Shown here one piece after another: positions 1 to 39,407 of a stretch of DNA of 39,407 nt; the first letter of the stretch is position 1; each line of letters opens with the position of its first letter. The position numbers were made by a program, and so were the translations under genes. The stretch spans positions 1 through 39,407 of the IMG/VR virus record IMGVR_UViG_3300014962_000001; one strand, written 5' to 3'. The notes under the pieces were generated by a model, which saw only the letters and a list, made by a program, of their open reading frames with translations, made no database searches and was not told where the DNA came from. This DNA is from a virus.

Positions 1-87
1 GAGCAGGTTAGTAGAGACATTAGAAGATTTGGTCTACATACACCTGAAGGCAGACTCTTATGAAGCCTTCTTAACTGGTAAGAACAA
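1..87. repeat. Terminal overlap, copy A (identical to 39321-39407)
   Basis: The first 87 nt match the last 87 nt exactly. The overlap lies inside an ORF, so it looks like a circular-assembly overlap. Confidence 0.95.
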
Positions 88-613
88 CTACCGTTATGAG
101 ATTGCAAAGACAGTACCATATAAAGGTAATCGCAAGGACGCTAAAAAGCCCAAACACTACGATGCTTTGCGTGAATGCATGATTACCCGCTTAGGTGCTG
201 TCATTGTTGATGGTCAAGAAGCTGATGATGAAGTAGCTATCAGGATGACTAAGGAGCCAGATCGGTACCTTCTTGTAGGTGTAGATAAAGATCTAAGACA
301 GATACCGGGATGGCATCACAATCCTATGAAGGCACAGACGGAGTACATTGATGAGTTTGAAGCGTATAAGAATTTTGCTACTCAACTCCTCACGGGTGAC
401 AGGGTTGACAACATCCCCGGCTTGCAGGGCATTGGCCCTGTCAAGGCGGCTAAAGCGCTTAAAAATGCTAAGACGCAAGAGGAGCTACTTCAAGCGGTCT
501 GGAAGCATTATAAGGAAAATGAACATGGAATTGAATATCTCACTGAACAAGGGCAACTGCTCTGGTTGCGACGATATGAAGGAGAGCTATGGCTACCGTC
601 AAACGTAAGCTAA
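2..613 (+). CDS. 5'-3' exonuclease / flap endonuclease (3' part; the gene starts at 39226 and crosses the junction)
   Basis: The frame is continuous with 39226-39407 through the overlap (708 nt total). FEN/PIN plus H3TH motifs: QEADDEVA, GVDKDLRQIPG, GDRVDNIPGLQGIGPVKAAKAL. Confidence 0.85.
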   Translation, partial: SRLVETLEDLVYIHLKADSYEAFLTGKNNYRYEIAKTVPYKGNRKDAKKPKHYDALRECMITRLGAVIVDGQEADDEVAIRMTKEPDRYLLVGVDKDLRQIPGWHHNPMKAQTEYIDEFEAYKNFATQLLTGDRVDNIPGLQGIGPVKAAKALKNAKTQEELLQAVWKHYKENEHGIEYLTEQGQLLWLRRYEGELWLPSNVS

Positions 614-999
614 GCGCAAAACAGGTAGCAAAGAAGTATGGCTTCCGCAGTGGTTTGGAAGAACGCATTGCGGGGCAGTTGGACAAGGCAGGTGTAGAAT
701 ATACTTATGAGCAGGTAAAGCTGAAATACATCAAACCAGCTTCTGAGCATGTGTATACGCCCGACTTTGTGCTTTCTAACGGGATCATTGTAGAGACTAA
801 AGGCCGATTCTTGATGGCAGATCGTCAGAAGCATATCCTTGTTAAGAAGCACAATCCAACACTGGACATTAGATTTGTCTTTAGCAACTCTAATGCACGG
901 ATCAGTAAGACAAGCCGTACAACGTATGCACAGTGGTGTATCAAGAATGGCTTTAAGTTTGCGGATAAGACTATCCCAGAGGAATGGATAAATGAATAG
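589..999 (+). CDS. T7 gp3-like endonuclease I (Holliday junction resolvase)
   Basis: Collinear with my recollection of T7 endo I: FRSGLEE..., HVYTPDFVL.NGIIVETKG, DIRFVFS, KFADKTIPEEWI. AAGGAG RBS before the ATG. Confidence 0.9.
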   Translation: MATVKRKLSAKQVAKKYGFRSGLEERIAGQLDKAGVEYTYEQVKLKYIKPASEHVYTPDFVLSNGIIVETKGRFLMADRQKHILVKKHNPTLDIRFVFSNSNARISKTSRTTYAQWCIKNGFKFADKTIPEEWINE

Positions 1000-1231
1000 T
1001 ATTTTTAAGTTGCTGGAGCAAGACTCAGTACGAGATGCTTGGAACGATATCATGGAAGCTCTTGTGGTAGAGCGTCTGAAGGAAGACTATCTTCTGTGTC
1101 TTGATTGGGATGACGTAGAGACTTCTTCAGCTATCTTGACAGTCTTGCGTTACTTCATGGTTTATGAAGACTTTAAACATTTTCTTGATGAGGTGCGACA
1201 TGCAGGTTACGTTGTTACACGAGAATACTGA
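992..1231 (+). CDS. hypothetical protein
   Basis: 79-aa ORF whose start overlaps the preceding stop. No motif recognised. Confidence 0.5.
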   Translation: MNSIFKLLEQDSVRDAWNDIMEALVVERLKEDYLLCLDWDDVETSSAILTVLRYFMVYEDFKHFLDEVRHAGYVVTREY

Positions 1232-1254
1232 TCCGCAGCGAAGCGAGGACTAAC

Positions 1255-1428
1255 ATGGAAGTTAAACTTCTACATGAAAATGAAGACGGTAGTGCTTGCT
1301 ACAGCTTTGACCTGACAGAGCAGGAGCGTGAACAACTGCTTTGCTATGGTATTCTTGAAGCCTTGAAAGCAGGTCTTCGTGAAGGTGAGAAATTAACCTG
1401 TAATGGAAAGGAAGTGGATGAAAGTTAA
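1255..1428 (+). CDS. small hypothetical protein (57 aa; not in the ORF track)
   Basis: Hand translation MEVKLLHENEDGSACYSFDLTEQEREQLL...; fills a gap and overlaps the thyX start. Confidence 0.4.
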   Translation: MEVKLLHENEDGSACYSFDLTEQEREQLLCYGILEALKAGLREGEKLTCNGKEVDES

Positions 1429-2041
1429 TCTGGTGTGGGCTACCCCTGACATTGAAGAGAAAGTAGCTTATTGTGCCCGTGTGAGTAATCCTGAGAATCA
1501 GCATAACCACGACACTGCTCCGAAGCTGCTAAAGTACTTGATGAAGCATAAGCATTGGTCACCGTTTGAAATGGCTAACGTGTGCATGGAGATTGAAACT
1601 ACTCGTGATATTGCACGGCAGATCCTCCGTCATCGTAGCTTTAGCTTTCAGGAGTTCTCTCAGCGTTACGCTGTAGTCAATGACTTCTCTTTCCGTGATT
1701 GTCGTGTTCAGGATGAGAAGAATCGACAGAACAGCTTCGTATCTGCTGATCCTGAGTTGAATAACTGGTGGAGATCTGCTCAGTTGCGAGTACAACAAGA
1801 AGCTGAATTCATGTATCGTGCTGCTTTGAATCGTGGAGTGGCTAAGGAACAAGCAAGAGCATTACTTCCTGAAGGCATGGCAGTGAGTCGTATGTACATG
1901 AATGGCACTCTGCGTAGCTGGTTGCACTACATTGAAGTACGTACTGATCCGAGCACACAGAAGGAGCATCGAGATGTTGCAGAAGCTTGTAAGACGGTAC
2001 TGTCTGTACTTTGTCCAAACATTTTAGGGGCAATAGAATGA
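1418..2041 (+). CDS. thyX: flavin-dependent thymidylate synthase ThyX
   Basis: ThyX signature RHRSFSFQEFSQRY (RHRxxSxxxxSxR). Start taken at MKVNLVW; 1403 is an alternative. Confidence 0.85.
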   Translation: MKVNLVWATPDIEEKVAYCARVSNPENQHNHDTAPKLLKYLMKHKHWSPFEMANVCMEIETTRDIARQILRHRSFSFQEFSQRYAVVNDFSFRDCRVQDEKNRQNSFVSADPELNNWWRSAQLRVQQEAEFMYRAALNRGVAKEQARALLPEGMAVSRMYMNGTLRSWLHYIEVRTDPSTQKEHRDVAEACKTVLSVLCPNILGAIE

Positions 2042-2322
2042 GTGGCGGACATTTTGATTATAAACAATATCAAATCGGCTATATTGCTGATGAGATTGAG
2101 CAACTTATTGAAATCAATGACTCTGAAGAGGTAGACGAGTGGGGATATACAAAAGGAGCTCATTACTTACCAGAGACAGTTGAAGAATTTAAGAAAGCGG
2201 TGAAGGCTTTGCGGATTGCTCAGGTCTATACTCATCGAATTGACTGGCTTGTGTCTGGGGACGATGGCGAAGATTCTTTCCACAGCCGACTAGCCAAAGA
2301 CCTCAGTAATATAGAGGATTAA
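2038..2322 (+). CDS. conserved hypothetical protein (MSGGHFDY... type)
   Basis: ATGA overlap with the thyX stop. Acidic 94-aa protein. Confidence 0.55.
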   Translation: MSGGHFDYKQYQIGYIADEIEQLIEINDSEEVDEWGYTKGAHYLPETVEEFKKAVKALRIAQVYTHRIDWLVSGDDGEDSFHSRLAKDLSNIED

Positions 2323-2326
2323 TCGA

Positions 2327-2635
2327 ATGCTGATTGAAGATTATCAAAAGAAGGCATGGGAAACTGCCTTGGAAACTGCTAAGAATCCTGCTTACATGGT
2401 ATCTAACCTTGCCTCAGAAGCTGGTGAAGTATCTGGTAAGTTTGCTAAGTGGATTCGTGACGGTGCTCTGGATGAAGAAGGACTTCAAAAGGAGATGGGG
2501 GATGTGTTCTGGCAGCTTGCGGGACTGGCTACTGTGATGGGTTGGAGCTTAGCTGACATTGCATCTAAGAATCTTCAGAAGCTGGCTAAGCGAGTAGAAA
2601 ACAACACTGTTCAAGGATCTGGCGATGAGCGTTAA
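2327..2635 (+). CDS. mazG: MazG-like nucleoside triphosphate pyrophosphohydrolase
   Basis: Small all-alpha protein with an EAGEVSGK ... E..GDV.WQL pattern (EXXE/EXXD metal sites). Confidence 0.75.
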   Translation: MLIEDYQKKAWETALETAKNPAYMVSNLASEAGEVSGKFAKWIRDGALDEEGLQKEMGDVFWQLAGLATVMGWSLADIASKNLQKLAKRVENNTVQGSGDER

Positions 2636-2813
2636 ATATTTCTTGGGTCATAAAGATGACTCTTGTGATAGCCAAATTATAATTGAACTTACTCTTTCAG
2701 ACGACACTCATTACAAAGATGTAGCGGAACATTTCTTCCGTTTCTTGTCCTCTGTTTATGGTTATGAAATTACAGCAAAGGATGTAGTTGATGCGGATTC
2801 TAGTAATTCCTGA
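2625..2813 (+). CDS. hypothetical protein
   Basis: 62-aa ORF packed between neighbours. Confidence 0.4.
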   Translation: MSVKYFLGHKDDSCDSQIIIELTLSDDTHYKDVAEHFFRFLSSVYGYEITAKDVVDADSSNS

Positions 2814-3567
2814 TTGCCAAGTAAAGGATGGTGTTCCTCTGGAGCACCTTACATGGGCAGGAGAGGCTATCTGTGAGTATCGTCCTGATGTTGTGGTAAA
2901 CTTGGGTGACTTTGCAGATATGCCTAGTCTGTCTAGCCATGATGTTAAAGGATCTAAATACTTTGAAGGCTTGCGTTACAAGACAGACATTCAAGTGGCT
3001 AAGGATGCCATGAAGATGCTCTTGAAGCCTCTGCGAGACCTTCAGAGTCGTCAGAAGAAGAACAAGGAGAAAGTTTATAAGCCTCGAATGGTACTGACTC
3101 TCGGAAACCATGAGAATCGTATTGACAGGGCTGTGAACAATAATCCTACGCTTGAGGGATTGATTTCTACTAAGGATCTGGACTATGAGAAAGATTGGGA
3201 AGTACATCAGTTTCTTCATCCTGTGTTCATTAATGGCGTGGGTTTTAATCACTATTGGCCTGTGGGCGCAATGGGGAGACCTGCAGGCAGTGCTAGTGCT
3301 ATCATTAACAAGCTACATCAATCTTGTGTTGCTGGACATCAACAAGGAAAGCAAGTCGCTTACGGTAAGCGTGCTGATGGCAAGCCTATTTGTGCAATCA
3401 TTGCTGGTAGTTACTATCTGCATGATGAATCTTATATGGACCAGTTGTCTAACCGTCACTGGCGTGGTCTGTTGGTCATGAATGAAGTCAATGATGGCCA
3501 CTTTGATGAACTTTTCTTGAGCATTGAATATCTACAGAGGAAATATGGCAACAAAGAAACAAACTAA
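2791..3567 (+). CDS. calcineurin-like metallophosphoesterase
   Basis: Motifs VIPDCQ, VVNLGDFADM, LGNHENR. ATG at 2791 (the track start at 2788 is TTG). Confidence 0.65.
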   Translation: MRILVIPDCQVKDGVPLEHLTWAGEAICEYRPDVVVNLGDFADMPSLSSHDVKGSKYFEGLRYKTDIQVAKDAMKMLLKPLRDLQSRQKKNKEKVYKPRMVLTLGNHENRIDRAVNNNPTLEGLISTKDLDYEKDWEVHQFLHPVFINGVGFNHYWPVGAMGRPAGSASAIINKLHQSCVAGHQQGKQVAYGKRADGKPICAIIAGSYYLHDESYMDQLSNRHWRGLLVMNEVNDGHFDELFLSIEYLQRKYGNKETN

Positions 3568-3943
3568 CAAAGTAACACCTAAACCTAAGACGTACTATTC
3601 ACGAAAGTTTCTCAATAAAGATAAAGGTATGGCCGCTATTGAGTTTACTTTTGAGTTTAACCCAGAGTGGAGGTATCATGGTGGGTGGGATGCCACTGTT
3701 GTCATCTCTGACTGCTATAAAGCATCAACGCTTGATTTCAGTTGTTATAGTGTAAAGGACATTGATAAAGTTATCGACAAAGTTTCTCTAATCTTGACTG
3801 AGTTTGAGAAGTTTGGTAACTTGCTTCTTGAAAACAAAGAAGCCGCTATTGAGGCCATGAAAAAAGCCGAAGCTGAGCGTAAGAAACGTAAGGCAAGGAA
3901 GACTAAAACTTCTCTTTTGGATAAGCTGAACGATGATGAGTGA
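3545..3943 (+). CDS. hypothetical protein with Lys-rich C-terminus
   Basis: GAGGAAAT RBS before MATKKQ. C-terminal AERKKRKARKTK. Confidence 0.5.
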   Translation: MATKKQTNKVTPKPKTYYSRKFLNKDKGMAAIEFTFEFNPEWRYHGGWDATVVISDCYKASTLDFSCYSVKDIDKVIDKVSLILTEFEKFGNLLLENKEAAIEAMKKAEAERKKRKARKTKTSLLDKLNDDE

Positions 3944-4340
3944 ACACAAGTGTAATAGTTGCTTCTATATGCAAAATGAGCGTAGTCGCAATCCTTGTAA
4001 TGTCTGTGAAGGGTATAACAAGTACGTGAACCGTAACATTTATATCCATCAACCGGATACGATTACAATTAAAGAATGGGATGAAGAGGATGCTTTTGTG
4101 TTTAAGGAATTGGAAAAAGAATTGAAAGCAGATAACATTAATTCTCCGAAGCACTACACAGCAGGTAAGTATGAAGTGATTGATGTCATTGAAGACTGGG
4201 GACTTAACTTCCGTCTTGCTAATACTATTAAGTACATTGCGCGACATATGCACAAAGGTAAGCCTCTGGAGGACTTGGAGAAGGCTTTGTGGTATCTCCA
4301 GAGGGAGGTTGACACATGGAAGTCACCCTCGAAGAATTAA
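3933..4340 (+). CDS. DUF3310-like protein with N-terminal Cys cluster
   Basis: INSPKHYTAGKYEVIDVIEDWGLNFRLANTIKYIARH..KGKPLEDLEKALWYLQREV matches the DUF3310 pattern as I recall it. N-terminal CNSC...CNVC. Confidence 0.7.
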   Translation: MMSEHKCNSCFYMQNERSRNPCNVCEGYNKYVNRNIYIHQPDTITIKEWDEEDAFVFKELEKELKADNINSPKHYTAGKYEVIDVIEDWGLNFRLANTIKYIARHMHKGKPLEDLEKALWYLQREVDTWKSPSKN

Positions 4341-4474
4341 AGGAGCGTCTTGTAGGCTTAGATGAGGTCACATTGATGGAGATACTAGACATCCATAGTG
4401 ATGAACTCGTCGAAGCCTTCGAGGACAGAATTGAAGAAAATATAGATAAACTAAAGAGGATGCTGAATGACTGA
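4316..4474 (+). CDS. small acidic hypothetical protein (52 aa; not in the ORF track)
   Basis: Hand translation MEVTLEELKERLVGLDEV...; overlaps both neighbours by a few nt. Confidence 0.4.
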   Translation: MEVTLEELKERLVGLDEVTLMEILDIHSDELVEAFEDRIEENIDKLKRMLND

Positions 4475-6389
4475 AAACAAATATGAAACACCTTTTAGCT
4501 CTGTTGGCTACATCACGTACAAACGTACTTACGCTCGTCGTTTGAATGAAGCAGACCCTAATAGCCCTACAGAAGAATTTGAAGATACTGTTAACCGTGT
4601 TGTAACGGCTTCTAATAGTCAACTGAAAGTTGGTTTTACTGAAGATGAGCAAGAACGCCTGAAGAAGTATCTTATGGAACTTAAAGGCACGGTTGCTGGT
4701 CGTTTCCTGTGGCAGCTTGGAACCGATACAGTAGGTAAGCTCGGCGGTGCTAGTCTGCAAAACTGTGCATTTAAAGTTGTGAATTCTCCTGTAGAGCCGT
4801 TTACGTGGGCCATGGATCTATTGATGCTTGGCTCTGGTGTTGGTTACAATATTCAGAAGGCCAATGTTGAAAAACTTCCTCCAGTCAACGTGGATTTTAA
4901 GTGTCCTACTCGTGCTGACACCGATGATGCTGATTTTATTGTTCCTGATTCTCGTGAAGGATGGGTTGCCCTTCTTGGTAAAACGCTTAAAGCAGCGTTT
5001 CTAGCCCATTCTAGCGGTAAACAGACCTTTACGTATTCTACGAAGTTGATTCGATCTAAAGGTGCTCCTATTAAAGGCTTTGGCGGCACAGCTTCTGGAC
5101 CCGAAGACCTTGTTTGGGGTATCAATAAGATTGGCGAGATCCTAGAAAAACGTGCTGGGCGTAAGCTGCGGCCTATTGATTGTCTGGACATTATGAACAT
5201 CATTGGTGCTGTGGTTGTTGCCGGTAATGTTCGTCGTAGTGCTCAGATTGCTATTGGAGACCCTGACGATGTGGAATATCTGCTTGCTAAACGATGGGAC
5301 TTGGGTAATATTCCAAGCTGGCGGGCCATGTCCAACAACAGCGTTGTTTGTCACGACATTGGAGACCTTCATGAGTTCTTCTGGGATGGGTACGAAGGAA
5401 AAGGAGAACCTTATGGGCTCATTAACCTCAAACTGTCCCGTAAGATTGGACGGCTGGGTGAGACCGAATACCCTGATCCCGATGTCCAAGGTTACAATCC
5501 TTGCGCTGAACAAAGCTTGGCGGATGGGGAAACTTGTTGCCTTGCAGAAATTTATCTGCCAAATATTACTTCTAAAGAGGAAATGCTAGATGTTGCCAAG
5601 CTTCTCTATCGTGTCAACAAGCACTCGCTTGCTCTTCCGTTCCATCTCAAAATCACTGAAGAGATCGTTCATAAAAATATGCGTATGGGTATTGGTGTCA
5701 CGGGCTTCCTCCAAGCTACGGAAGAACAAGAAAGCTGGCTGAAAGATGTTTACAAGGAACTGCGTGAGTTTGATAAGGAATACTCAAAAGAACATGGTTT
5801 CCCGACATCTGTTAAGCTGACAACTGTTAAGCCGTCTGGCACACTGTCGTTGCTTCCGGGGGTTACTCCGGGATGTCACCCTGCTTATGCTCGTTACATG
5901 ATTCGTCGTATTCGCATCTCTGCTAACCACCCTCTGGTGCAGACTTGTCGAGATCATGGCTATCCTGTGGAGTTTCAGCAGAACTTTGACGGATCAGAAG
6001 ACCACAGCACTGTTGTTGTTTCTTTCCCGTTCCGACATCCTGACCATGCGGTACTGGCTAAAGATATGACAGCTATCCAACAGCTTGAGACTGTTAAGTG
6101 GCTGCAGGAAAACTGGAGTGACAATAGCGTAAGCTGTACTGTATACTATCGTAAAGAAGAGCTTCCTGAGATTCGTAAGTATCTTAAGAAAAACTACAAG
6201 AACAACCATAAGAGCCTGTCTTTCCTGCTGCATAATGAGCATGGATTCAAACAAGCTCCTCTGGAAGAGATTACAAAAGAACAGTATGATGAACTGGTTG
6301 CTAAGACCCGTCTAATTACTTCTATTGATAGTCTCGACATTGGTCTGGACGATAGTGAATGTGCTTCTGGCGCTTGTCCCATTCGTTAA
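4467..6389 (+). CDS. nrdJ: class II (adenosylcobalamin-dependent) ribonucleotide reductase
   Basis: RNR core motifs NPCAEQSL and TVKPSGTLSLL. C-terminal redox pair CASGAC. No beta subunit gene and no glycyl-radical tail. Confidence 0.8.
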   Translation: MTENKYETPFSSVGYITYKRTYARRLNEADPNSPTEEFEDTVNRVVTASNSQLKVGFTEDEQERLKKYLMELKGTVAGRFLWQLGTDTVGKLGGASLQNCAFKVVNSPVEPFTWAMDLLMLGSGVGYNIQKANVEKLPPVNVDFKCPTRADTDDADFIVPDSREGWVALLGKTLKAAFLAHSSGKQTFTYSTKLIRSKGAPIKGFGGTASGPEDLVWGINKIGEILEKRAGRKLRPIDCLDIMNIIGAVVVAGNVRRSAQIAIGDPDDVEYLLAKRWDLGNIPSWRAMSNNSVVCHDIGDLHEFFWDGYEGKGEPYGLINLKLSRKIGRLGETEYPDPDVQGYNPCAEQSLADGETCCLAEIYLPNITSKEEMLDVAKLLYRVNKHSLALPFHLKITEEIVHKNMRMGIGVTGFLQATEEQESWLKDVYKELREFDKEYSKEHGFPTSVKLTTVKPSGTLSLLPGVTPGCHPAYARYMIRRIRISANHPLVQTCRDHGYPVEFQQNFDGSEDHSTVVVSFPFRHPDHAVLAKDMTAIQQLETVKWLQENWSDNSVSCTVYYRKEELPEIRKYLKKNYKNNHKSLSFLLHNEHGFKQAPLEEITKEQYDELVAKTRLITSIDSLDIGLDDSECASGACPIR

Positions 6390-6390
6390 T

Positions 6391-6618
6391 ATGAAAACAG
6401 TCTACACTAAGGATGCTTGTCCTGCCTGTGTGACTCTGAAGGCTTCCCTCGTTAAGTCGGGGGAGGCTTTTCAGGAGATCAAGATCATCGCAGCGAAGGA
6501 TGAGCGAGAATCCTCACTCCGTTCCGGGGTTGAGACTATTACACGAGAAGAGTTTATGAGTAAGTTTCCTACAGTACGGACTGTGCCGTATGTAGTTGAT
6601 AACGACAAAGGTGAATGA
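6391..6618 (+). CDS. glutaredoxin/NrdH-like redoxin
   Basis: 75 aa with a CPAC active site near the N-terminus, directly downstream of the RNR gene. Confidence 0.65.
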   Translation: MKTVYTKDACPACVTLKASLVKSGEAFQEIKIIAAKDERESSLRSGVETITREEFMSKFPTVRTVPYVVDNDKGE

Positions 6619-6619
6619 A

Positions 6620-6820
6620 ATGAGTATGACTATTGAGTATATTACTTGTCCATCAGGTGATTGGGAAGTTGTTCTTATTAATGGTGAAATAGACGCGGAG
6701 GACCACTCCATTCCTTCTACTTATTGGCTGAGCTTGCTAAAAGATTTCGGTTTTCATGTAACTCGAAAAGAAATTAGTGATGAAGCTATGGAAGTAAACA
6801 ACTTTTACGAAGGAGAATAA
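6620..6820 (+). CDS. hypothetical protein
   Basis: 66-aa ORF (MSMTIEY...) with an AAAGGTGA RBS. Confidence 0.45.
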   Translation: MSMTIEYITCPSGDWEVVLINGEIDAEDHSIPSTYWLSLLKDFGFHVTRKEISDEAMEVNNFYEGE

Positions 6821-7554
6821 TGACTACGGTTCCTGCCAAGAAAGAGACTGCTAAAGAGAAGCAGTCAAACAGTTTGAAGTTGAAGCTGGATGACATGGCA
6901 GTTATCAAGCCTAAGACAGACAAACAGATGGAGTTCTTTGAGGCTTATCAACGTGGTGACTACTTCATGGCATTGCATGGCGTAGCAGGCACAGGTAAGA
7001 CTTACATTGCCTTGTATAAGGCTCTGGAAGAGGTCATGGATCGTAACAATCCCTTTAACAAGGTGACTATCATCCGTAGCAGCGTACAGAGCCGTGATAT
7101 GGGCTTTCTACCGGGAGATGTAGATGAAAAGATGGACGTATATATCCAGCCTTACAGACAGATTTGCTCTGACCTGTTTAAGCGAAAAGATGCTTGGGAT
7201 CGCTTGGTGGAACAAGGACACATTGAGTTTGTGTCTACAAGTTTCATTCGTGGTACTACCTTCATGCATAGCGTCCTCATCGTAGACGAGATGCAGAATA
7301 TGAACTTTGAAGAACTTGACACCATCATCACTCGTGTAGGTGATAAGTCCAAGATTGTCTTTTGTGGCGACTATCGACAGACTGACCTACGTAAGAAGGA
7401 TGATAAGTCAGGTATCTTGAAGTTCCTTGACATTGCAGGCAACATGAAAGAGTTTTCTCGCTTTGAGTTTGGTATTGAAGATATTGTCCGTAGCTCACTT
7501 GTGAAGAACTACATTATTGCCAAGACACACTATGAGGATGGACACCATGGGTAA
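6820..7554 (+). CDS. phoH: PhoH-like ATPase
   Basis: Walker A GVAGTGKT and Walker B LIVDEMQN; PhoH-like length. Confidence 0.85.
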   Translation: MTTVPAKKETAKEKQSNSLKLKLDDMAVIKPKTDKQMEFFEAYQRGDYFMALHGVAGTGKTYIALYKALEEVMDRNNPFNKVTIIRSSVQSRDMGFLPGDVDEKMDVYIQPYRQICSDLFKRKDAWDRLVEQGHIEFVSTSFIRGTTFMHSVLIVDEMQNMNFEELDTIITRVGDKSKIVFCGDYRQTDLRKKDDKSGILKFLDIAGNMKEFSRFEFGIEDIVRSSLVKNYIIAKTHYEDGHHG

Positions 7555-8167
7555 AGCCCACGAGGATGAAATCATGCTGATGATGGGTCAGCAACAACAA
7601 CAGAATGGCCTGATCCGTTCTATCCAACAGCAGTTCAATGCTCATCTGATCTTCATTGACGATGACATTGGAGATCCTGCCATGTACCGAGATGTCATTC
7701 ATTGTCTTGCTACTTGTAACGAGAATGATAGTGTTAACTTCTTGATTAACTCCAATGGAGGCCGTACAGACTCCATCTGGCAGATAATTGAGGCTATGAA
7801 AGGATGTAGGGGAGATGTGGCTGCTACGGTTATTGGGTCAGCTTACAGTGCTGCTTCTATGTTGGCTTGTATGGCTCCTGAGTGCTATATTGCTGACAGT
7901 GCAGAGTTTATGCTCCATACCGCTCATTACGGTAGCATCGGCACTGTCCCGAATGTTAAAGGACAAACAGACTTCGCAACAAAGCAAATCAACAAACTCT
8001 TAGATATTTGCTATGCAGGCTTCCTGACACCTAAGGAGCTTGAAGAGCTTAAGAATGGACGAGAGTGGTGGTTTGATGCTGATGAGGCACGAGAGCGTAT
8101 GCTCAAGCGTCAAATCTACCTGCTGAAGGAATCAAAGAAGAAAGCTCCACGTAAAGTGAAAGAGTAA
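7547..8167 (+). CDS. ClpP-like (S14-type) serine protease
   Basis: INSNGG..., GSAYSAASMLA (ClpP GxAASM Ser motif), MLHTAHYG (His), WWFDADEA (Asp region). Confidence 0.6.
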   Translation: MGKAHEDEIMLMMGQQQQQNGLIRSIQQQFNAHLIFIDDDIGDPAMYRDVIHCLATCNENDSVNFLINSNGGRTDSIWQIIEAMKGCRGDVAATVIGSAYSAASMLACMAPECYIADSAEFMLHTAHYGSIGTVPNVKGQTDFATKQINKLLDICYAGFLTPKELEELKNGREWWFDADEARERMLKRQIYLLKESKKKAPRKVKE

Positions 8168-8172
8168 CAAAA

Positions 8173-8204
8173 AAGCCCCGACAGAGGAGACTCTGAAGGG
8201 GCTT
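8173..8204. terminator. Hairpin terminator between the convergent arms
   Basis: AAGCCCC-GA-CAGAG-GAGA-CTCTG-AA-GGGGCTT. The minus-strand transcript has a following U6 run; the plus strand has only a weak T tract. Confidence 0.75.
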
Positions 8205-8209
8205 ACTTA

Positions 8210-8440
8210 TTAGTGACTACGATAATCTTGTAGAACAGCTACGATAGCTGCTATGGAACCAACAGTCCACAGAATAGGCTTAGCTAACTTAGCTATCCAT
8301 TCAAGGACTGTAAAAGCACCAGAGGCTGCTGTAAAGGCATGAACCATACCTTCAGTATCCTTAGCTACCTTGTCTACCTTTTCTTCTACTTTAACCAGTC
8401 TTTCATAGATTTCATTATGTGATACTTCTTTGGAGTCCAT
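8210..8440 (-). CDS. small membrane protein, lysis-associated (holin/antiholin- or spanin-like)
   Basis: 76 aa: hydrophilic coiled N-terminus and hydrophobic C-terminus (ILWTVGSIAAIVAVL). Last gene of the late arm, after the holin. Confidence 0.4.
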   Translation of the reverse strand: MDSKEVSHNEIYERLVKVEEKVDKVAKDTEGMVHAFTAASGAFTVLEWIAKLAKPILWTVGSIAAIVAVLQDYRSH

Positions 8441-8441
8441 A

Positions 8442-8849
8442 TTACTTCTTATTCTTTAGTTCGATGATCTTCTCTAAAGTCCGGCCTCCAAAGTAGGCAG
8501 ACATAACCAACATACCCCACTGTCCAAGCAGTTCAACATAAGCGTTATTCACGTTAATGTCCCATGCAGACATGAGTGCAAAGCCAAAATAGCCTGTCAG
8601 GATAGCCACAAGAGCCATAGGACGGATATTCTTGGATAACCAGCTATCAGAGGTCATATCGGCACTCCAACGGCCTGTAACGTTATCCTGCTCCGTCTTG
8701 TACGCTTCATTCTCTTTAGCCAGTTTCTCAAGCTCACCATTCTGAGCCATCTCAGCCAACTTGATCTGAGCCTCTGCCTTTTGAGCAGGATCAGGAATAA
8801 GCTTGTCGATTAACTTACTACCGATTCCAAGTAATGCATCTAAGATCAT
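8442..8849 (-). CDS. holin (3-TM, GTA-holin-like)
   Basis: LIDKLIPDPAQKAEAQIKLAEM... N-terminus followed by hydrophobic helices. ATGA overlap with the endolysin stop (track start 8864 is an alternative). Confidence 0.55.
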   Translation of the reverse strand: MILDALLGIGSKLIDKLIPDPAQKAEAQIKLAEMAQNGELEKLAKENEAYKTEQDNVTGRWSADMTSDSWLSKNIRPMALVAILTGYFGFALMSAWDINVNNAYVELLGQWGMLVMSAYFGGRTLEKIIELKNKK

Positions 8850-9226
8850 GGATATGTACTCCAAGGTAGTTGAATGTGAGGACCATCAATAAAGGAAGTC
8901 CAATCAATTCCGCACTCAATTGGAACACCTAACTTCTTTGCTACAGACTTGATATGATCAGTTACAATTCGATACTTAGGAAGTTCCCAAGTAACTTTAC
9001 CGTCAACTAATACAGCAATATCTACAGCATGGCCTGTCAGGTGTCTGCTACGCATTGTCTGAGATTTACCGGATTCGAATAAAGCTTTCTGTTGCTCCAG
9101 AGTACGTAATCCCTGAGTAATAGAGAAGTCCAATGGAGAAGACTTAATAGCCTCTTCCATGACCTTCACTAACTGAGGATGTACCCCTTGGAGCCTTTCT
9201 TTCGATTTAGTTCCAAAGGAGTACAT
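8846..9226 (-). CDS. endolysin, peptidase M15 (L-Ala-D-Glu / VanY-like)
   Basis: Zn ligand pattern SRHLTGHAVD (H-x6-D) and DGPHIQL. Confidence 0.85.
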   Translation of the reverse strand: MYSFGTKSKERLQGVHPQLVKVMEEAIKSSPLDFSITQGLRTLEQQKALFESGKSQTMRSRHLTGHAVDIAVLVDGKVTWELPKYRIVTDHIKSVAKKLGVPIECGIDWTSFIDGPHIQLPWSTYP

Positions 9227-9228
9227 GA

Positions 9229-11343
9229 TTACTGTCCTTGCTGTCTACGAGCCTGTTCAGCTAACAGAGCAGCAAGATCATCCTGACCTTGTTGTGCTTG
9301 CTGTTCCGTAGTTACTGTAGGCTGTTCTGCAGAACCCATCATTGGAGCTGTACGAGGGGCAAATTTAAACGAGGACTCTCCAAGATTTTTTACAGCGTTC
9401 AAGATCTTTGTCGGTGTATTTGCTTTTTGAGCCTCTTTAAGAGAAAGAACAGTGTCAGGGTTAAAAATGACATCAGCAAAAGCGTTAGGATTAGCCACCA
9501 CATCCTTTACCAAGCCAGTTAGTTCTTTTAAAGCGTTTCCTAGTTGACTAGATCCACCAGCGCCTCGCGTAACTGAATAAACTTCTCCTCCTTTGATACC
9601 TCCAGCCCCTCCTGCTGATTCGCTTTTCAATACTTTTTGCATATATTGAATAGCTAGATTAACATCAGCCTTATCGGAAGCGGAAGGAAACAAGAAAGAA
9701 AAATCGCCTTTCTTAGAATTCAGCTCTTTTAACAGAACAGGAAGAGAAAGAATAGGAGAATCGGAAGCTTTACCGGCAGAAGCATCATATGCTTTATTAA
9801 ATAATTTAATAAATTGATCCCTACGAACCGTATCCCAGACCATAGTTCCTTCAGGACTATTTTGTAACACTTGACCTAAAAAGTCTCTTTCTGTCGGAGT
9901 AGCTTTAGCCATACGTTCCATGACTTTTTCAGGAGTCAGTGCAGAGACAGTTTCAACATCAAAGTATTTAGTTAAAGGTCGATTAGCGTATTCTTCAATT
10001 CGGGCTAAGTTAGCTTTGAAGTTATCACGGGCTTTGATAAGTTTATCAGCGCCTGCCACCCCTTCAGTTGAGGCTTGGTCTAAAGCCTCTCTGAAACCAC
10101 GTAGAACACTTAAAGCCACGCCTTTTACTTGCCCCGGAGCAACCCCTTCAAAGATATTTCCTTTTCCTAAGTCAGCTTTTCCAGAGTAAACCGCTTCTCC
10201 CCAAGCAGAAAGATTTTTCTGAAGTCGGTCAATGCTAATCTCTTTTAATCCCGCAGGGACAGCAGGAGTTATAGAAACAGCCGCTGGCTGTCCTGTAGGC
10301 CCTAAAATAGTTGAAGGAATAATCTTTGCTTCTTGAGCTGGGATAGAATATTCATCCATAATTTTCTGGAGGGCTGTACGCATCGGCCCCAGAGCAGGAA
10401 CTTCAGGAGGTAAACTAGCAAGTTGTTCAGCGATGGCAGCGATAACTGGAGTGGTGTCTACACGTCCTCCAGACGCCTTTGCTGCTCCGAAATCTTTAGA
10501 CGCATCTGAACGAAGTTTAGAAGTTAAGGATTTACCGTAATTATTAAAAGCAGCGAAAGCAGAATTAGTTGCCTCAGTTGGAGTAACTGCTGTTTTAGAA
10601 GCTCGATCTAAGACAGAACCTAAGAAAGACTCGACATCTTGAGCCTGTGCTTGCCTGAACTGAGTTCCTTTAGCTTCAATACTAGGCGCAGCTTCAGTAC
10701 GCGCTTCTGTGGCTAACTGAACCCTACTGCCTGTTGCTTCTCCGGGAGTCATCCGACCAACTCGTAAAAGGTCTTCCAGATTAGTAGGAACTTGGCCTAC
10801 AGGCTTAGTAATAACGTCTCTGGCAGTCATCACAGCGCCTTTTCCCATATAAGGAAGAGCTTGCATTGCTAACTGAGCTAAAGGACTTTCAGGAGCGAAC
10901 TGTTGAGCAGCTAATCCAGTTGTTCCAGCTACTCCGAACTCTCCTAAAACACCTGTAGGAGTTCTACTAAAAAGTCCGGGAAGACCTACGGCAGATAATA
11001 GTGCCGCAGGAGCGCCTGCTTGACCTACATCATATAATCCTTTGTAGCCCTCAAGCTTCATTAGATCAGGGCCGCCCAGTTTAGCTATAGTATTTACAAT
11101 TCCTCTGCTTGATAATGGATTAGGCTCCGTACTTTTACTGAGGGCATCATATACGTTTCCCCATCCGCCGACCAAATCAATAATTCCTTTTGTCGCTCCT
11201 TTTAATAAGGAAGTGACAGCCCTTTTAGTTTCTTCAAAGGTAGTCGTGTCTTCAGGTTCAGCTAAGACGCTACGGTAGCCTCCTGTAACCTGACCTTCCC
11301 TACGTTGTTTCTCTTCTAAGAGAGCTGCCAAATCATCAGCCAT
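9229..11343 (-). CDS. large internal virion / ejection protein (putative)
   Basis: 704 aa, Ala/Gly/Gln-rich, in a position equivalent to the T7 gp15/16 block. No catalytic motif seen. Confidence 0.4.
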   Translation of the reverse strand: MADDLAALLEEKQRREGQVTGGYRSVLAEPEDTTTFEETKRAVTSLLKGATKGIIDLVGGWGNVYDALSKSTEPNPLSSRGIVNTIAKLGGPDLMKLEGYKGLYDVGQAGAPAALLSAVGLPGLFSRTPTGVLGEFGVAGTTGLAAQQFAPESPLAQLAMQALPYMGKGAVMTARDVITKPVGQVPTNLEDLLRVGRMTPGEATGSRVQLATEARTEAAPSIEAKGTQFRQAQAQDVESFLGSVLDRASKTAVTPTEATNSAFAAFNNYGKSLTSKLRSDASKDFGAAKASGGRVDTTPVIAAIAEQLASLPPEVPALGPMRTALQKIMDEYSIPAQEAKIIPSTILGPTGQPAAVSITPAVPAGLKEISIDRLQKNLSAWGEAVYSGKADLGKGNIFEGVAPGQVKGVALSVLRGFREALDQASTEGVAGADKLIKARDNFKANLARIEEYANRPLTKYFDVETVSALTPEKVMERMAKATPTERDFLGQVLQNSPEGTMVWDTVRRDQFIKLFNKAYDASAGKASDSPILSLPVLLKELNSKKGDFSFLFPSASDKADVNLAIQYMQKVLKSESAGGAGGIKGGEVYSVTRGAGGSSQLGNALKELTGLVKDVVANPNAFADVIFNPDTVLSLKEAQKANTPTKILNAVKNLGESSFKFAPRTAPMMGSAEQPTVTTEQQAQQGQDDLAALLAEQARRQQGQ

Positions 11344-11352
11344 TGTATTTCC

Positions 11353-12618
11353 TTACTTTTTCTGATTAGCCTGAGCTGCTTTAATACGTGCTTCCAGTTC
11401 CGCATCGCTAAGATTGGAGTACTGGTTAGATCCTGAGGGAGTCACGGCAACTGGAATCTTAGGAACGAATCCTTTGAGTCCTTTGTTTTCTCGTGCATAG
11501 TTCTCTAAGCGGATGGTTTCATCAATAATTTCTTTGTTCTTGCTTTGCATGAACTTAATCAATTCACGACGGGCATTCGGGTTGGTTTCCAACTGAGGAA
11601 CAAGACTTGCAATAAAGTCTCGATCAGCGTTAGAGAAACCAGAGCCAAGCTTACCACCGAGTGTCTGAAGAATAACATCCCCAGCCACTTTCTGATATTG
11701 TTGGCTTGTTGCCAAACGATTAGCATCCTCTTTAGAGGCTAAGCCAAGAGTAACTAACAGGTTAGTAGCACCGACACGGCCTGTAGCAAACTGGCCTGTG
11801 ATAAGATCTTGACTAGGAAGTTGAGCAAGCTTATTAAGTGAATTAAGAGAAGAAGTAGCATTATCACGAAGGGTAAATGCAGCATCTACACGCTTAGCAT
11901 CAAGTTCCCCAAGTTTCTTAACAAATTCAGTTTCGCCTTTAGCATCAACAGAAACATTAGTCTTAGATGTTGTACGATCAATACCGCCGTTGTATGCCAC
12001 GCGCTTACCGTCTTTAATGGTGAACTGCTCATTAGTAAGACGGTCCATATAAACAGGTTCACGAGTGGTCATGGCAACACCCACAGTATCAATAGAGGGA
12101 TTCTTAGCAATTAAGTCAGTAAACTTAGTGTTGTATGCTTTAGCCCATTCTTGCGAACCTCGCTCAAGACCAAGACTGTCTGCGTAGGATTGAGCATTTT
12201 TCATCTCGTTTGTCTGGCCTTCACGGAGATTCTTTAGGATCTCAGATTCAGTCTTACGTCCTTCAAGAGCAGTTTTAAGAACTGCCTGATACCGACCTGT
12301 CAGCTCACTTACTAAGGCATAGTCCTTGTTCTGCATTGCAGTTTGGATGCCTTGCTTAAGAGAATCAGCATTAGTCAAGTCAATACCTTGGAGCATTCCC
12401 TGACGTTGTTTAATACGTTGAAGTTCAGGATCTTCAGCGCCTAACAAGCCACCAACACCTCGACCAATGTTACCAGCGCCTGCATAGATATTAGCATAAG
12501 CTTGCTGGAAAGGATCTAACTGAGCAAGCTGAATACCACGATTGAGCAGAGCATTCTGACGTTCCTGTTGTAAAGACTCAGGAGTCACACCAAATAAACT
12601 TTCAGCTACAGTAGCCAT
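11353..12618 (-). CDS. internal virion protein (putative)
   Basis: 421 aa; called on synteny only. Confidence 0.35.
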   Translation of the reverse strand: MATVAESLFGVTPESLQQERQNALLNRGIQLAQLDPFQQAYANIYAGAGNIGRGVGGLLGAEDPELQRIKQRQGMLQGIDLTNADSLKQGIQTAMQNKDYALVSELTGRYQAVLKTALEGRKTESEILKNLREGQTNEMKNAQSYADSLGLERGSQEWAKAYNTKFTDLIAKNPSIDTVGVAMTTREPVYMDRLTNEQFTIKDGKRVAYNGGIDRTTSKTNVSVDAKGETEFVKKLGELDAKRVDAAFTLRDNATSSLNSLNKLAQLPSQDLITGQFATGRVGATNLLVTLGLASKEDANRLATSQQYQKVAGDVILQTLGGKLGSGFSNADRDFIASLVPQLETNPNARRELIKFMQSKNKEIIDETIRLENYARENKGLKGFVPKIPVAVTPSGSNQYSNLSDAELEARIKAAQANQKK

Positions 12619-12633
12619 TATTTTAACTCCTTA

Positions 12634-13644
12634 TTAACGGAACCACTTGTCTTGTTCAGCAAGCATGTTAGACTGTTGACTACCAAAGTTTGTACCATAA
12701 GTCAACGGAGTGCTGATAGAGCCTCCCATGCCAAACAAGGAGCCACTACCTCCTGTTGGCATAGACATGCTACCAAACGTATTGCCTAAGCCTGAGAAAG
12801 CAGCAGCCCAAGGATTCCACGCATCAGCTTTGTATTGAACACCTGCAGCTTGTGTCTGAGGATTCAGGCGAAGCTGTGCAGCATTAGCATTGATCTGAGA
12901 AGCAGTCTGACCAAGGGTTTGACCTAACGTGAGAGGCTGTTGAGCAGATGCTTCCAGAGCCTTAGCAATGTCAAACTGAGTGGTCAATGGACGATAACCA
13001 GCTGTAGCCAGATCTAAACCAGTACCTAACAATCCTGCACCAAAACGTGCCTGTTGTTGGCCTTGCTCTTGAGCTTGTGCAGCCAAATTAAGATCCTGCT
13101 GAGCAAGTGCGTTGTAGTAAGCAGCCATTTCAGGATTAGCAGCTTGCATACCTTCACCTTGACCGATAGCTAATCCACTACGGCCTTTACTGAACAAGCC
13201 TTGACGAACTTGATTCAGAGCACGCTCACGAGCAGGAGCTAAAGCAGCTTGTTGTCGTTGCATCCAAGACTGAGCAGCAGCTTCAGGAGACTCTGCAAGA
13301 TACTGCTGACCAAGGTTAAACAACCCTTGCTGTGCGCCTAAAGCCTGCTCAGAAATACCTAAACCAGCTCCACCCATCTGAGCAAACAAACGATCCTGCA
13401 GAGCAGCCACTTCAGGAGAAGCGGTATAACCTGCGCTGGTTAAAGCACCTGTCTTAGGATCTATAGTGAACTGAGAAGAGCCGAAACGAGTAGTAATACC
13501 TACAGGACGAAAACGAGCAGCATCAAAAGCTTGCTCACCAGATTGACGTAAGGATTCAGCCTGTGCCCGAGCAGCTTTGGCAGCAGAGTTACCACCAAGG
13601 ATGCCGCCAACAGTCCCTAAAAAACCCCCAACTAAGCTACCCAT
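12634..13644 (-). CDS. Gly/Gln/Ala-rich internal virion protein (putative)
   Basis: 336 aa, low complexity (QAQEQGQQQARFGAG...); called on synteny only. Confidence 0.35.
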   Translation of the reverse strand: MGSLVGGFLGTVGGILGGNSAAKAARAQAESLRQSGEQAFDAARFRPVGITTRFGSSQFTIDPKTGALTSAGYTASPEVAALQDRLFAQMGGAGLGISEQALGAQQGLFNLGQQYLAESPEAAAQSWMQRQQAALAPARERALNQVRQGLFSKGRSGLAIGQGEGMQAANPEMAAYYNALAQQDLNLAAQAQEQGQQQARFGAGLLGTGLDLATAGYRPLTTQFDIAKALEASAQQPLTLGQTLGQTASQINANAAQLRLNPQTQAAGVQYKADAWNPWAAAFSGLGNTFGSMSMPTGGSGSLFGMGGSISTPLTYGTNFGSQQSNMLAEQDKWFR

Positions 13645-13955
13645 TACTTATCCTCCGCTGCATCGCAGCTTAATTTATAAAGTTTACGGACAACACCATC
13701 AGTACATTTATGGTGCTCAATCAATTTAAAGCCTGTCATAGCAGTCCACTTTTCCATCTTTGTATCATCAATAAAAGGCATTGCCAGTAACACCTTATCT
13801 TTGTGTTGTTCTGTCCAATCATTCCAGTCAGACAGAAACTGTTGTTTTATTGTCTTAGTCCACTTGAATACATCCATGTGAATAAACCAATAAGATTGTA
13901 CAGGCTCAACATAGACAACATAGTGTTCTGTCTGAATTACTGGATGTTTGGCCAT
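13644..13955 (-). CDS. hypothetical protein
   Basis: ATG at 13955 (MAKHPVIQ...); the track start at 13970 is GTG. Confidence 0.5.
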   Translation of the reverse strand: MAKHPVIQTEHYVVYVEPVQSYWFIHMDVFKWTKTIKQQFLSDWNDWTEQHKDKVLLAMPFIDDTKMEKWTAMTGFKLIEHHKCTDGVVRKLYKLSCDAAEDK

Positions 13956-13969
13956 GCAGTACGTTTCCA

Positions 13970-14013
13970 CATATAAACCGTGATGTACGGCTGAATATTG
14001 GCATATAAACCGT
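13970..14013. repeat. Two copies of CATATAAACCGT, 32 bp apart, in an intergenic gap
   Basis: 13970-13981 and 14002-14013 are identical 12-mers. Confidence 0.8.
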
Positions 14014-14053
14014 CGGAAAAGTGGTGTACTGTGTCAATATTTATCATCTTCGT

Positions 14054-14995
14054 TTATTCGTAGAAGATGTTGATAGAACCATTATCAAAAGCAGCCGTAC
14101 CGGAAACAGTCGTAACACGAAGCCTAGTCAAGGCAGCAGACAAGGATTTCTTACCTGACAAAACAAAAACAGTAGGCACAGAAGGGTTCCCAATAGCTCC
14201 TGTTATGATCCATGTATTGCCTGTAATGTTTACAATGGTATAAACACCAGTATTATTAGCGGTAGAATCGTTATTTACTGTTAGACCAAAATAAGTAGCA
14301 TTAGCAGTCCCGCTATTTCCGTTATTTGCGTATGCATAACCTGTACTCTCAAACGCACTAGAAGTACCAAGCTGTAAAACAAGATCAGTATTAGCATTGA
14401 CAGATACAGTATCCAAGCAGACAGTAATACGACGAGCCCAACTAGGGATACCAGTAAACTCAATAGAAGTGCCGCTAGTAGAGGCTACTGCCGTTCCTCG
14501 TGTAAAAGGCTGAGAAAGTTTAGCAGGAGTGACACCAGAATCTGCAAGCTGCGTAGTACCAACACCACCGTTAGCAATCTTAGCTGCTGTAACATTTAAA
14601 TCTGCAATCTTAACAGTTGTAACGTTACTATCTGCAATTTTAGCAGTAGTTACATTGCTATCTGCAATCTTGGCAGTCGTTACGTTACTGTTAGCTATTT
14701 TTACAGTAGTTACAGCTCCGTCTTCAATCTGATCTGTACTAACAGTGTGTGCTGTTAGTTCTTGTTGGACAAAAGCAGTAGTAGCTAGTTGAGTGCTATT
14801 AGTCCCGGCACTAGCCGTAGGAGCAGTAGGAGTACCTGTGAAGGTAGGACTGACAATATCAGCCTTGGTAGCAACAGCGGTAGCAATGTTATTAAATTCA
14901 GTATCAATCTCAGTGCCCTTGACAATCTTTAAAGGATTGCCTGTAGCCAGAGCATCTTTACTGGCAAAGTTAGTGCTTTTTACGTATTCTGTCAC
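14054..14995 (-). CDS. tail fibre protein
   Basis: N-terminal fibre signature SPTFTGTPTAPTASAGTNSTQLATTAFV, followed by 10-aa repeats VTTAKIADSN. Confidence 0.65.
   Translation of the reverse strand: MTEYVKSTNFASKDALATGNPLKIVKGTEIDTEFNNIATAVATKADIVSPTFTGTPTAPTASAGTNSTQLATTAFVQQELTAHTVSTDQIEDGAVTTVKIANSNVTTAKIADSNVTTAKIADSNVTTVKIADLNVTAAKIANGGVGTTQLADSGVTPAKLSQPFTRGTAVASTSGTSIEFTGIPSWARRITVCLDTVSVNANTDLVLQLGTSSAFESTGYAYANNGNSGTANATYFGLTVNNDSTANNTGVYTIVNITGNTWIITGAIGNPSVPTVFVLSGKKSLSAALTRLRVTTVSGTAAFDNGSINIFYE
14515..14725 (-). repeat. About seven in-frame 30-nt repeats inside the tail fibre gene
   Basis: TCTGCAAT recurs at 14601, 14631 and 14661. The protein reads VTTVKIANSN/VTTAKIADSN x2/VTTVKIADLN/VTAAKIANGG... 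Confidence 0.8.
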
Positions 14996-15004
14996 GATAG
15001 TTCC

Positions 15005-16549
15005 TTATACAATCTTCCCATTCTTAGTTTGAATCTCAATCTTTTGAATACTCAAAGCAGCGCTATTAATGTCTGCTTCATATCCTGTCTGAATAACCTT
15101 ACCAGCTCCTGTTGGATAAGCCACTAAAGTCTGTAATGAAGTACCCGCAGAATACTCAGCAATATTATACTCTGAAACACCGTAATAGTCAACCCCCTGA
15201 GCAGGAATTTTTACAGTTTGTGAGTAATAATTTCCAGTAAAGTCATAGCCCCACTTCATTACCATATACTGATCTGAGCCGCCGATAACAACCACTGACA
15301 GTTTCTTCAAGACAGAAGTTACTGAAGGAGCACCTAAATCAGTATGATTAGTGAAGTATTGGAATCGGTATGTAGATGTGTTGTCTAAATAGCCTGAGTA
15401 TTTAGCGATATATCCTGCCTTACCTAACAATAATTCTTTATTGATGTTATCGTAAAAGAAGCTCTTAGGTTCAATACTATCCCAAGTAGTTACTCGTGCA
15501 GATCCATCCTGAAGCGTGGCTTTTAAATCAAAGCAGTACACAGTTTTAAGAATTGGCAAAGTAATTAGGTAGAACGAATCAATAGGACTATAAACTGCTT
15601 TGATTGTAGCTAAGTCTTCTCCGCGAACGGCAGACATAAAATCATCACGCACATTCTTACTTAAGTCCCTAAAAGGAGCTGATTTCTCTTGAATGGTACG
15701 TAAGATGCTACGAACACCTGTATCAGACAAAAATATAACATCTGATCCTGTATTAGTGATAGAGTCTCTTGCGATACCCCCGATACCTGTAATACTGTCT
15801 GCAAGTTGCATAGTAGCAGGATCGTTGGCTCCTGCGTACACCAAGATATTATTCTTACCAAAGATGAATAAGAAGTTATTATGGGAAGCTAAAGCTACAA
15901 TGTTGTCTGAACCGTTAGGCCAGTACTGTGCAATATCTAAATATCCTGAAGTACCTCCAGACCAGAGATGTCCCCCGAGTAAGTCAGAGAAGTAAACAGT
16001 ATCTTTGTTTGCAGTGGAGTTAGCTACCCATAAACGACCATAAGCGGATAGAACACAATCACCAGACAATACAGAACCTGTATAGCCGGTCTTTTCTGAT
16101 ACCCTCTTATATGTAGTTGTACTTACAGCAGGGTCAAACACTAAAGGAGAATGTCCAGATTGGAATAGATACAATACGTTGTTTAAGGAGGCTGCTTGCC
16201 AATTACTGTCTGTAATAGTGGGAGCTACTCCTCCACCGCCATAAGTAAGTTCAGTTAAAGTAGAACCTACAAGTTTAAACAGTTTATTGTTACCTGCTGC
16301 TACAGTATATTGAACCCCTGCATCAGTTAAGACTTGGGAGATCATCTTAACATCAGAAGAACCTAAAGCAGCTAATGTAGAATGTTTAGGAGTCCACCCT
16401 TTACGAGCACCTACACGGCCATATTTGTCGATAACACAGTTGTTAGCCACTAGAGCAAAGCCAGAGGCTAAGTCTAAGGAACTATCTTGAGTATTCAACC
16501 CATAAAATCCCGGAGCTGTAATGCTAAATGTTTGAATCTGTTGACTCAT
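15005..16549 (-). CDS. tail tubular/nozzle protein B-like (putative)
   Basis: 514 aa, beta-rich, next to the smaller tail gene. Called on synteny with T7 gp11/gp12. Confidence 0.4.
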   Translation of the reverse strand: MSQQIQTFSITAPGFYGLNTQDSSLDLASGFALVANNCVIDKYGRVGARKGWTPKHSTLAALGSSDVKMISQVLTDAGVQYTVAAGNNKLFKLVGSTLTELTYGGGGVAPTITDSNWQAASLNNVLYLFQSGHSPLVFDPAVSTTTYKRVSEKTGYTGSVLSGDCVLSAYGRLWVANSTANKDTVYFSDLLGGHLWSGGTSGYLDIAQYWPNGSDNIVALASHNNFLFIFGKNNILVYAGANDPATMQLADSITGIGGIARDSITNTGSDVIFLSDTGVRSILRTIQEKSAPFRDLSKNVRDDFMSAVRGEDLATIKAVYSPIDSFYLITLPILKTVYCFDLKATLQDGSARVTTWDSIEPKSFFYDNINKELLLGKAGYIAKYSGYLDNTSTYRFQYFTNHTDLGAPSVTSVLKKLSVVVIGGSDQYMVMKWGYDFTGNYYSQTVKIPAQGVDYYGVSEYNIAEYSAGTSLQTLVAYPTGAGKVIQTGYEADINSAALSIQKIEIQTKNGKIV

Positions 16550-17209
16550 TTAAATAGCCTCCCAAGCCTCATCCTCCGCAAAGCGAGAAGCCTCCAGTGC
16601 AATATGATCCGCTAAAGAAGATTTATAAAGTGCATAAGCTTCAGAGCTATTCAAGCCACCATCTTCACCTCGCTCCACTAATGCACGAGCATAAGCTCCT
16701 AAGATAACAGGTTCTGAAGGTACTTTCATAGTATCAGAATCTGAACTAAGTTTATTTTGAGGAAGCCATAACTGAACATTCAATGCGTATGAAGCATCTG
16801 GAACAGGCCAAAGCATGATCTTAGCATCGCCACTGGTGTCAATACCATTGAAGCAGTAGTAGGTAGGAGCACCCTTTTGAGGAGATGCTGTAGAACCAAT
16901 CCATTGATTATACACTGCCAGAGATACAGGATTCAGTCCAATATATTTAGAAGTATTGTGAACCTCACTAACTTTAAAGCGATTACCTGATCCAGTAACA
17001 GAATAAGTCGAGGTGTTATCTACAGTTGAAACTGAAATATCTGTAACAAGGGCAGACCAATTAAAAGAATCCTCTACTTGTCGTTTGGAATCGTTAACCA
17101 GTTTACCGATAAGCTTGGATAAAGTATTCTCTTGGACAGTAGTTACTTCAGGTTCTCGCATACGGACAAGAACATCATTAACAAGTTCTAAGTAAGTCGG
17201 CAAAGCCAT
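16550..17209 (-). CDS. tail tubular/adaptor protein A-like (putative)
   Basis: Start at MALPTYLELVNDVLVRMRE, abutting the upstream stop. Called on synteny. Confidence 0.4.
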   Translation of the reverse strand: MALPTYLELVNDVLVRMREPEVTTVQENTLSKLIGKLVNDSKRQVEDSFNWSALVTDISVSTVDNTSTYSVTGSGNRFKVSEVHNTSKYIGLNPVSLAVYNQWIGSTASPQKGAPTYYCFNGIDTSGDAKIMLWPVPDASYALNVQLWLPQNKLSSDSDTMKVPSEPVILGAYARALVERGEDGGLNSSEAYALYKSSLADHIALEASRFAEDEAWEAI

Positions 17210-17210
17210 C

Positions 17211-17546
17211 TTAGATTCCTTCTTTCTTGTATAGTTCAAACGTACAGATAGTGCTGAAAGAACTACCTGCTTCACTCTGCATCATTACTGTATCGCCTTC
17301 TTCAAGGACAACGTATGCACCACCATCTTGCCTAACAAAGTCTCCGTTAGCAACAGATCCATTCATAACGTAGATGTTAGAACCTGCGCTAGAATCATGC
17401 CAGTAGGCTGCACAGATTTTAGTAGAACCTGAGTTATTAAAAAGGTACATCAGATTCCACTTGACCCAGTAACCTGTAGGCACTGTGTAGACGGTAGTTA
17501 AAGCTCCTGCAACAAGGTTTAATCCTACAGATACTGGACGAGTCAT
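17211..17546 (-). CDS. hypothetical structural protein
   Basis: 111-aa beta-rich ORF in the tail block. Confidence 0.45.
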   Translation of the reverse strand: MTRPVSVGLNLVAGALTTVYTVPTGYWVKWNLMYLFNNSGSTKICAAYWHDSSAGSNIYVMNGSVANGDFVRQDGGAYVVLEEGDTVMMQSEAGSSFSTICTFELYKKEGI

Positions 17547-17548
17547 GA

Positions 17549-17722
17549 TTACTTAGCCTTTTTCTTTTTAGGTTTTGTCTTGCCTGCTTCACTAAGGGCA
17601 ATAGCAATGGCTTGTTTACGGTCAGTAACAACAGGGCCACCTTTACCGCTATGAAGAGTACCTTCTTTGAACTCTTTCATAACTTTCTCTTCTTTAGAAA
17701 CAGGTTTCTTTTTAGTAGCCAT
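17549..17722 (-). CDS. small basic protein (57 aa; DUF6496-like; not in the ORF track)
   Basis: Hand translation MATKKKPVSKEEKVMKEFKEGTLHSGKGGPVVTDRKQAIAIALSEAGKTKPKKKKAK. Confidence 0.55.
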   Translation of the reverse strand: MATKKKPVSKEEKVMKEFKEGTLHSGKGGPVVTDRKQAIAIALSEAGKTKPKKKKAK

Positions 17723-17737
17723 AATATATTCTCCTAT

Positions 17738-17980
17738 TTAAGCCCACACTCGCATAGGAGTAGTAGGCTCTGGGTTAACTGCAAAAGCCATTAAATCCAG
17801 CAGCATCTGGCCTCTGGTGTTGACATGCCAGCCGGTGGCTCCTTCAATCTCGCCGATCACATCGACGGAGCCGGGGTAGCCCTCCAGCACTGCGTTGGCT
17901 TCCTCTTCGCTGGTGAACTTGAGGTACAGGTCGCCATAAGGAACAGCAACTTCAGAGTTATTAGCAATAATTTCTTCCAT
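17738..17980 (-). CDS. hypothetical protein downstream of the fibre gene (possible fibre accessory)
   Basis: 80-aa ORF that shares the high-GC composition of the adjacent fibre segment. Confidence 0.5.
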   Translation of the reverse strand: MEEIIANNSEVAVPYGDLYLKFTSEEEANAVLEGYPGSVDVIGEIEGATGWHVNTRGQMLLDLMAFAVNPEPTTPMRVWA

Positions 17981-17989
17981 GTTTGCTCC

Positions 17990-20851
17990 TTATGCAGTGA
18001 TGCTTTGCAGTTCGCTGTTGCTCAGACGGCGGTTGTAGTAGGCGATGCGCTGAACGTGACCGTTGAGGTAATTACCACCCAACCCCTCAAACTGACCAAT
18101 AGCAAAAAGGTTAACCGCTGGAACTGTTCCAGAAGTATCAGACGCTATTGCTCCAGCATCAGCAGATTGAGCAAAGTCATTAGCCGCATAAGCGATTGAC
18201 AACTTATGCGTTCCACTTGTCACTGAATTTATTGCTGAATCCAAGACGGCCTGTTCAACGCCTCCAGTTACTACCGTTGAACGCAACAGAGTTGAAGCGT
18301 TGATGAAAGCGCGAATCCTGTTGCTGGTTGTTCCGTCAGACACACCGAAAATTCTTGTTGATCCAGCCGTAAATCCAAAACAATCAAACTGTCCAAACAA
18401 AGTCCCCACATTCTGGTTGTACCACTGCGAGAAGTTCGACCCCAGCATACTCACGTTGTCAGCCGCCCGAGTCACCTGAGAAGCCACTGTCGGGATGTAG
18501 CTGGTAGCGAAGGAACCGGCTTCTAGTTGAGCCATTGTCACGGAACCTGTCACCGTCAGGGTCAGTGCTCCAGCAATCGGGGTGAACGTCAGTGTCGTGC
18601 GTGTGGGGTAATCTCCCGTTCCCACAAGTGTTCCTGTGTACGCACCCGACAGCACAATTGTCCCTGTGCCGTAGAAACTCAGCGTGTGGGCCGCTGCGGT
18701 GACAGTCACAATTTGAGTATTCAAAATTGAACTATTCAACACTAGGTTCGTCCTCTGCTCCTCGATCAGCAGGCCCTTGGGTGCTTTAGTGATCGGGTCA
18801 TAGTCGAACCGTGGGCCGTAATACGCAGCAGCAGCCGGTGCAGCAACAGGGTTGTAGACGTAGGGGTCAAGGCTTGCACTGTCAGACAGCTGAGCACCGA
18901 AGATGTAGATGCCAGAGGTACCGTTGCCGGTGTATGTCGAAGCCCCACTGTTCAACAAACTGACAACAATGCGACCGTTTGCAGTCCCACTGGTGCGAGA
19001 AATAAACAACCTCCACCAACCGTTTCCAATGCTGGTGGCTGTGGCAACTGTTCCTGCGCTGATGTTTGAGACAACACCTGTCAAAAGGTCAAAATCAGCG
19101 CCTTGAAGGTCGTTGTCAGTGAGCCGCATAGACGTGCGTTCTGCGGCTTTGGCATACACAGTATATGCGCTCGGGTCTACCGTCGAAACAACTACTGCGC
19201 TGCTATTCAGAATGCGATGCGCAGTGTTCGTCGTCCCCTCCACCAACTTCTCAGCACCCAGATACCCGAATGGGCCAACGTACTGCACAGCGGCAGCAGC
19301 AGCGGTCGTGACTTGGTAGTCGCCTGCGGTGGAGCCTTGGACGAGTTGTGCGCCCCAGATGAAGATGCCGCTGGTGCCGTCGCCGGTGTACGCTTCTTGT
19401 CCAGAATCATTCACAAGAACGACATAAATTGAGATTGCGGAAGCGATGTCTGCGGTTTGTGTGTAAGCAACTCGATACCATCCGTTACCCACACTTGTCA
19501 CAAGTGGAGCCGAAGGCATTGTGGAAGAAACCACTGTGCCGTTTGACAGATCAATCCTTGCTTTTTTTGTGCCGCCTTGCAGGTTGGAATACAACACAAC
19601 CTGAGTACGCTCACCTGCCTTGAGATACAAGGACGTGGTGTAGGTCAACCCAACAGTGACCGAGATTGTTCCGTTAATTCGGTGGTCTGAATTGACGGTG
19701 TTCTCCACCAACTTATCTGCTGTTACTGTTCCGTCAGGGGAAGCAAAAGAGTTTGCGGAAATTGTTGAGTTGGACTTGCTCCAAGCAGAATTATCAAACT
19801 CTTGCGAATACGTCAGCAAATTCGTCTGCACAAAGCTGTTGGTCTTATTCCACGCAGCGTTGTCGAACTCCTGCGTGTAGCCCAGCAGGTTCTTGACCGT
19901 GGTGGGGTTGTAGGTCGTGGCTGTGCTGCCGATTTCGAGTTGAGCGCCCCAGATGTACGCACCAGAGGTTCCATTACCAACGTAAGATGTTGTTGTTCCG
20001 TTTGACAAACGGATACGGTTGAAACCTCTTGTAGTGGGAAGTGTTGAAGTTGTGGTTTCGGTATAAACGCAACGATACCAACCATTACCCACAGATGTTA
20101 TTGCTGCGGAATTGTTTCCGAAAGAAGCCAGAATATTCGCGGTTCCAGATGACAAGTTGAAGCTTGCCATTTCATTACCAGACCACGCACCGTCGTAAAT
20201 TACCAACACACTACGTTCAGCCGCTTTTGCATAAAAACTGAATGTGTATGTCAACCCGGTAGTTGCATCAAAAGTTGCTGCACTTACCGTATGTGTGGTT
20301 GCCACTGCATCAGAGCTTTCAACAAACTTATCTGCCGTAGTCGTGCCGTCAGGTGCGACCACAACATTTGCCGTTACTGTGGCGTTTGTTTTAGTCCAAG
20401 CGCTGTTGTCTACCTGCTCCGAATAAGTCAGCAGGTTGTGCGGTGCGTACTGGACCAGTCCATTACTGCCCGTCAACGTGGCGTTGCTGGTGCGGCTGAA
20501 CGTGATGCGAGGATCAAGACGACCTAAAGTAAAATCTAAGTTCAATGAAGACAGTCCACTTGCAGGAATATAACCACCAATGTCTGTAGACCAAGGCTTT
20601 GTCAGTGTAGCATCTTCATACACAGGGATATAATCAACCCATGCTTGAGTTCCTGTCGTACTCCCGAGAGTTTTTACAACTTGATAACCATCATTTGCAT
20701 AGGTATTTTCTACTGCTGTATTGGTAACAGAAATACCTTTAACAGGGATATAATCCTTCCAAGCCTGTAAACCAACAACACTAGGAAGGATATACACTAC
20801 CATTTTACGGGTATTTCCCTCTAAAACACTAGGGAAGGTACGTGGAATCAT
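17990..20851 (-). CDS. large fibre/spike-like protein with repeated lectin-like modules
   Basis: 953 aa. Repeated blocks LLTYS(E/Q)..DN.AW.K.N ... PDGT.TADK.VE ... GNGWYR ... IWGAQL..GS. Confidence 0.5.
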   Translation of the reverse strand: MIPRTFPSVLEGNTRKMVVYILPSVVGLQAWKDYIPVKGISVTNTAVENTYANDGYQVVKTLGSTTGTQAWVDYIPVYEDATLTKPWSTDIGGYIPASGLSSLNLDFTLGRLDPRITFSRTSNATLTGSNGLVQYAPHNLLTYSEQVDNSAWTKTNATVTANVVVAPDGTTTADKFVESSDAVATTHTVSAATFDATTGLTYTFSFYAKAAERSVLVIYDGAWSGNEMASFNLSSGTANILASFGNNSAAITSVGNGWYRCVYTETTTSTLPTTRGFNRIRLSNGTTTSYVGNGTSGAYIWGAQLEIGSTATTYNPTTVKNLLGYTQEFDNAAWNKTNSFVQTNLLTYSQEFDNSAWSKSNSTISANSFASPDGTVTADKLVENTVNSDHRINGTISVTVGLTYTTSLYLKAGERTQVVLYSNLQGGTKKARIDLSNGTVVSSTMPSAPLVTSVGNGWYRVAYTQTADIASAISIYVVLVNDSGQEAYTGDGTSGIFIWGAQLVQGSTAGDYQVTTAAAAAVQYVGPFGYLGAEKLVEGTTNTAHRILNSSAVVVSTVDPSAYTVYAKAAERTSMRLTDNDLQGADFDLLTGVVSNISAGTVATATSIGNGWWRLFISRTSGTANGRIVVSLLNSGASTYTGNGTSGIYIFGAQLSDSASLDPYVYNPVAAPAAAAYYGPRFDYDPITKAPKGLLIEEQRTNLVLNSSILNTQIVTVTAAAHTLSFYGTGTIVLSGAYTGTLVGTGDYPTRTTLTFTPIAGALTLTVTGSVTMAQLEAGSFATSYIPTVASQVTRAADNVSMLGSNFSQWYNQNVGTLFGQFDCFGFTAGSTRIFGVSDGTTSNRIRAFINASTLLRSTVVTGGVEQAVLDSAINSVTSGTHKLSIAYAANDFAQSADAGAIASDTSGTVPAVNLFAIGQFEGLGGNYLNGHVQRIAYYNRRLSNSELQSITA

Positions 20852-21045
20852 TGCTCAATTTCCTTAGAAACAGATGCTTTTGGAGGACGTCCTGCTTTCT
20901 TAACAACTGCAATAGGTTCTTCCATTTTATCTTCAGTGTCTTTCACTACTTCAACATATTCAGGATGGGAACGCATTGCTTTAATATCGTGTTCAGCAGT
21001 GAATTCATAAACCTCATTAGAGGTAATACATTTAAATTTAGCCAT
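20848..21045 (-). CDS. hypothetical protein
   Basis: 65 aa; ATGA overlap with the fibre gene start. Confidence 0.45.
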   Translation of the reverse strand: MAKFKCITSNEVYEFTAEHDIKAMRSHPEYVEVVKDTEDKMEEPIAVVKKAGRPPKASVSKEIEQ

Positions 21046-21081
21046 TTACATCTTTCCTTTGATTGGAGTAGATACAAGGAA

Positions 21082-21105
21082 GACCCCTCCAGTTAAGGAA
21101 GGGTC
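21082..21105 (-). terminator. Hairpin (attenuator/terminator) after the capsid gene
   Basis: On the minus-strand RNA: GACCCUUCC-UUAACU-GGAGGGGUC, a 9-bp stem with one G-U pair, followed by UUCCUUGU. Confidence 0.5.
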
Positions 21106-21132
21106 AACCGTTTACCTACTCAGATTATCTAA

Positions 21133-22056
21133 TTAGGCTGGAACTGCAAGAGCAACAGCAGCGCCATCACGCAGTTCGCCAACACCGTACAGAACGTCAG
21201 CGGTAAACAAGGTACCGAGGTATTCCTGCTTGTACTGGGTCTGGGTACGGACGCCCATCTGCTCAACCAGAACTGCGAAGTCCTTATGGCCAAGCAGACA
21301 GATACGGGTAGCGGTAGAACCACTGGTCGTATCAGCGTTAGAGGTCACGAACACTGGGATGCCGTACACGTTACCAACTTCACCGTTACGGATGGTGTTA
21401 GAGCCACCTTGCTCACCAACAAAAGCTTGCTCGGTGAAACGGGCGATACCCATCATAGTGTTACGGGTGCTCGGAGGAACGATCAGGAAACGACCATCCA
21501 TCGGAATGTCAGCATCGTCAAGACGCTGGATAGAACGACGAATAGCAGCATCGGTCAGAGCAGCCACGCCAGTGTTAGAGCCAGCAACATAGGCAGTCGT
21601 GCCGTCAGCGCCAGAGAAAGCACCAGAGTAAGCAGCAGTACCAGAGCCACCTTGCACAGAGCGACCCAGACGGATCAGCGAGGTGTCCACTTGACGAGCC
21701 AGAGCGTAGCCAGCGTCATCAGTGTAGAACTGGCGCAGCGAGGACAGAGCTTGAGCTTCCACGATGTCTTCGATCAGGCGGCTGTATTCCCAGTGCTGGT
21801 CAATGTTGATAACCACTTCGCCTTCGGTGGCAGCAATCAGGTTGACCTGAGTGTTAGCCGTCTTAGCGGAAGCAGAGCCACGGGTGGGCGAAGGAATGTG
21901 AACGGTGTCACCTTTCTTGCCCTTGAAGTTCATTTTCTTGAACAGGTTGGCAGCAACAAGGTTCTTCTTGTATGCTGCAACAATTTCATCACTCCATACC
22001 TCAGGGATAAAGGTTGCTGCGGTGGTGGTAGTGACTTGAGCGGTACCTAAAGGCAT
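21133..22056 (-). CDS. major capsid protein
   Basis: 307 aa following the scaffold gene. N-terminus ...TFIPEVWSDEIV is typical of HK97-fold capsid proteins. Codon usage is high-GC. Confidence 0.75.
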   Translation of the reverse strand: MPLGTAQVTTTTAATFIPEVWSDEIVAAYKKNLVAANLFKKMNFKGKKGDTVHIPSPTRGSASAKTANTQVNLIAATEGEVVINIDQHWEYSRLIEDIVEAQALSSLRQFYTDDAGYALARQVDTSLIRLGRSVQGGSGTAAYSGAFSGADGTTAYVAGSNTGVAALTDAAIRRSIQRLDDADIPMDGRFLIVPPSTRNTMMGIARFTEQAFVGEQGGSNTIRNGEVGNVYGIPVFVTSNADTTSGSTATRICLLGHKDFAVLVEQMGVRTQTQYKQEYLGTLFTADVLYGVGELRDGAAVALAVPA

Positions 22057-22089
22057 TTTATACTCCTATGAATTTCTAAATTGGATAAA

Positions 22090-22893
22090 TCATTTAACAC
22101 GACCCTCCGCATATGCGCTCATAATTTCAGGTTGAAGAGCTTCATAACGGTTAGGATCAGTCATTTTAAGACGGATTAAATCCGCACGACGATAAACTTT
22201 CTTTGAACTCTCTCCAGAACCGCCAATATCAACACCAGCGGCCTTCATGGCTTGTGCTTTCTGTTGTTTACCAGCTTCTTGGACAGCAGCAGAGTCTTTA
22301 GAAGACTTAACCTGCCGAAGTTCTTTATAAGTGCTTAAAAGTTCATCTGCTGCTTCAAAGTCAAACTCAGCATCAGCCTTAGCGTATAAATTCAGACGTA
22401 CCTTACTGCCTTTAATCCAGTCTTGGAATCCTGCATCTTGTGCAATCTGTCCAAAGTCAGGGTGTTTAGCAGCAAGTTGTTGTGCTGTCTTCATACGCTT
22501 AAGCTCAATAGCCATTTGTTTGGCTTCTTGAACAGAAGGGTCAGTTTCAATAGCTTTCTTAATAGCTACTTGAGGATTTTCAAAGAAATCAACTTCGGGC
22601 GCATCCAGCTCAATTTCAGGCTCTTTTGTCGGTGCGAGTTGCCGTTTGAGTAATTCATCAGCAAGTTTACGTACCTCACTAACTTCATGTGCCTGTCGTC
22701 CAATCAACTTTTCAGCTTCTTGGTGCATCTTAATGATGTCATCAACAGACTTGTTCTTGTATTTATCAGGTACGATATCTTCTACTTTAGTTGAATCAGG
22801 TTGTTCAGTAATTTTCTGAGTCTGGTCTTCTTCGGTAATTTGGTTAGCTTGCTCTTCGTTATTGTCAAACGATTCAAGATCAATAAGTGCCAT
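22090..22893 (-). CDS. scaffolding protein
   Basis: 267 aa, acidic and helical, located between the portal and capsid genes. Confidence 0.6.
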   Translation of the reverse strand: MALIDLESFDNNEEQANQITEEDQTQKITEQPDSTKVEDIVPDKYKNKSVDDIIKMHQEAEKLIGRQAHEVSEVRKLADELLKRQLAPTKEPEIELDAPEVDFFENPQVAIKKAIETDPSVQEAKQMAIELKRMKTAQQLAAKHPDFGQIAQDAGFQDWIKGSKVRLNLYAKADAEFDFEAADELLSTYKELRQVKSSKDSAAVQEAGKQQKAQAMKAAGVDIGGSGESSKKVYRRADLIRLKMTDPNRYEALQPEIMSAYAEGRVK

Positions 22894-22949
22894 GTAATTG
22901 TTCTCCTGTCTCTTTATTAGAGATTATAGGACTATGAAATGCTAAGAGA

Positions 22950-23183
22950 TTATTCAGCATTGAGTTTTTTCTCAACTGATAATTTCTCGGCCCTTTTTCG
23001 TTCCCACGCATCATACGCAGTAGGGAAAGCACCTGTGATGCCTTCTAACTTTGTCTGAGGAGCAGAAACAATACGGATAGCGTTAGAACTGCAGTGCGGA
23101 CATGAATAAGTCCTTACGCTATCATCTACTAGTGCCTCAAACTTATGGTCTTCAGTACACATAAACTCAAAGATTCTTCTCAT
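22950..23183 (-). CDS. zinc-ribbon protein
   Basis: C..H...(18)...CPHC pattern in 77 aa. Confidence 0.45.
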   Translation of the reverse strand: MRRIFEFMCTEDHKFEALVDDSVRTYSCPHCSSNAIRIVSAPQTKLEGITGAFPTAYDAWERKRAEKLSVEKKLNAE

Positions 23184-23419
23184 GAAGTTTCTCCTTTAAG
23201 TTGGTCATATACTTCTTCACAAGCTTGACGACGATTTAAGATTAAGTCTAAGATATCGACTTGTCCTTGACGAAAGTGCATTTGTTGAGCGTCTTTGACG
23301 TTGCGAATATCTAACAACTCATCTCTTAACTTTTTGAAGTCTTCCATAAGGTCTCCCCACCCTACAGAAGCCATCATTGAAAATTGTTCGTTGTAATATT
23401 TGTCTAAGGATTGTTCCAT
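23180..23419 (-). CDS. hypothetical protein
   Basis: 79-aa helical ORF; ATGA overlap with the neighbouring gene. Confidence 0.45.
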   Translation of the reverse strand: MEQSLDKYYNEQFSMMASVGWGDLMEDFKKLRDELLDIRNVKDAQQMHFRQGQVDILDLILNRRQACEEVYDQLKGETS

Positions 23420-23442
23420 TGGAGTCCTTTCTGTGTGTTTAA

Positions 23443-23571
23443 TTATTTAGCTTTTTTAGTTTTCTTAGCCGGAACTGCTTTTTTAGGCTTGGCTTCCTCA
23501 AGCATAACGCCCTTCGGATATTCTTTTTCAAGCTCTTTCATCAGTTTTTTGCTAGGTTTCTTAGTAGCCAT
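23443..23571 (-). CDS. small Lys-rich protein (42 aa; not in the ORF track)
   Basis: Hand translation MATKKPSKKLMKELEKEYPKGVMLEEAKPKKAVPAKKTKKAK. Confidence 0.4.
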   Translation of the reverse strand: MATKKPSKKLMKELEKEYPKGVMLEEAKPKKAVPAKKTKKAK

Positions 23572-23580
23572 TTGTATTCC

Positions 23581-25569
23581 TTACTGTGTTTGTGTTCGAT
23601 TAGCCATCTGAGCCATAGCGATACGCTCGTTACTGTCAATGTCCTTCTCTTTGAGCATGATTTCAGCTAACCGAACTCGACGTTCAAAGTCAGCAGACTC
23701 ATTGTTCTCATTAAGGTTGTTAGACAAGGCAGCAATGACACGCGCACGGGCTTCTTCAGGAGCAATCTGAGCCTCAACCATAGCCTTTTGAGCTTCTGCT
23801 TGAGCTTTTTGAGCCTTAGCCTGTGTCTCTTGAATCTGAGCTTCAGCAGCAGCCATTTGCATAGCCTGTTGTTGCTGAGCAGCTTGTTGAGCTTCAGGGG
23901 ACGGCTGACTCATTTGTTCCAGAGTAGCGATCAATTCTTGACGATTGGTCAGAGAACTGTTCTGCAGGATACCTTTAAGAATCAACGGAAGCACAGGAGT
24001 GTCCGGCCCTAATGTCTGCAGCAAAGCAATAAACTGTTGTTGTTCAAACTCACGAGCCAAGATACCCAAGGTAGCTGTAGGAATGAATTTAACATCCACA
24101 GAAGGGTAACGCTCAGTGTCAAACTGCATATAACGCCAAGCAGCTTTGTTGATAAACGGAATCAGGAAGTCTTCTTGGAAGTTCGTCAGAGTACGTTTGT
24201 ACTTTTTGATGATACCTGCCATAGCCATTGACATACCACCTGCACCAGCGTCACGAGGAACATTGGAGGGCATACCTGCCGAGTCCACTGTACCTGTTGC
24301 CTGAAGCAGTAAACGCTCAAAGTTCTGAGCAGTCTGAATGTTTGTCTGATCCGTAGCACCGAACTTAAACGGCATCATGATCTGATTAGGATCGCCGTTA
24401 GTCAGGAAAGCTTTACCGGGCTTGATCTCAAACTTAGCACCACGAGGTAAGCGAGTAGCGTCCATTGCAATCATGGGAGCCGTTGTCAAAGCAACCGAAT
24501 CCATGTGAGCACGAAGCTGACCATCAATAGCTTTCTGCATATTGTAGGCCTTTTCAGCCGTACCACGACCCCAGAAACGACCGGGGACGGTATCGTCCTG
24601 ATAAGCCATTACAGGTCGATCCTTCATCATGTAAGGATTCGCCTCGGCTTTAATGATCTTATCGCCGTTAACGATCACAATGATAGCTTCCACTAATTCA
24701 TCATAATCATCAGCAACAGAATCTTCAGGGAATAATTCTACTTCTTTCTCACCAGAGAACTCTTCCAAGTATTCCTTAGGAACCAGACCGTAGTATGTCA
24801 ACATACGAACACGGTCATCTTGGAAAGTATGTACTTCTTCCGTAGGTTCTAAATCGTCATCAGGAGCATCTAAGCCCAGATCAATCTTACGATAGATACC
24901 TTTTTCCATGCCTTCCACGACTTTGTGGACAGACACAAACTTTTCAATACCACAGCCCATAGAATCATCTAAGGACGTAGCGTTAGGGTCAATCAGGAAG
25001 TTCTTAGGGTTGACAGGAACTAATTTAACAGATACACGGTCTTTCTCTTGAACACCGATAGCTGCAATTCCTTGCTCACCCGGAATAGCCTGAGTAGCTG
25101 GTGCGTACTCTTTTTCGACCTTGACGACAATCTCACCGATACCTGTACCGTAGATCTCAGCCATCAGTTCAATCTGATCGACAGCTTTCTTGATTTTGTC
25201 ACGGTTAAAGTCTTCCATCAACTGAGCTTTTAACATCTCAATATCCAGAGGATTACCGTTTACATCGCGAATATCATCTTCAATGTCAAACCACTCACCC
25301 TGACCAAAGATAGCTTCCATGATCTCGGCGTGACGGGTTTCAATGGCTTGTTGAGTAGCAGGAGAGATGATACGACTACGCTCAGACTCTCGTGTACGAT
25401 CCTCAGCAGCCCATTGACCACGGAAGATACGCTCATACTCTAACCATTTGTCTAAATAGTTCTGATCTCGGTAATCACGCCAACGATCAGTATGTGAAAC
25501 AACCCATTGAGCTAGTTCAAGATCCTTCTCTGTGGGTTCTTCAAATTGGTTTTGTTCTAAGTTATCCAT
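23581..25569 (-). CDS. portal (head-tail connector) protein
   Basis: 662 aa, located downstream of terminase and upstream of scaffold and capsid. Gln/Ala-rich C-terminus. Confidence 0.75.
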   Translation of the reverse strand: MDNLEQNQFEEPTEKDLELAQWVVSHTDRWRDYRDQNYLDKWLEYERIFRGQWAAEDRTRESERSRIISPATQQAIETRHAEIMEAIFGQGEWFDIEDDIRDVNGNPLDIEMLKAQLMEDFNRDKIKKAVDQIELMAEIYGTGIGEIVVKVEKEYAPATQAIPGEQGIAAIGVQEKDRVSVKLVPVNPKNFLIDPNATSLDDSMGCGIEKFVSVHKVVEGMEKGIYRKIDLGLDAPDDDLEPTEEVHTFQDDRVRMLTYYGLVPKEYLEEFSGEKEVELFPEDSVADDYDELVEAIIVIVNGDKIIKAEANPYMMKDRPVMAYQDDTVPGRFWGRGTAEKAYNMQKAIDGQLRAHMDSVALTTAPMIAMDATRLPRGAKFEIKPGKAFLTNGDPNQIMMPFKFGATDQTNIQTAQNFERLLLQATGTVDSAGMPSNVPRDAGAGGMSMAMAGIIKKYKRTLTNFQEDFLIPFINKAAWRYMQFDTERYPSVDVKFIPTATLGILAREFEQQQFIALLQTLGPDTPVLPLILKGILQNSSLTNRQELIATLEQMSQPSPEAQQAAQQQQAMQMAAAEAQIQETQAKAQKAQAEAQKAMVEAQIAPEEARARVIAALSNNLNENNESADFERRVRLAEIMLKEKDIDSNERIAMAQMANRTQTQ

Positions 25570-26045
25570 TATTTTGTTGAATCTTCAAAAGGATCATCGA
25601 ATTCTTCAAAGTCAAAGCCAGAATCAACTGCCTTTTTAGCTAACTTTAAAGCCTCATATTTGACATCATCAATAGGGCCACCAAGCTCTTGAGAATCACA
25701 AGTCCGTGTAGGGCTGCAAGTGATCTCATAAAGCATACAGTAGGCTACAGGCTTGGATTCAATATCTACGATAGAGGGGTCTACCATAGATGTCTTGAAG
25801 TCCTTAGCAGGGCCATTATCAATGCAATCTTTTACTTGAGTAGTTTCTAAGAAGTGTTCACAGTTGGCACAAAGCCTACCACGAGCATCCCCTTCAGTAA
25901 CTTCCCACTTCTTAGCTTTATCTTTCCAGAATTCAGTATTAGGCTGTCTAGGATCAGCAGGCCCGAGACCGTGTTCCTTGATAGTCTTAATATGGTTCTT
26001 GATATTAAGCTTATTATTTTGTAACGGTAATGGGCAATAATCCAT
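25569..26045 (-). CDS. hypothetical Cys-containing protein
   Basis: 158 aa between terminase and portal; contains CANCEHF. Confidence 0.45.
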   Translation of the reverse strand: MDYCPLPLQNNKLNIKNHIKTIKEHGLGPADPRQPNTEFWKDKAKKWEVTEGDARGRLCANCEHFLETTQVKDCIDNGPAKDFKTSMVDPSIVDIESKPVAYCMLYEITCSPTRTCDSQELGGPIDDVKYEALKLAKKAVDSGFDFEEFDDPFEDSTK

Positions 26046-26047
26046 AG

Positions 26048-27304
26048 TCAGTATCCTGATATTACATCATAAGTCTCATAGTCTTCTTCCTCATAGTCAG
26101 GAAGGAACGCTGAGATAGCTAATTGTTCAACATAAGCCAAAGCATCAACCAAGTCATCATGTACGCCCTTAGTAGGGAACATAATCAGTTGATCTTTGAA
26201 CTCTTCAAAGTCTTCATCTTCGTTAAGAATGATATGACCATGTTCAAACCTACCTTGCAAAGCCCAGACAACACGATCAGTCTTCTTCTTGTTGCCATGA
26301 GTAAGGGTTTGAATATGAGCAAAAGTGTTGTATTGACGCATCATGTCCTGTAAGACACCCATAACAGCATTCATAGCTGTTCCACGCTCAATACCGATCT
26401 GAGTAGGTTGATATTCCTTGATGTTCTTCAAGATCCTCATGCAGGTGTCTTTAATGTCCCACCGTCCATGCTCAATCTTTTCTACGTACCATTTATTGTC
26501 ATTACCGATCTTGACCACAGCCATAGCTGTTTCGTCTAGTCTCTTCTTGTTCTGCGAGCCATCAGAGATGTTCTCAAAGCCTGCCAAGTCGATAGCAATG
26601 ACATAAGTACCATCATCAGGCACTGGACCTTCCTTGATCCACTCAGCTTTGAAGATGTCGGCACCTGCTGTATCGAAGCTAGACAAGTATTCCTGTTTGA
26701 ATGCAAAGGAACTTAAAGTACGTTTAGCTGCTTCAATTTCCTTCGGATCAATCGTCTCATTGTCTGCCGTGGTAAAGTGCCATGATTTCCACTCAGGATC
26801 TTCCCCTGTCTGGCCTAATTTAAAAATTTCATATAGCCAATTTCTTCCAGATGGAGTCGAAATAAATAAAGCTCTACCTTTTTTATCTGACAAAGCTGCT
26901 CGAAGAATCTTTTGCCAAACATCTTCTTTAATAAAAGCACACTCATCAAGAACAAGATATGTCAAAGACACACCACGTAACGAGTCTGGATTATCTGCCC
27001 CTCTTACTAGAATTTTTCGTCCATTAATCAAACTTATTTCAAGATTGTTAATATGACTAGACTTAATAATCGGTCTTCCTAGTTCGTGAAGTAAGTCCCA
27101 GATAATCGTGCGGGCTTGTCCAAGCGTAGGAGCGACATACATAACAGCCGATCCTTCTGGACAATTTAATGCCTCAATTAATAAAGTCACAGCAGAAAGT
27201 CTAGATTTACCACAACGTCGTCCCGCAGCAACAACTTTAAATCTATGGGTATCTTCAAAAACAGCACGTTGCCATTTTAAAAGTTGAAAGTTTAGCTCAG
27301 CCAT
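26048..27304 (-). CDS. terminase large subunit
   Basis: Walker [10 protein letters not shown] and Walker B LVLDECAF. Nuclease acidic motifs IAIDLAG and HDDLVDAL. Confidence 0.9.
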
Positions 27305-27542
27305 TGAATTTATTTCCTTTTGCCATATTGTCCTTTGCAGGTATGACTTTTAAATTCCAAGGAACATGCAACCCACAGACTGTTTTTCCTTGTAAGGGTA
27401 CAACATGATCGACATGCCATGCTACATCTGATTCTTTGTTTCGCATAGCACAGACTTGATAATGTTCTTTTGCTCTTTGTAAAGATTTTTCTTTATTCTT
27501 TAAACACCACTGATGTTTGTATTCTTGCTGTTTATTTTTCAT
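27297..27542 (-). CDS. HNH endonuclease
   Basis: HVDHVVPL ... [16 protein letters not shown]. Confidence 0.8.
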
Positions 27543-27631
27543 TTGTGATCTCCTTTCGAGAGAAACAGGTGTCTAGACCCACGCACCTGTAAACGTGGCG
27601 AAAGCCCATCACTGGGTGTCTCAAGCCCGAA

Positions 27632-28012
27632 TTACCGGGAATCTACATCCGTTACGTCAACATCGACAATATCGTCCGTAGTCTGTACTGTTGGCGTGCC
27701 CACTGAACTTATGTTGATACTAATCTGAGGTGTACCTCCACCAGCCTTAGCAGTCTCAAACGCTGAGACAGGAATAATACGATCTACAATAAGTTTCCAC
27801 GCAGCAGCTTGGTTCTTATGCTCATCATTCAGAGCAGCATCATAAATAGCTTCTAAGACCTTAGCTGACTTAGGAGAGTTAAGCATCCTAAGCTTATATT
27901 CGTTGATGATAGCAGCATCACCCTTTGGTCTACCTACAGACCTAGATTCTTTAATCTCTGCTATGTCAGACTTAGGAGGCCTCCCTCTTTTATTCCCCGA
28001 TGGCTTTGTCAT
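27632..28012 (-). CDS. small terminase subunit / DNA-binding protein (putative)
   Basis: AT-hook-like RGRPPK and VGRPKG motifs. Lies upstream of the HNH and large terminase genes. Confidence 0.4.
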   Translation of the reverse strand: MTKPSGNKRGRPPKSDIAEIKESRSVGRPKGDAAIINEYKLRMLNSPKSAKVLEAIYDAALNDEHKNQAAAWKLIVDRIIPVSAFETAKAGGGTPQISINISSVGTPTVQTTDDIVDVDVTDVDSR

Positions 28013-28328
28013 CTTTATAGCCTTTCAGGTACTTCTTGTTGTATTCCTTTTTACAAGACTTACACCAAGTAGAGTAGCCAGTGAATGTTTTCTTATCTAC
28101 ATTAAAGTCAGACAAAGACTTCTCTTCGTTACAAGCAGTGCAAAGCTTATGTCCTTTATCCATTGCTTCCTTAATAGCCTTTTTCTTCAAGAAAGATGCC
28201 TTTTGAGCGGCTTTACGATCCTGATACTTTGGAGAAGCATTAGGACTACGGCCATAAGGTTCTGCATAACTAAAGACAGAAACATCTTTAGGTACATAAC
28301 TTTGAATGTTGTTAATCGGTGAAGTCAT
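27990..28328 (-). CDS. zinc-finger protein (first gene of the minus arm)
   Basis: CTAC...(17)...CKSC motif. AAAGGA RBS. Confidence 0.5.
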   Translation of the reverse strand: MTSPINNIQSYVPKDVSVFSYAEPYGRSPNASPKYQDRKAAQKASFLKKKAIKEAMDKGHKLCTACNEEKSLSDFNVDKKTFTGYSTWCKSCKKEYNKKYLKGYKDDKAIGE

Positions 28329-28551
28329 AGTCTTTATCCTTTCATAGGAGACTGTGTAGTCTATAGAATTTCTTTAACGTACAGGAATCTAAGATAAATA
28401 TATACTTTAAGTTAATACTTGTCTTAGTTCCCTTACAGGTGTACGTAATCCTGTCTAAGATGCTTTGTAGTGGGGTCAGGCTACTTAGCAACTCAGAAGT
28501 CTTTATCTTGAGTTCCTGATGTGTCTTTACATTTAATCAACACATACATAT

Positions 28552-28580
28552 ATCTTAGCACGTATTTTACTTCATGTCAA
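28552..28580 (-). promoter_or_regulatory. sigma70-like promoter (minus strand): TTGACA-N17-TAAGAT
   Basis: Read from the reverse complement of 28552-28580. Confidence 0.45.
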
Positions 28581-28707
28581 GTCTTTTCTACAATTTCTTT
28601 TAAAATTTCTTAGCCAGTGCGTTTTTTATACTTTAAAGGTACCTCTATAGTTCCCCTTTCAGGGTGCTCGGATTCCTCCTCAGCTCCTTCCTAGATTTCC
28701 CTTACAT

Positions 28708-28736
28708 ATCATACACTTATATTTGATATCTGTCAA
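28708..28736 (-). promoter_or_regulatory. sigma70-like promoter (minus strand): TTGACA-N17-TATGAT
   Basis: Read from the reverse complement of 28708-28736; 11/12 match to consensus. Confidence 0.6.
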
Positions 28737-28823
28737 GTACTTTTTAGGTCTATTTTTACTTTTTTGTGTGCCTATGTAGCTCCTGCAAAAGTTACACAAC
28801 AGCAACACCCCTCCCCCCCATGT

Positions 28824-28842
28824 CTTACAAGATCCTTACAAG
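28824..28842 (+). promoter_or_regulatory. Two CTTACAAG copies in 11-bp phase
   Basis: Copies at 28824-28831 and 28835-28842, preceded by the C-tract CCCCTCCCCCCC (28808-28819). Confidence 0.5.
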
Positions 28843-28857
28843 TCTATGCCTCTAAAG

Positions 28858-28877
28858 TTATCCACAGGTTATCCACA
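28858..28877 (+). promoter_or_regulatory. Two perfect DnaA boxes (TTATCCACA) in 11-bp phase
   Basis: aGTTATCCACAgGTTATCCACAc; boxes at 28858-28866 and 28869-28877. Confidence 0.6.
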
Positions 28878-28974
28878 CTTCGTTGACATTGTCGTCAGAG
28901 TGCCACTTGAACGACACTTAATTGGGGACAGATTAGTGCTTAAAAAGTAGGCAGTGTGAGGGGTGATGTAGAAC

Positions 28975-29004
28975 CCTACAAAGCAAACCTACAAAGCAAA
29001 CCTA
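28975..29004 (+). repeat. 13-bp tandem repeat CCTACAAAGCAAA, about 2.3 copies
   Basis: 28975-28987 equals 28988-29000, followed by a partial CCTA. Confidence 0.85.
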
Positions 29005-29006
29005 GT

Positions 29007-29036
29007 AAGACAGCTGTCAGGATTTTATAGCATAAT
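29007..29036 (+). promoter_or_regulatory. Candidate early promoter AAGACA-N18-CATAAT, containing the palindrome GACAGCTGTC
   Basis: Weak -35. Perfect 10-bp palindrome at 29009-29018. About 65 nt upstream of the first plus-arm gene. Confidence 0.3.
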
Positions 29037-29100
29037 GCGTCCCTGTCGGCCCCAGGGTATCGGAGCATGTCGCCCCGACTGGTGGCTGGAGGGTTCTGAC

Positions 29101-29349
29101 ATGGCAAAGGTCTCAAGGCTCTTCGTGGGCAATCTGTCCAATGGCACGCCTACGGAAGCTGCTATGCGCGAGGATGGCGCTATGTTCCGTCGCTTTTATG
29201 AATTCAATGGCACGGGCAAGGCCTGGACGAAATGGGTCAAGATGGAGGAGCAGTACTGGACTGGCGAGGGGAAAGAACACCTGTCATGTGGCTTCGGTTC
29301 TTATCGTGAAATCAACGCAGACGGTTGCAAGTATCGTCTGCCAAATTAA
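29101..29349 (+). CDS. early hypothetical protein
   Basis: GGAGGG RBS 6 nt before the ATG (MAKVSRLFVGN...). High GC. Confidence 0.55.
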   Translation: MAKVSRLFVGNLSNGTPTEAAMREDGAMFRRFYEFNGTGKAWTKWVKMEEQYWTGEGKEHLSCGFGSYREINADGCKYRLPN

Positions 29350-29394
29350 CCTAAAAAACATCGCAAAGCAAGGGTAAACACCAGCGAAGCGACT

Positions 29395-29423
29395 ATTGTA
29401 GGGGCCTCCAAAGCCTCTACAAT
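29395..29423 (+). other. Stable RNA hairpin (11-bp stem, 7-nt loop) without a U tract
   Basis: ATTGTAGGGGC-ctccaaa-GCCTCTACAAT, with one G-U pair. Confidence 0.6.
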
Positions 29424-29454
29424 GGCACCGTCACCAACCAAACAGGAGCAAACC

Positions 29455-29661
29455 ATGAAGCTGATTCACCGCCAAGGCAACAACAGAACATACCGAACAG
29501 ACAAGGGCGACATCGAGATTGTGGTCTGTCTTGATCGCAATCTGTACGTCAGACCAGGTTACTATGTCCGCGTCTCTTATAAGTATCCTGATGAAGTTAT
29601 GACAACTGCTTATTCATCCGGAAAGCGTGCTGCAATGGCAGCTTATAAGTCAATGACCTGA
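29455..29661 (+). CDS. early hypothetical protein
   Basis: AGGAGCAAACC ATG context (MKLIHRQGNN...). Confidence 0.55.
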   Translation: MKLIHRQGNNRTYRTDKGDIEIVVCLDRNLYVRPGYYVRVSYKYPDEVMTTAYSSGKRAAMAAYKSMT

Positions 29662-29675
29662 CCAAAGGAAACACC

Positions 29676-29756
29676 ATGAAAAATCTTGAATCGGTTGTCT
29701 ATTCTTTCATCTGTTCTATTCCGCTGGCTGTCTTTGTCTTGAAGCATTTCATTTAA
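29676..29756 (+). CDS. 26-aa hydrophobic micro-protein
   Basis: AAAGGAAACACC ATG; MKNLESVVYSFICSIPLAVFVLKHFI. Confidence 0.45.
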   Translation: MKNLESVVYSFICSIPLAVFVLKHFI

Positions 29757-29767
29757 AGGAGCAAACC

Positions 29768-29860
29768 ATGAAACGAATCAATTGGCCGGATGTGGCATAT
29801 GCTGTCGTGTGCTGTGCTGTCTTTGCCCTCTGGGGTGTCTTGCTAGGACTAGGGGTGTAA
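29768..29860 (+). CDS. 30-aa hydrophobic micro-protein
   Basis: AAAGGAGCAAACC ATG; MKRINWPDVAYAVVCCAVFALWGVLLGLGV. Confidence 0.45.
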   Translation: MKRINWPDVAYAVVCCAVFALWGVLLGLGV

Positions 29861-29891
29861 CATAGGCGACACCGTGTAGCGTTTTAGTCTG

Positions 29892-29900
29892 TGCTAGAAT
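29892..29900 (+). promoter_or_regulatory. Extended -10 promoter candidate TGcTAGAAT
   Basis: TG at 29892-29893 and TAGAAT at 29895-29900. About 75 nt upstream of the acidic protein gene. Confidence 0.35.
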
Positions 29901-29973
29901 GCTATGCAGTGACGTACTGTGACGCACTCAGCCGCCTGACTGTCTCAGGCATCAACCTCTAAAGGTATCAATC

Positions 29974-30315
29974 ATGGCTATCGTTCAAACCCTGACTAAA
30001 TCAGCATTCATCGACGCATTCAAACAATCCTCACGTAAAGATCAATTCTCATACCACGGCCTTGAGTGCCTTTTTGAGTACCTGGAAGAGTACAGCGATA
30101 GCACTGGCGAGCCGTTCGAGCTTGACGTAATCGCCATTTGCTGCGATTTTACCGAAGCATCCTATAAAGACATCGCCAACGATTCCCGCATTGACCTGAG
30201 CGATGCTGATGGCGATGCTGAGGAAGAATACCGCATTGTCTTGGAGTACCTGCAAGACAACACCCAAGTTATTGAGCTGGGCGACGATGAAACCCTGATC
30301 TATCAATGCTTCTAA
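29974..30315 (+). CDS. highly acidic early protein (candidate DNA mimic / anti-restriction)
   Basis: 113 aa; hand count gives 27 D+E against 7 K+R. Confidence 0.6.
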   Translation: MAIVQTLTKSAFIDAFKQSSRKDQFSYHGLECLFEYLEEYSDSTGEPFELDVIAICCDFTEASYKDIANDSRIDLSDADGDAEEEYRIVLEYLQDNTQVIELGDDETLIYQCF

Positions 30316-30323
30316 GGGCTTCC

Positions 30324-30491
30324 ATGTATAAAATCGTTGAAAAATCTAATCCATTAGCCGTTCATTGTCTTTGTGACAGCCTAGAACGGGCACAGCATTG
30401 GGTTGACGTTAAAGCCGTGGAATACTGTCTTAAAGGTTATTTCATGGATAAGACGCTCACGTCTGAGTCTTTTATGATTGTGGAGGCATGA
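30324..30491 (+). CDS. hypothetical protein
   Basis: MYKIVEKSNPL...; the track start at 30306 is an alternative. Confidence 0.4.
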   Translation: MYKIVEKSNPLAVHCLCDSLERAQHWVDVKAVEYCLKGYFMDKTLTSESFMIVEA

Positions 30492-30685
30492 TGTACCAAG
30501 TACAATTCATCACCAGTGGCATTGTGGCGTTCAGCAGTCACGATAGAGGCCTCTGCACATACTTTATCGAGTGCAACAACTATGCACCTGATGTACCTGA
30601 GGTTGACCCTGACACAGGAGAGCTTACAGGATTGTGGCTCAAGGGCGATTGTTTGAATCTGTTTGTCTTAAGGAAAGTGAAATGA
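30488..30685 (+). CDS. hypothetical protein
   Basis: 65 aa; ATGA overlaps at both ends. Confidence 0.45.
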   Translation: MMYQVQFITSGIVAFSSHDRGLCTYFIECNNYAPDVPEVDPDTGELTGLWLKGDCLNLFVLRKVK

Positions 30686-30912
30686 AAGATCACCAACTAT
30701 GGATTGATACGATCAATCTAAACACTCAAGCGGGCAAGACCATGAAAGAGGCCCTGTTATGCGCTGATGCCTTGTCTGGTTGGCCGTTTAAGTACGTCAA
30801 CGGAGAACAAACTCCAGATAGTGTCGCATTAGAGACAATGAAACAGCCTAGACCATTGACAGCCTATGAATCTGTTATGTCTGATCCTGATACAAAGGAA
30901 GCTTTAATTTAA
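30682..30912 (+). CDS. hypothetical protein
   Basis: MKDHQLWIDT...; GGAAAGTGAA RBS. Confidence 0.45.
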   Translation: MKDHQLWIDTINLNTQAGKTMKEALLCADALSGWPFKYVNGEQTPDSVALETMKQPRPLTAYESVMSDPDTKEALI

Positions 30913-30932
30913 ACAAAGAAAGCGAGTTTAAA

Positions 30933-31748
30933 ATGAAATTCAACGTAAAAAATAAACATATTTTTGATGGCGCACAGGTGTCAGGTAACGCACAAGTGTC
31001 AGGTAACGCACGGGTGTCAGGTGACGCACAGGTGTCAGGTGACGCACAGGTGTCAGGTGACGCATGGGTGTCAGGTAACGCATGGGTGTTAGGTGACGCA
31101 TGGGTGTCAGGTAACGCATGGGTGTTAGGTGACGCACGGGTGTTAGGTAACGCACAGGTGTTAGGTGACGCACGGGTGTTAGGTAACGCACGGGTGTTAG
31201 ATAACGCATGGGTGTCAGGTGACGCATGGGTGTCAGGTAACGCATGGGTGTTAGGTGACGCACAGGTGTTGGGTAACGCACAGGTGTTAGGTAACGCACA
31301 GGTGTTAGGTGACGCACGGGTGTTAGGTAACGCACAGGTGTTAGGTAACGCACAGGTGTTAGGTAACGCACAGGTGTTAGGTGACGCACGGGTGTCAGGT
31401 GACGCACAGGTGTTAGGTAACGCATGGGTGTCAGGTGATGCATGGGTGTCTGGTAACGCCTGGGTGTCTGGTGACGCACAAGTGTATGGTGACGCACGGG
31501 TGTCAGGTAACGCATTAATTGAAAAAACGAGCGATTACCTCCTAATAGGACCTGCCAAATCTTCTGGTCGATTCACAACTGCACATAAAGACTCTAAAAT
31601 TGGGGTACGTGTTAATTGTGGATGCTTTACAGGTACTGTAAAAGAGTTTTCAGATGCTATCGAAAAGACACACAAAGATAACAAAGAACATTTAGAACAG
31701 TATAGGATGTTCTGCCAACTGATCACCTTTAACTTTGGAGTCACCTAA
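30933..31748 (+). CDS. hexapeptide-repeat (predicted beta-solenoid) protein with a conserved C-terminal CGCF domain
   Basis: 31 consecutive G-[ND]-A-[QRW]-V-[SL] hexads, then LLIGP...VNCGCFTGTVKEFSDAIEKTH... I recognise this as a recurrent but uncharacterised phage protein architecture. Confidence 0.8.
   Translation: MKFNVKNKHIFDGAQVSGNAQVSGNARVSGDAQVSGDAQVSGDAWVSGNAWVLGDAWVSGNAWVLGDARVLGNAQVLGDARVLGNARVLDNAWVSGDAWVSGNAWVLGDAQVLGNAQVLGNAQVLGDARVLGNAQVLGNAQVLGNAQVLGDARVSGDAQVLGNAWVSGDAWVSGNAWVSGDAQVYGDARVSGNALIEKTSDYLLIGPAKSSGRFTTAHKDSKIGVRVNCGCFTGTVKEFSDAIEKTHKDNKEHLEQYRMFCQLITFNFGVT
30966..31523 (+). repeat. 31 x 18-nt near-perfect tandem repeat (coding)
   Basis: Unit GGTRACGCAYRGGTGTYA read directly from the sequence; 558 nt. 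Confidence 0.95.
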
Positions 31749-32002
31749 TGAAAGCAACTGTATACACCATTGAGGATGAATACTTAGGTATTCTATTGAC
31801 AGTCGAAGGTGAATTGGTAGAATACAATGCTATTGATGAACCGCCTTTTATTGTCATTCAAGAGATTTCACATGATGGAAAGCCACTAGAACTATGGTGT
31901 CTCAGTGAAGCATTCATCAAACACTGTCAGGATAGAATCTTTCAACAATGGTGCAGTGAAGTGTTTACACATAGTAAACTGAGGAGCAAGTCCAATGCGT
32001 GA
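31748..32002 (+). CDS. hypothetical protein
   Basis: 84 aa; ATG overlaps the preceding stop. Confidence 0.5.
   Translation: MKATVYTIEDEYLGILLTVEGELVEYNAIDEPPFIVIQEISHDGKPLELWCLSEAFIKHCQDRIFQQWCSEVFTHSKLRSKSNA
31796..31823 (+). promoter_or_regulatory. Intragenic sigma70-like match TTGACA-N16-TAGAAT
   Basis: 11/12 match to consensus, but it lies inside a CDS. Confidence 0.3.
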
Positions 32003-32075
32003 ACAGCTTAAATTGACTGGTTTACTGGCTTTTGTGGTGATTCTTTACATCATCGGAGGTTGGATAGATGCTTGA
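31995..32075 (+). CDS. 26-aa hydrophobic micro-protein
   Basis: GAGGAG RBS; MREQLKLTGLLAFVVILYIIGGWIDA. Confidence 0.4.
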   Translation: MREQLKLTGLLAFVVILYIIGGWIDA

Positions 32076-32181
32076 GCACTGCGTTGATCGAATGATTCGG
32101 ATGGTTTTGGAGTTCTTCCTACCATCGCCAGTTCCGAAAGAACGTAAAAAGGCTCAGGAAGGCCCTAAATCGGGCGTTTAA
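32068..32181 (+). CDS. 37-aa hypothetical peptide
   Basis: MLEHCVDRMIRMVLEFFLPSPVPKERKKAQEGPKSGV; overlaps the preceding ORF. Confidence 0.25.
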   Translation: MLEHCVDRMIRMVLEFFLPSPVPKERKKAQEGPKSGV

Positions 32182-32220
32182 GAGGCTTTCAGAAAAAATA
32201 CATATCAGGAAGACACCAAA

Positions 32221-32240
32221 CGCCTGAAAGGGCGCATTTT
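32221..32240 (+). terminator. Weak intrinsic terminator candidate
   Basis: CGCCU-GAAA-GGGCG stem-loop followed by CAUUUU. Confidence 0.3.
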
Positions 32241-32260
32241 AAGACTGTGAGGAACCTAAA

Positions 32261-32497
32261 ATTCGTTGTACGTGCTGTAATAAAAGATTGACCGACTATG
32301 AGACAACCCTCAAACACGCTGTTACGGGTGAGTACTTGGACACTTGTTTGGATTGTCTGAGTGACATTGCTCACGATGTACCATTGCCAGTGAAAGCTAG
32401 GAAAGACCTTGTTCCTGACATGGACATTCACGAAGAAGTTGACGAACTGACAGAACAGGAGTATAATAAATACTCTAGAGACACTGAAGAAGACTAA
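32261..32497 (+). CDS. zinc-ribbon protein; start uncertain (possible AUU start at 32261; track uses TTG at 32288)
   Basis: The frame is open from 32243. The first CxxC (CTCC) lies upstream of the TTG. GAGGA sits 7 nt before the ATT. The second CxxC is CLDC. Confidence 0.45.
   Translation: MRCTCCNKRLTDYETTLKHAVTGEYLDTCLDCLSDIAHDVPLPVKARKDLVPDMDIHEEVDELTEQEYNKYSRDTEED
32439..32467 (+). promoter_or_regulatory. sigma70-like promoter TTGACG-N17-TATAAT ahead of the replication module
   Basis: 11/12 match to consensus with a perfect -10, at the 3' end of the last early gene. Confidence 0.6.
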
Positions 32498-32503
32498 GAA
32501 GAC

Positions 32504-32585
32504 ACCTAAGACATAAAAGTAAATAATATTATAAGTTAATATATAAATATGTTACTTATATGTTGTTTAAGTTAATGTCTTAGGT
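32504..32585. repeat. Inverted repeat ACCTAAGACAT / ATGTCTTAGGT flanking a 60-nt A/T-rich loop
   Basis: Arms at 32504-32514 and 32575-32585. The loop contains TAAGTTAAT twice. Confidence 0.85.
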
Positions 32586-32664
32586 ACTGTAAAGTATCCT
32601 TTAAAGATAGGGTATCACATTTTGTCTGTTTTGTCTATTAGGGTAAATCCTTAGATTGGAGCAC

Positions 32665-32835
32665 ATGATGTCTGAATATGACCAAGAGGAAGCGTTCTAC
32701 TACTGGGTTTTGTCTGATGTTTGTAGTCTTATCCGTCGATATGGTTACACTAAAGTACTCATTGATATAGACAAAGTATTGAAGAATGAGGATCTAGAAA
32801 TAGAGATTAAAAACATCATGGATGAAGAACAATGA
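32665..32835 (+). CDS. small acidic hypothetical protein (56 aa; not in the ORF track)
   Basis: MMSEYDQEEAFYYWVLSDV...; first ORF after the AT-rich region. Confidence 0.45.
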   Translation: MMSEYDQEEAFYYWVLSDVCSLIRRYGYTKVLIDIDKVLKNEDLEIEIKNIMDEEQ

Positions 32836-32884
32836 TTGTGTCTGTTATAATTGGTCTTTTGACACTTGTTAAGGTAGCAATGAA

Positions 32885-33145
32885 ATGACTTTTACTGTTG
32901 ACTTGAACATTGAGAATTGTCCTGTTACTGTTGAGTTTGAATGGACTGGACGAGATGAGGATTCTGGGCCTAATTGGGAAACTATGCAGGTGCTGGCCTT
33001 CCTGAACAATGTAGGCTCCTCTGGAGGCTCCTATTGGGTTAGAATCAATGACCTATTGAGTGATGAGCAATGGGTTAAGATTGAACACGCTATTTATGAC
33101 AACTGGAAAGACCTTGAAAGGCAATTCTATGAGCAAGAGTATTGA
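32885..33145 (+). CDS. hypothetical protein
   Basis: 86-aa ORF. Confidence 0.5.
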   Translation: MTFTVDLNIENCPVTVEFEWTGRDEDSGPNWETMQVLAFLNNVGSSGGSYWVRINDLLSDEQWVKIEHAIYDNWKDLERQFYEQEY

Positions 33146-33488
33146 CAAAAAGGCCGAGCAGCCCCGTGGCGAAGCCACATTAGCACAGCAAGAGCCTGTC
33201 TCATGGGAGAGGTTCATGTCAGTTGAAAAAGAACTGCAAGACATGACCGCTGAATTTATGAGAGTTGCCAAAGAGCTGGTCGCGCTCAAAGCACAGCCAA
33301 GCAAGCCGCTGACGGATGAGCAGATCAACCTATTCATCAATGGACGAGGCGAAGAAGGCGATGATGATTACGTCGAACCAACTGGAGACGGTTTTTGTTT
33401 GACGGACGCCGATCTTGTGCAGCTTGTTCGACGGGTGGAGGTCGCCCACGGCATTATGTCCGTATCGGACGGCAAGGGGAACGCATGA
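33129..33488 (+). CDS. hypothetical protein
   Basis: MSKSIDKKAEQ...; ATGA overlap with the primase start. Confidence 0.5.
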   Translation: MSKSIDKKAEQPRGEATLAQQEPVSWERFMSVEKELQDMTAEFMRVAKELVALKAQPSKPLTDEQINLFINGRGEEGDDDYVEPTGDGFCLTDADLVQLVRRVEVAHGIMSVSDGKGNA

Positions 33489-35080
33489 CTTCTAAGTTTC
33501 TGCGTCATATTGCCTGCGAACACTGTGGAAGCACTGACGGGAATTCGCTCTATGATGATGGGCACACTCACTGCTTTGTCTGTGGTAAAACCGAGTTTGA
33601 ACATCAAATCGAAGAAAGATCAGTTATGAGGGACGCTGTAGCGCCTAGAAAGACACCTGTGGAACTAAAAGGTACAATAAAGTCAATCCCTGATCGTGGA
33701 ATCACTCAACAAACTTGTGAGAAATTTGGAGTTACTCAAGATGAAGGAAAACATTATTATCCTTACACTGACGCAGGATCAAATGTGGTCGCTGTTAAGG
33801 TACGAAACGTATCTGACAAATCTTTTAGCATTGGTGGACGCTTTACAGAAGCGACACTTTTTGGTCAACATCTGTTCCACGGAAGCGGTAAGTACGTCAC
33901 TATCTACGAAGGAGAACTCGACGCTCTTGCAGGCTATCAGCTCACTGGAAGTCAATGGCCCTCGGTCAGCATTCGCAACGGAGCACAAGCAGCCCTGAAG
34001 GACTGTAAAGCACAGTACGAATGGCTCAATAGCTTCGAGAACATCGTCATTTGCTTCGATGCCGACGAACCCGGCCAGAAGGCAGCTAAAGAGGTTGCTG
34101 AACTGTTTGGTCAGAAAGCCAAGATTGTCAAGCACAAGAGTGGTTACAAGGATGCTTGTGAGTACTTGCAGGCAGGAGCTACGAAGGAGTTTGTCAATGA
34201 ATGGTGGAAAGCTGAAACGTACATTCCTGACGGCATCGTCAATGCTGCTGACCTGTGGGAGGAAATCTGTAAGCCTGAGCCTGTAGCGGAAGCGCAGTAT
34301 CCTTGGAAAGGGCTTAACAAGCTGCTATATGGCCTGCGGCGGGCAGAACTGATTACGGTCACCGCAGGGTCTGGGTTGGGTAAGAGTCAATTTCTACGGG
34401 AGATCCTGTATCATCTGCTAAAGACTACACAGTGGAACATTGGTGGTCTATTCTTGGAGGAATCCACGAGGAAGACTGCTAGGAGTATCATGTCTCTTCA
34501 TGCTAATAAGCTGTTGCATTTGCCCGATACGCCAGTAACTGAACAGGAGCTTAAAGATGCCTTTGATAACACTCTCGGTACTCATCGTATTTACCTTTTC
34601 GACCACTTTGGCAGTTCTGACGTGGATAACATATCTAACCGCATACGATACATGGCTAAGGCGTGTGATTGCAAGGTTATCTTTCTTGATCACATTTCTA
34701 TTGTTGTTAGTGGTCTGGATAATGGTGATGAGCGTAAAGCTATTGACTCAATGATGACGAAATTGCGTACACTGGTACAGGAACTGGAAGTTACCTTGAT
34801 CTGTGTATCACACCTACGGAGGCCACAAGGAAATGCAGGACACGAAGACGGACAAGCTGTATCGCTCAGTCAGCTTAGAGGATCTGGAGCGATTGCACAA
34901 CTCAGCGATGCAGTCATTACTCTTGAACGGAACAGCATGGCTGAGAATGAGTCAGAGCGTCACCGCACACGAGTGGCAGTTGCAAAGAATCGGTACAATG
35001 GATACACTGGCCCAGCCTGTGACCTTCAGTACGTTAAAGAAACAGGACGAATGATTGAAATGGAAGAGGAACAACTATGA
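33485..35080 (+). CDS. T7 gp4-like bifunctional primase-helicase
   Basis: Zn finger CEHCGS..(15)..CFVCG. TOPRIM motifs YEGELDAL and FDADEPG. Walker A GSGLGKS and Walker B IFLDHIS. Confidence 0.95.
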   Translation: MTSKFLRHIACEHCGSTDGNSLYDDGHTHCFVCGKTEFEHQIEERSVMRDAVAPRKTPVELKGTIKSIPDRGITQQTCEKFGVTQDEGKHYYPYTDAGSNVVAVKVRNVSDKSFSIGGRFTEATLFGQHLFHGSGKYVTIYEGELDALAGYQLTGSQWPSVSIRNGAQAALKDCKAQYEWLNSFENIVICFDADEPGQKAAKEVAELFGQKAKIVKHKSGYKDACEYLQAGATKEFVNEWWKAETYIPDGIVNAADLWEEICKPEPVAEAQYPWKGLNKLLYGLRRAELITVTAGSGLGKSQFLREILYHLLKTTQWNIGGLFLEESTRKTARSIMSLHANKLLHLPDTPVTEQELKDAFDNTLGTHRIYLFDHFGSSDVDNISNRIRYMAKACDCKVIFLDHISIVVSGLDNGDERKAIDSMMTKLRTLVQELEVTLICVSHLRRPQGNAGHEDGQAVSLSQLRGSGAIAQLSDAVITLERNSMAENESERHRTRVAVAKNRYNGYTGPACDLQYVKETGRMIEMEEEQL

Positions 35081-35331
35081 GTAATCTTTTTAAGAAAGTA
35101 AGAATTGTTCATTCACCTATTGAACAAGTCTACTCTGTTCAAATTAAGCCCTTATGGAGTTTTAGCTGGTCTTCTGTGGATGGTTTTCCTTATAAAGAAA
35201 TTCCAGAGATGCGTCCATTTGGGGTTAATGACACACAAGATAAAGCTTTTGAAAAGGCTAAAACAAAAGCAGAAACTCTATTGGCTAAAACAGTTGTGTG
35301 GGAACAAGCTAACTATTTTTGGATGTGCTAA
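35077..35331 (+). CDS. hypothetical protein
   Basis: 84-aa ORF; ATGA overlap. Confidence 0.5.
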   Translation: MSNLFKKVRIVHSPIEQVYSVQIKPLWSFSWSSVDGFPYKEIPEMRPFGVNDTQDKAFEKAKTKAETLLAKTVVWEQANYFWMC

Positions 35332-35487
35332 ATGATTAAAAACGATGTAAGAGAAGCTGGTAAAGGCGATGCACCACGTAAGCAACAAGACCAAAAGGCT
35401 TACGAGGAAGGATGGGATAGGATTTTCCGTCCTAGGCCTAAAGAGGAACCTGTGAAGCAACATCAAGAGGATGAATGTAATGACTAA
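35332..35487 (+). CDS. small hypothetical protein (51 aa; not in the ORF track)
   Basis: MIKNDVREAGKGDAPRKQQDQKAYEEGWDRIF... (the YxEGWDRIF motif recurs in small phage proteins). Confidence 0.45.
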   Translation: MIKNDVREAGKGDAPRKQQDQKAYEEGWDRIFRPRPKEEPVKQHQEDECND

Positions 35488-35656
35488 GCAAGAACTGTAT
35501 GAAGAATTGATGCAAGACAACACACGTTATTGTTGTTATTGCGGTCAAGTCCAGCATGGTTTTGGTTGTTGTGGTGAAAATCACTTTGAAACCTTTGCTG
35601 AGATGGACAAAGACCGTCAGGAAGAGTTTCTTTCTTATGAGGACTATGAAGAATGA
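35480..35656 (+). CDS. Cys-rich small protein
   Basis: CCYCG...GCCG motif. Confidence 0.45.
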   Translation: MTKQELYEELMQDNTRYCCYCGQVQHGFGCCGENHFETFAEMDKDRQEEFLSYEDYEE

Positions 35657-35802
35657 CCGTAGAACACTTGATCGTAGGAGCTACAGGCCTTGGCTATCTT
35701 GTCGTAGGTGTGCTACAATGGAGCAAAGGAGATCTATCTAACGGCATGATCTGGTTGGGGTACAGTGCTGCTCAAGTCGGTTTGTTTTTAAATTTAAAAT
35801 GA
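35653..35802 (+). CDS. 49-aa membrane protein (not in the ORF track)
   Basis: MTVEHLIVGATGLGYLVVGVLQW...GMIWLGYSAAQVGLFLNLK; two hydrophobic helices. Confidence 0.4.
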   Translation: MTVEHLIVGATGLGYLVVGVLQWSKGDLSNGMIWLGYSAAQVGLFLNLK

Positions 35803-35808
35803 GGTATA

Positions 35809-36033
35809 ATGATGGCTGACATTGCAATGTGTATGGACAACTCGTGTCCAGAAAGACATTCTTGCTATAGGTATAATGCAGTGCCGAATCCGTATCGACA
35901 AAGCTATTTTGCTGAAAGCCCGAGGAAGATGGATGGATGTCCTTATTATTCAAAAGTGAGAGATACAGATGAGGTTAGTTCTAGATATCGAAACGGATCT
36001 ATCACACAAGAAGATCCATCTGGTAGTCACTAA
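35809..36033 (+). CDS. Cys-rich small protein
   Basis: CMDNSCPERHSCYRY motif. The 3' end overlaps the polymerase start by 65 nt. Confidence 0.45.
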   Translation: MMADIAMCMDNSCPERHSCYRYNAVPNPYRQSYFAESPRKMDGCPYYSKVRDTDEVSSRYRNGSITQEDPSGSH

Positions 36034-37681
36034 AGACATTGATACAGGTGAAGTAAGAACATGGAAAGAAGCAACTGGCCTAAGCGACTATCTAAGCATG
36101 GCTACACTCCTGATTGCTCACAATGGAATCGGATTCGATTTTCCAGTGTTGAACAGATCATGGAAGACGAAGATCAGATTGAAGCACGTATTCGACACTC
36201 TTATCGTAAGCAGGCTTCTCGATCCGAGCAGGGAACAAGGACACTCTCTGGAGGCATGGGGACAGTCTCTAGGCTTCAGGAAGATTAACTATAAGTCCGT
36301 ATGGCAATGGCTCCAAGGCAGACGAGAGGAATACGATGGAGAATGTTTCGATAAACCTATTGATAATCTTCTGGAGTCTTATTGCATTAGGGACGTTGAA
36401 GTATGTGCTAAGCTTTACAATCATCTATCTATGGAATTGGATGCTAAAGAGTTTAGTAAAGAGTCAGTTGAATTGGAACACAAAGTCGCGGCTATAATCG
36501 CAGAACAGGAACGCAATGGATTCAAATTGGACACCGTTTACGCCACTTGTCTTCTTATTGACATCAAAGGAAAAATGGCAGGAATATATGAACAGATGCA
36601 AAGTAGATGGCCTCCCTACGAGGTTGCACGAGTCTCAGAAAAAACAGGAAAGCAACTCAAGCCCTTGCTGGTTACTTTCAACCCCGGAAGCAGACAACAA
36701 ATCGGACAAAAGCTGATCGAGCTTGGGTGGAAACCTAAACAGTTTACACCTACGGGTCATCCGATTGTTGACGAATCTGTGCTAGCTAAGTTGGACATTC
36801 CAGAGGCTAAACTGATTGCTGATTATCTGATGCTCCAGAAGCGTGTAGCTCAGATAGAGAGCTGGTTAGAGGCTGTGAAGGAAGACGGCAGGGTTCACGG
36901 TAAAGTTATTACCAACGGGGCAGTGACAGGCCGCATGACACACAGTAGCCCTAACATGGCACAGATCCCTAATGCAGGATCAGTGTATGGGCATGAGTGT
37001 CGTGAGTGCTGGTCTGTTGAAGATGGTAATGTCTTGGTAGGCTGTGACGCTTCAGGTCTGGAGCTTCGGATGCTTGCTCACTACATGAAGGATGAAGGAT
37101 ATGTCAGAACAGTTACTGAAGGAAGCTCTAAAGATGGTACAGATGTCCATACAGTTAATCAACGAGCAGCGGGCCTTGCTAGTCGAGACAACGCAAAGAC
37201 TTTCATCTATGCTTTTCTATATGGAGCAGGCGATGCTAAAATTGGAAGCATCATTGGAGGAACCGCCAAAGATGGAGCAAAGCTCAAATCAAAATTTCTT
37301 CAGCAAACCCCAGCCTTGGCAAAGTTGCTTGAACGAGTTTCTAGGCAAGCAGAAAAAGGATGGGTACCGGGACTTGACGGCAGACGTATCTGGGTGCGCT
37401 CTATACACGCTGCACTCAACGCTCTCCTCCAAGGCGCAGGAGCTATCGTAATGAAGAAAGCATTGTGTATCTTCTACGACAAGATCAAGGCTAATAAGTG
37501 GCCTGTAAAGCTAGTCGCTAATGTGCATGATGAATTTCAGTTTGAGTGTCCTCCTTCGGTAGCTGAAGAGGCAGGCAAAGCGGCCCGTCAAAGCATCATA
37601 GATGCAGGGATTTATTTCAACCTTCGATGTCCTTTGGACGGGGAGTACAAAATTGGCAAATCATGGAAAGAAACACACTGA
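35969..37681 (+). CDS. family A (T7-like) DNA polymerase with 3'-5' exonuclease domain
   Basis: Exo I LDIETD. Motif A DASGLELR, motif B RDNAKTFIYAFLYGAG, motif C VHDE. Confidence 0.95.
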   Translation: MRLVLDIETDLSHKKIHLVVTKDIDTGEVRTWKEATGLSDYLSMATLLIAHNGIGFDFPVLNRSWKTKIRLKHVFDTLIVSRLLDPSREQGHSLEAWGQSLGFRKINYKSVWQWLQGRREEYDGECFDKPIDNLLESYCIRDVEVCAKLYNHLSMELDAKEFSKESVELEHKVAAIIAEQERNGFKLDTVYATCLLIDIKGKMAGIYEQMQSRWPPYEVARVSEKTGKQLKPLLVTFNPGSRQQIGQKLIELGWKPKQFTPTGHPIVDESVLAKLDIPEAKLIADYLMLQKRVAQIESWLEAVKEDGRVHGKVITNGAVTGRMTHSSPNMAQIPNAGSVYGHECRECWSVEDGNVLVGCDASGLELRMLAHYMKDEGYVRTVTEGSSKDGTDVHTVNQRAAGLASRDNAKTFIYAFLYGAGDAKIGSIIGGTAKDGAKLKSKFLQQTPALAKLLERVSRQAEKGWVPGLDGRRIWVRSIHAALNALLQGAGAIVMKKALCIFYDKIKANKWPVKLVANVHDEFQFECPPSVAEEAGKAARQSIIDAGIYFNLRCPLDGEYKIGKSWKETH

Positions 37682-37856
37682 CGCTGACGCTATCACAGGA
37701 CAGATTGTAATCAATTTGTATGAGGATAGTTTTGAAGTCAAGTCTACAGAGACAGTTGATCTGTTTACTGTGTGGGCTGTAGCGATAGGCATCCAAGAAT
37801 ATTTGGAAAATATCGCTGAAGACCTTGACAAAGTAGACAAGATCATGCTACAATAA
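37602..37856 (+). CDS. hypothetical protein; the only ATG lies 80 nt inside the polymerase gene
   Basis: The region downstream of the polymerase stop reads like a protein, but there is no canonical start after that stop. Confidence 0.35.
   Translation: MQGFISTFDVLWTGSTKLANHGKKHTDADAITGQIVINLYEDSFEVKSTETVDLFTVWAVAIGIQEYLENIAEDLDKVDKIMLQ
37825..37854 (+). promoter_or_regulatory. sigma70-like promoter TTGACA-N18-TGcTACAAT, upstream of the tRNA
   Basis: Perfect -35, extended -10, and a 5/6 -10 hexamer. It ends 18 nt before the tRNA 5' end. Confidence 0.65.
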
Positions 37857-37872
37857 TTGTGTAGTAGAAAAA

Positions 37873-37957
37873 GCGAGTGTGGTGAAACAGGCAAACACAC
37901 TGGATTTAAAATCCAACGCCGTAAGGCTTGCGGGTTCGATTCCCGCCACTCGCACCA
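37873..37957 (+). tRNA. tRNA-Leu (anticodon UAA), type II with a long variable arm and encoded CCA
   Basis: Acceptor stem GCGAGTG/CACTCGC. T arm GCGGG-TTCGATT-CCCGC. Anticodon loop TT-TAA-AA. 85 nt. Confidence 0.9.
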
Positions 37958-37994
37958 ACCCGCTGCATTGCAGCACAATTTAAAGGAAAATGAA

Positions 37995-38414
37995 ATGGAT
38001 ATGAAACCTGTAAAGATCGGTGGTGAACTCTTCTGGAGCAACTGGATGAACCAATACAATACTAAGTTCAACGAGGACAACAAGAAGTATGAATGCACGA
38101 TCGGTAATCTTTCAGACAAAGCCGCTGAAGCCCTTAAGGAGCTTGGCATCCAGATCAAAGAGAAAGATACGATGGGTAAATACATTGTAGGCAAGAGCCT
38201 GTATGTCTTTGAGCCTGTCGATGAAGACGGTAAGCCTGTGGATATTGCTAAGATTGGTAACGGAACTAAGGTGACTGCTCTGGTGTCTAGTTATCGTCAC
38301 AAGATGTCTGCTAAGTATGGTGCTGCTCCTTCGATCAAGAAGCTGATTGTGACCGAGCTTAAGGAATATAACCCGGAACCACGTGAGGAAGAAGAGGCTG
38401 ATGACGTTCTCTAA
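37995..38414 (+). CDS. gp2.5-like single-stranded DNA-binding protein
   Basis: 140 aa with an acidic C-terminal tail (EEEEADDVL) in the replication module. The track ORF start (37857) overlaps the tRNA and is rejected. Confidence 0.55.
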   Translation: MDMKPVKIGGELFWSNWMNQYNTKFNEDNKKYECTIGNLSDKAAEALKELGIQIKEKDTMGKYIVGKSLYVFEPVDEDGKPVDIAKIGNGTKVTALVSSYRHKMSAKYGAAPSIKKLIVTELKEYNPEPREEEEADDVL

Positions 38415-38422
38415 GGAATAGC

Positions 38423-39229
38423 ATGAAACATATTGTCTGTTACTCTGGAGGCCATTCAAGTGCGCTTGTGGCTATTGAAGTTGTTCGAAAGTTTGGTAAA
38501 GAAAACACTATTCTTCTAAATCACGACATTCATCCAAATGTAGAAAACCAAGACATTAAGCGATTTAAACAAGAAGCTGCCGACTATCTTGGTCTTCCTA
38601 TCACGTATGCGAATCATCCAGAGTGGCAGACAAAGGATCAGTTTGATGTTGTAGTTGATGCAGCTGCCTTCAAAGTTGGGAAAGGAACTGCCCTCTGTAC
38701 ACATAGGCTTAAAACACAGCCTTTTGAGAAGTACCTTGATAAGTATTTTTCAGATAAGCAGGCGATTCTGTACTACGGGTTTGATCGTAATGAAATTCAT
38801 CGCGTTCAACGTAGGTCGAGTATCCTTGCTAACATGGGTTTCAAATCTGACTATCCGTTAGCTTTATGGAGTGATAGAACAATTCAAAGTACAAAAGAGA
38901 TCGGTATTGAGCCTCCTTTGACTTATGGTAAGTTTAAACACGCCAACTGTACGGGTTGTTTAAAAGCAGGAAAACAGCACTGGTATATTGTTTTTTGTGA
39001 ACGTCCTGACATTTGGGCTAAAGCTAAAAAGGCAGAAGAACAGATAGGATATTCGATCATGAAAGATGATTACTTAGAGGAGCTTGAGCCTATGTTTGAA
39101 AAGATGAAGGCACTTGGTATTGAAGGTAACGAACACGAAGATCCTCGGACATTCTTTGCTAAGGTTAAACGCCAGATCAACGAATATCAAGACGATCTTT
39201 TTGAGAAACCTTGTGAGTGTTTTGTATGA
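38423..39229 (+). CDS. PP-loop ATP pyrophosphatase / PAPS-reductase-like protein
   Basis: N-terminal VCYSGGHSS (SGGxDS-type PP-loop). Also C..RLK and NCTGC motifs. Confidence 0.65.
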   Translation: MKHIVCYSGGHSSALVAIEVVRKFGKENTILLNHDIHPNVENQDIKRFKQEAADYLGLPITYANHPEWQTKDQFDVVVDAAAFKVGKGTALCTHRLKTQPFEKYLDKYFSDKQAILYYGFDRNEIHRVQRRSSILANMGFKSDYPLALWSDRTIQSTKEIGIEPPLTYGKFKHANCTGCLKAGKQHWYIVFCERPDIWAKAKKAEEQIGYSIMKDDYLEELEPMFEKMKALGIEGNEHEDPRTFFAKVKRQINEYQDDLFEKPCECFV

Positions 39230-39407
39230 GCGAAGCACCAAAGAAGCTACTCATTGATGCTGATTACTTAATTTACGGAATTGGTTTTGCTAGTGAGGAG
39301 GATTCTGAGAAGTTTGCAAAGAGCAGGTTAGTAGAGACATTAGAAGATTTGGTCTACATACACCTGAAGGCAGACTCTTATGAAGCCTTCTTAACTGGTA
39401 AGAACAA
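39226..39407 (+). CDS. 5'-3' exonuclease, 5' part (continues at base 2 through the overlap)
   Basis: ATGA overlap with the preceding stop. MSEAPKKLLIDADYLIYG... is the N-terminal acidic FEN motif. Confidence 0.85.
   Translation, partial: MSEAPKKLLIDADYLIYGIGFASEEDSEKFAKSRLVETLEDLVYIHLKADSYEAFLTGKN
39321..39407. repeat. Terminal overlap, copy B (identical to 1-87)
   Basis: Exact identity on direct comparison. Confidence 0.95.

Follow-up and report, generated by a model that had tools for sequence, protein, structure and literature searches.

Why would a lytic phage with its own replication machinery carry, between its two gene arms, a pair of perfect copies of the DnaA box, the recognition sequence of the host's replication initiator? 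The pair lies in a viral DNA of 39,407 nt that was analysed as a whole (hereafter the window), the genome of an uncultured tailed phage of ~39 kb. This phage encodes a T7 gp4-like primase-helicase, 44-50% identical to the primase-helicases of cultured podoviruses, and a family A DNA polymerase (Table 1); the primase-helicase, as a replisome component, would have to be loaded at a phage origin. No RNA polymerase was found among the ORFs scanned, in agreement with the sequence-only reading, and the early ORFs have no initiator (Rep/O-like) matches in Pfam or PHROG. No close nucleotide relatives were found among cultured phages, to which the terminase is <30% and the portal about 25% identical. 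A host assignment was dropped because the MAG bins of terminase relatives were inconsistent (Luteolibacter, Burkholderiaceae, Sphingobacterium, Ignavibacteriaceae, archaea and others).

The two gene arms diverge from a non-coding gap of 772 nt (28329-29100), the largest non-coding region of the genome, which the sequence-only reading had correctly put at ~770 bp. It is bordered by the first minus-arm ORF (27990-28328) and by the first plus-arm ORF, whose most likely start, at 29101, follows a GGAGGG ribosome-binding site. Cumulative GC skew reaches its minimum (28-29 kb) at the gap, a signal confounded by the switch in gene orientation at the same place. A 34-codon ATG ORF over the boxes (28846-28950) was rejected as a gene, having no ribosome-binding site and a peptide unconserved in relatives. 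Searches of the gap for structured RNA gave no Rfam match at E <= 1.

Table 1. Features of the divergent gap and the replication genes, in window coordinates.
Feature	Position	Strand	Details
Second leftward sigma70-like promoter	28552..28580	-	TTGACA-17-TAAGAT, upstream TG; promoter scan
AT-rich segment	28700..28800		28-34% GC; 5' side of boxes; GC profile
Leftward sigma70-like promoter	28708..28736	-	TTGACA-17-TATGAT; 11/12 matches; consensus match only
Conserved non-coding block	28760..28791	+	TTTTTTGTGTGC..GCTCCTGCAAAAG; best-conserved stretch of the gap among aligned relatives
C-tract	28808..28819	+	CCCCTCCCCCCC; 38 nt upstream of box 1
Two CTTACAAG motifs	28824..28842	+	starts 11 bp apart (28824, 28835)
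DnaA box 1	28858..28866	+	exact TTATCCACA; 5' flank CTAAAG, 3' flank GG
DnaA box 2	28869..28877	+	exact TTATCCACA; 2-nt spacer after box 1, same orientation
Conserved ~40-nt element	28916..28957	+	ACTTAATTGGGGACAGATTAGTGCTTAAAAAGTAGGCAGTGT
Iteron-like tandem repeats	28972..29010	+	(A)ACCTACAAAGCA; two good copies and a degenerate third
Rightward promoter-like site	29007-29036		AAGACA-18-CATAAT; weak candidate, 9/12 matches
Leftward promoter-like site	29049 to 29022		CCGACA-16-TAAAAT; weak candidate, 9/12; overlaps the rightward site
T7 gp4-like primase-helicase	33395..35080	+	phrog_239, E = 3e-195
Family A DNA polymerase	35969..37681	+	phrog_17, E = 4e-151

The genome-wide count bore out the claim of two exact, same-orientation boxes: GTTATCCACAgGTTATCCACAc is a direct repeat whose starts lie 11 bp apart, which supports their placement on the same helical face, and it holds the sole exact copies of TTATCCACA in the genome. 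The pair is comprised in a tandem 11-mer repeat, GTTATCCACA(g/c), at 28857-28878, and the flanks of the box unit match those of E. coli oriC R4 (agagTTATCCACAgt) and R1 (tgTTATCCACAggg). By sequence, both copies belong to the high-affinity DnaA box class (9-mer TTATCCACA; functional consensus TTWTNCACA). Shuffled versions of the window contain a mean of 0.28 exact boxes, with two or more anywhere in 3 of 100 shuffles, and a first-order Markov model predicts 0.35 single boxes, so that the earlier estimate of ~0.3 chance 9-mers was right; the same model predicts 1.6e-6 same-strand doublets at 11-bp spacing. The functional consensus is not enriched genome-wide (3 seen, the pair included, against 4.35 expected), its single further match lying about 15 kb off, and the count allowing one mismatch, proposed along with the exact count as a check, gave a mild excess of variants over the whole window (18 against 9.9 expected). 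Exact-protein look-ups for near-identical strains returned one Logan contig only, identical to the window. Over 28585-31042 the window is matched at 100% identity by the independently assembled Logan contig L375 (run SRR1573580), and the doublet is therefore no assembly artefact. The second copy could nevertheless stem from one slippage event, which makes conservation in relatives the stronger argument against chance.

Conservation was assessed in 46 relatives chosen by terminase similarity alone. Boxes are present in the same gap in 26 of them, with 2-6 per genome, and the 69 kb of gap sequence contain 63 exact boxes, compared with 2 in the 381 kb outside it, a density about 170-fold higher. 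Their number, spacing and orientation vary; some relatives have a palindrome, GTCTTATATAAGAC, on which three forward boxes and two reverse ones converge. The boxes stay perfect while their flanks are only 67-79% identical, and they appear to be under selection. Further afield, the exact 20-mer GTTATCCACAgGTTATCCACAc recurs in >120 IMG/VR contigs, against none for a reversed-sequence control. That the pair is functionless, a chance box duplicated by replication slippage, would fit the perfect 11-mer tandem repeat and the fact that a single box is not improbable, yet the gap density, the diversity of arrangements, the contrast between boxes and flanks, and the recurrence of the 20-mer already largely refute it, and we consider it scarcely credible. 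The sequence-only view that the pair is no accident stands on this conservation as well as on the doublet expectation.

The same comparison reveals rapid turnover. The boxes are lost or replaced in 20 of the 46 relatives, so that the conservation check gave a mixed outcome, and box presence switches at least 12 times on the terminase tree. One relative lacking boxes (L121) has a terminase at least 98% identical to that of a box-carrying one (L122). BLAST homology to L122 and L123 stops exactly at 28877, the end of box 2, which marks a mosaic breakpoint. None of 23 more distant MAG-binned relatives carries boxes, and no early gene family was found to be associated with their presence or absence, a comparison of low statistical power. 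The varying arrangement and repeated switching argue that the boxes are an exchangeable accessory cis-module and not a fixed core element, and their absence from 20 relatives that they are dispensable for the family's replication.

Similar pairs are found well beyond this family. Contigs bearing the motif fall into at least 26 groups unlinked by tblastx, and direct box pairs in viral contigs have spacing peaks at 11-13, 20-22 and 30-34 bp, which is evidence that helical phasing may be a general rule of viral box pairs. Box arrays in other viral contigs showed no enrichment in divergent gaps, a result made unreliable by crude ORF calling. Cultured phages have such pairs too, in non-coding regions at termini or junctions; their hosts are E. 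coli, Klebsiella, Lactococcus, Microbacterium and Streptomyces, spanning Proteobacteria, Actinobacteria and Firmicutes. In the T7-like Klebsiella phages TVB03 and cp31 and in nasanit, which infects E. coli, the TCTCACAGT end of the genome has 4-6 boxes at a distance of about 80-170 bp (4-5 in Klebsiella przondoviruses, 6 in nasanit-like E. coli Berlinvirus), preceded by a C-tract and surrounded by CCTAAGG repeats, an architecture that resembles the window gap. Lactococcus phage 949 has a direct doublet and Streptomyces phage Karimac an inverted pair, each in a convergent non-coding gap >1 kb, and in Microbacterium phage Squash the pair lies 342 nt from the left end. The non-promoter contexts in the T7-like phages, 949 and Karimac argue for a role at the level of DNA over a purely transcriptional one.

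Since the pair recurs in phages whose hosts belong to three bacterial phyla, its binding partner should be a universal host protein. The alternative that the repeats are bound by a phage-encoded protein and merely resemble DnaA boxes would suit a family in which most early ORFs have no known function, and in which every relative's gap has its own set of short repeats in 3-6 copies (lineage-specific, e.g. CTTACAAG, AGTCACAA, CTTATATAAG and CCACCTGAGTCA), probably bound by other factors. It is hard to reconcile with an exact DnaA consensus carrying R1/R4 flanks, with recurrence in three phyla and at least 26 unlinked contig groups, and with the lack of any early gene that co-occurs with the boxes. 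The variants seen in relatives (TTGTCCACA, TTATGCACA, TTATACACA and TTATTCACA) likewise differ by single bases, for the most part of kinds that DnaA boxes are known to accept. Binding by a phage protein would thus be quite improbable. The phage very probably recruits host DnaA through the pair, as its sequence and distribution suggest; this remains the most economical reading, as first proposed, given the perfect R1/R4-flanked sites, the boxes in 26 of 46 relatives and the three-phylum recurrence.

What DnaA would do there depends on the surroundings of the boxes. The strongest leftward sigma70-like promoter falls within the AT-rich segment and reads toward the structural arm, with 122 bp between its -35 hexamer and box 1; the region upstream of the second leftward promoter is repeated (repeat D2). 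A C-tract also lies ahead of the boxes in close relatives that have the window's layout (type A), as it does in several distant relatives with boxes, and it might favour R-loops for leftward transcripts. The conserved block upstream of it might be a packaging or terminus signal, or part of an origin. The CTTACAAG motif, repeated 3-5 times in L121-L123, is a putative site for a factor, possibly phage-encoded. The ACTTAATTGGGGACAGATTAGTGCTTAAAAAGTAGGCAGTGT element is 88-98% identical in relatives, where it is inverted and placed on the opposite side of the box module; it shows no conservation as an ORF and matches nothing in Rfam. Other short repeats occupy the position of the iteron-like repeats in relatives.

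The main rival to a role in replication is that DnaA acts as a transcription factor at the divergent promoters, where it would repress, activate or roadblock host RNA polymerase and so couple the balance of early (replication) and late (structural) expression to the host's DnaA level or growth state. DnaA regulates dnaA and nrd and stimulates lambda pR (PMC8203912). The gap is a promoter hub, with 7 sigma70-like sites against 1.8 expected, and fast gain, loss and re-orientation are typical of regulatory sites. In the terminase-selected relatives, sigma54-type motifs (TGGCAY-N5-TTGCW) are concentrated in the gap (20, against 2 elsewhere), and of the 69 such motifs in the full set of fetched loci, 30 have two or more DnaA boxes <=160 bp upstream. 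The relatives' boxes lie 3-14 nt from -24 or -12 elements in all cases read but L144 (27 nt), and one group of relatives has a box lying over the predicted start site.

The window itself is less accommodating to transcriptional control. Its closest promoter-like hexamers are 122 and 130 bp from the boxes, so that a box at core promoter elements, as in DnaA-regulated promoters, is found in relatives and not here. A TTGACA lies 5 nt downstream of box 2 with no usable -10 element. The gap contains no sigma54-type motif even when 2-3 mismatches are allowed, the sole trace being a degenerate remnant on the minus strand (28897-28911). Several of the cultured-phage pairs are in terminal repeats or convergent gaps, far from the promoters of flanking genes. 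Taken together, a regulatory role for DnaA at these promoters would be a serious candidate that we nonetheless hold to be rather doubtful.

The terminal positions raise a different possibility. DnaA is largely membrane-associated, and the boxes might be a genome-terminus or DNA-entry element. The physical ends or a terminal repeat would then lie in the gap, and DnaA bound to the first-entering DNA would make injection pause, anchor it, or else protect or process the DNA ends. Such a role has been proposed, not demonstrated, for the T5 injection-stop region (bioRxiv 10.1101/866236), and in T5-like phages the left terminal repeat has, within its non-coding portion, boxes in pairs with 3 nt between them (bioRxiv 10.1101/866236; PMC13250531). 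The boxes near the TCTCACAGT end in TVB03, cp31 and nasanit and the Squash pair are in line with these. The window's terminase is distantly T5-like, a possible small terminase (weak DUF5681 and AT-hook matches) is encoded beside the gap, and 20 of 80 terminase-selected contigs end within the gap. Against this, contig ends near the boxes lie at variable distances from them (18, 23, 64 and 88 nt), a pattern more in keeping with broken assembly of a hypervariable mosaic region than with one fixed end, and the motif is only weakly enriched near contig ends (of 52 matches listed, 5 are no more than 150 nt from an end, where about 2 would be expected). The window was assembled as a circle whose 87-nt overlap falls within a gene, and is uninformative on termini; box-less relatives would, moreover, have to enter without boxes. 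A physical genome end at the boxes is not supported by these sequences, and an entry function would be unlikely.

The sequence-only reading had also raised titration of DnaA. The pair could act as a DnaA sink, or by datA- or DARS-like modulation, to shut down or reprogram initiation on the host chromosome; its sites would be multiplied at high copy number during infection, and relatives have up to six boxes. Yet datA and DARS require at least three boxes, specifically arranged, together with IHF, and neither that number nor that arrangement is present here. With only two sites per genome, no enrichment of the consensus elsewhere, little for a lytic phage to gain by blocking host initiation, and about half of the relatives without sites, titration fared poorly and would be very unlikely.

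We tentatively prefer a reading in which the pair is a set of predicted high-affinity sites for host DnaA, held as a selected, exchangeable cis-module, that assists initiation for the T7-like replisome; we place it somewhat short of an even chance. Two DnaA molecules would bind head-to-tail on one helix face, as expected from the sequence and from established DnaA-box biochemistry. Direct boxes with a 2-nt spacer have the geometry that supports DnaA-DnaA contacts in oriC arrays, and such contacts between neighbours may nucleate a short DnaA oligomer. This complex would lie midway between the divergent promoters, about 120-130 bp from each, where divergent transcription could store negative supercoils, and beside the C-tract and the AT-rich segment it might aid DNA opening or stabilise an R-loop. 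The phage's T7-type primase-helicase and family A polymerase would then begin replication on the strand so exposed. In this scheme DnaA would enhance initiation as an accessory factor and would not be the essential initiator, as at many plasmid origins, which would explain close relatives that have no boxes or other repeat modules in their place.

In favour of DnaA-assisted initiation is an origin-like context: the largest non-coding region, the skew minimum, AT-rich stretches, iteron-like repeats and a T7-like replisome. T7 origins are promoter-associated. Direct repeats and AT-rich DNA of the kind seen at iteron-type origins lie beside the boxes (CCTACAAAGCA in about 2.5 copies, CTTACAAG twice), and the adjacent, co-varying Rep/O-like gene of such origins is not found. 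Counting against it, the phage helicase needs no DnaA-DnaC pathway, and the boxes that lie 3-27 nt from promoter motifs in many relatives fit transcription control equally well.

If DnaA is used here, lytic phages with complete T7-type replisomes depend on, or at least sense, the master initiator of their host, and their development would be tied to the host's cell cycle or growth state, a link of most consequence for phages whose aquatic hosts grow slowly. A use of DnaA would also suggest how replication begins in T7-like phages without an RNA polymerase of their own. That near-identical phages often swap the module makes the gap a natural experiment in the exchange of regulatory or origin modules.

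A broader proposal is that phased perfect DnaA-box pairs and arrays may form a general, largely undescribed and host-phylum-independent cis-module of the non-coding terminal and control regions of lytic phages, through which phages with their own replisome would still draw on the host initiator for some shared step (opening or priming of an origin, for instance, or the handling of DNA ends); given what the sequences offer, we regard this as possible, if somewhat unlikely. Examples of the module are seen in the window's aquatic podovirus group, beside the terminal repeat of T7-like phages of Klebsiella and E. coli, in Lactococcus 949-like, Streptomyces and Microbacterium phages, and in T5. In part of the window's family the boxes directly abut arrays of sigma54-type promoters, which, if this proposal holds, would imply that DnaA and sigma54 RNA polymerase interact on phage DNA in a way not known before. 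The box pairs shared by E. coli Berlinviruses, Klebsiella przondoviruses and T5 make these phages tractable systems for a widespread feature, including the long-debated T5 injection-stop region.

Among known systems, E. coli oriC has in R1 and R4 the same 9-mer with the same flanks as the window boxes. The window differs from oriC in having two sites only, no nearby dnaA or dnaN, neither a 13-mer unwinding element 3' of the boxes nor clustered GATC sites (28800-28900 has just one), and in belonging to a lytic phage with its own helicase. The basal unwinding system (BUS) of bacterial origins consists of tandem DnaA boxes, DnaA-trios and an AT-rich region (PMC8287927, PMC6669920), with at least three trios (NAN, consensus 3'-GAT-5') within 16 nt on the correct side (PMC8287927). 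The window resembles it in having tandem boxes <=3 nt apart, here with a 2-nt spacer, and an upstream box of perfect consensus. Its trios are unconvincing: on the box strand, the three middle-T triplets ATT GTC GTC, starting 10 nt past box 2, lack the CTA consensus, would arise by chance about a third of the time and are absent in L122 and L123. The 3' side of the boxes (28878-28960) is 40-48% GC; orientation was checked against E. coli R1, where the unwinding element is on the 3' side of TTATCCACA, whereas the AT-rich DNA of the window is 5'. An oriC-type BUS was rejected on these grounds.

The iteron-plasmid and ColE1-type origins of P1 oriR, pSC101, RK2 and pBR322 use DnaA boxes as accessory sites. 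The window likewise has boxes beside iteron-like repeats and AT-rich DNA on an extrachromosomal replicon, close to promoters and dispensable or auxiliary; it differs in having no recognised Rep gene, a T7-like replisome in place of DnaB, DnaC and Pol III, and a lytic phage as its bearer. DnaA-regulated promoters such as those of dnaA, nrdAB and lambda pR (PMC8203912) also have a box pair in the promoter region, and the relatives' boxes touch promoter elements, whereas the window boxes are >120 bp from promoter-like hexamers. The T5 injection-stop region likewise has pairs of consensus boxes with a few nucleotides between them, in a long non-coding stretch that is rich in repeats and belongs to a lytic phage (bioRxiv 10.1101/866236). 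T5 has 7-8 boxes in the inverted repeats IRC and IRD, with 3-nt spacers, within a 10-kb terminal repeat; the window, with one pair, a 2-nt spacer and no flanking long inverted repeats, does not have a T5-type array. For the boxes beside the terminal repeat of T7-like przondoviruses and Berlinvirus, no description was found in the literature searched. TVB03, cp31 and nasanit differ from the window phage in their own RNA polymerase, co-linear genomes and defined ends, against divergent arms and no RNA polymerase. They share with it a T7-type replisome, an upstream C-tract, flanks of the CTAAGG/CTAAAG type, and tandem boxes at 11-12 bp amid short CCTA..AG repeats.

The window carries the exact 9-mer TTATCCACA twice, at 28858-28866 and 28869-28877, both on the plus strand with starts 11 bp apart, as the sequence-only reading had described; a genome-wide count finds it nowhere else. 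The pair lies in the non-coding gap between the divergent gene arms (28329-29100), whose measured 772 nt agrees with the roughly 770 bp read before. An independent Logan assembly of run SRR1573580 is identical to the window across the site. By chance, 0.28-0.35 single boxes are expected, in line with the earlier estimate of about 0.3, and 1.6e-6 same-strand doublets at 11-bp spacing. The pair is a tandem 11-mer, GTTATCCACA(g/c), and since one slippage event could yield the second box, the chance figure alone is no proof of function; a functionless duplication is nonetheless extremely improbable in our assessment. Compared with the oriC boxes of E. coli MG1655, the unit joins an R4-type 5′ flank (agTTATCCACAg) to an R1-type 3′ flank (TTATCCACAgg). 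Sites of the functional consensus TTWTNCACA number 3 across the genome versus 4.35 expected, so there is no enrichment outside the pair.

Relatives were selected blind to the motif by a terminase scan of IMG/VR (the best 80 of 347 were fetched; 75-94% amino-acid identity), and conservation was counted in the 46 whose contigs extend 2.2 kb or more beyond the terminase gene on its upstream side. Conservation of the boxes was borne out in part: clusters of 2-6 boxes, exact or with one mismatch, occupy the same gap in 26 of the 46 but are absent from 20, including relatives with near-identical terminases. Gap windows totalling 69 kb contain 63 exact boxes and the 381 kb elsewhere 2, a ~170-fold higher density in the gap, and in aligned regions the boxes are perfect while their flanks are only 67-79% identical. 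Type A layouts (the window, L122, L123, L130, L131 and L133) have 2-3 tandem boxes 11 bp apart with a C-tract upstream. Type B (L134, L145, L153, L125 and L177) has AGTCACAA repeats to the left of three forward and two reverse TGTGGACAA boxes, which converge on GTCTTATATAAGAC, a perfect palindrome found between convergent arrays in several relatives; type C (L144 and L185) has four reverse boxes spaced 19-35 bp apart. No box cluster was found in 23 more distant MAG-binned relatives (38-73% terminase identity).

The terminase tree requires at least 12 switches between carrying and lacking boxes, and of the 34 clusters sharing at least 98% terminase identity, 5 are mixed. Relative L121 shares at least 98% terminase identity with the box-carrying L122; the L121 sequence ceases to match the window at 28844, where it has other repeats, and homology to L122 and L123 stops exactly at 28877. 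Short direct repeats occur in the gap of every relative, in a different set each time; lineage-specific ones among L121-L199 include CTTACAAG, AGTCACAA, CCACCTGAGTCA (5 copies in L141), CTTATATAAGCAT, ATGTCTTATATAAGAC and AACATTAAAGACA. Twenty of the 80 fetched contigs terminate inside the gap. From these sequence comparisons we conclude that DnaA-type sites are apparently held at this position by selection in many lineages, and that the boxes appear to form no core element but an accessory module, open to exchange at a hot spot of mosaicism. The two boxes of the window are very probably real DnaA sites under selection.

Within the gap, the best-conserved non-coding sequence among the close relatives aligned is 28760-28819, which comprises the T-tract and GCTCCTGCAAAAG block and the C-tract. 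It is conserved whether boxes are present or absent (L121, L128), and in several of the distant relatives a T-tract and a C-tract likewise stand ahead of the boxes. The block may act as a signal for packaging or for a terminus, or belong to an origin; a comparable C-tract is found in T7-like phages shortly inside the left genome end. About a dozen relatives share the ~40-nt element beyond the boxes at 88-98% identity despite diverged flanks; there it is inverted and lies to the terminase side of the module, opposite to its side in the window. It has no Rfam match and is not a conserved ORF. Together with a 9-nt remnant, TACTTTTTA (28738-28746), it makes up an inverted repeat that flanks the module. 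The nearest promoter-like -35 hexamers are ~122 bp leftward and ~130 bp rightward of the pair, which places it about the middle of the divergent region.

Features of the gap, the gene arms and the relatives' sigma54-type sites
Feature	Position	Strand	Remarks
Leftward sigma70-like promoter	28580 to 28552	-	within AT-rich DNA (28-34% GC)
Leftward sigma70-like promoter	28736 to 28708	-	11/12 consensus positions; within AT-rich DNA (28-34% GC)
Conserved block T6GTGTGC..GCTCCTGCAAAAG	28760-28791		T-tract and GCTCCTGCAAAAG
C-tract CCCCTCCCCCCC	28808-28819		
Two CTTACAAG motifs	28824, 28835		11 bp apart
CTAAAG, then both DnaA boxes	immediate 5′ flank of 28858		
~40-nt element ACTTAATTGGGGACAGATTAGTGCTTAAAAAGTAGGCAGTGT	28916-28957		single occurrence in genome
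CCTACAAAGCA tandem repeats	28972-29010		
Weak overlapping promoter-like sites	29007-29049		
First plus-arm gene	start 29101	+	
Plus arm	29101 via window end to 8167	+	small early ORFs without assigned function; replication and other genes (see text)
Minus arm	28328 down to 8210	-	possible small terminase, large terminase, portal, scaffold, major capsid protein, tail proteins, endolysin, holin
Large terminase	26048-27304	-	minus arm
126-aa protein	27632-28012	-	near gap; weak DUF5681 and AT-hook hits
tRNA-Leu(TAA)	37873-37957		ARAGORN and Rfam both
Sigma54-type motif loci (relatives)	L025 10284-10426; L056 1533-1855; L065, L244, L005		
Further gaps with sigma54-type motifs (relatives)	L125-L127, L134, L137, L145, L151, L153, L168, L174, L176, L121, L181, L186, L197		

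The contig is circularly assembled and complete, its first 87 nt (1-87) being exactly its last 87 (39321-39407). As this overlap falls within the 5′-3′ exonuclease gene, the circle was opened at an arbitrary point and the true length is ~39,320 bp; the ~39.3 kb genome is arranged as two divergent arms. Replication genes of the plus arm encode a T7 gp4-like primase-helicase, a family A DNA polymerase, the 5′-3′ exonuclease and a T7-type endonuclease I, accompanied by ThyX, MazG, class II ribonucleotide reductase, PhoH and ClpP. No RNA polymerase gene was found among the ORFs scanned, in agreement with the earlier reading. For the window no nucleotide match to cultured phages was found; its terminase is <30% identical to theirs, its portal ~25% identical to those of HMO-2011-type phages, and its primase-helicase 44-50% identical to aquatic podovirus counterparts. 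MAG bins holding relatives carry inconsistent organism names, so no host is called. The 126-aa protein near the gap keeps 60-70% identity even where the relatives' terminase is only ~50% identical, and its weak domain hits suggest that it may be a small terminase or another DNA-binding protein acting at the gap. On the early arm, ORF 30933-31748 is highly repetitive, with internal repeats of collagen-like or tail-fibre-like character, with many 70-75-nt self-matches between 31022 and 31514, and the Logan contig breaks there. Because the tRNA-Leu lies across the start of ORF 37857-38414, a mechanical call, that ORF probably begins later or has a spurious 5′ end.

Beyond this family, the exact 20-mer TTATCCACAGGTTATCCACA occurs in >120 IMG/VR contigs and its reversed control, of unchanged composition and repeat structure, in none. 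Among the matches listed, 28 loci encode terminases 50-80% identical to the window's, and the boxes again adjoin the terminase module; the 120 listed loci form 26 groups unlinked by tblastx, the largest (74 loci) including the window's family. In a variable-gap scan of viral contigs, the starts of direct perfect-box pairs are preferentially 11-13, 20-22 or 30-34 bp apart. This ~10.5-bp periodicity makes placement on the same helix face, first noted for the window pair, a general rule. Cultured phages carry similar pairs in non-coding DNA: that of Microbacterium phage Squash lies 342 nt in from the left genome end, whereas convergent non-coding gaps of >1 kb contain the direct doublet of Lactococcus phage 949 and the Streptomyces phage Karimac pair, whose boxes, 24 bp apart, face opposite ways (one forward, one reverse). 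Recurrence of the same pair in phages of three bacterial phyla makes DnaA, which is universally conserved, the almost certain ligand and binding by a phage-encoded protein quite improbable. That the boxes serve to titrate DnaA seems very improbable.

In oriC, the unwinding module (BUS) consists of tandem boxes at most 3 nt apart, a short spacer, at least three NAN trios and AT-rich DNA (PMC8287927). At E. coli R1, read as TTATCCACA, the unwinding element is on the 3′ side. The 3′ side of the window boxes has 40-48% GC and no more than three consecutive middle-T triplets (ATT GTC GTC), a minimal run that, by our estimate, chance would produce in about one case in three; nothing there is conserved with L122 or L123, and the AT-rich DNA is on the opposite (5′) side, beyond the C-tract. 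We rejected the pair as a BUS: the box geometry is BUS-like, but the 3′ side lacks AT-rich DNA and conserved trios.

Tentatively, we favour a role for DnaA at the boxes as an accessory helper that would assist in starting phage replication. Initiation is the canonical activity of DnaA, and the setting is origin-like, being the largest non-coding region, AT-rich, with iteron-like repeats and, in relatives, convergent box arrays. The replisome is of T7 type, and T7 origins are promoter-coupled; a site between divergent promoters would gather negative supercoiling, easing DNA opening. No early gene co-varying with the boxes was found among the relatives, and no initiator gene was recognised in the phage. 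Several cultured phages have their pairs where there is no promoter to regulate, which favours an initiation role over the main rival, DnaA as a transcriptional controller at the gap.

This rival, which we regard as somewhat unlikely, draws its main evidence from sigma54-type motifs (TGGCAY-N5-TTGCW) beside the relatives' boxes, an unexpected association; to our knowledge, sigma54-dependent promoters are unusual for phages. The fetched loci hold 69 such motifs versus ~6 expected, a roughly ten-fold excess, and 30 of the 69 have at least two DnaA boxes within 160 bp upstream. Terminase-selected relatives have 20 in the gap versus 2 elsewhere, present in 13 of 26 box-carriers versus 4 of 20 non-carriers. 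Boxes are 3-14 nt from the -24 or -12 element in most cases read (27 nt in L144); at the leftward site of type B relatives, one box lies at the predicted start and three upstream. In the distant relatives L025, L056, L065 and L244, up to six tandem sites directly follow the box array, towards the replication arm; overall, some motifs face that arm and others the structural arm. The window has no sigma54-type motif, and in L025 the 3.7 kb downstream showed no gene for an activator (EBP).

Some pairs lie near genome ends. The T7-like Klebsiella phages TVB03 (L373 2358-2505) and cp31 (L380/L381; Przondovirus) and the E. coli Berlinvirus nasanit (L378 4140-4250) have 4-6 DnaA boxes, some tandem at 11-12 bp, with a C-tract upstream and CCTAAGG repeats around. 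In TVB03 and cp31 they lie within ~80-170 bp of the T7-type genome end TCTCACAGT, and in nasanit they adjoin the T7-like inner boundary of the terminal repeat. We found no description of DnaA boxes in T7-like terminal regions in the literature searched, a limited search and thus weak evidence of novelty. T5-like phages are reported to have paired DnaA boxes in the injection-stop region, with an unproven function (10.1101/866236; PMC13250531), and a comparable terminus- or entry-related role is unlikely here. The feature recognised in the window is real and more general than its sequence alone could show: in lytic phages, tractable T7-like coliphages among them, helically phased box pairs occur widely and have for the most part gone undescribed, and the module is swapped rapidly among near-identical phages. 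The window pair itself is an instance of what is already known, host DnaA boxes on an extrachromosomal replicon.

Follow-up and report, generated by a model that had tools for sequence, protein, structure and literature searches.

The gene described here carries an in-frame array of 18-nt units whose copy number is hypervariable among closely related phages, and whose sequence within each genome bears the marks of concerted evolution. It lies in a viral genome taken from IMG/VR (the window, i.e., the whole 39,407 nt of record IMGVR_UViG_3300014962_000001), and its product consists of a repeat stalk, predicted to be a beta-solenoid, that is followed by a small globular head with a GCFxG motif. 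The protein is an extreme member (31 units, no N domain) of an already catalogued phage family, and it defines no new kind of system; what appears to be new is that copy number is shown to be hypervariable and that the GCFxG head is modular.

In organization the window resembles a complete podovirus-type genome, its two arms being divergent (Table 1), and its primase is about 50% identical to the primases of Pelagibacter podophages. Inspection of the sequence had suggested that the solenoid gene closes the early region, which is incorrect, as several small ORFs intervene before the primase gene at 33395. The first of these, immediately downstream, had no tblastn match in related loci and is not conserved in relatives. 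The long antisense ORF that runs through the array is an artefact of the stop-free repeat and not a gene, and the record of Acidovorax phage AP1 contains an erroneous annotation of the equivalent ORF. Around the solenoid gene, scans for promoters and terminators returned nothing above shuffled sequences, the tRNA was the sole match in an Rfam scan, and a near-identity DNA search with the locus found no match in GenBank phages.

Table 1. Positions of the solenoid gene, its parts and its surroundings in the window (nt unless given as kb).
Feature	Position	Strand	Description
Minus arm	27.3 to 9.2 kb	-	Terminase, portal and tail genes
Plus arm	29 kb to end, then 1-8.2 kb	+	Small ORFs, solenoid gene, further small ORFs, then replication genes
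Solenoid gene, complete, 271 aa + stop	30933..31748	+	ORF list; in the rightward early/replication arm; PF18836 and PHROG matches
11-aa leader, MKFNVKNKHIF	30933..30965	+	Occupies the place of the ~50-aa YdcK-like N domain of most family members
Antisense ORF, 191 aa, through array	30940..31515	-	ORF list
18-nt tandem array	30966..31523	+	31 in-frame units G-[ND]-A-[QRW]-V-[SL]; predicted beta-solenoid stalk, about 10 coils x 18 residues
Last unit, GNALIE, degenerate	31506..31523	+	G[DN]A[QL]IE closes each of nine related arrays compared
C-terminal globular domain, 74 aa	31524..31745	+	Four short strands, then two helices (AF2)
GCFTG motif, G230-C231-F232-T233-G234	31620..31634	+	Hallmark of the C domain
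Downstream 84-aa ORF	31748..32002	+	ATG overlaps the solenoid-gene stop (TAATG)
Plus-arm genes after the solenoid gene		+	Primase-helicase (33395), PolA (35969), tRNA-Leu(UAA), PAPS reductase, thymidylate synthase, RNR, PhoH
tRNA-Leu(UAA)	37873..37957	+	Rfam; not part of the solenoid element

Thirty-one units of 18 nt fill the array exactly and in frame with the gene. TRF reported 30.2 copies of period 18 between 30971 and 31514 (88% matches, score 661), and a degenerate form of the unit, GGTRACGCAYRGGTGTYA, searched with at most three mismatches permitted, gave 30 consecutive matches in the array and none elsewhere in the window; 100 shuffles gave a mean of 0.17 matches, and none of them gave 30. 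The 31-copy in-frame array recognized in the sequence-only reading is borne out by all three approaches, and the column counts likewise agree with its claim that variation is limited to three toggling codons. Fourteen of the 18 unit columns have the same base in at least 27 of the 31 units, and the variable columns, 4 (A16/G15), 10 (C20/T11), 11 (G17/A13) and 17 (T15/C14), produce the toggles AAC/GAC, CAG/CGG/TGG and TCA/TTA at codons 2, 4 and 6. Compared with the unit consensus, the array shows 51 non-synonymous and 2 synonymous codon differences. The rare or synonymous variants CAA, GAT, GCC, TCT and TAT are found mostly at both ends of the array, and unique units cluster at the same two ends when the array is written as a string of unit types (GHIEEBCBCDADJKBCLAADAAAFMNOPQFR). 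Unit 1 is a degenerate DGAQVS, and unit 31, likewise degenerate, is an anchored junction unit that escapes homogenization. There is no clear super-period, identity being 0.81–0.87 across shifts of 1 to 15 units. A block of three GNAQVL units followed by GDARV[LS], said to occur twice, is present only approximately, since its first copy reads GDAQVL-GNAQVL-GNAQVL-GDARVL.

Copy number was compared across the IMG/VR contigs with the closest C domains (84–91% identical), which are syntenic with the window (primase about 80% and polymerase about 76% aa identity, and the same small ORF upstream). Counted in assemblies that are mostly from short-read metagenomes, and in which some arrays could be collapsed, the relatives have 4, 4, 6, 9, 10, 10, 11, 11, 17, 18, 18, 20, 22, 23, 24, 24, 26 and 29 hexads, so the range is 4 to 31 and the window array is the longest of the set. 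Copy number is therefore not constant across related genomes, in agreement with the earlier expectation of a length-variable locus with recent duplication or concerted evolution. Two of the relatives, L007 (24 units) and L015 (6 units), have flanks that are 97.5–100% identical and encode the same head protein, and their unit orders are unrelated. Exact multi-unit duplications of up to 126 nt occur within the arrays of relatives.

The synonymous codons used for Gly, Ala and Val are uniform in each array and differ between arrays, the combinations being GGG/GCA/GTG, GGA, GGT, GGC/GCT/GTC and GGC/GCG/GTC. For example, L004 has GGG and GCA 29 times each and GTG 28 times, L045 has GGC, GCG and GTC 19 times each, and the window array uses GGT, GCA and GTG. 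Such uniformity within arrays and difference between them points to concerted evolution, with unit turnover outpacing synonymous drift. Most arrays vary at the same positions, between N and D, between Q, R, W and L (CAG/CGG/TGG/TTG/CTG), and between S, Y, F and L, and Arg is nearly always encoded by CGG. In the window gene, GCA accounts for 31 of 34 Ala codons (25% in 18 reference ORFs), GTG for 30 of 35 Val codons (19%) and CGG for 7 of 10 Arg codons (7%); the GC content of the array is 0.56, against 0.44 for the genome. Taken as assembled, the sequences show an array that evolves by the duplication and deletion of single units and multi-unit blocks, via slippage or unequal recombination. Concerted evolution within a viral gene is seen cleanly in these natural arrays, which could also be used to tell strains apart in this group of phages.

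The window protein matched Pfam family PF18836 (B_solenoid_ydck) with 102 bits against a cut-off of 30 (2.7e-30, 8 matched stretches), and its only solved relative by sequence is YdcK, a structural-genomics protein (PDB 2f9c/2pig, E = 8e-16). These matches support the earlier proposal that the hexads fit a beta-solenoid, the figure of about ten turns being homology-based only. The stalk is most likely a left-handed beta-helix, judging from YdcK and from general knowledge of such helices. The AF2 model of the repeat region, a monomer prediction, was poor (pLDDT 33–76), and for this reason the handedness, the number of coils and the oligomeric state are taken from homology to YdcK. When the full-length model was compared with the PDB there was no match below E = 0.05; the top matches were antigen 43, the P22 tailspike and ice-binding proteins, which have little meaning given the poor repeat model.

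Three PHROGs matched the window protein, phrog_5070 (1.8e-97), phrog_7964 (1.9e-87) and phrog_20532 (2.3e-39), the last aligning to residues 179–269 and so covering the C domain. All three are annotated as function unknown. More than 7,500 homologues were retrieved, and the family occurs in lytic as well as temperate phages whose hosts are Gram-negative or Gram-positive. No experiment or paper was found that gives a function to any family member, including YdcK and Sfi19 orf229. The architecture had been described in the first reading as recurrent in phages without an assigned function, and this view stands. Searches of PADLOC-DB and anti-defense profiles returned no match for the window protein or for two homologues. 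Members of the family are routinely mislabelled in public records, as an acyltransferase, as a glycerol kinase or as CRISPR spacers, or are displaced by an antisense ORF. Matches in Liberibacter SC1 were considered as hypervariable hyv genes and dropped, as they are fragmented small ORFs near the repressor.

Family members usually consist of a YdcK-like N domain of about 50 aa, a variable run of hexads, and a C domain of about 75 aa with GCFxG. The N-domain pattern 'tlyRIRAL...GdlGGyiE.e.NLs' is present in most homologues and can be aligned with the YdcK_fam profile, starting near its position 25. The window protein lacks this domain, its first hexad starting after 11 residues, and belongs to an N-domain-less sub-clade in which the relatives begin with M..KNIKGKHI[LF]. 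YdcK of Salmonella and E. coli (2f9c, 2pig; PF18836; NF040481) has the same type of repeat and shares its N domain with most of the phage homologues, but it is chromosomally encoded, 326 aa long, built of irregular coils that are not identical, and devoid of a C domain of this kind, whereas the window protein has near-identical repeats, a GCFxG head and no N domain. The window protein scored 68 bits against the YdcK equivalog NF040481 (cut-off 350), matching profile positions 57–198 of 326 only. Members of the same family with the three-part architecture are Sfi19 orf229/SFi18 gp229 and proteins of Bacillus phages phiAGATE and Bp8p, Acidovorax phage AP1 and Caudoviricetes sp. MW202674, all of which also lie in early regions near replication genes; they differ from the window protein in having the N domain and hexads that are fewer and less uniform. 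The streptococcal homologues have a divergent head, W.VGCFYG, with no conserved His.

The C domain was modelled by AF2 with confidence (pLDDT 91.9, pTM 0.81), consistent with the non-repetitive domain that had been noted after the array. In its hallmark motif, G, C and G are invariant and F nearly so in alignment A3, and alignment A2 shows no variation at C, F and G; over the domain as a whole T, F and Y are nearly invariant, and a His is kept in most sub-families. A Foldseek search of the PDB with the C-domain model gave no fold match (best E = 0.22, TM at most 0.36), and the C domains matched nothing consistently in Pfam and belong to no Pfam family. A likeness to the GCFWG active-site motif of MsrA, the sole match when the C-domain profile was compared with PDB sequences (E = 0.37), was attributed to chance and was not supported by the fold search. 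Among the viral structure predictions of BFVD there were matches at E = 1e-6 to 1e-3, consisting of hexapeptide-type proteins (Bacillus and Achromobacter phages) and proteins named as pentapeptide-repeat. A full HMMER scan returned 515 representative clusters of the C domain at 50% identity. Among 149 newly retrieved best C-domain matches, 95 have at least 4 regular hexads and about 34 are short proteins that hardly extend beyond the domain, and in single cases the domain follows pentapeptide-like repeats, NSxM[YH] hexads, Cys-rich repeats or an HTH. Since it occurs alone or behind other repeat types, the head is an autonomous, transferable module, and the solenoid is the exchangeable part.

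The gene is accessory, being present in 8 of 55 close relatives (IMG/VR contigs with a primase 79–89% identical and enough upstream sequence). Across the family the gene sits in early regions, in lytic and temperate phages alike. A Citrobacter lambdoid prophage has a homologue, without a match in E. coli genomes, between cI and KilR/ERF, and in another prophage the homologue is followed, within about 3 kb, by genes for an N6_N4 methyltransferase, RusA and Lar. Phage Sfi19 of S. thermophilus has orf229 directly upstream of the replication module, and in SPO1-like Bacillus phages the homologues are found at the genome ends.

We consider it probable that the gene product is a cytoplasmic, non-enzymatic early accessory protein, with an 11-residue leader, a 31-hexad stalk and a 74-residue GCFxG head, that takes part in host interaction. 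In this arrangement, the V, G and A of each hexad would face inward and hence be fixed, with positions 2, 4 and 6 pointing outward and hence being free to vary; this orientation, taken from general knowledge of left-handed beta-helices, would explain why exactly three codons vary. No three-hexad (per-face) periodicity of the surface residues was seen by eye in the window array, so no defined binding face is visible. The head may be a specific interaction module that acts early in infection on a target of the host or of the phage, with a role in host takeover or counter-defense, and the solenoid may serve as a length-tolerant, rapidly evolvable stalk or surface. The search for a role is narrowed to the extent that the stalk is no enzyme, its length is evolutionarily free, and the small C domain is the conserved, transferable part.

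A more specific version, which we hold tentatively and judge to be rather unlikely, is that the GCFxG head represents a new effector fold directed against a host factor (e.g., a defense sensor) and that the solenoid is a contingency locus. Slippage or unequal recombination would then vary the length and surface of the stalk, letting the population track or escape a variable host partner, and this would account for the patchy distribution of the gene, its early expression context and the recurrence of the head on different repeat scaffolds. Contingency tandem-repeat genes (e.g., those for bacterial surface proteins) display the same intragenic homogenization, quick change of copy number and diverged edge units, but the window protein differs in being a cytoplasmic early phage protein and not a surface antigen.

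It is unlikely that the protein is a bactofilin-like, polymer-forming cytoskeletal element that makes filaments in the infected cell. Pfam Bactofilin (PF04519) did match residues 115–195 with 34.8 bits, above its cut-off of 27.9, UniProt names the homologues of Bp8p-T and a Vibrio phage 'polymer-forming cytoskeletal protein', and the outward aromatic or hydrophobic residues (W, L, Y, F) could drive self-association. The same residues are, however, overlapped by the much stronger PF18836, the YdcK repeat model scoring threefold more, and the Foldseek match to BacA (2n3d) was at E = 5. Bactofilin cores have a fixed length and disordered tails and polymerize via exposed helix ends, whereas here a globular domain caps one end of the stalk (both ends in most relatives) and stalk length varies.

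It seems quite unlikely that misassembly of a short tandem repeat has produced the apparent differences in length, and perhaps also the count of 31. All of the arrays come from assemblies, many of them short-read metagenome contigs, and the exact internal repeats of 118–126 nt in some relatives could collapse or expand. In the window array, on the other hand, the longest exact internal repeat is 53 nt, within the span of ordinary reads, which could thus in principle resolve it, and identical arrays were assembled from different metagenomes (L007 and L009 by hexad sequence; L012 and L014, and L022 and L023, by codon tallies). Not just the number but also the order and composition of units differ among close relatives, and a long array of 23 hexads is also carried by an isolate genome, that of Acidovorax phage AP1.

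Database labels for the homologues favor a hexapeptide-repeat (LpxA/isoleucine-patch) acyltransferase, MW202674 being annotated as 'putative acyltransferase' and JGI using 'carbonic anhydrase/acetyltransferase-like' and 'UDP-3-O-acylglucosamine N-acyltransferase', and there are weak, repeat-only matches to LpxA, LpxD and GlmU models and to PDB chains. This identification is largely refuted and very improbable. Pfam Hexapep (PF00132) gave 19.4 bits, under its cut-off of 27, and the NCBIfam enzyme models (LpxA, LpxD, GlmU, CysE, PaaY) gave 16–30 bits against cut-offs of 160–600, with LpxA at 16 bits against 231, so that no characterized acyltransferase was matched, a possibility left open by the sequence-only reading. 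The matches are limited to the generic V-x-G-x-A pattern. LpxA, LpxD, GlmU and serine acetyltransferase do share the hexapeptide periodicity, with every sixth residue hydrophobic and a small one at i+4, and probably belong to the same fold class, but the window protein differs from such enzymes in its sub-threshold scores, its variable stalk length and its lack of catalytic residues and loops: all 31 units are exactly six residues long, with no insertion, extended loop or substrate-binding insert, and residues 12–197 contain no His. A run of 4 to 31 hexads among close relatives is also unfit for a fixed active-site geometry. By every sequence criterion applied the protein is non-catalytic, and it is evidently no acyltransferase.

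Hardly tenable is a DNA-level element (iterons or an origin, a recombination hotspot, or a CRISPR-like or DGR variable region) with an incidental ORF, as might be suggested by a perfectly phased 18-nt array near replication genes, by 'CRISPR_spacer' features listed in Vibrio phage records under the tblastn match to the arrays, and by variation at a few fixed nucleotides that resembles targeted mutagenesis, since the frame is open through the array into the C domain with no internal stop in the ~60 loci examined, the residue pattern (V/G/A fixed) is kept from Gram-positive to Gram-negative phages while the DNA differs, the array has no unique spacers, and the variable bases are A/G and C/T transitions and not adenine-specific. 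A DGR target was rejected for its wrong mutation spectrum and because the rest of the window contains no template copy; no reverse-transcriptase family was found among the PHROG matches of 21 ORFs scanned.

For the favored reading, that of a non-enzymatic early protein engaged in host interaction, the pentapeptide-repeat proteins Qnr and MfpA offer an analogy, being repeat-built rods that act by binding and not by catalysis, and pentapeptide-type repeats precede the same C domain in some phage proteins. Qnr and MfpA differ in repeat length and helix geometry, and DNA mimicry is not indicated here, as the window protein is not strongly acidic.

TTA occurs 16 times in the solenoid gene, a density of 59 per 1000 codons that no other examined ORF reaches, and a tRNA-Leu(UAA) is indeed encoded in the genome, as had been pointed out in connection with these codons. 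A causal link between the two is not supported, because L006, a relative with that tRNA at the same location, has an array without TTA. In the window array, TTA is the C-to-T neighbor of the Ser codon TCA, and relatives have TCC/TAC/TTC or TCT/TAT at hexad position 6.

The solenoid gene, which encodes 31 hexads followed by a C-terminal domain with a GCFxG motif, is missing from most of the phages nearest to the window by primase (84–89% identical; L058-L136, the IMG/VR relatives recovered with primase), and a homologue of a small ORF (Table) is kept in those same phages. The gene has been recently gained or lost inside this group. The GCFxG domain is found both as stand-alone proteins of 72–90 aa and following pentapeptide-like repeats, NSxM[YH] hexads, Cys-rich CNxC repeats or an HTH, as seen in proteins P0227, P0231, P0135, P0140, P0157, P0246, P0232 and P0244 and in matches among the predicted viral structures of BFVD, and it therefore behaves as a mobile module.

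The arrays of this family are badly handled in public annotation. An antisense ORF is annotated in place of the family gene in Acidovorax phage AP1, a spurious ORF (orf129) overlaps it in Sfi19, the Vibrio phage records H61, H63, H66 and H67 list 'CRISPR_spacer' features where the array matches, and the family protein of streptococcal prophages (Streptococcus Javan records) is labelled 'glycerol kinase'. In Liberibacter phage SC1 the family appears to be split into three small annotated ORFs (gp140-gp150), and these apparently broken family ORFs in Liberibacter prophages adjoin the repressor and a Bro-N antirepressor; the Liberibacter prophage version may represent a copy in decay.

The solenoid gene ends in a stop codon that shares bases with the ATG of the following ORF (TAATG), an arrangement suggesting that translation of the gene is coupled to that of the downstream 84-aa protein. 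No homologue of the latter was found in related loci.

The frequency of TTA codons in the window differs by arm, with 0 per 1000 codons in the primase, RNR and PhoH genes and 3.5 in PolA of the plus (early) arm, and 21–45 in many structural genes of the minus arm. The gene for tRNA-Leu(UAA) lies directly after PolA, a placement shared with the relative L006, and this position, together with the TTA split, suggests that the tRNA serves late-gene translation.

Two other repeats are present in the window. One, within an ORF of the structural arm, has about four copies and a period of 30/60 nt, with 77–81% matches. The other is a perfect 13-nt repeat (CCTACAAAGCAAA x2.3) between the two divergent arms, possibly an element involved in regulation or related to an origin.

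Table. Positions of features in the window and in compared loci (L-numbers).
Feature	Sequence	Position	Strand	Length
ORF containing second tandem repeat	window	14054-14995	minus	313 aa
Second tandem repeat	window	14574-14730		
13-nt repeat	window	28975-29004		
Small ORF	window	30488-30685		
TAATG overlap	window	31746-31750		
tRNA-Leu(UAA)	window	37873-37957		
AP1 family locus	L002	2464-3024		
Sfi19 orf129	L057	5092-5481		
SC1 gp140-gp150	L137	2215-3062
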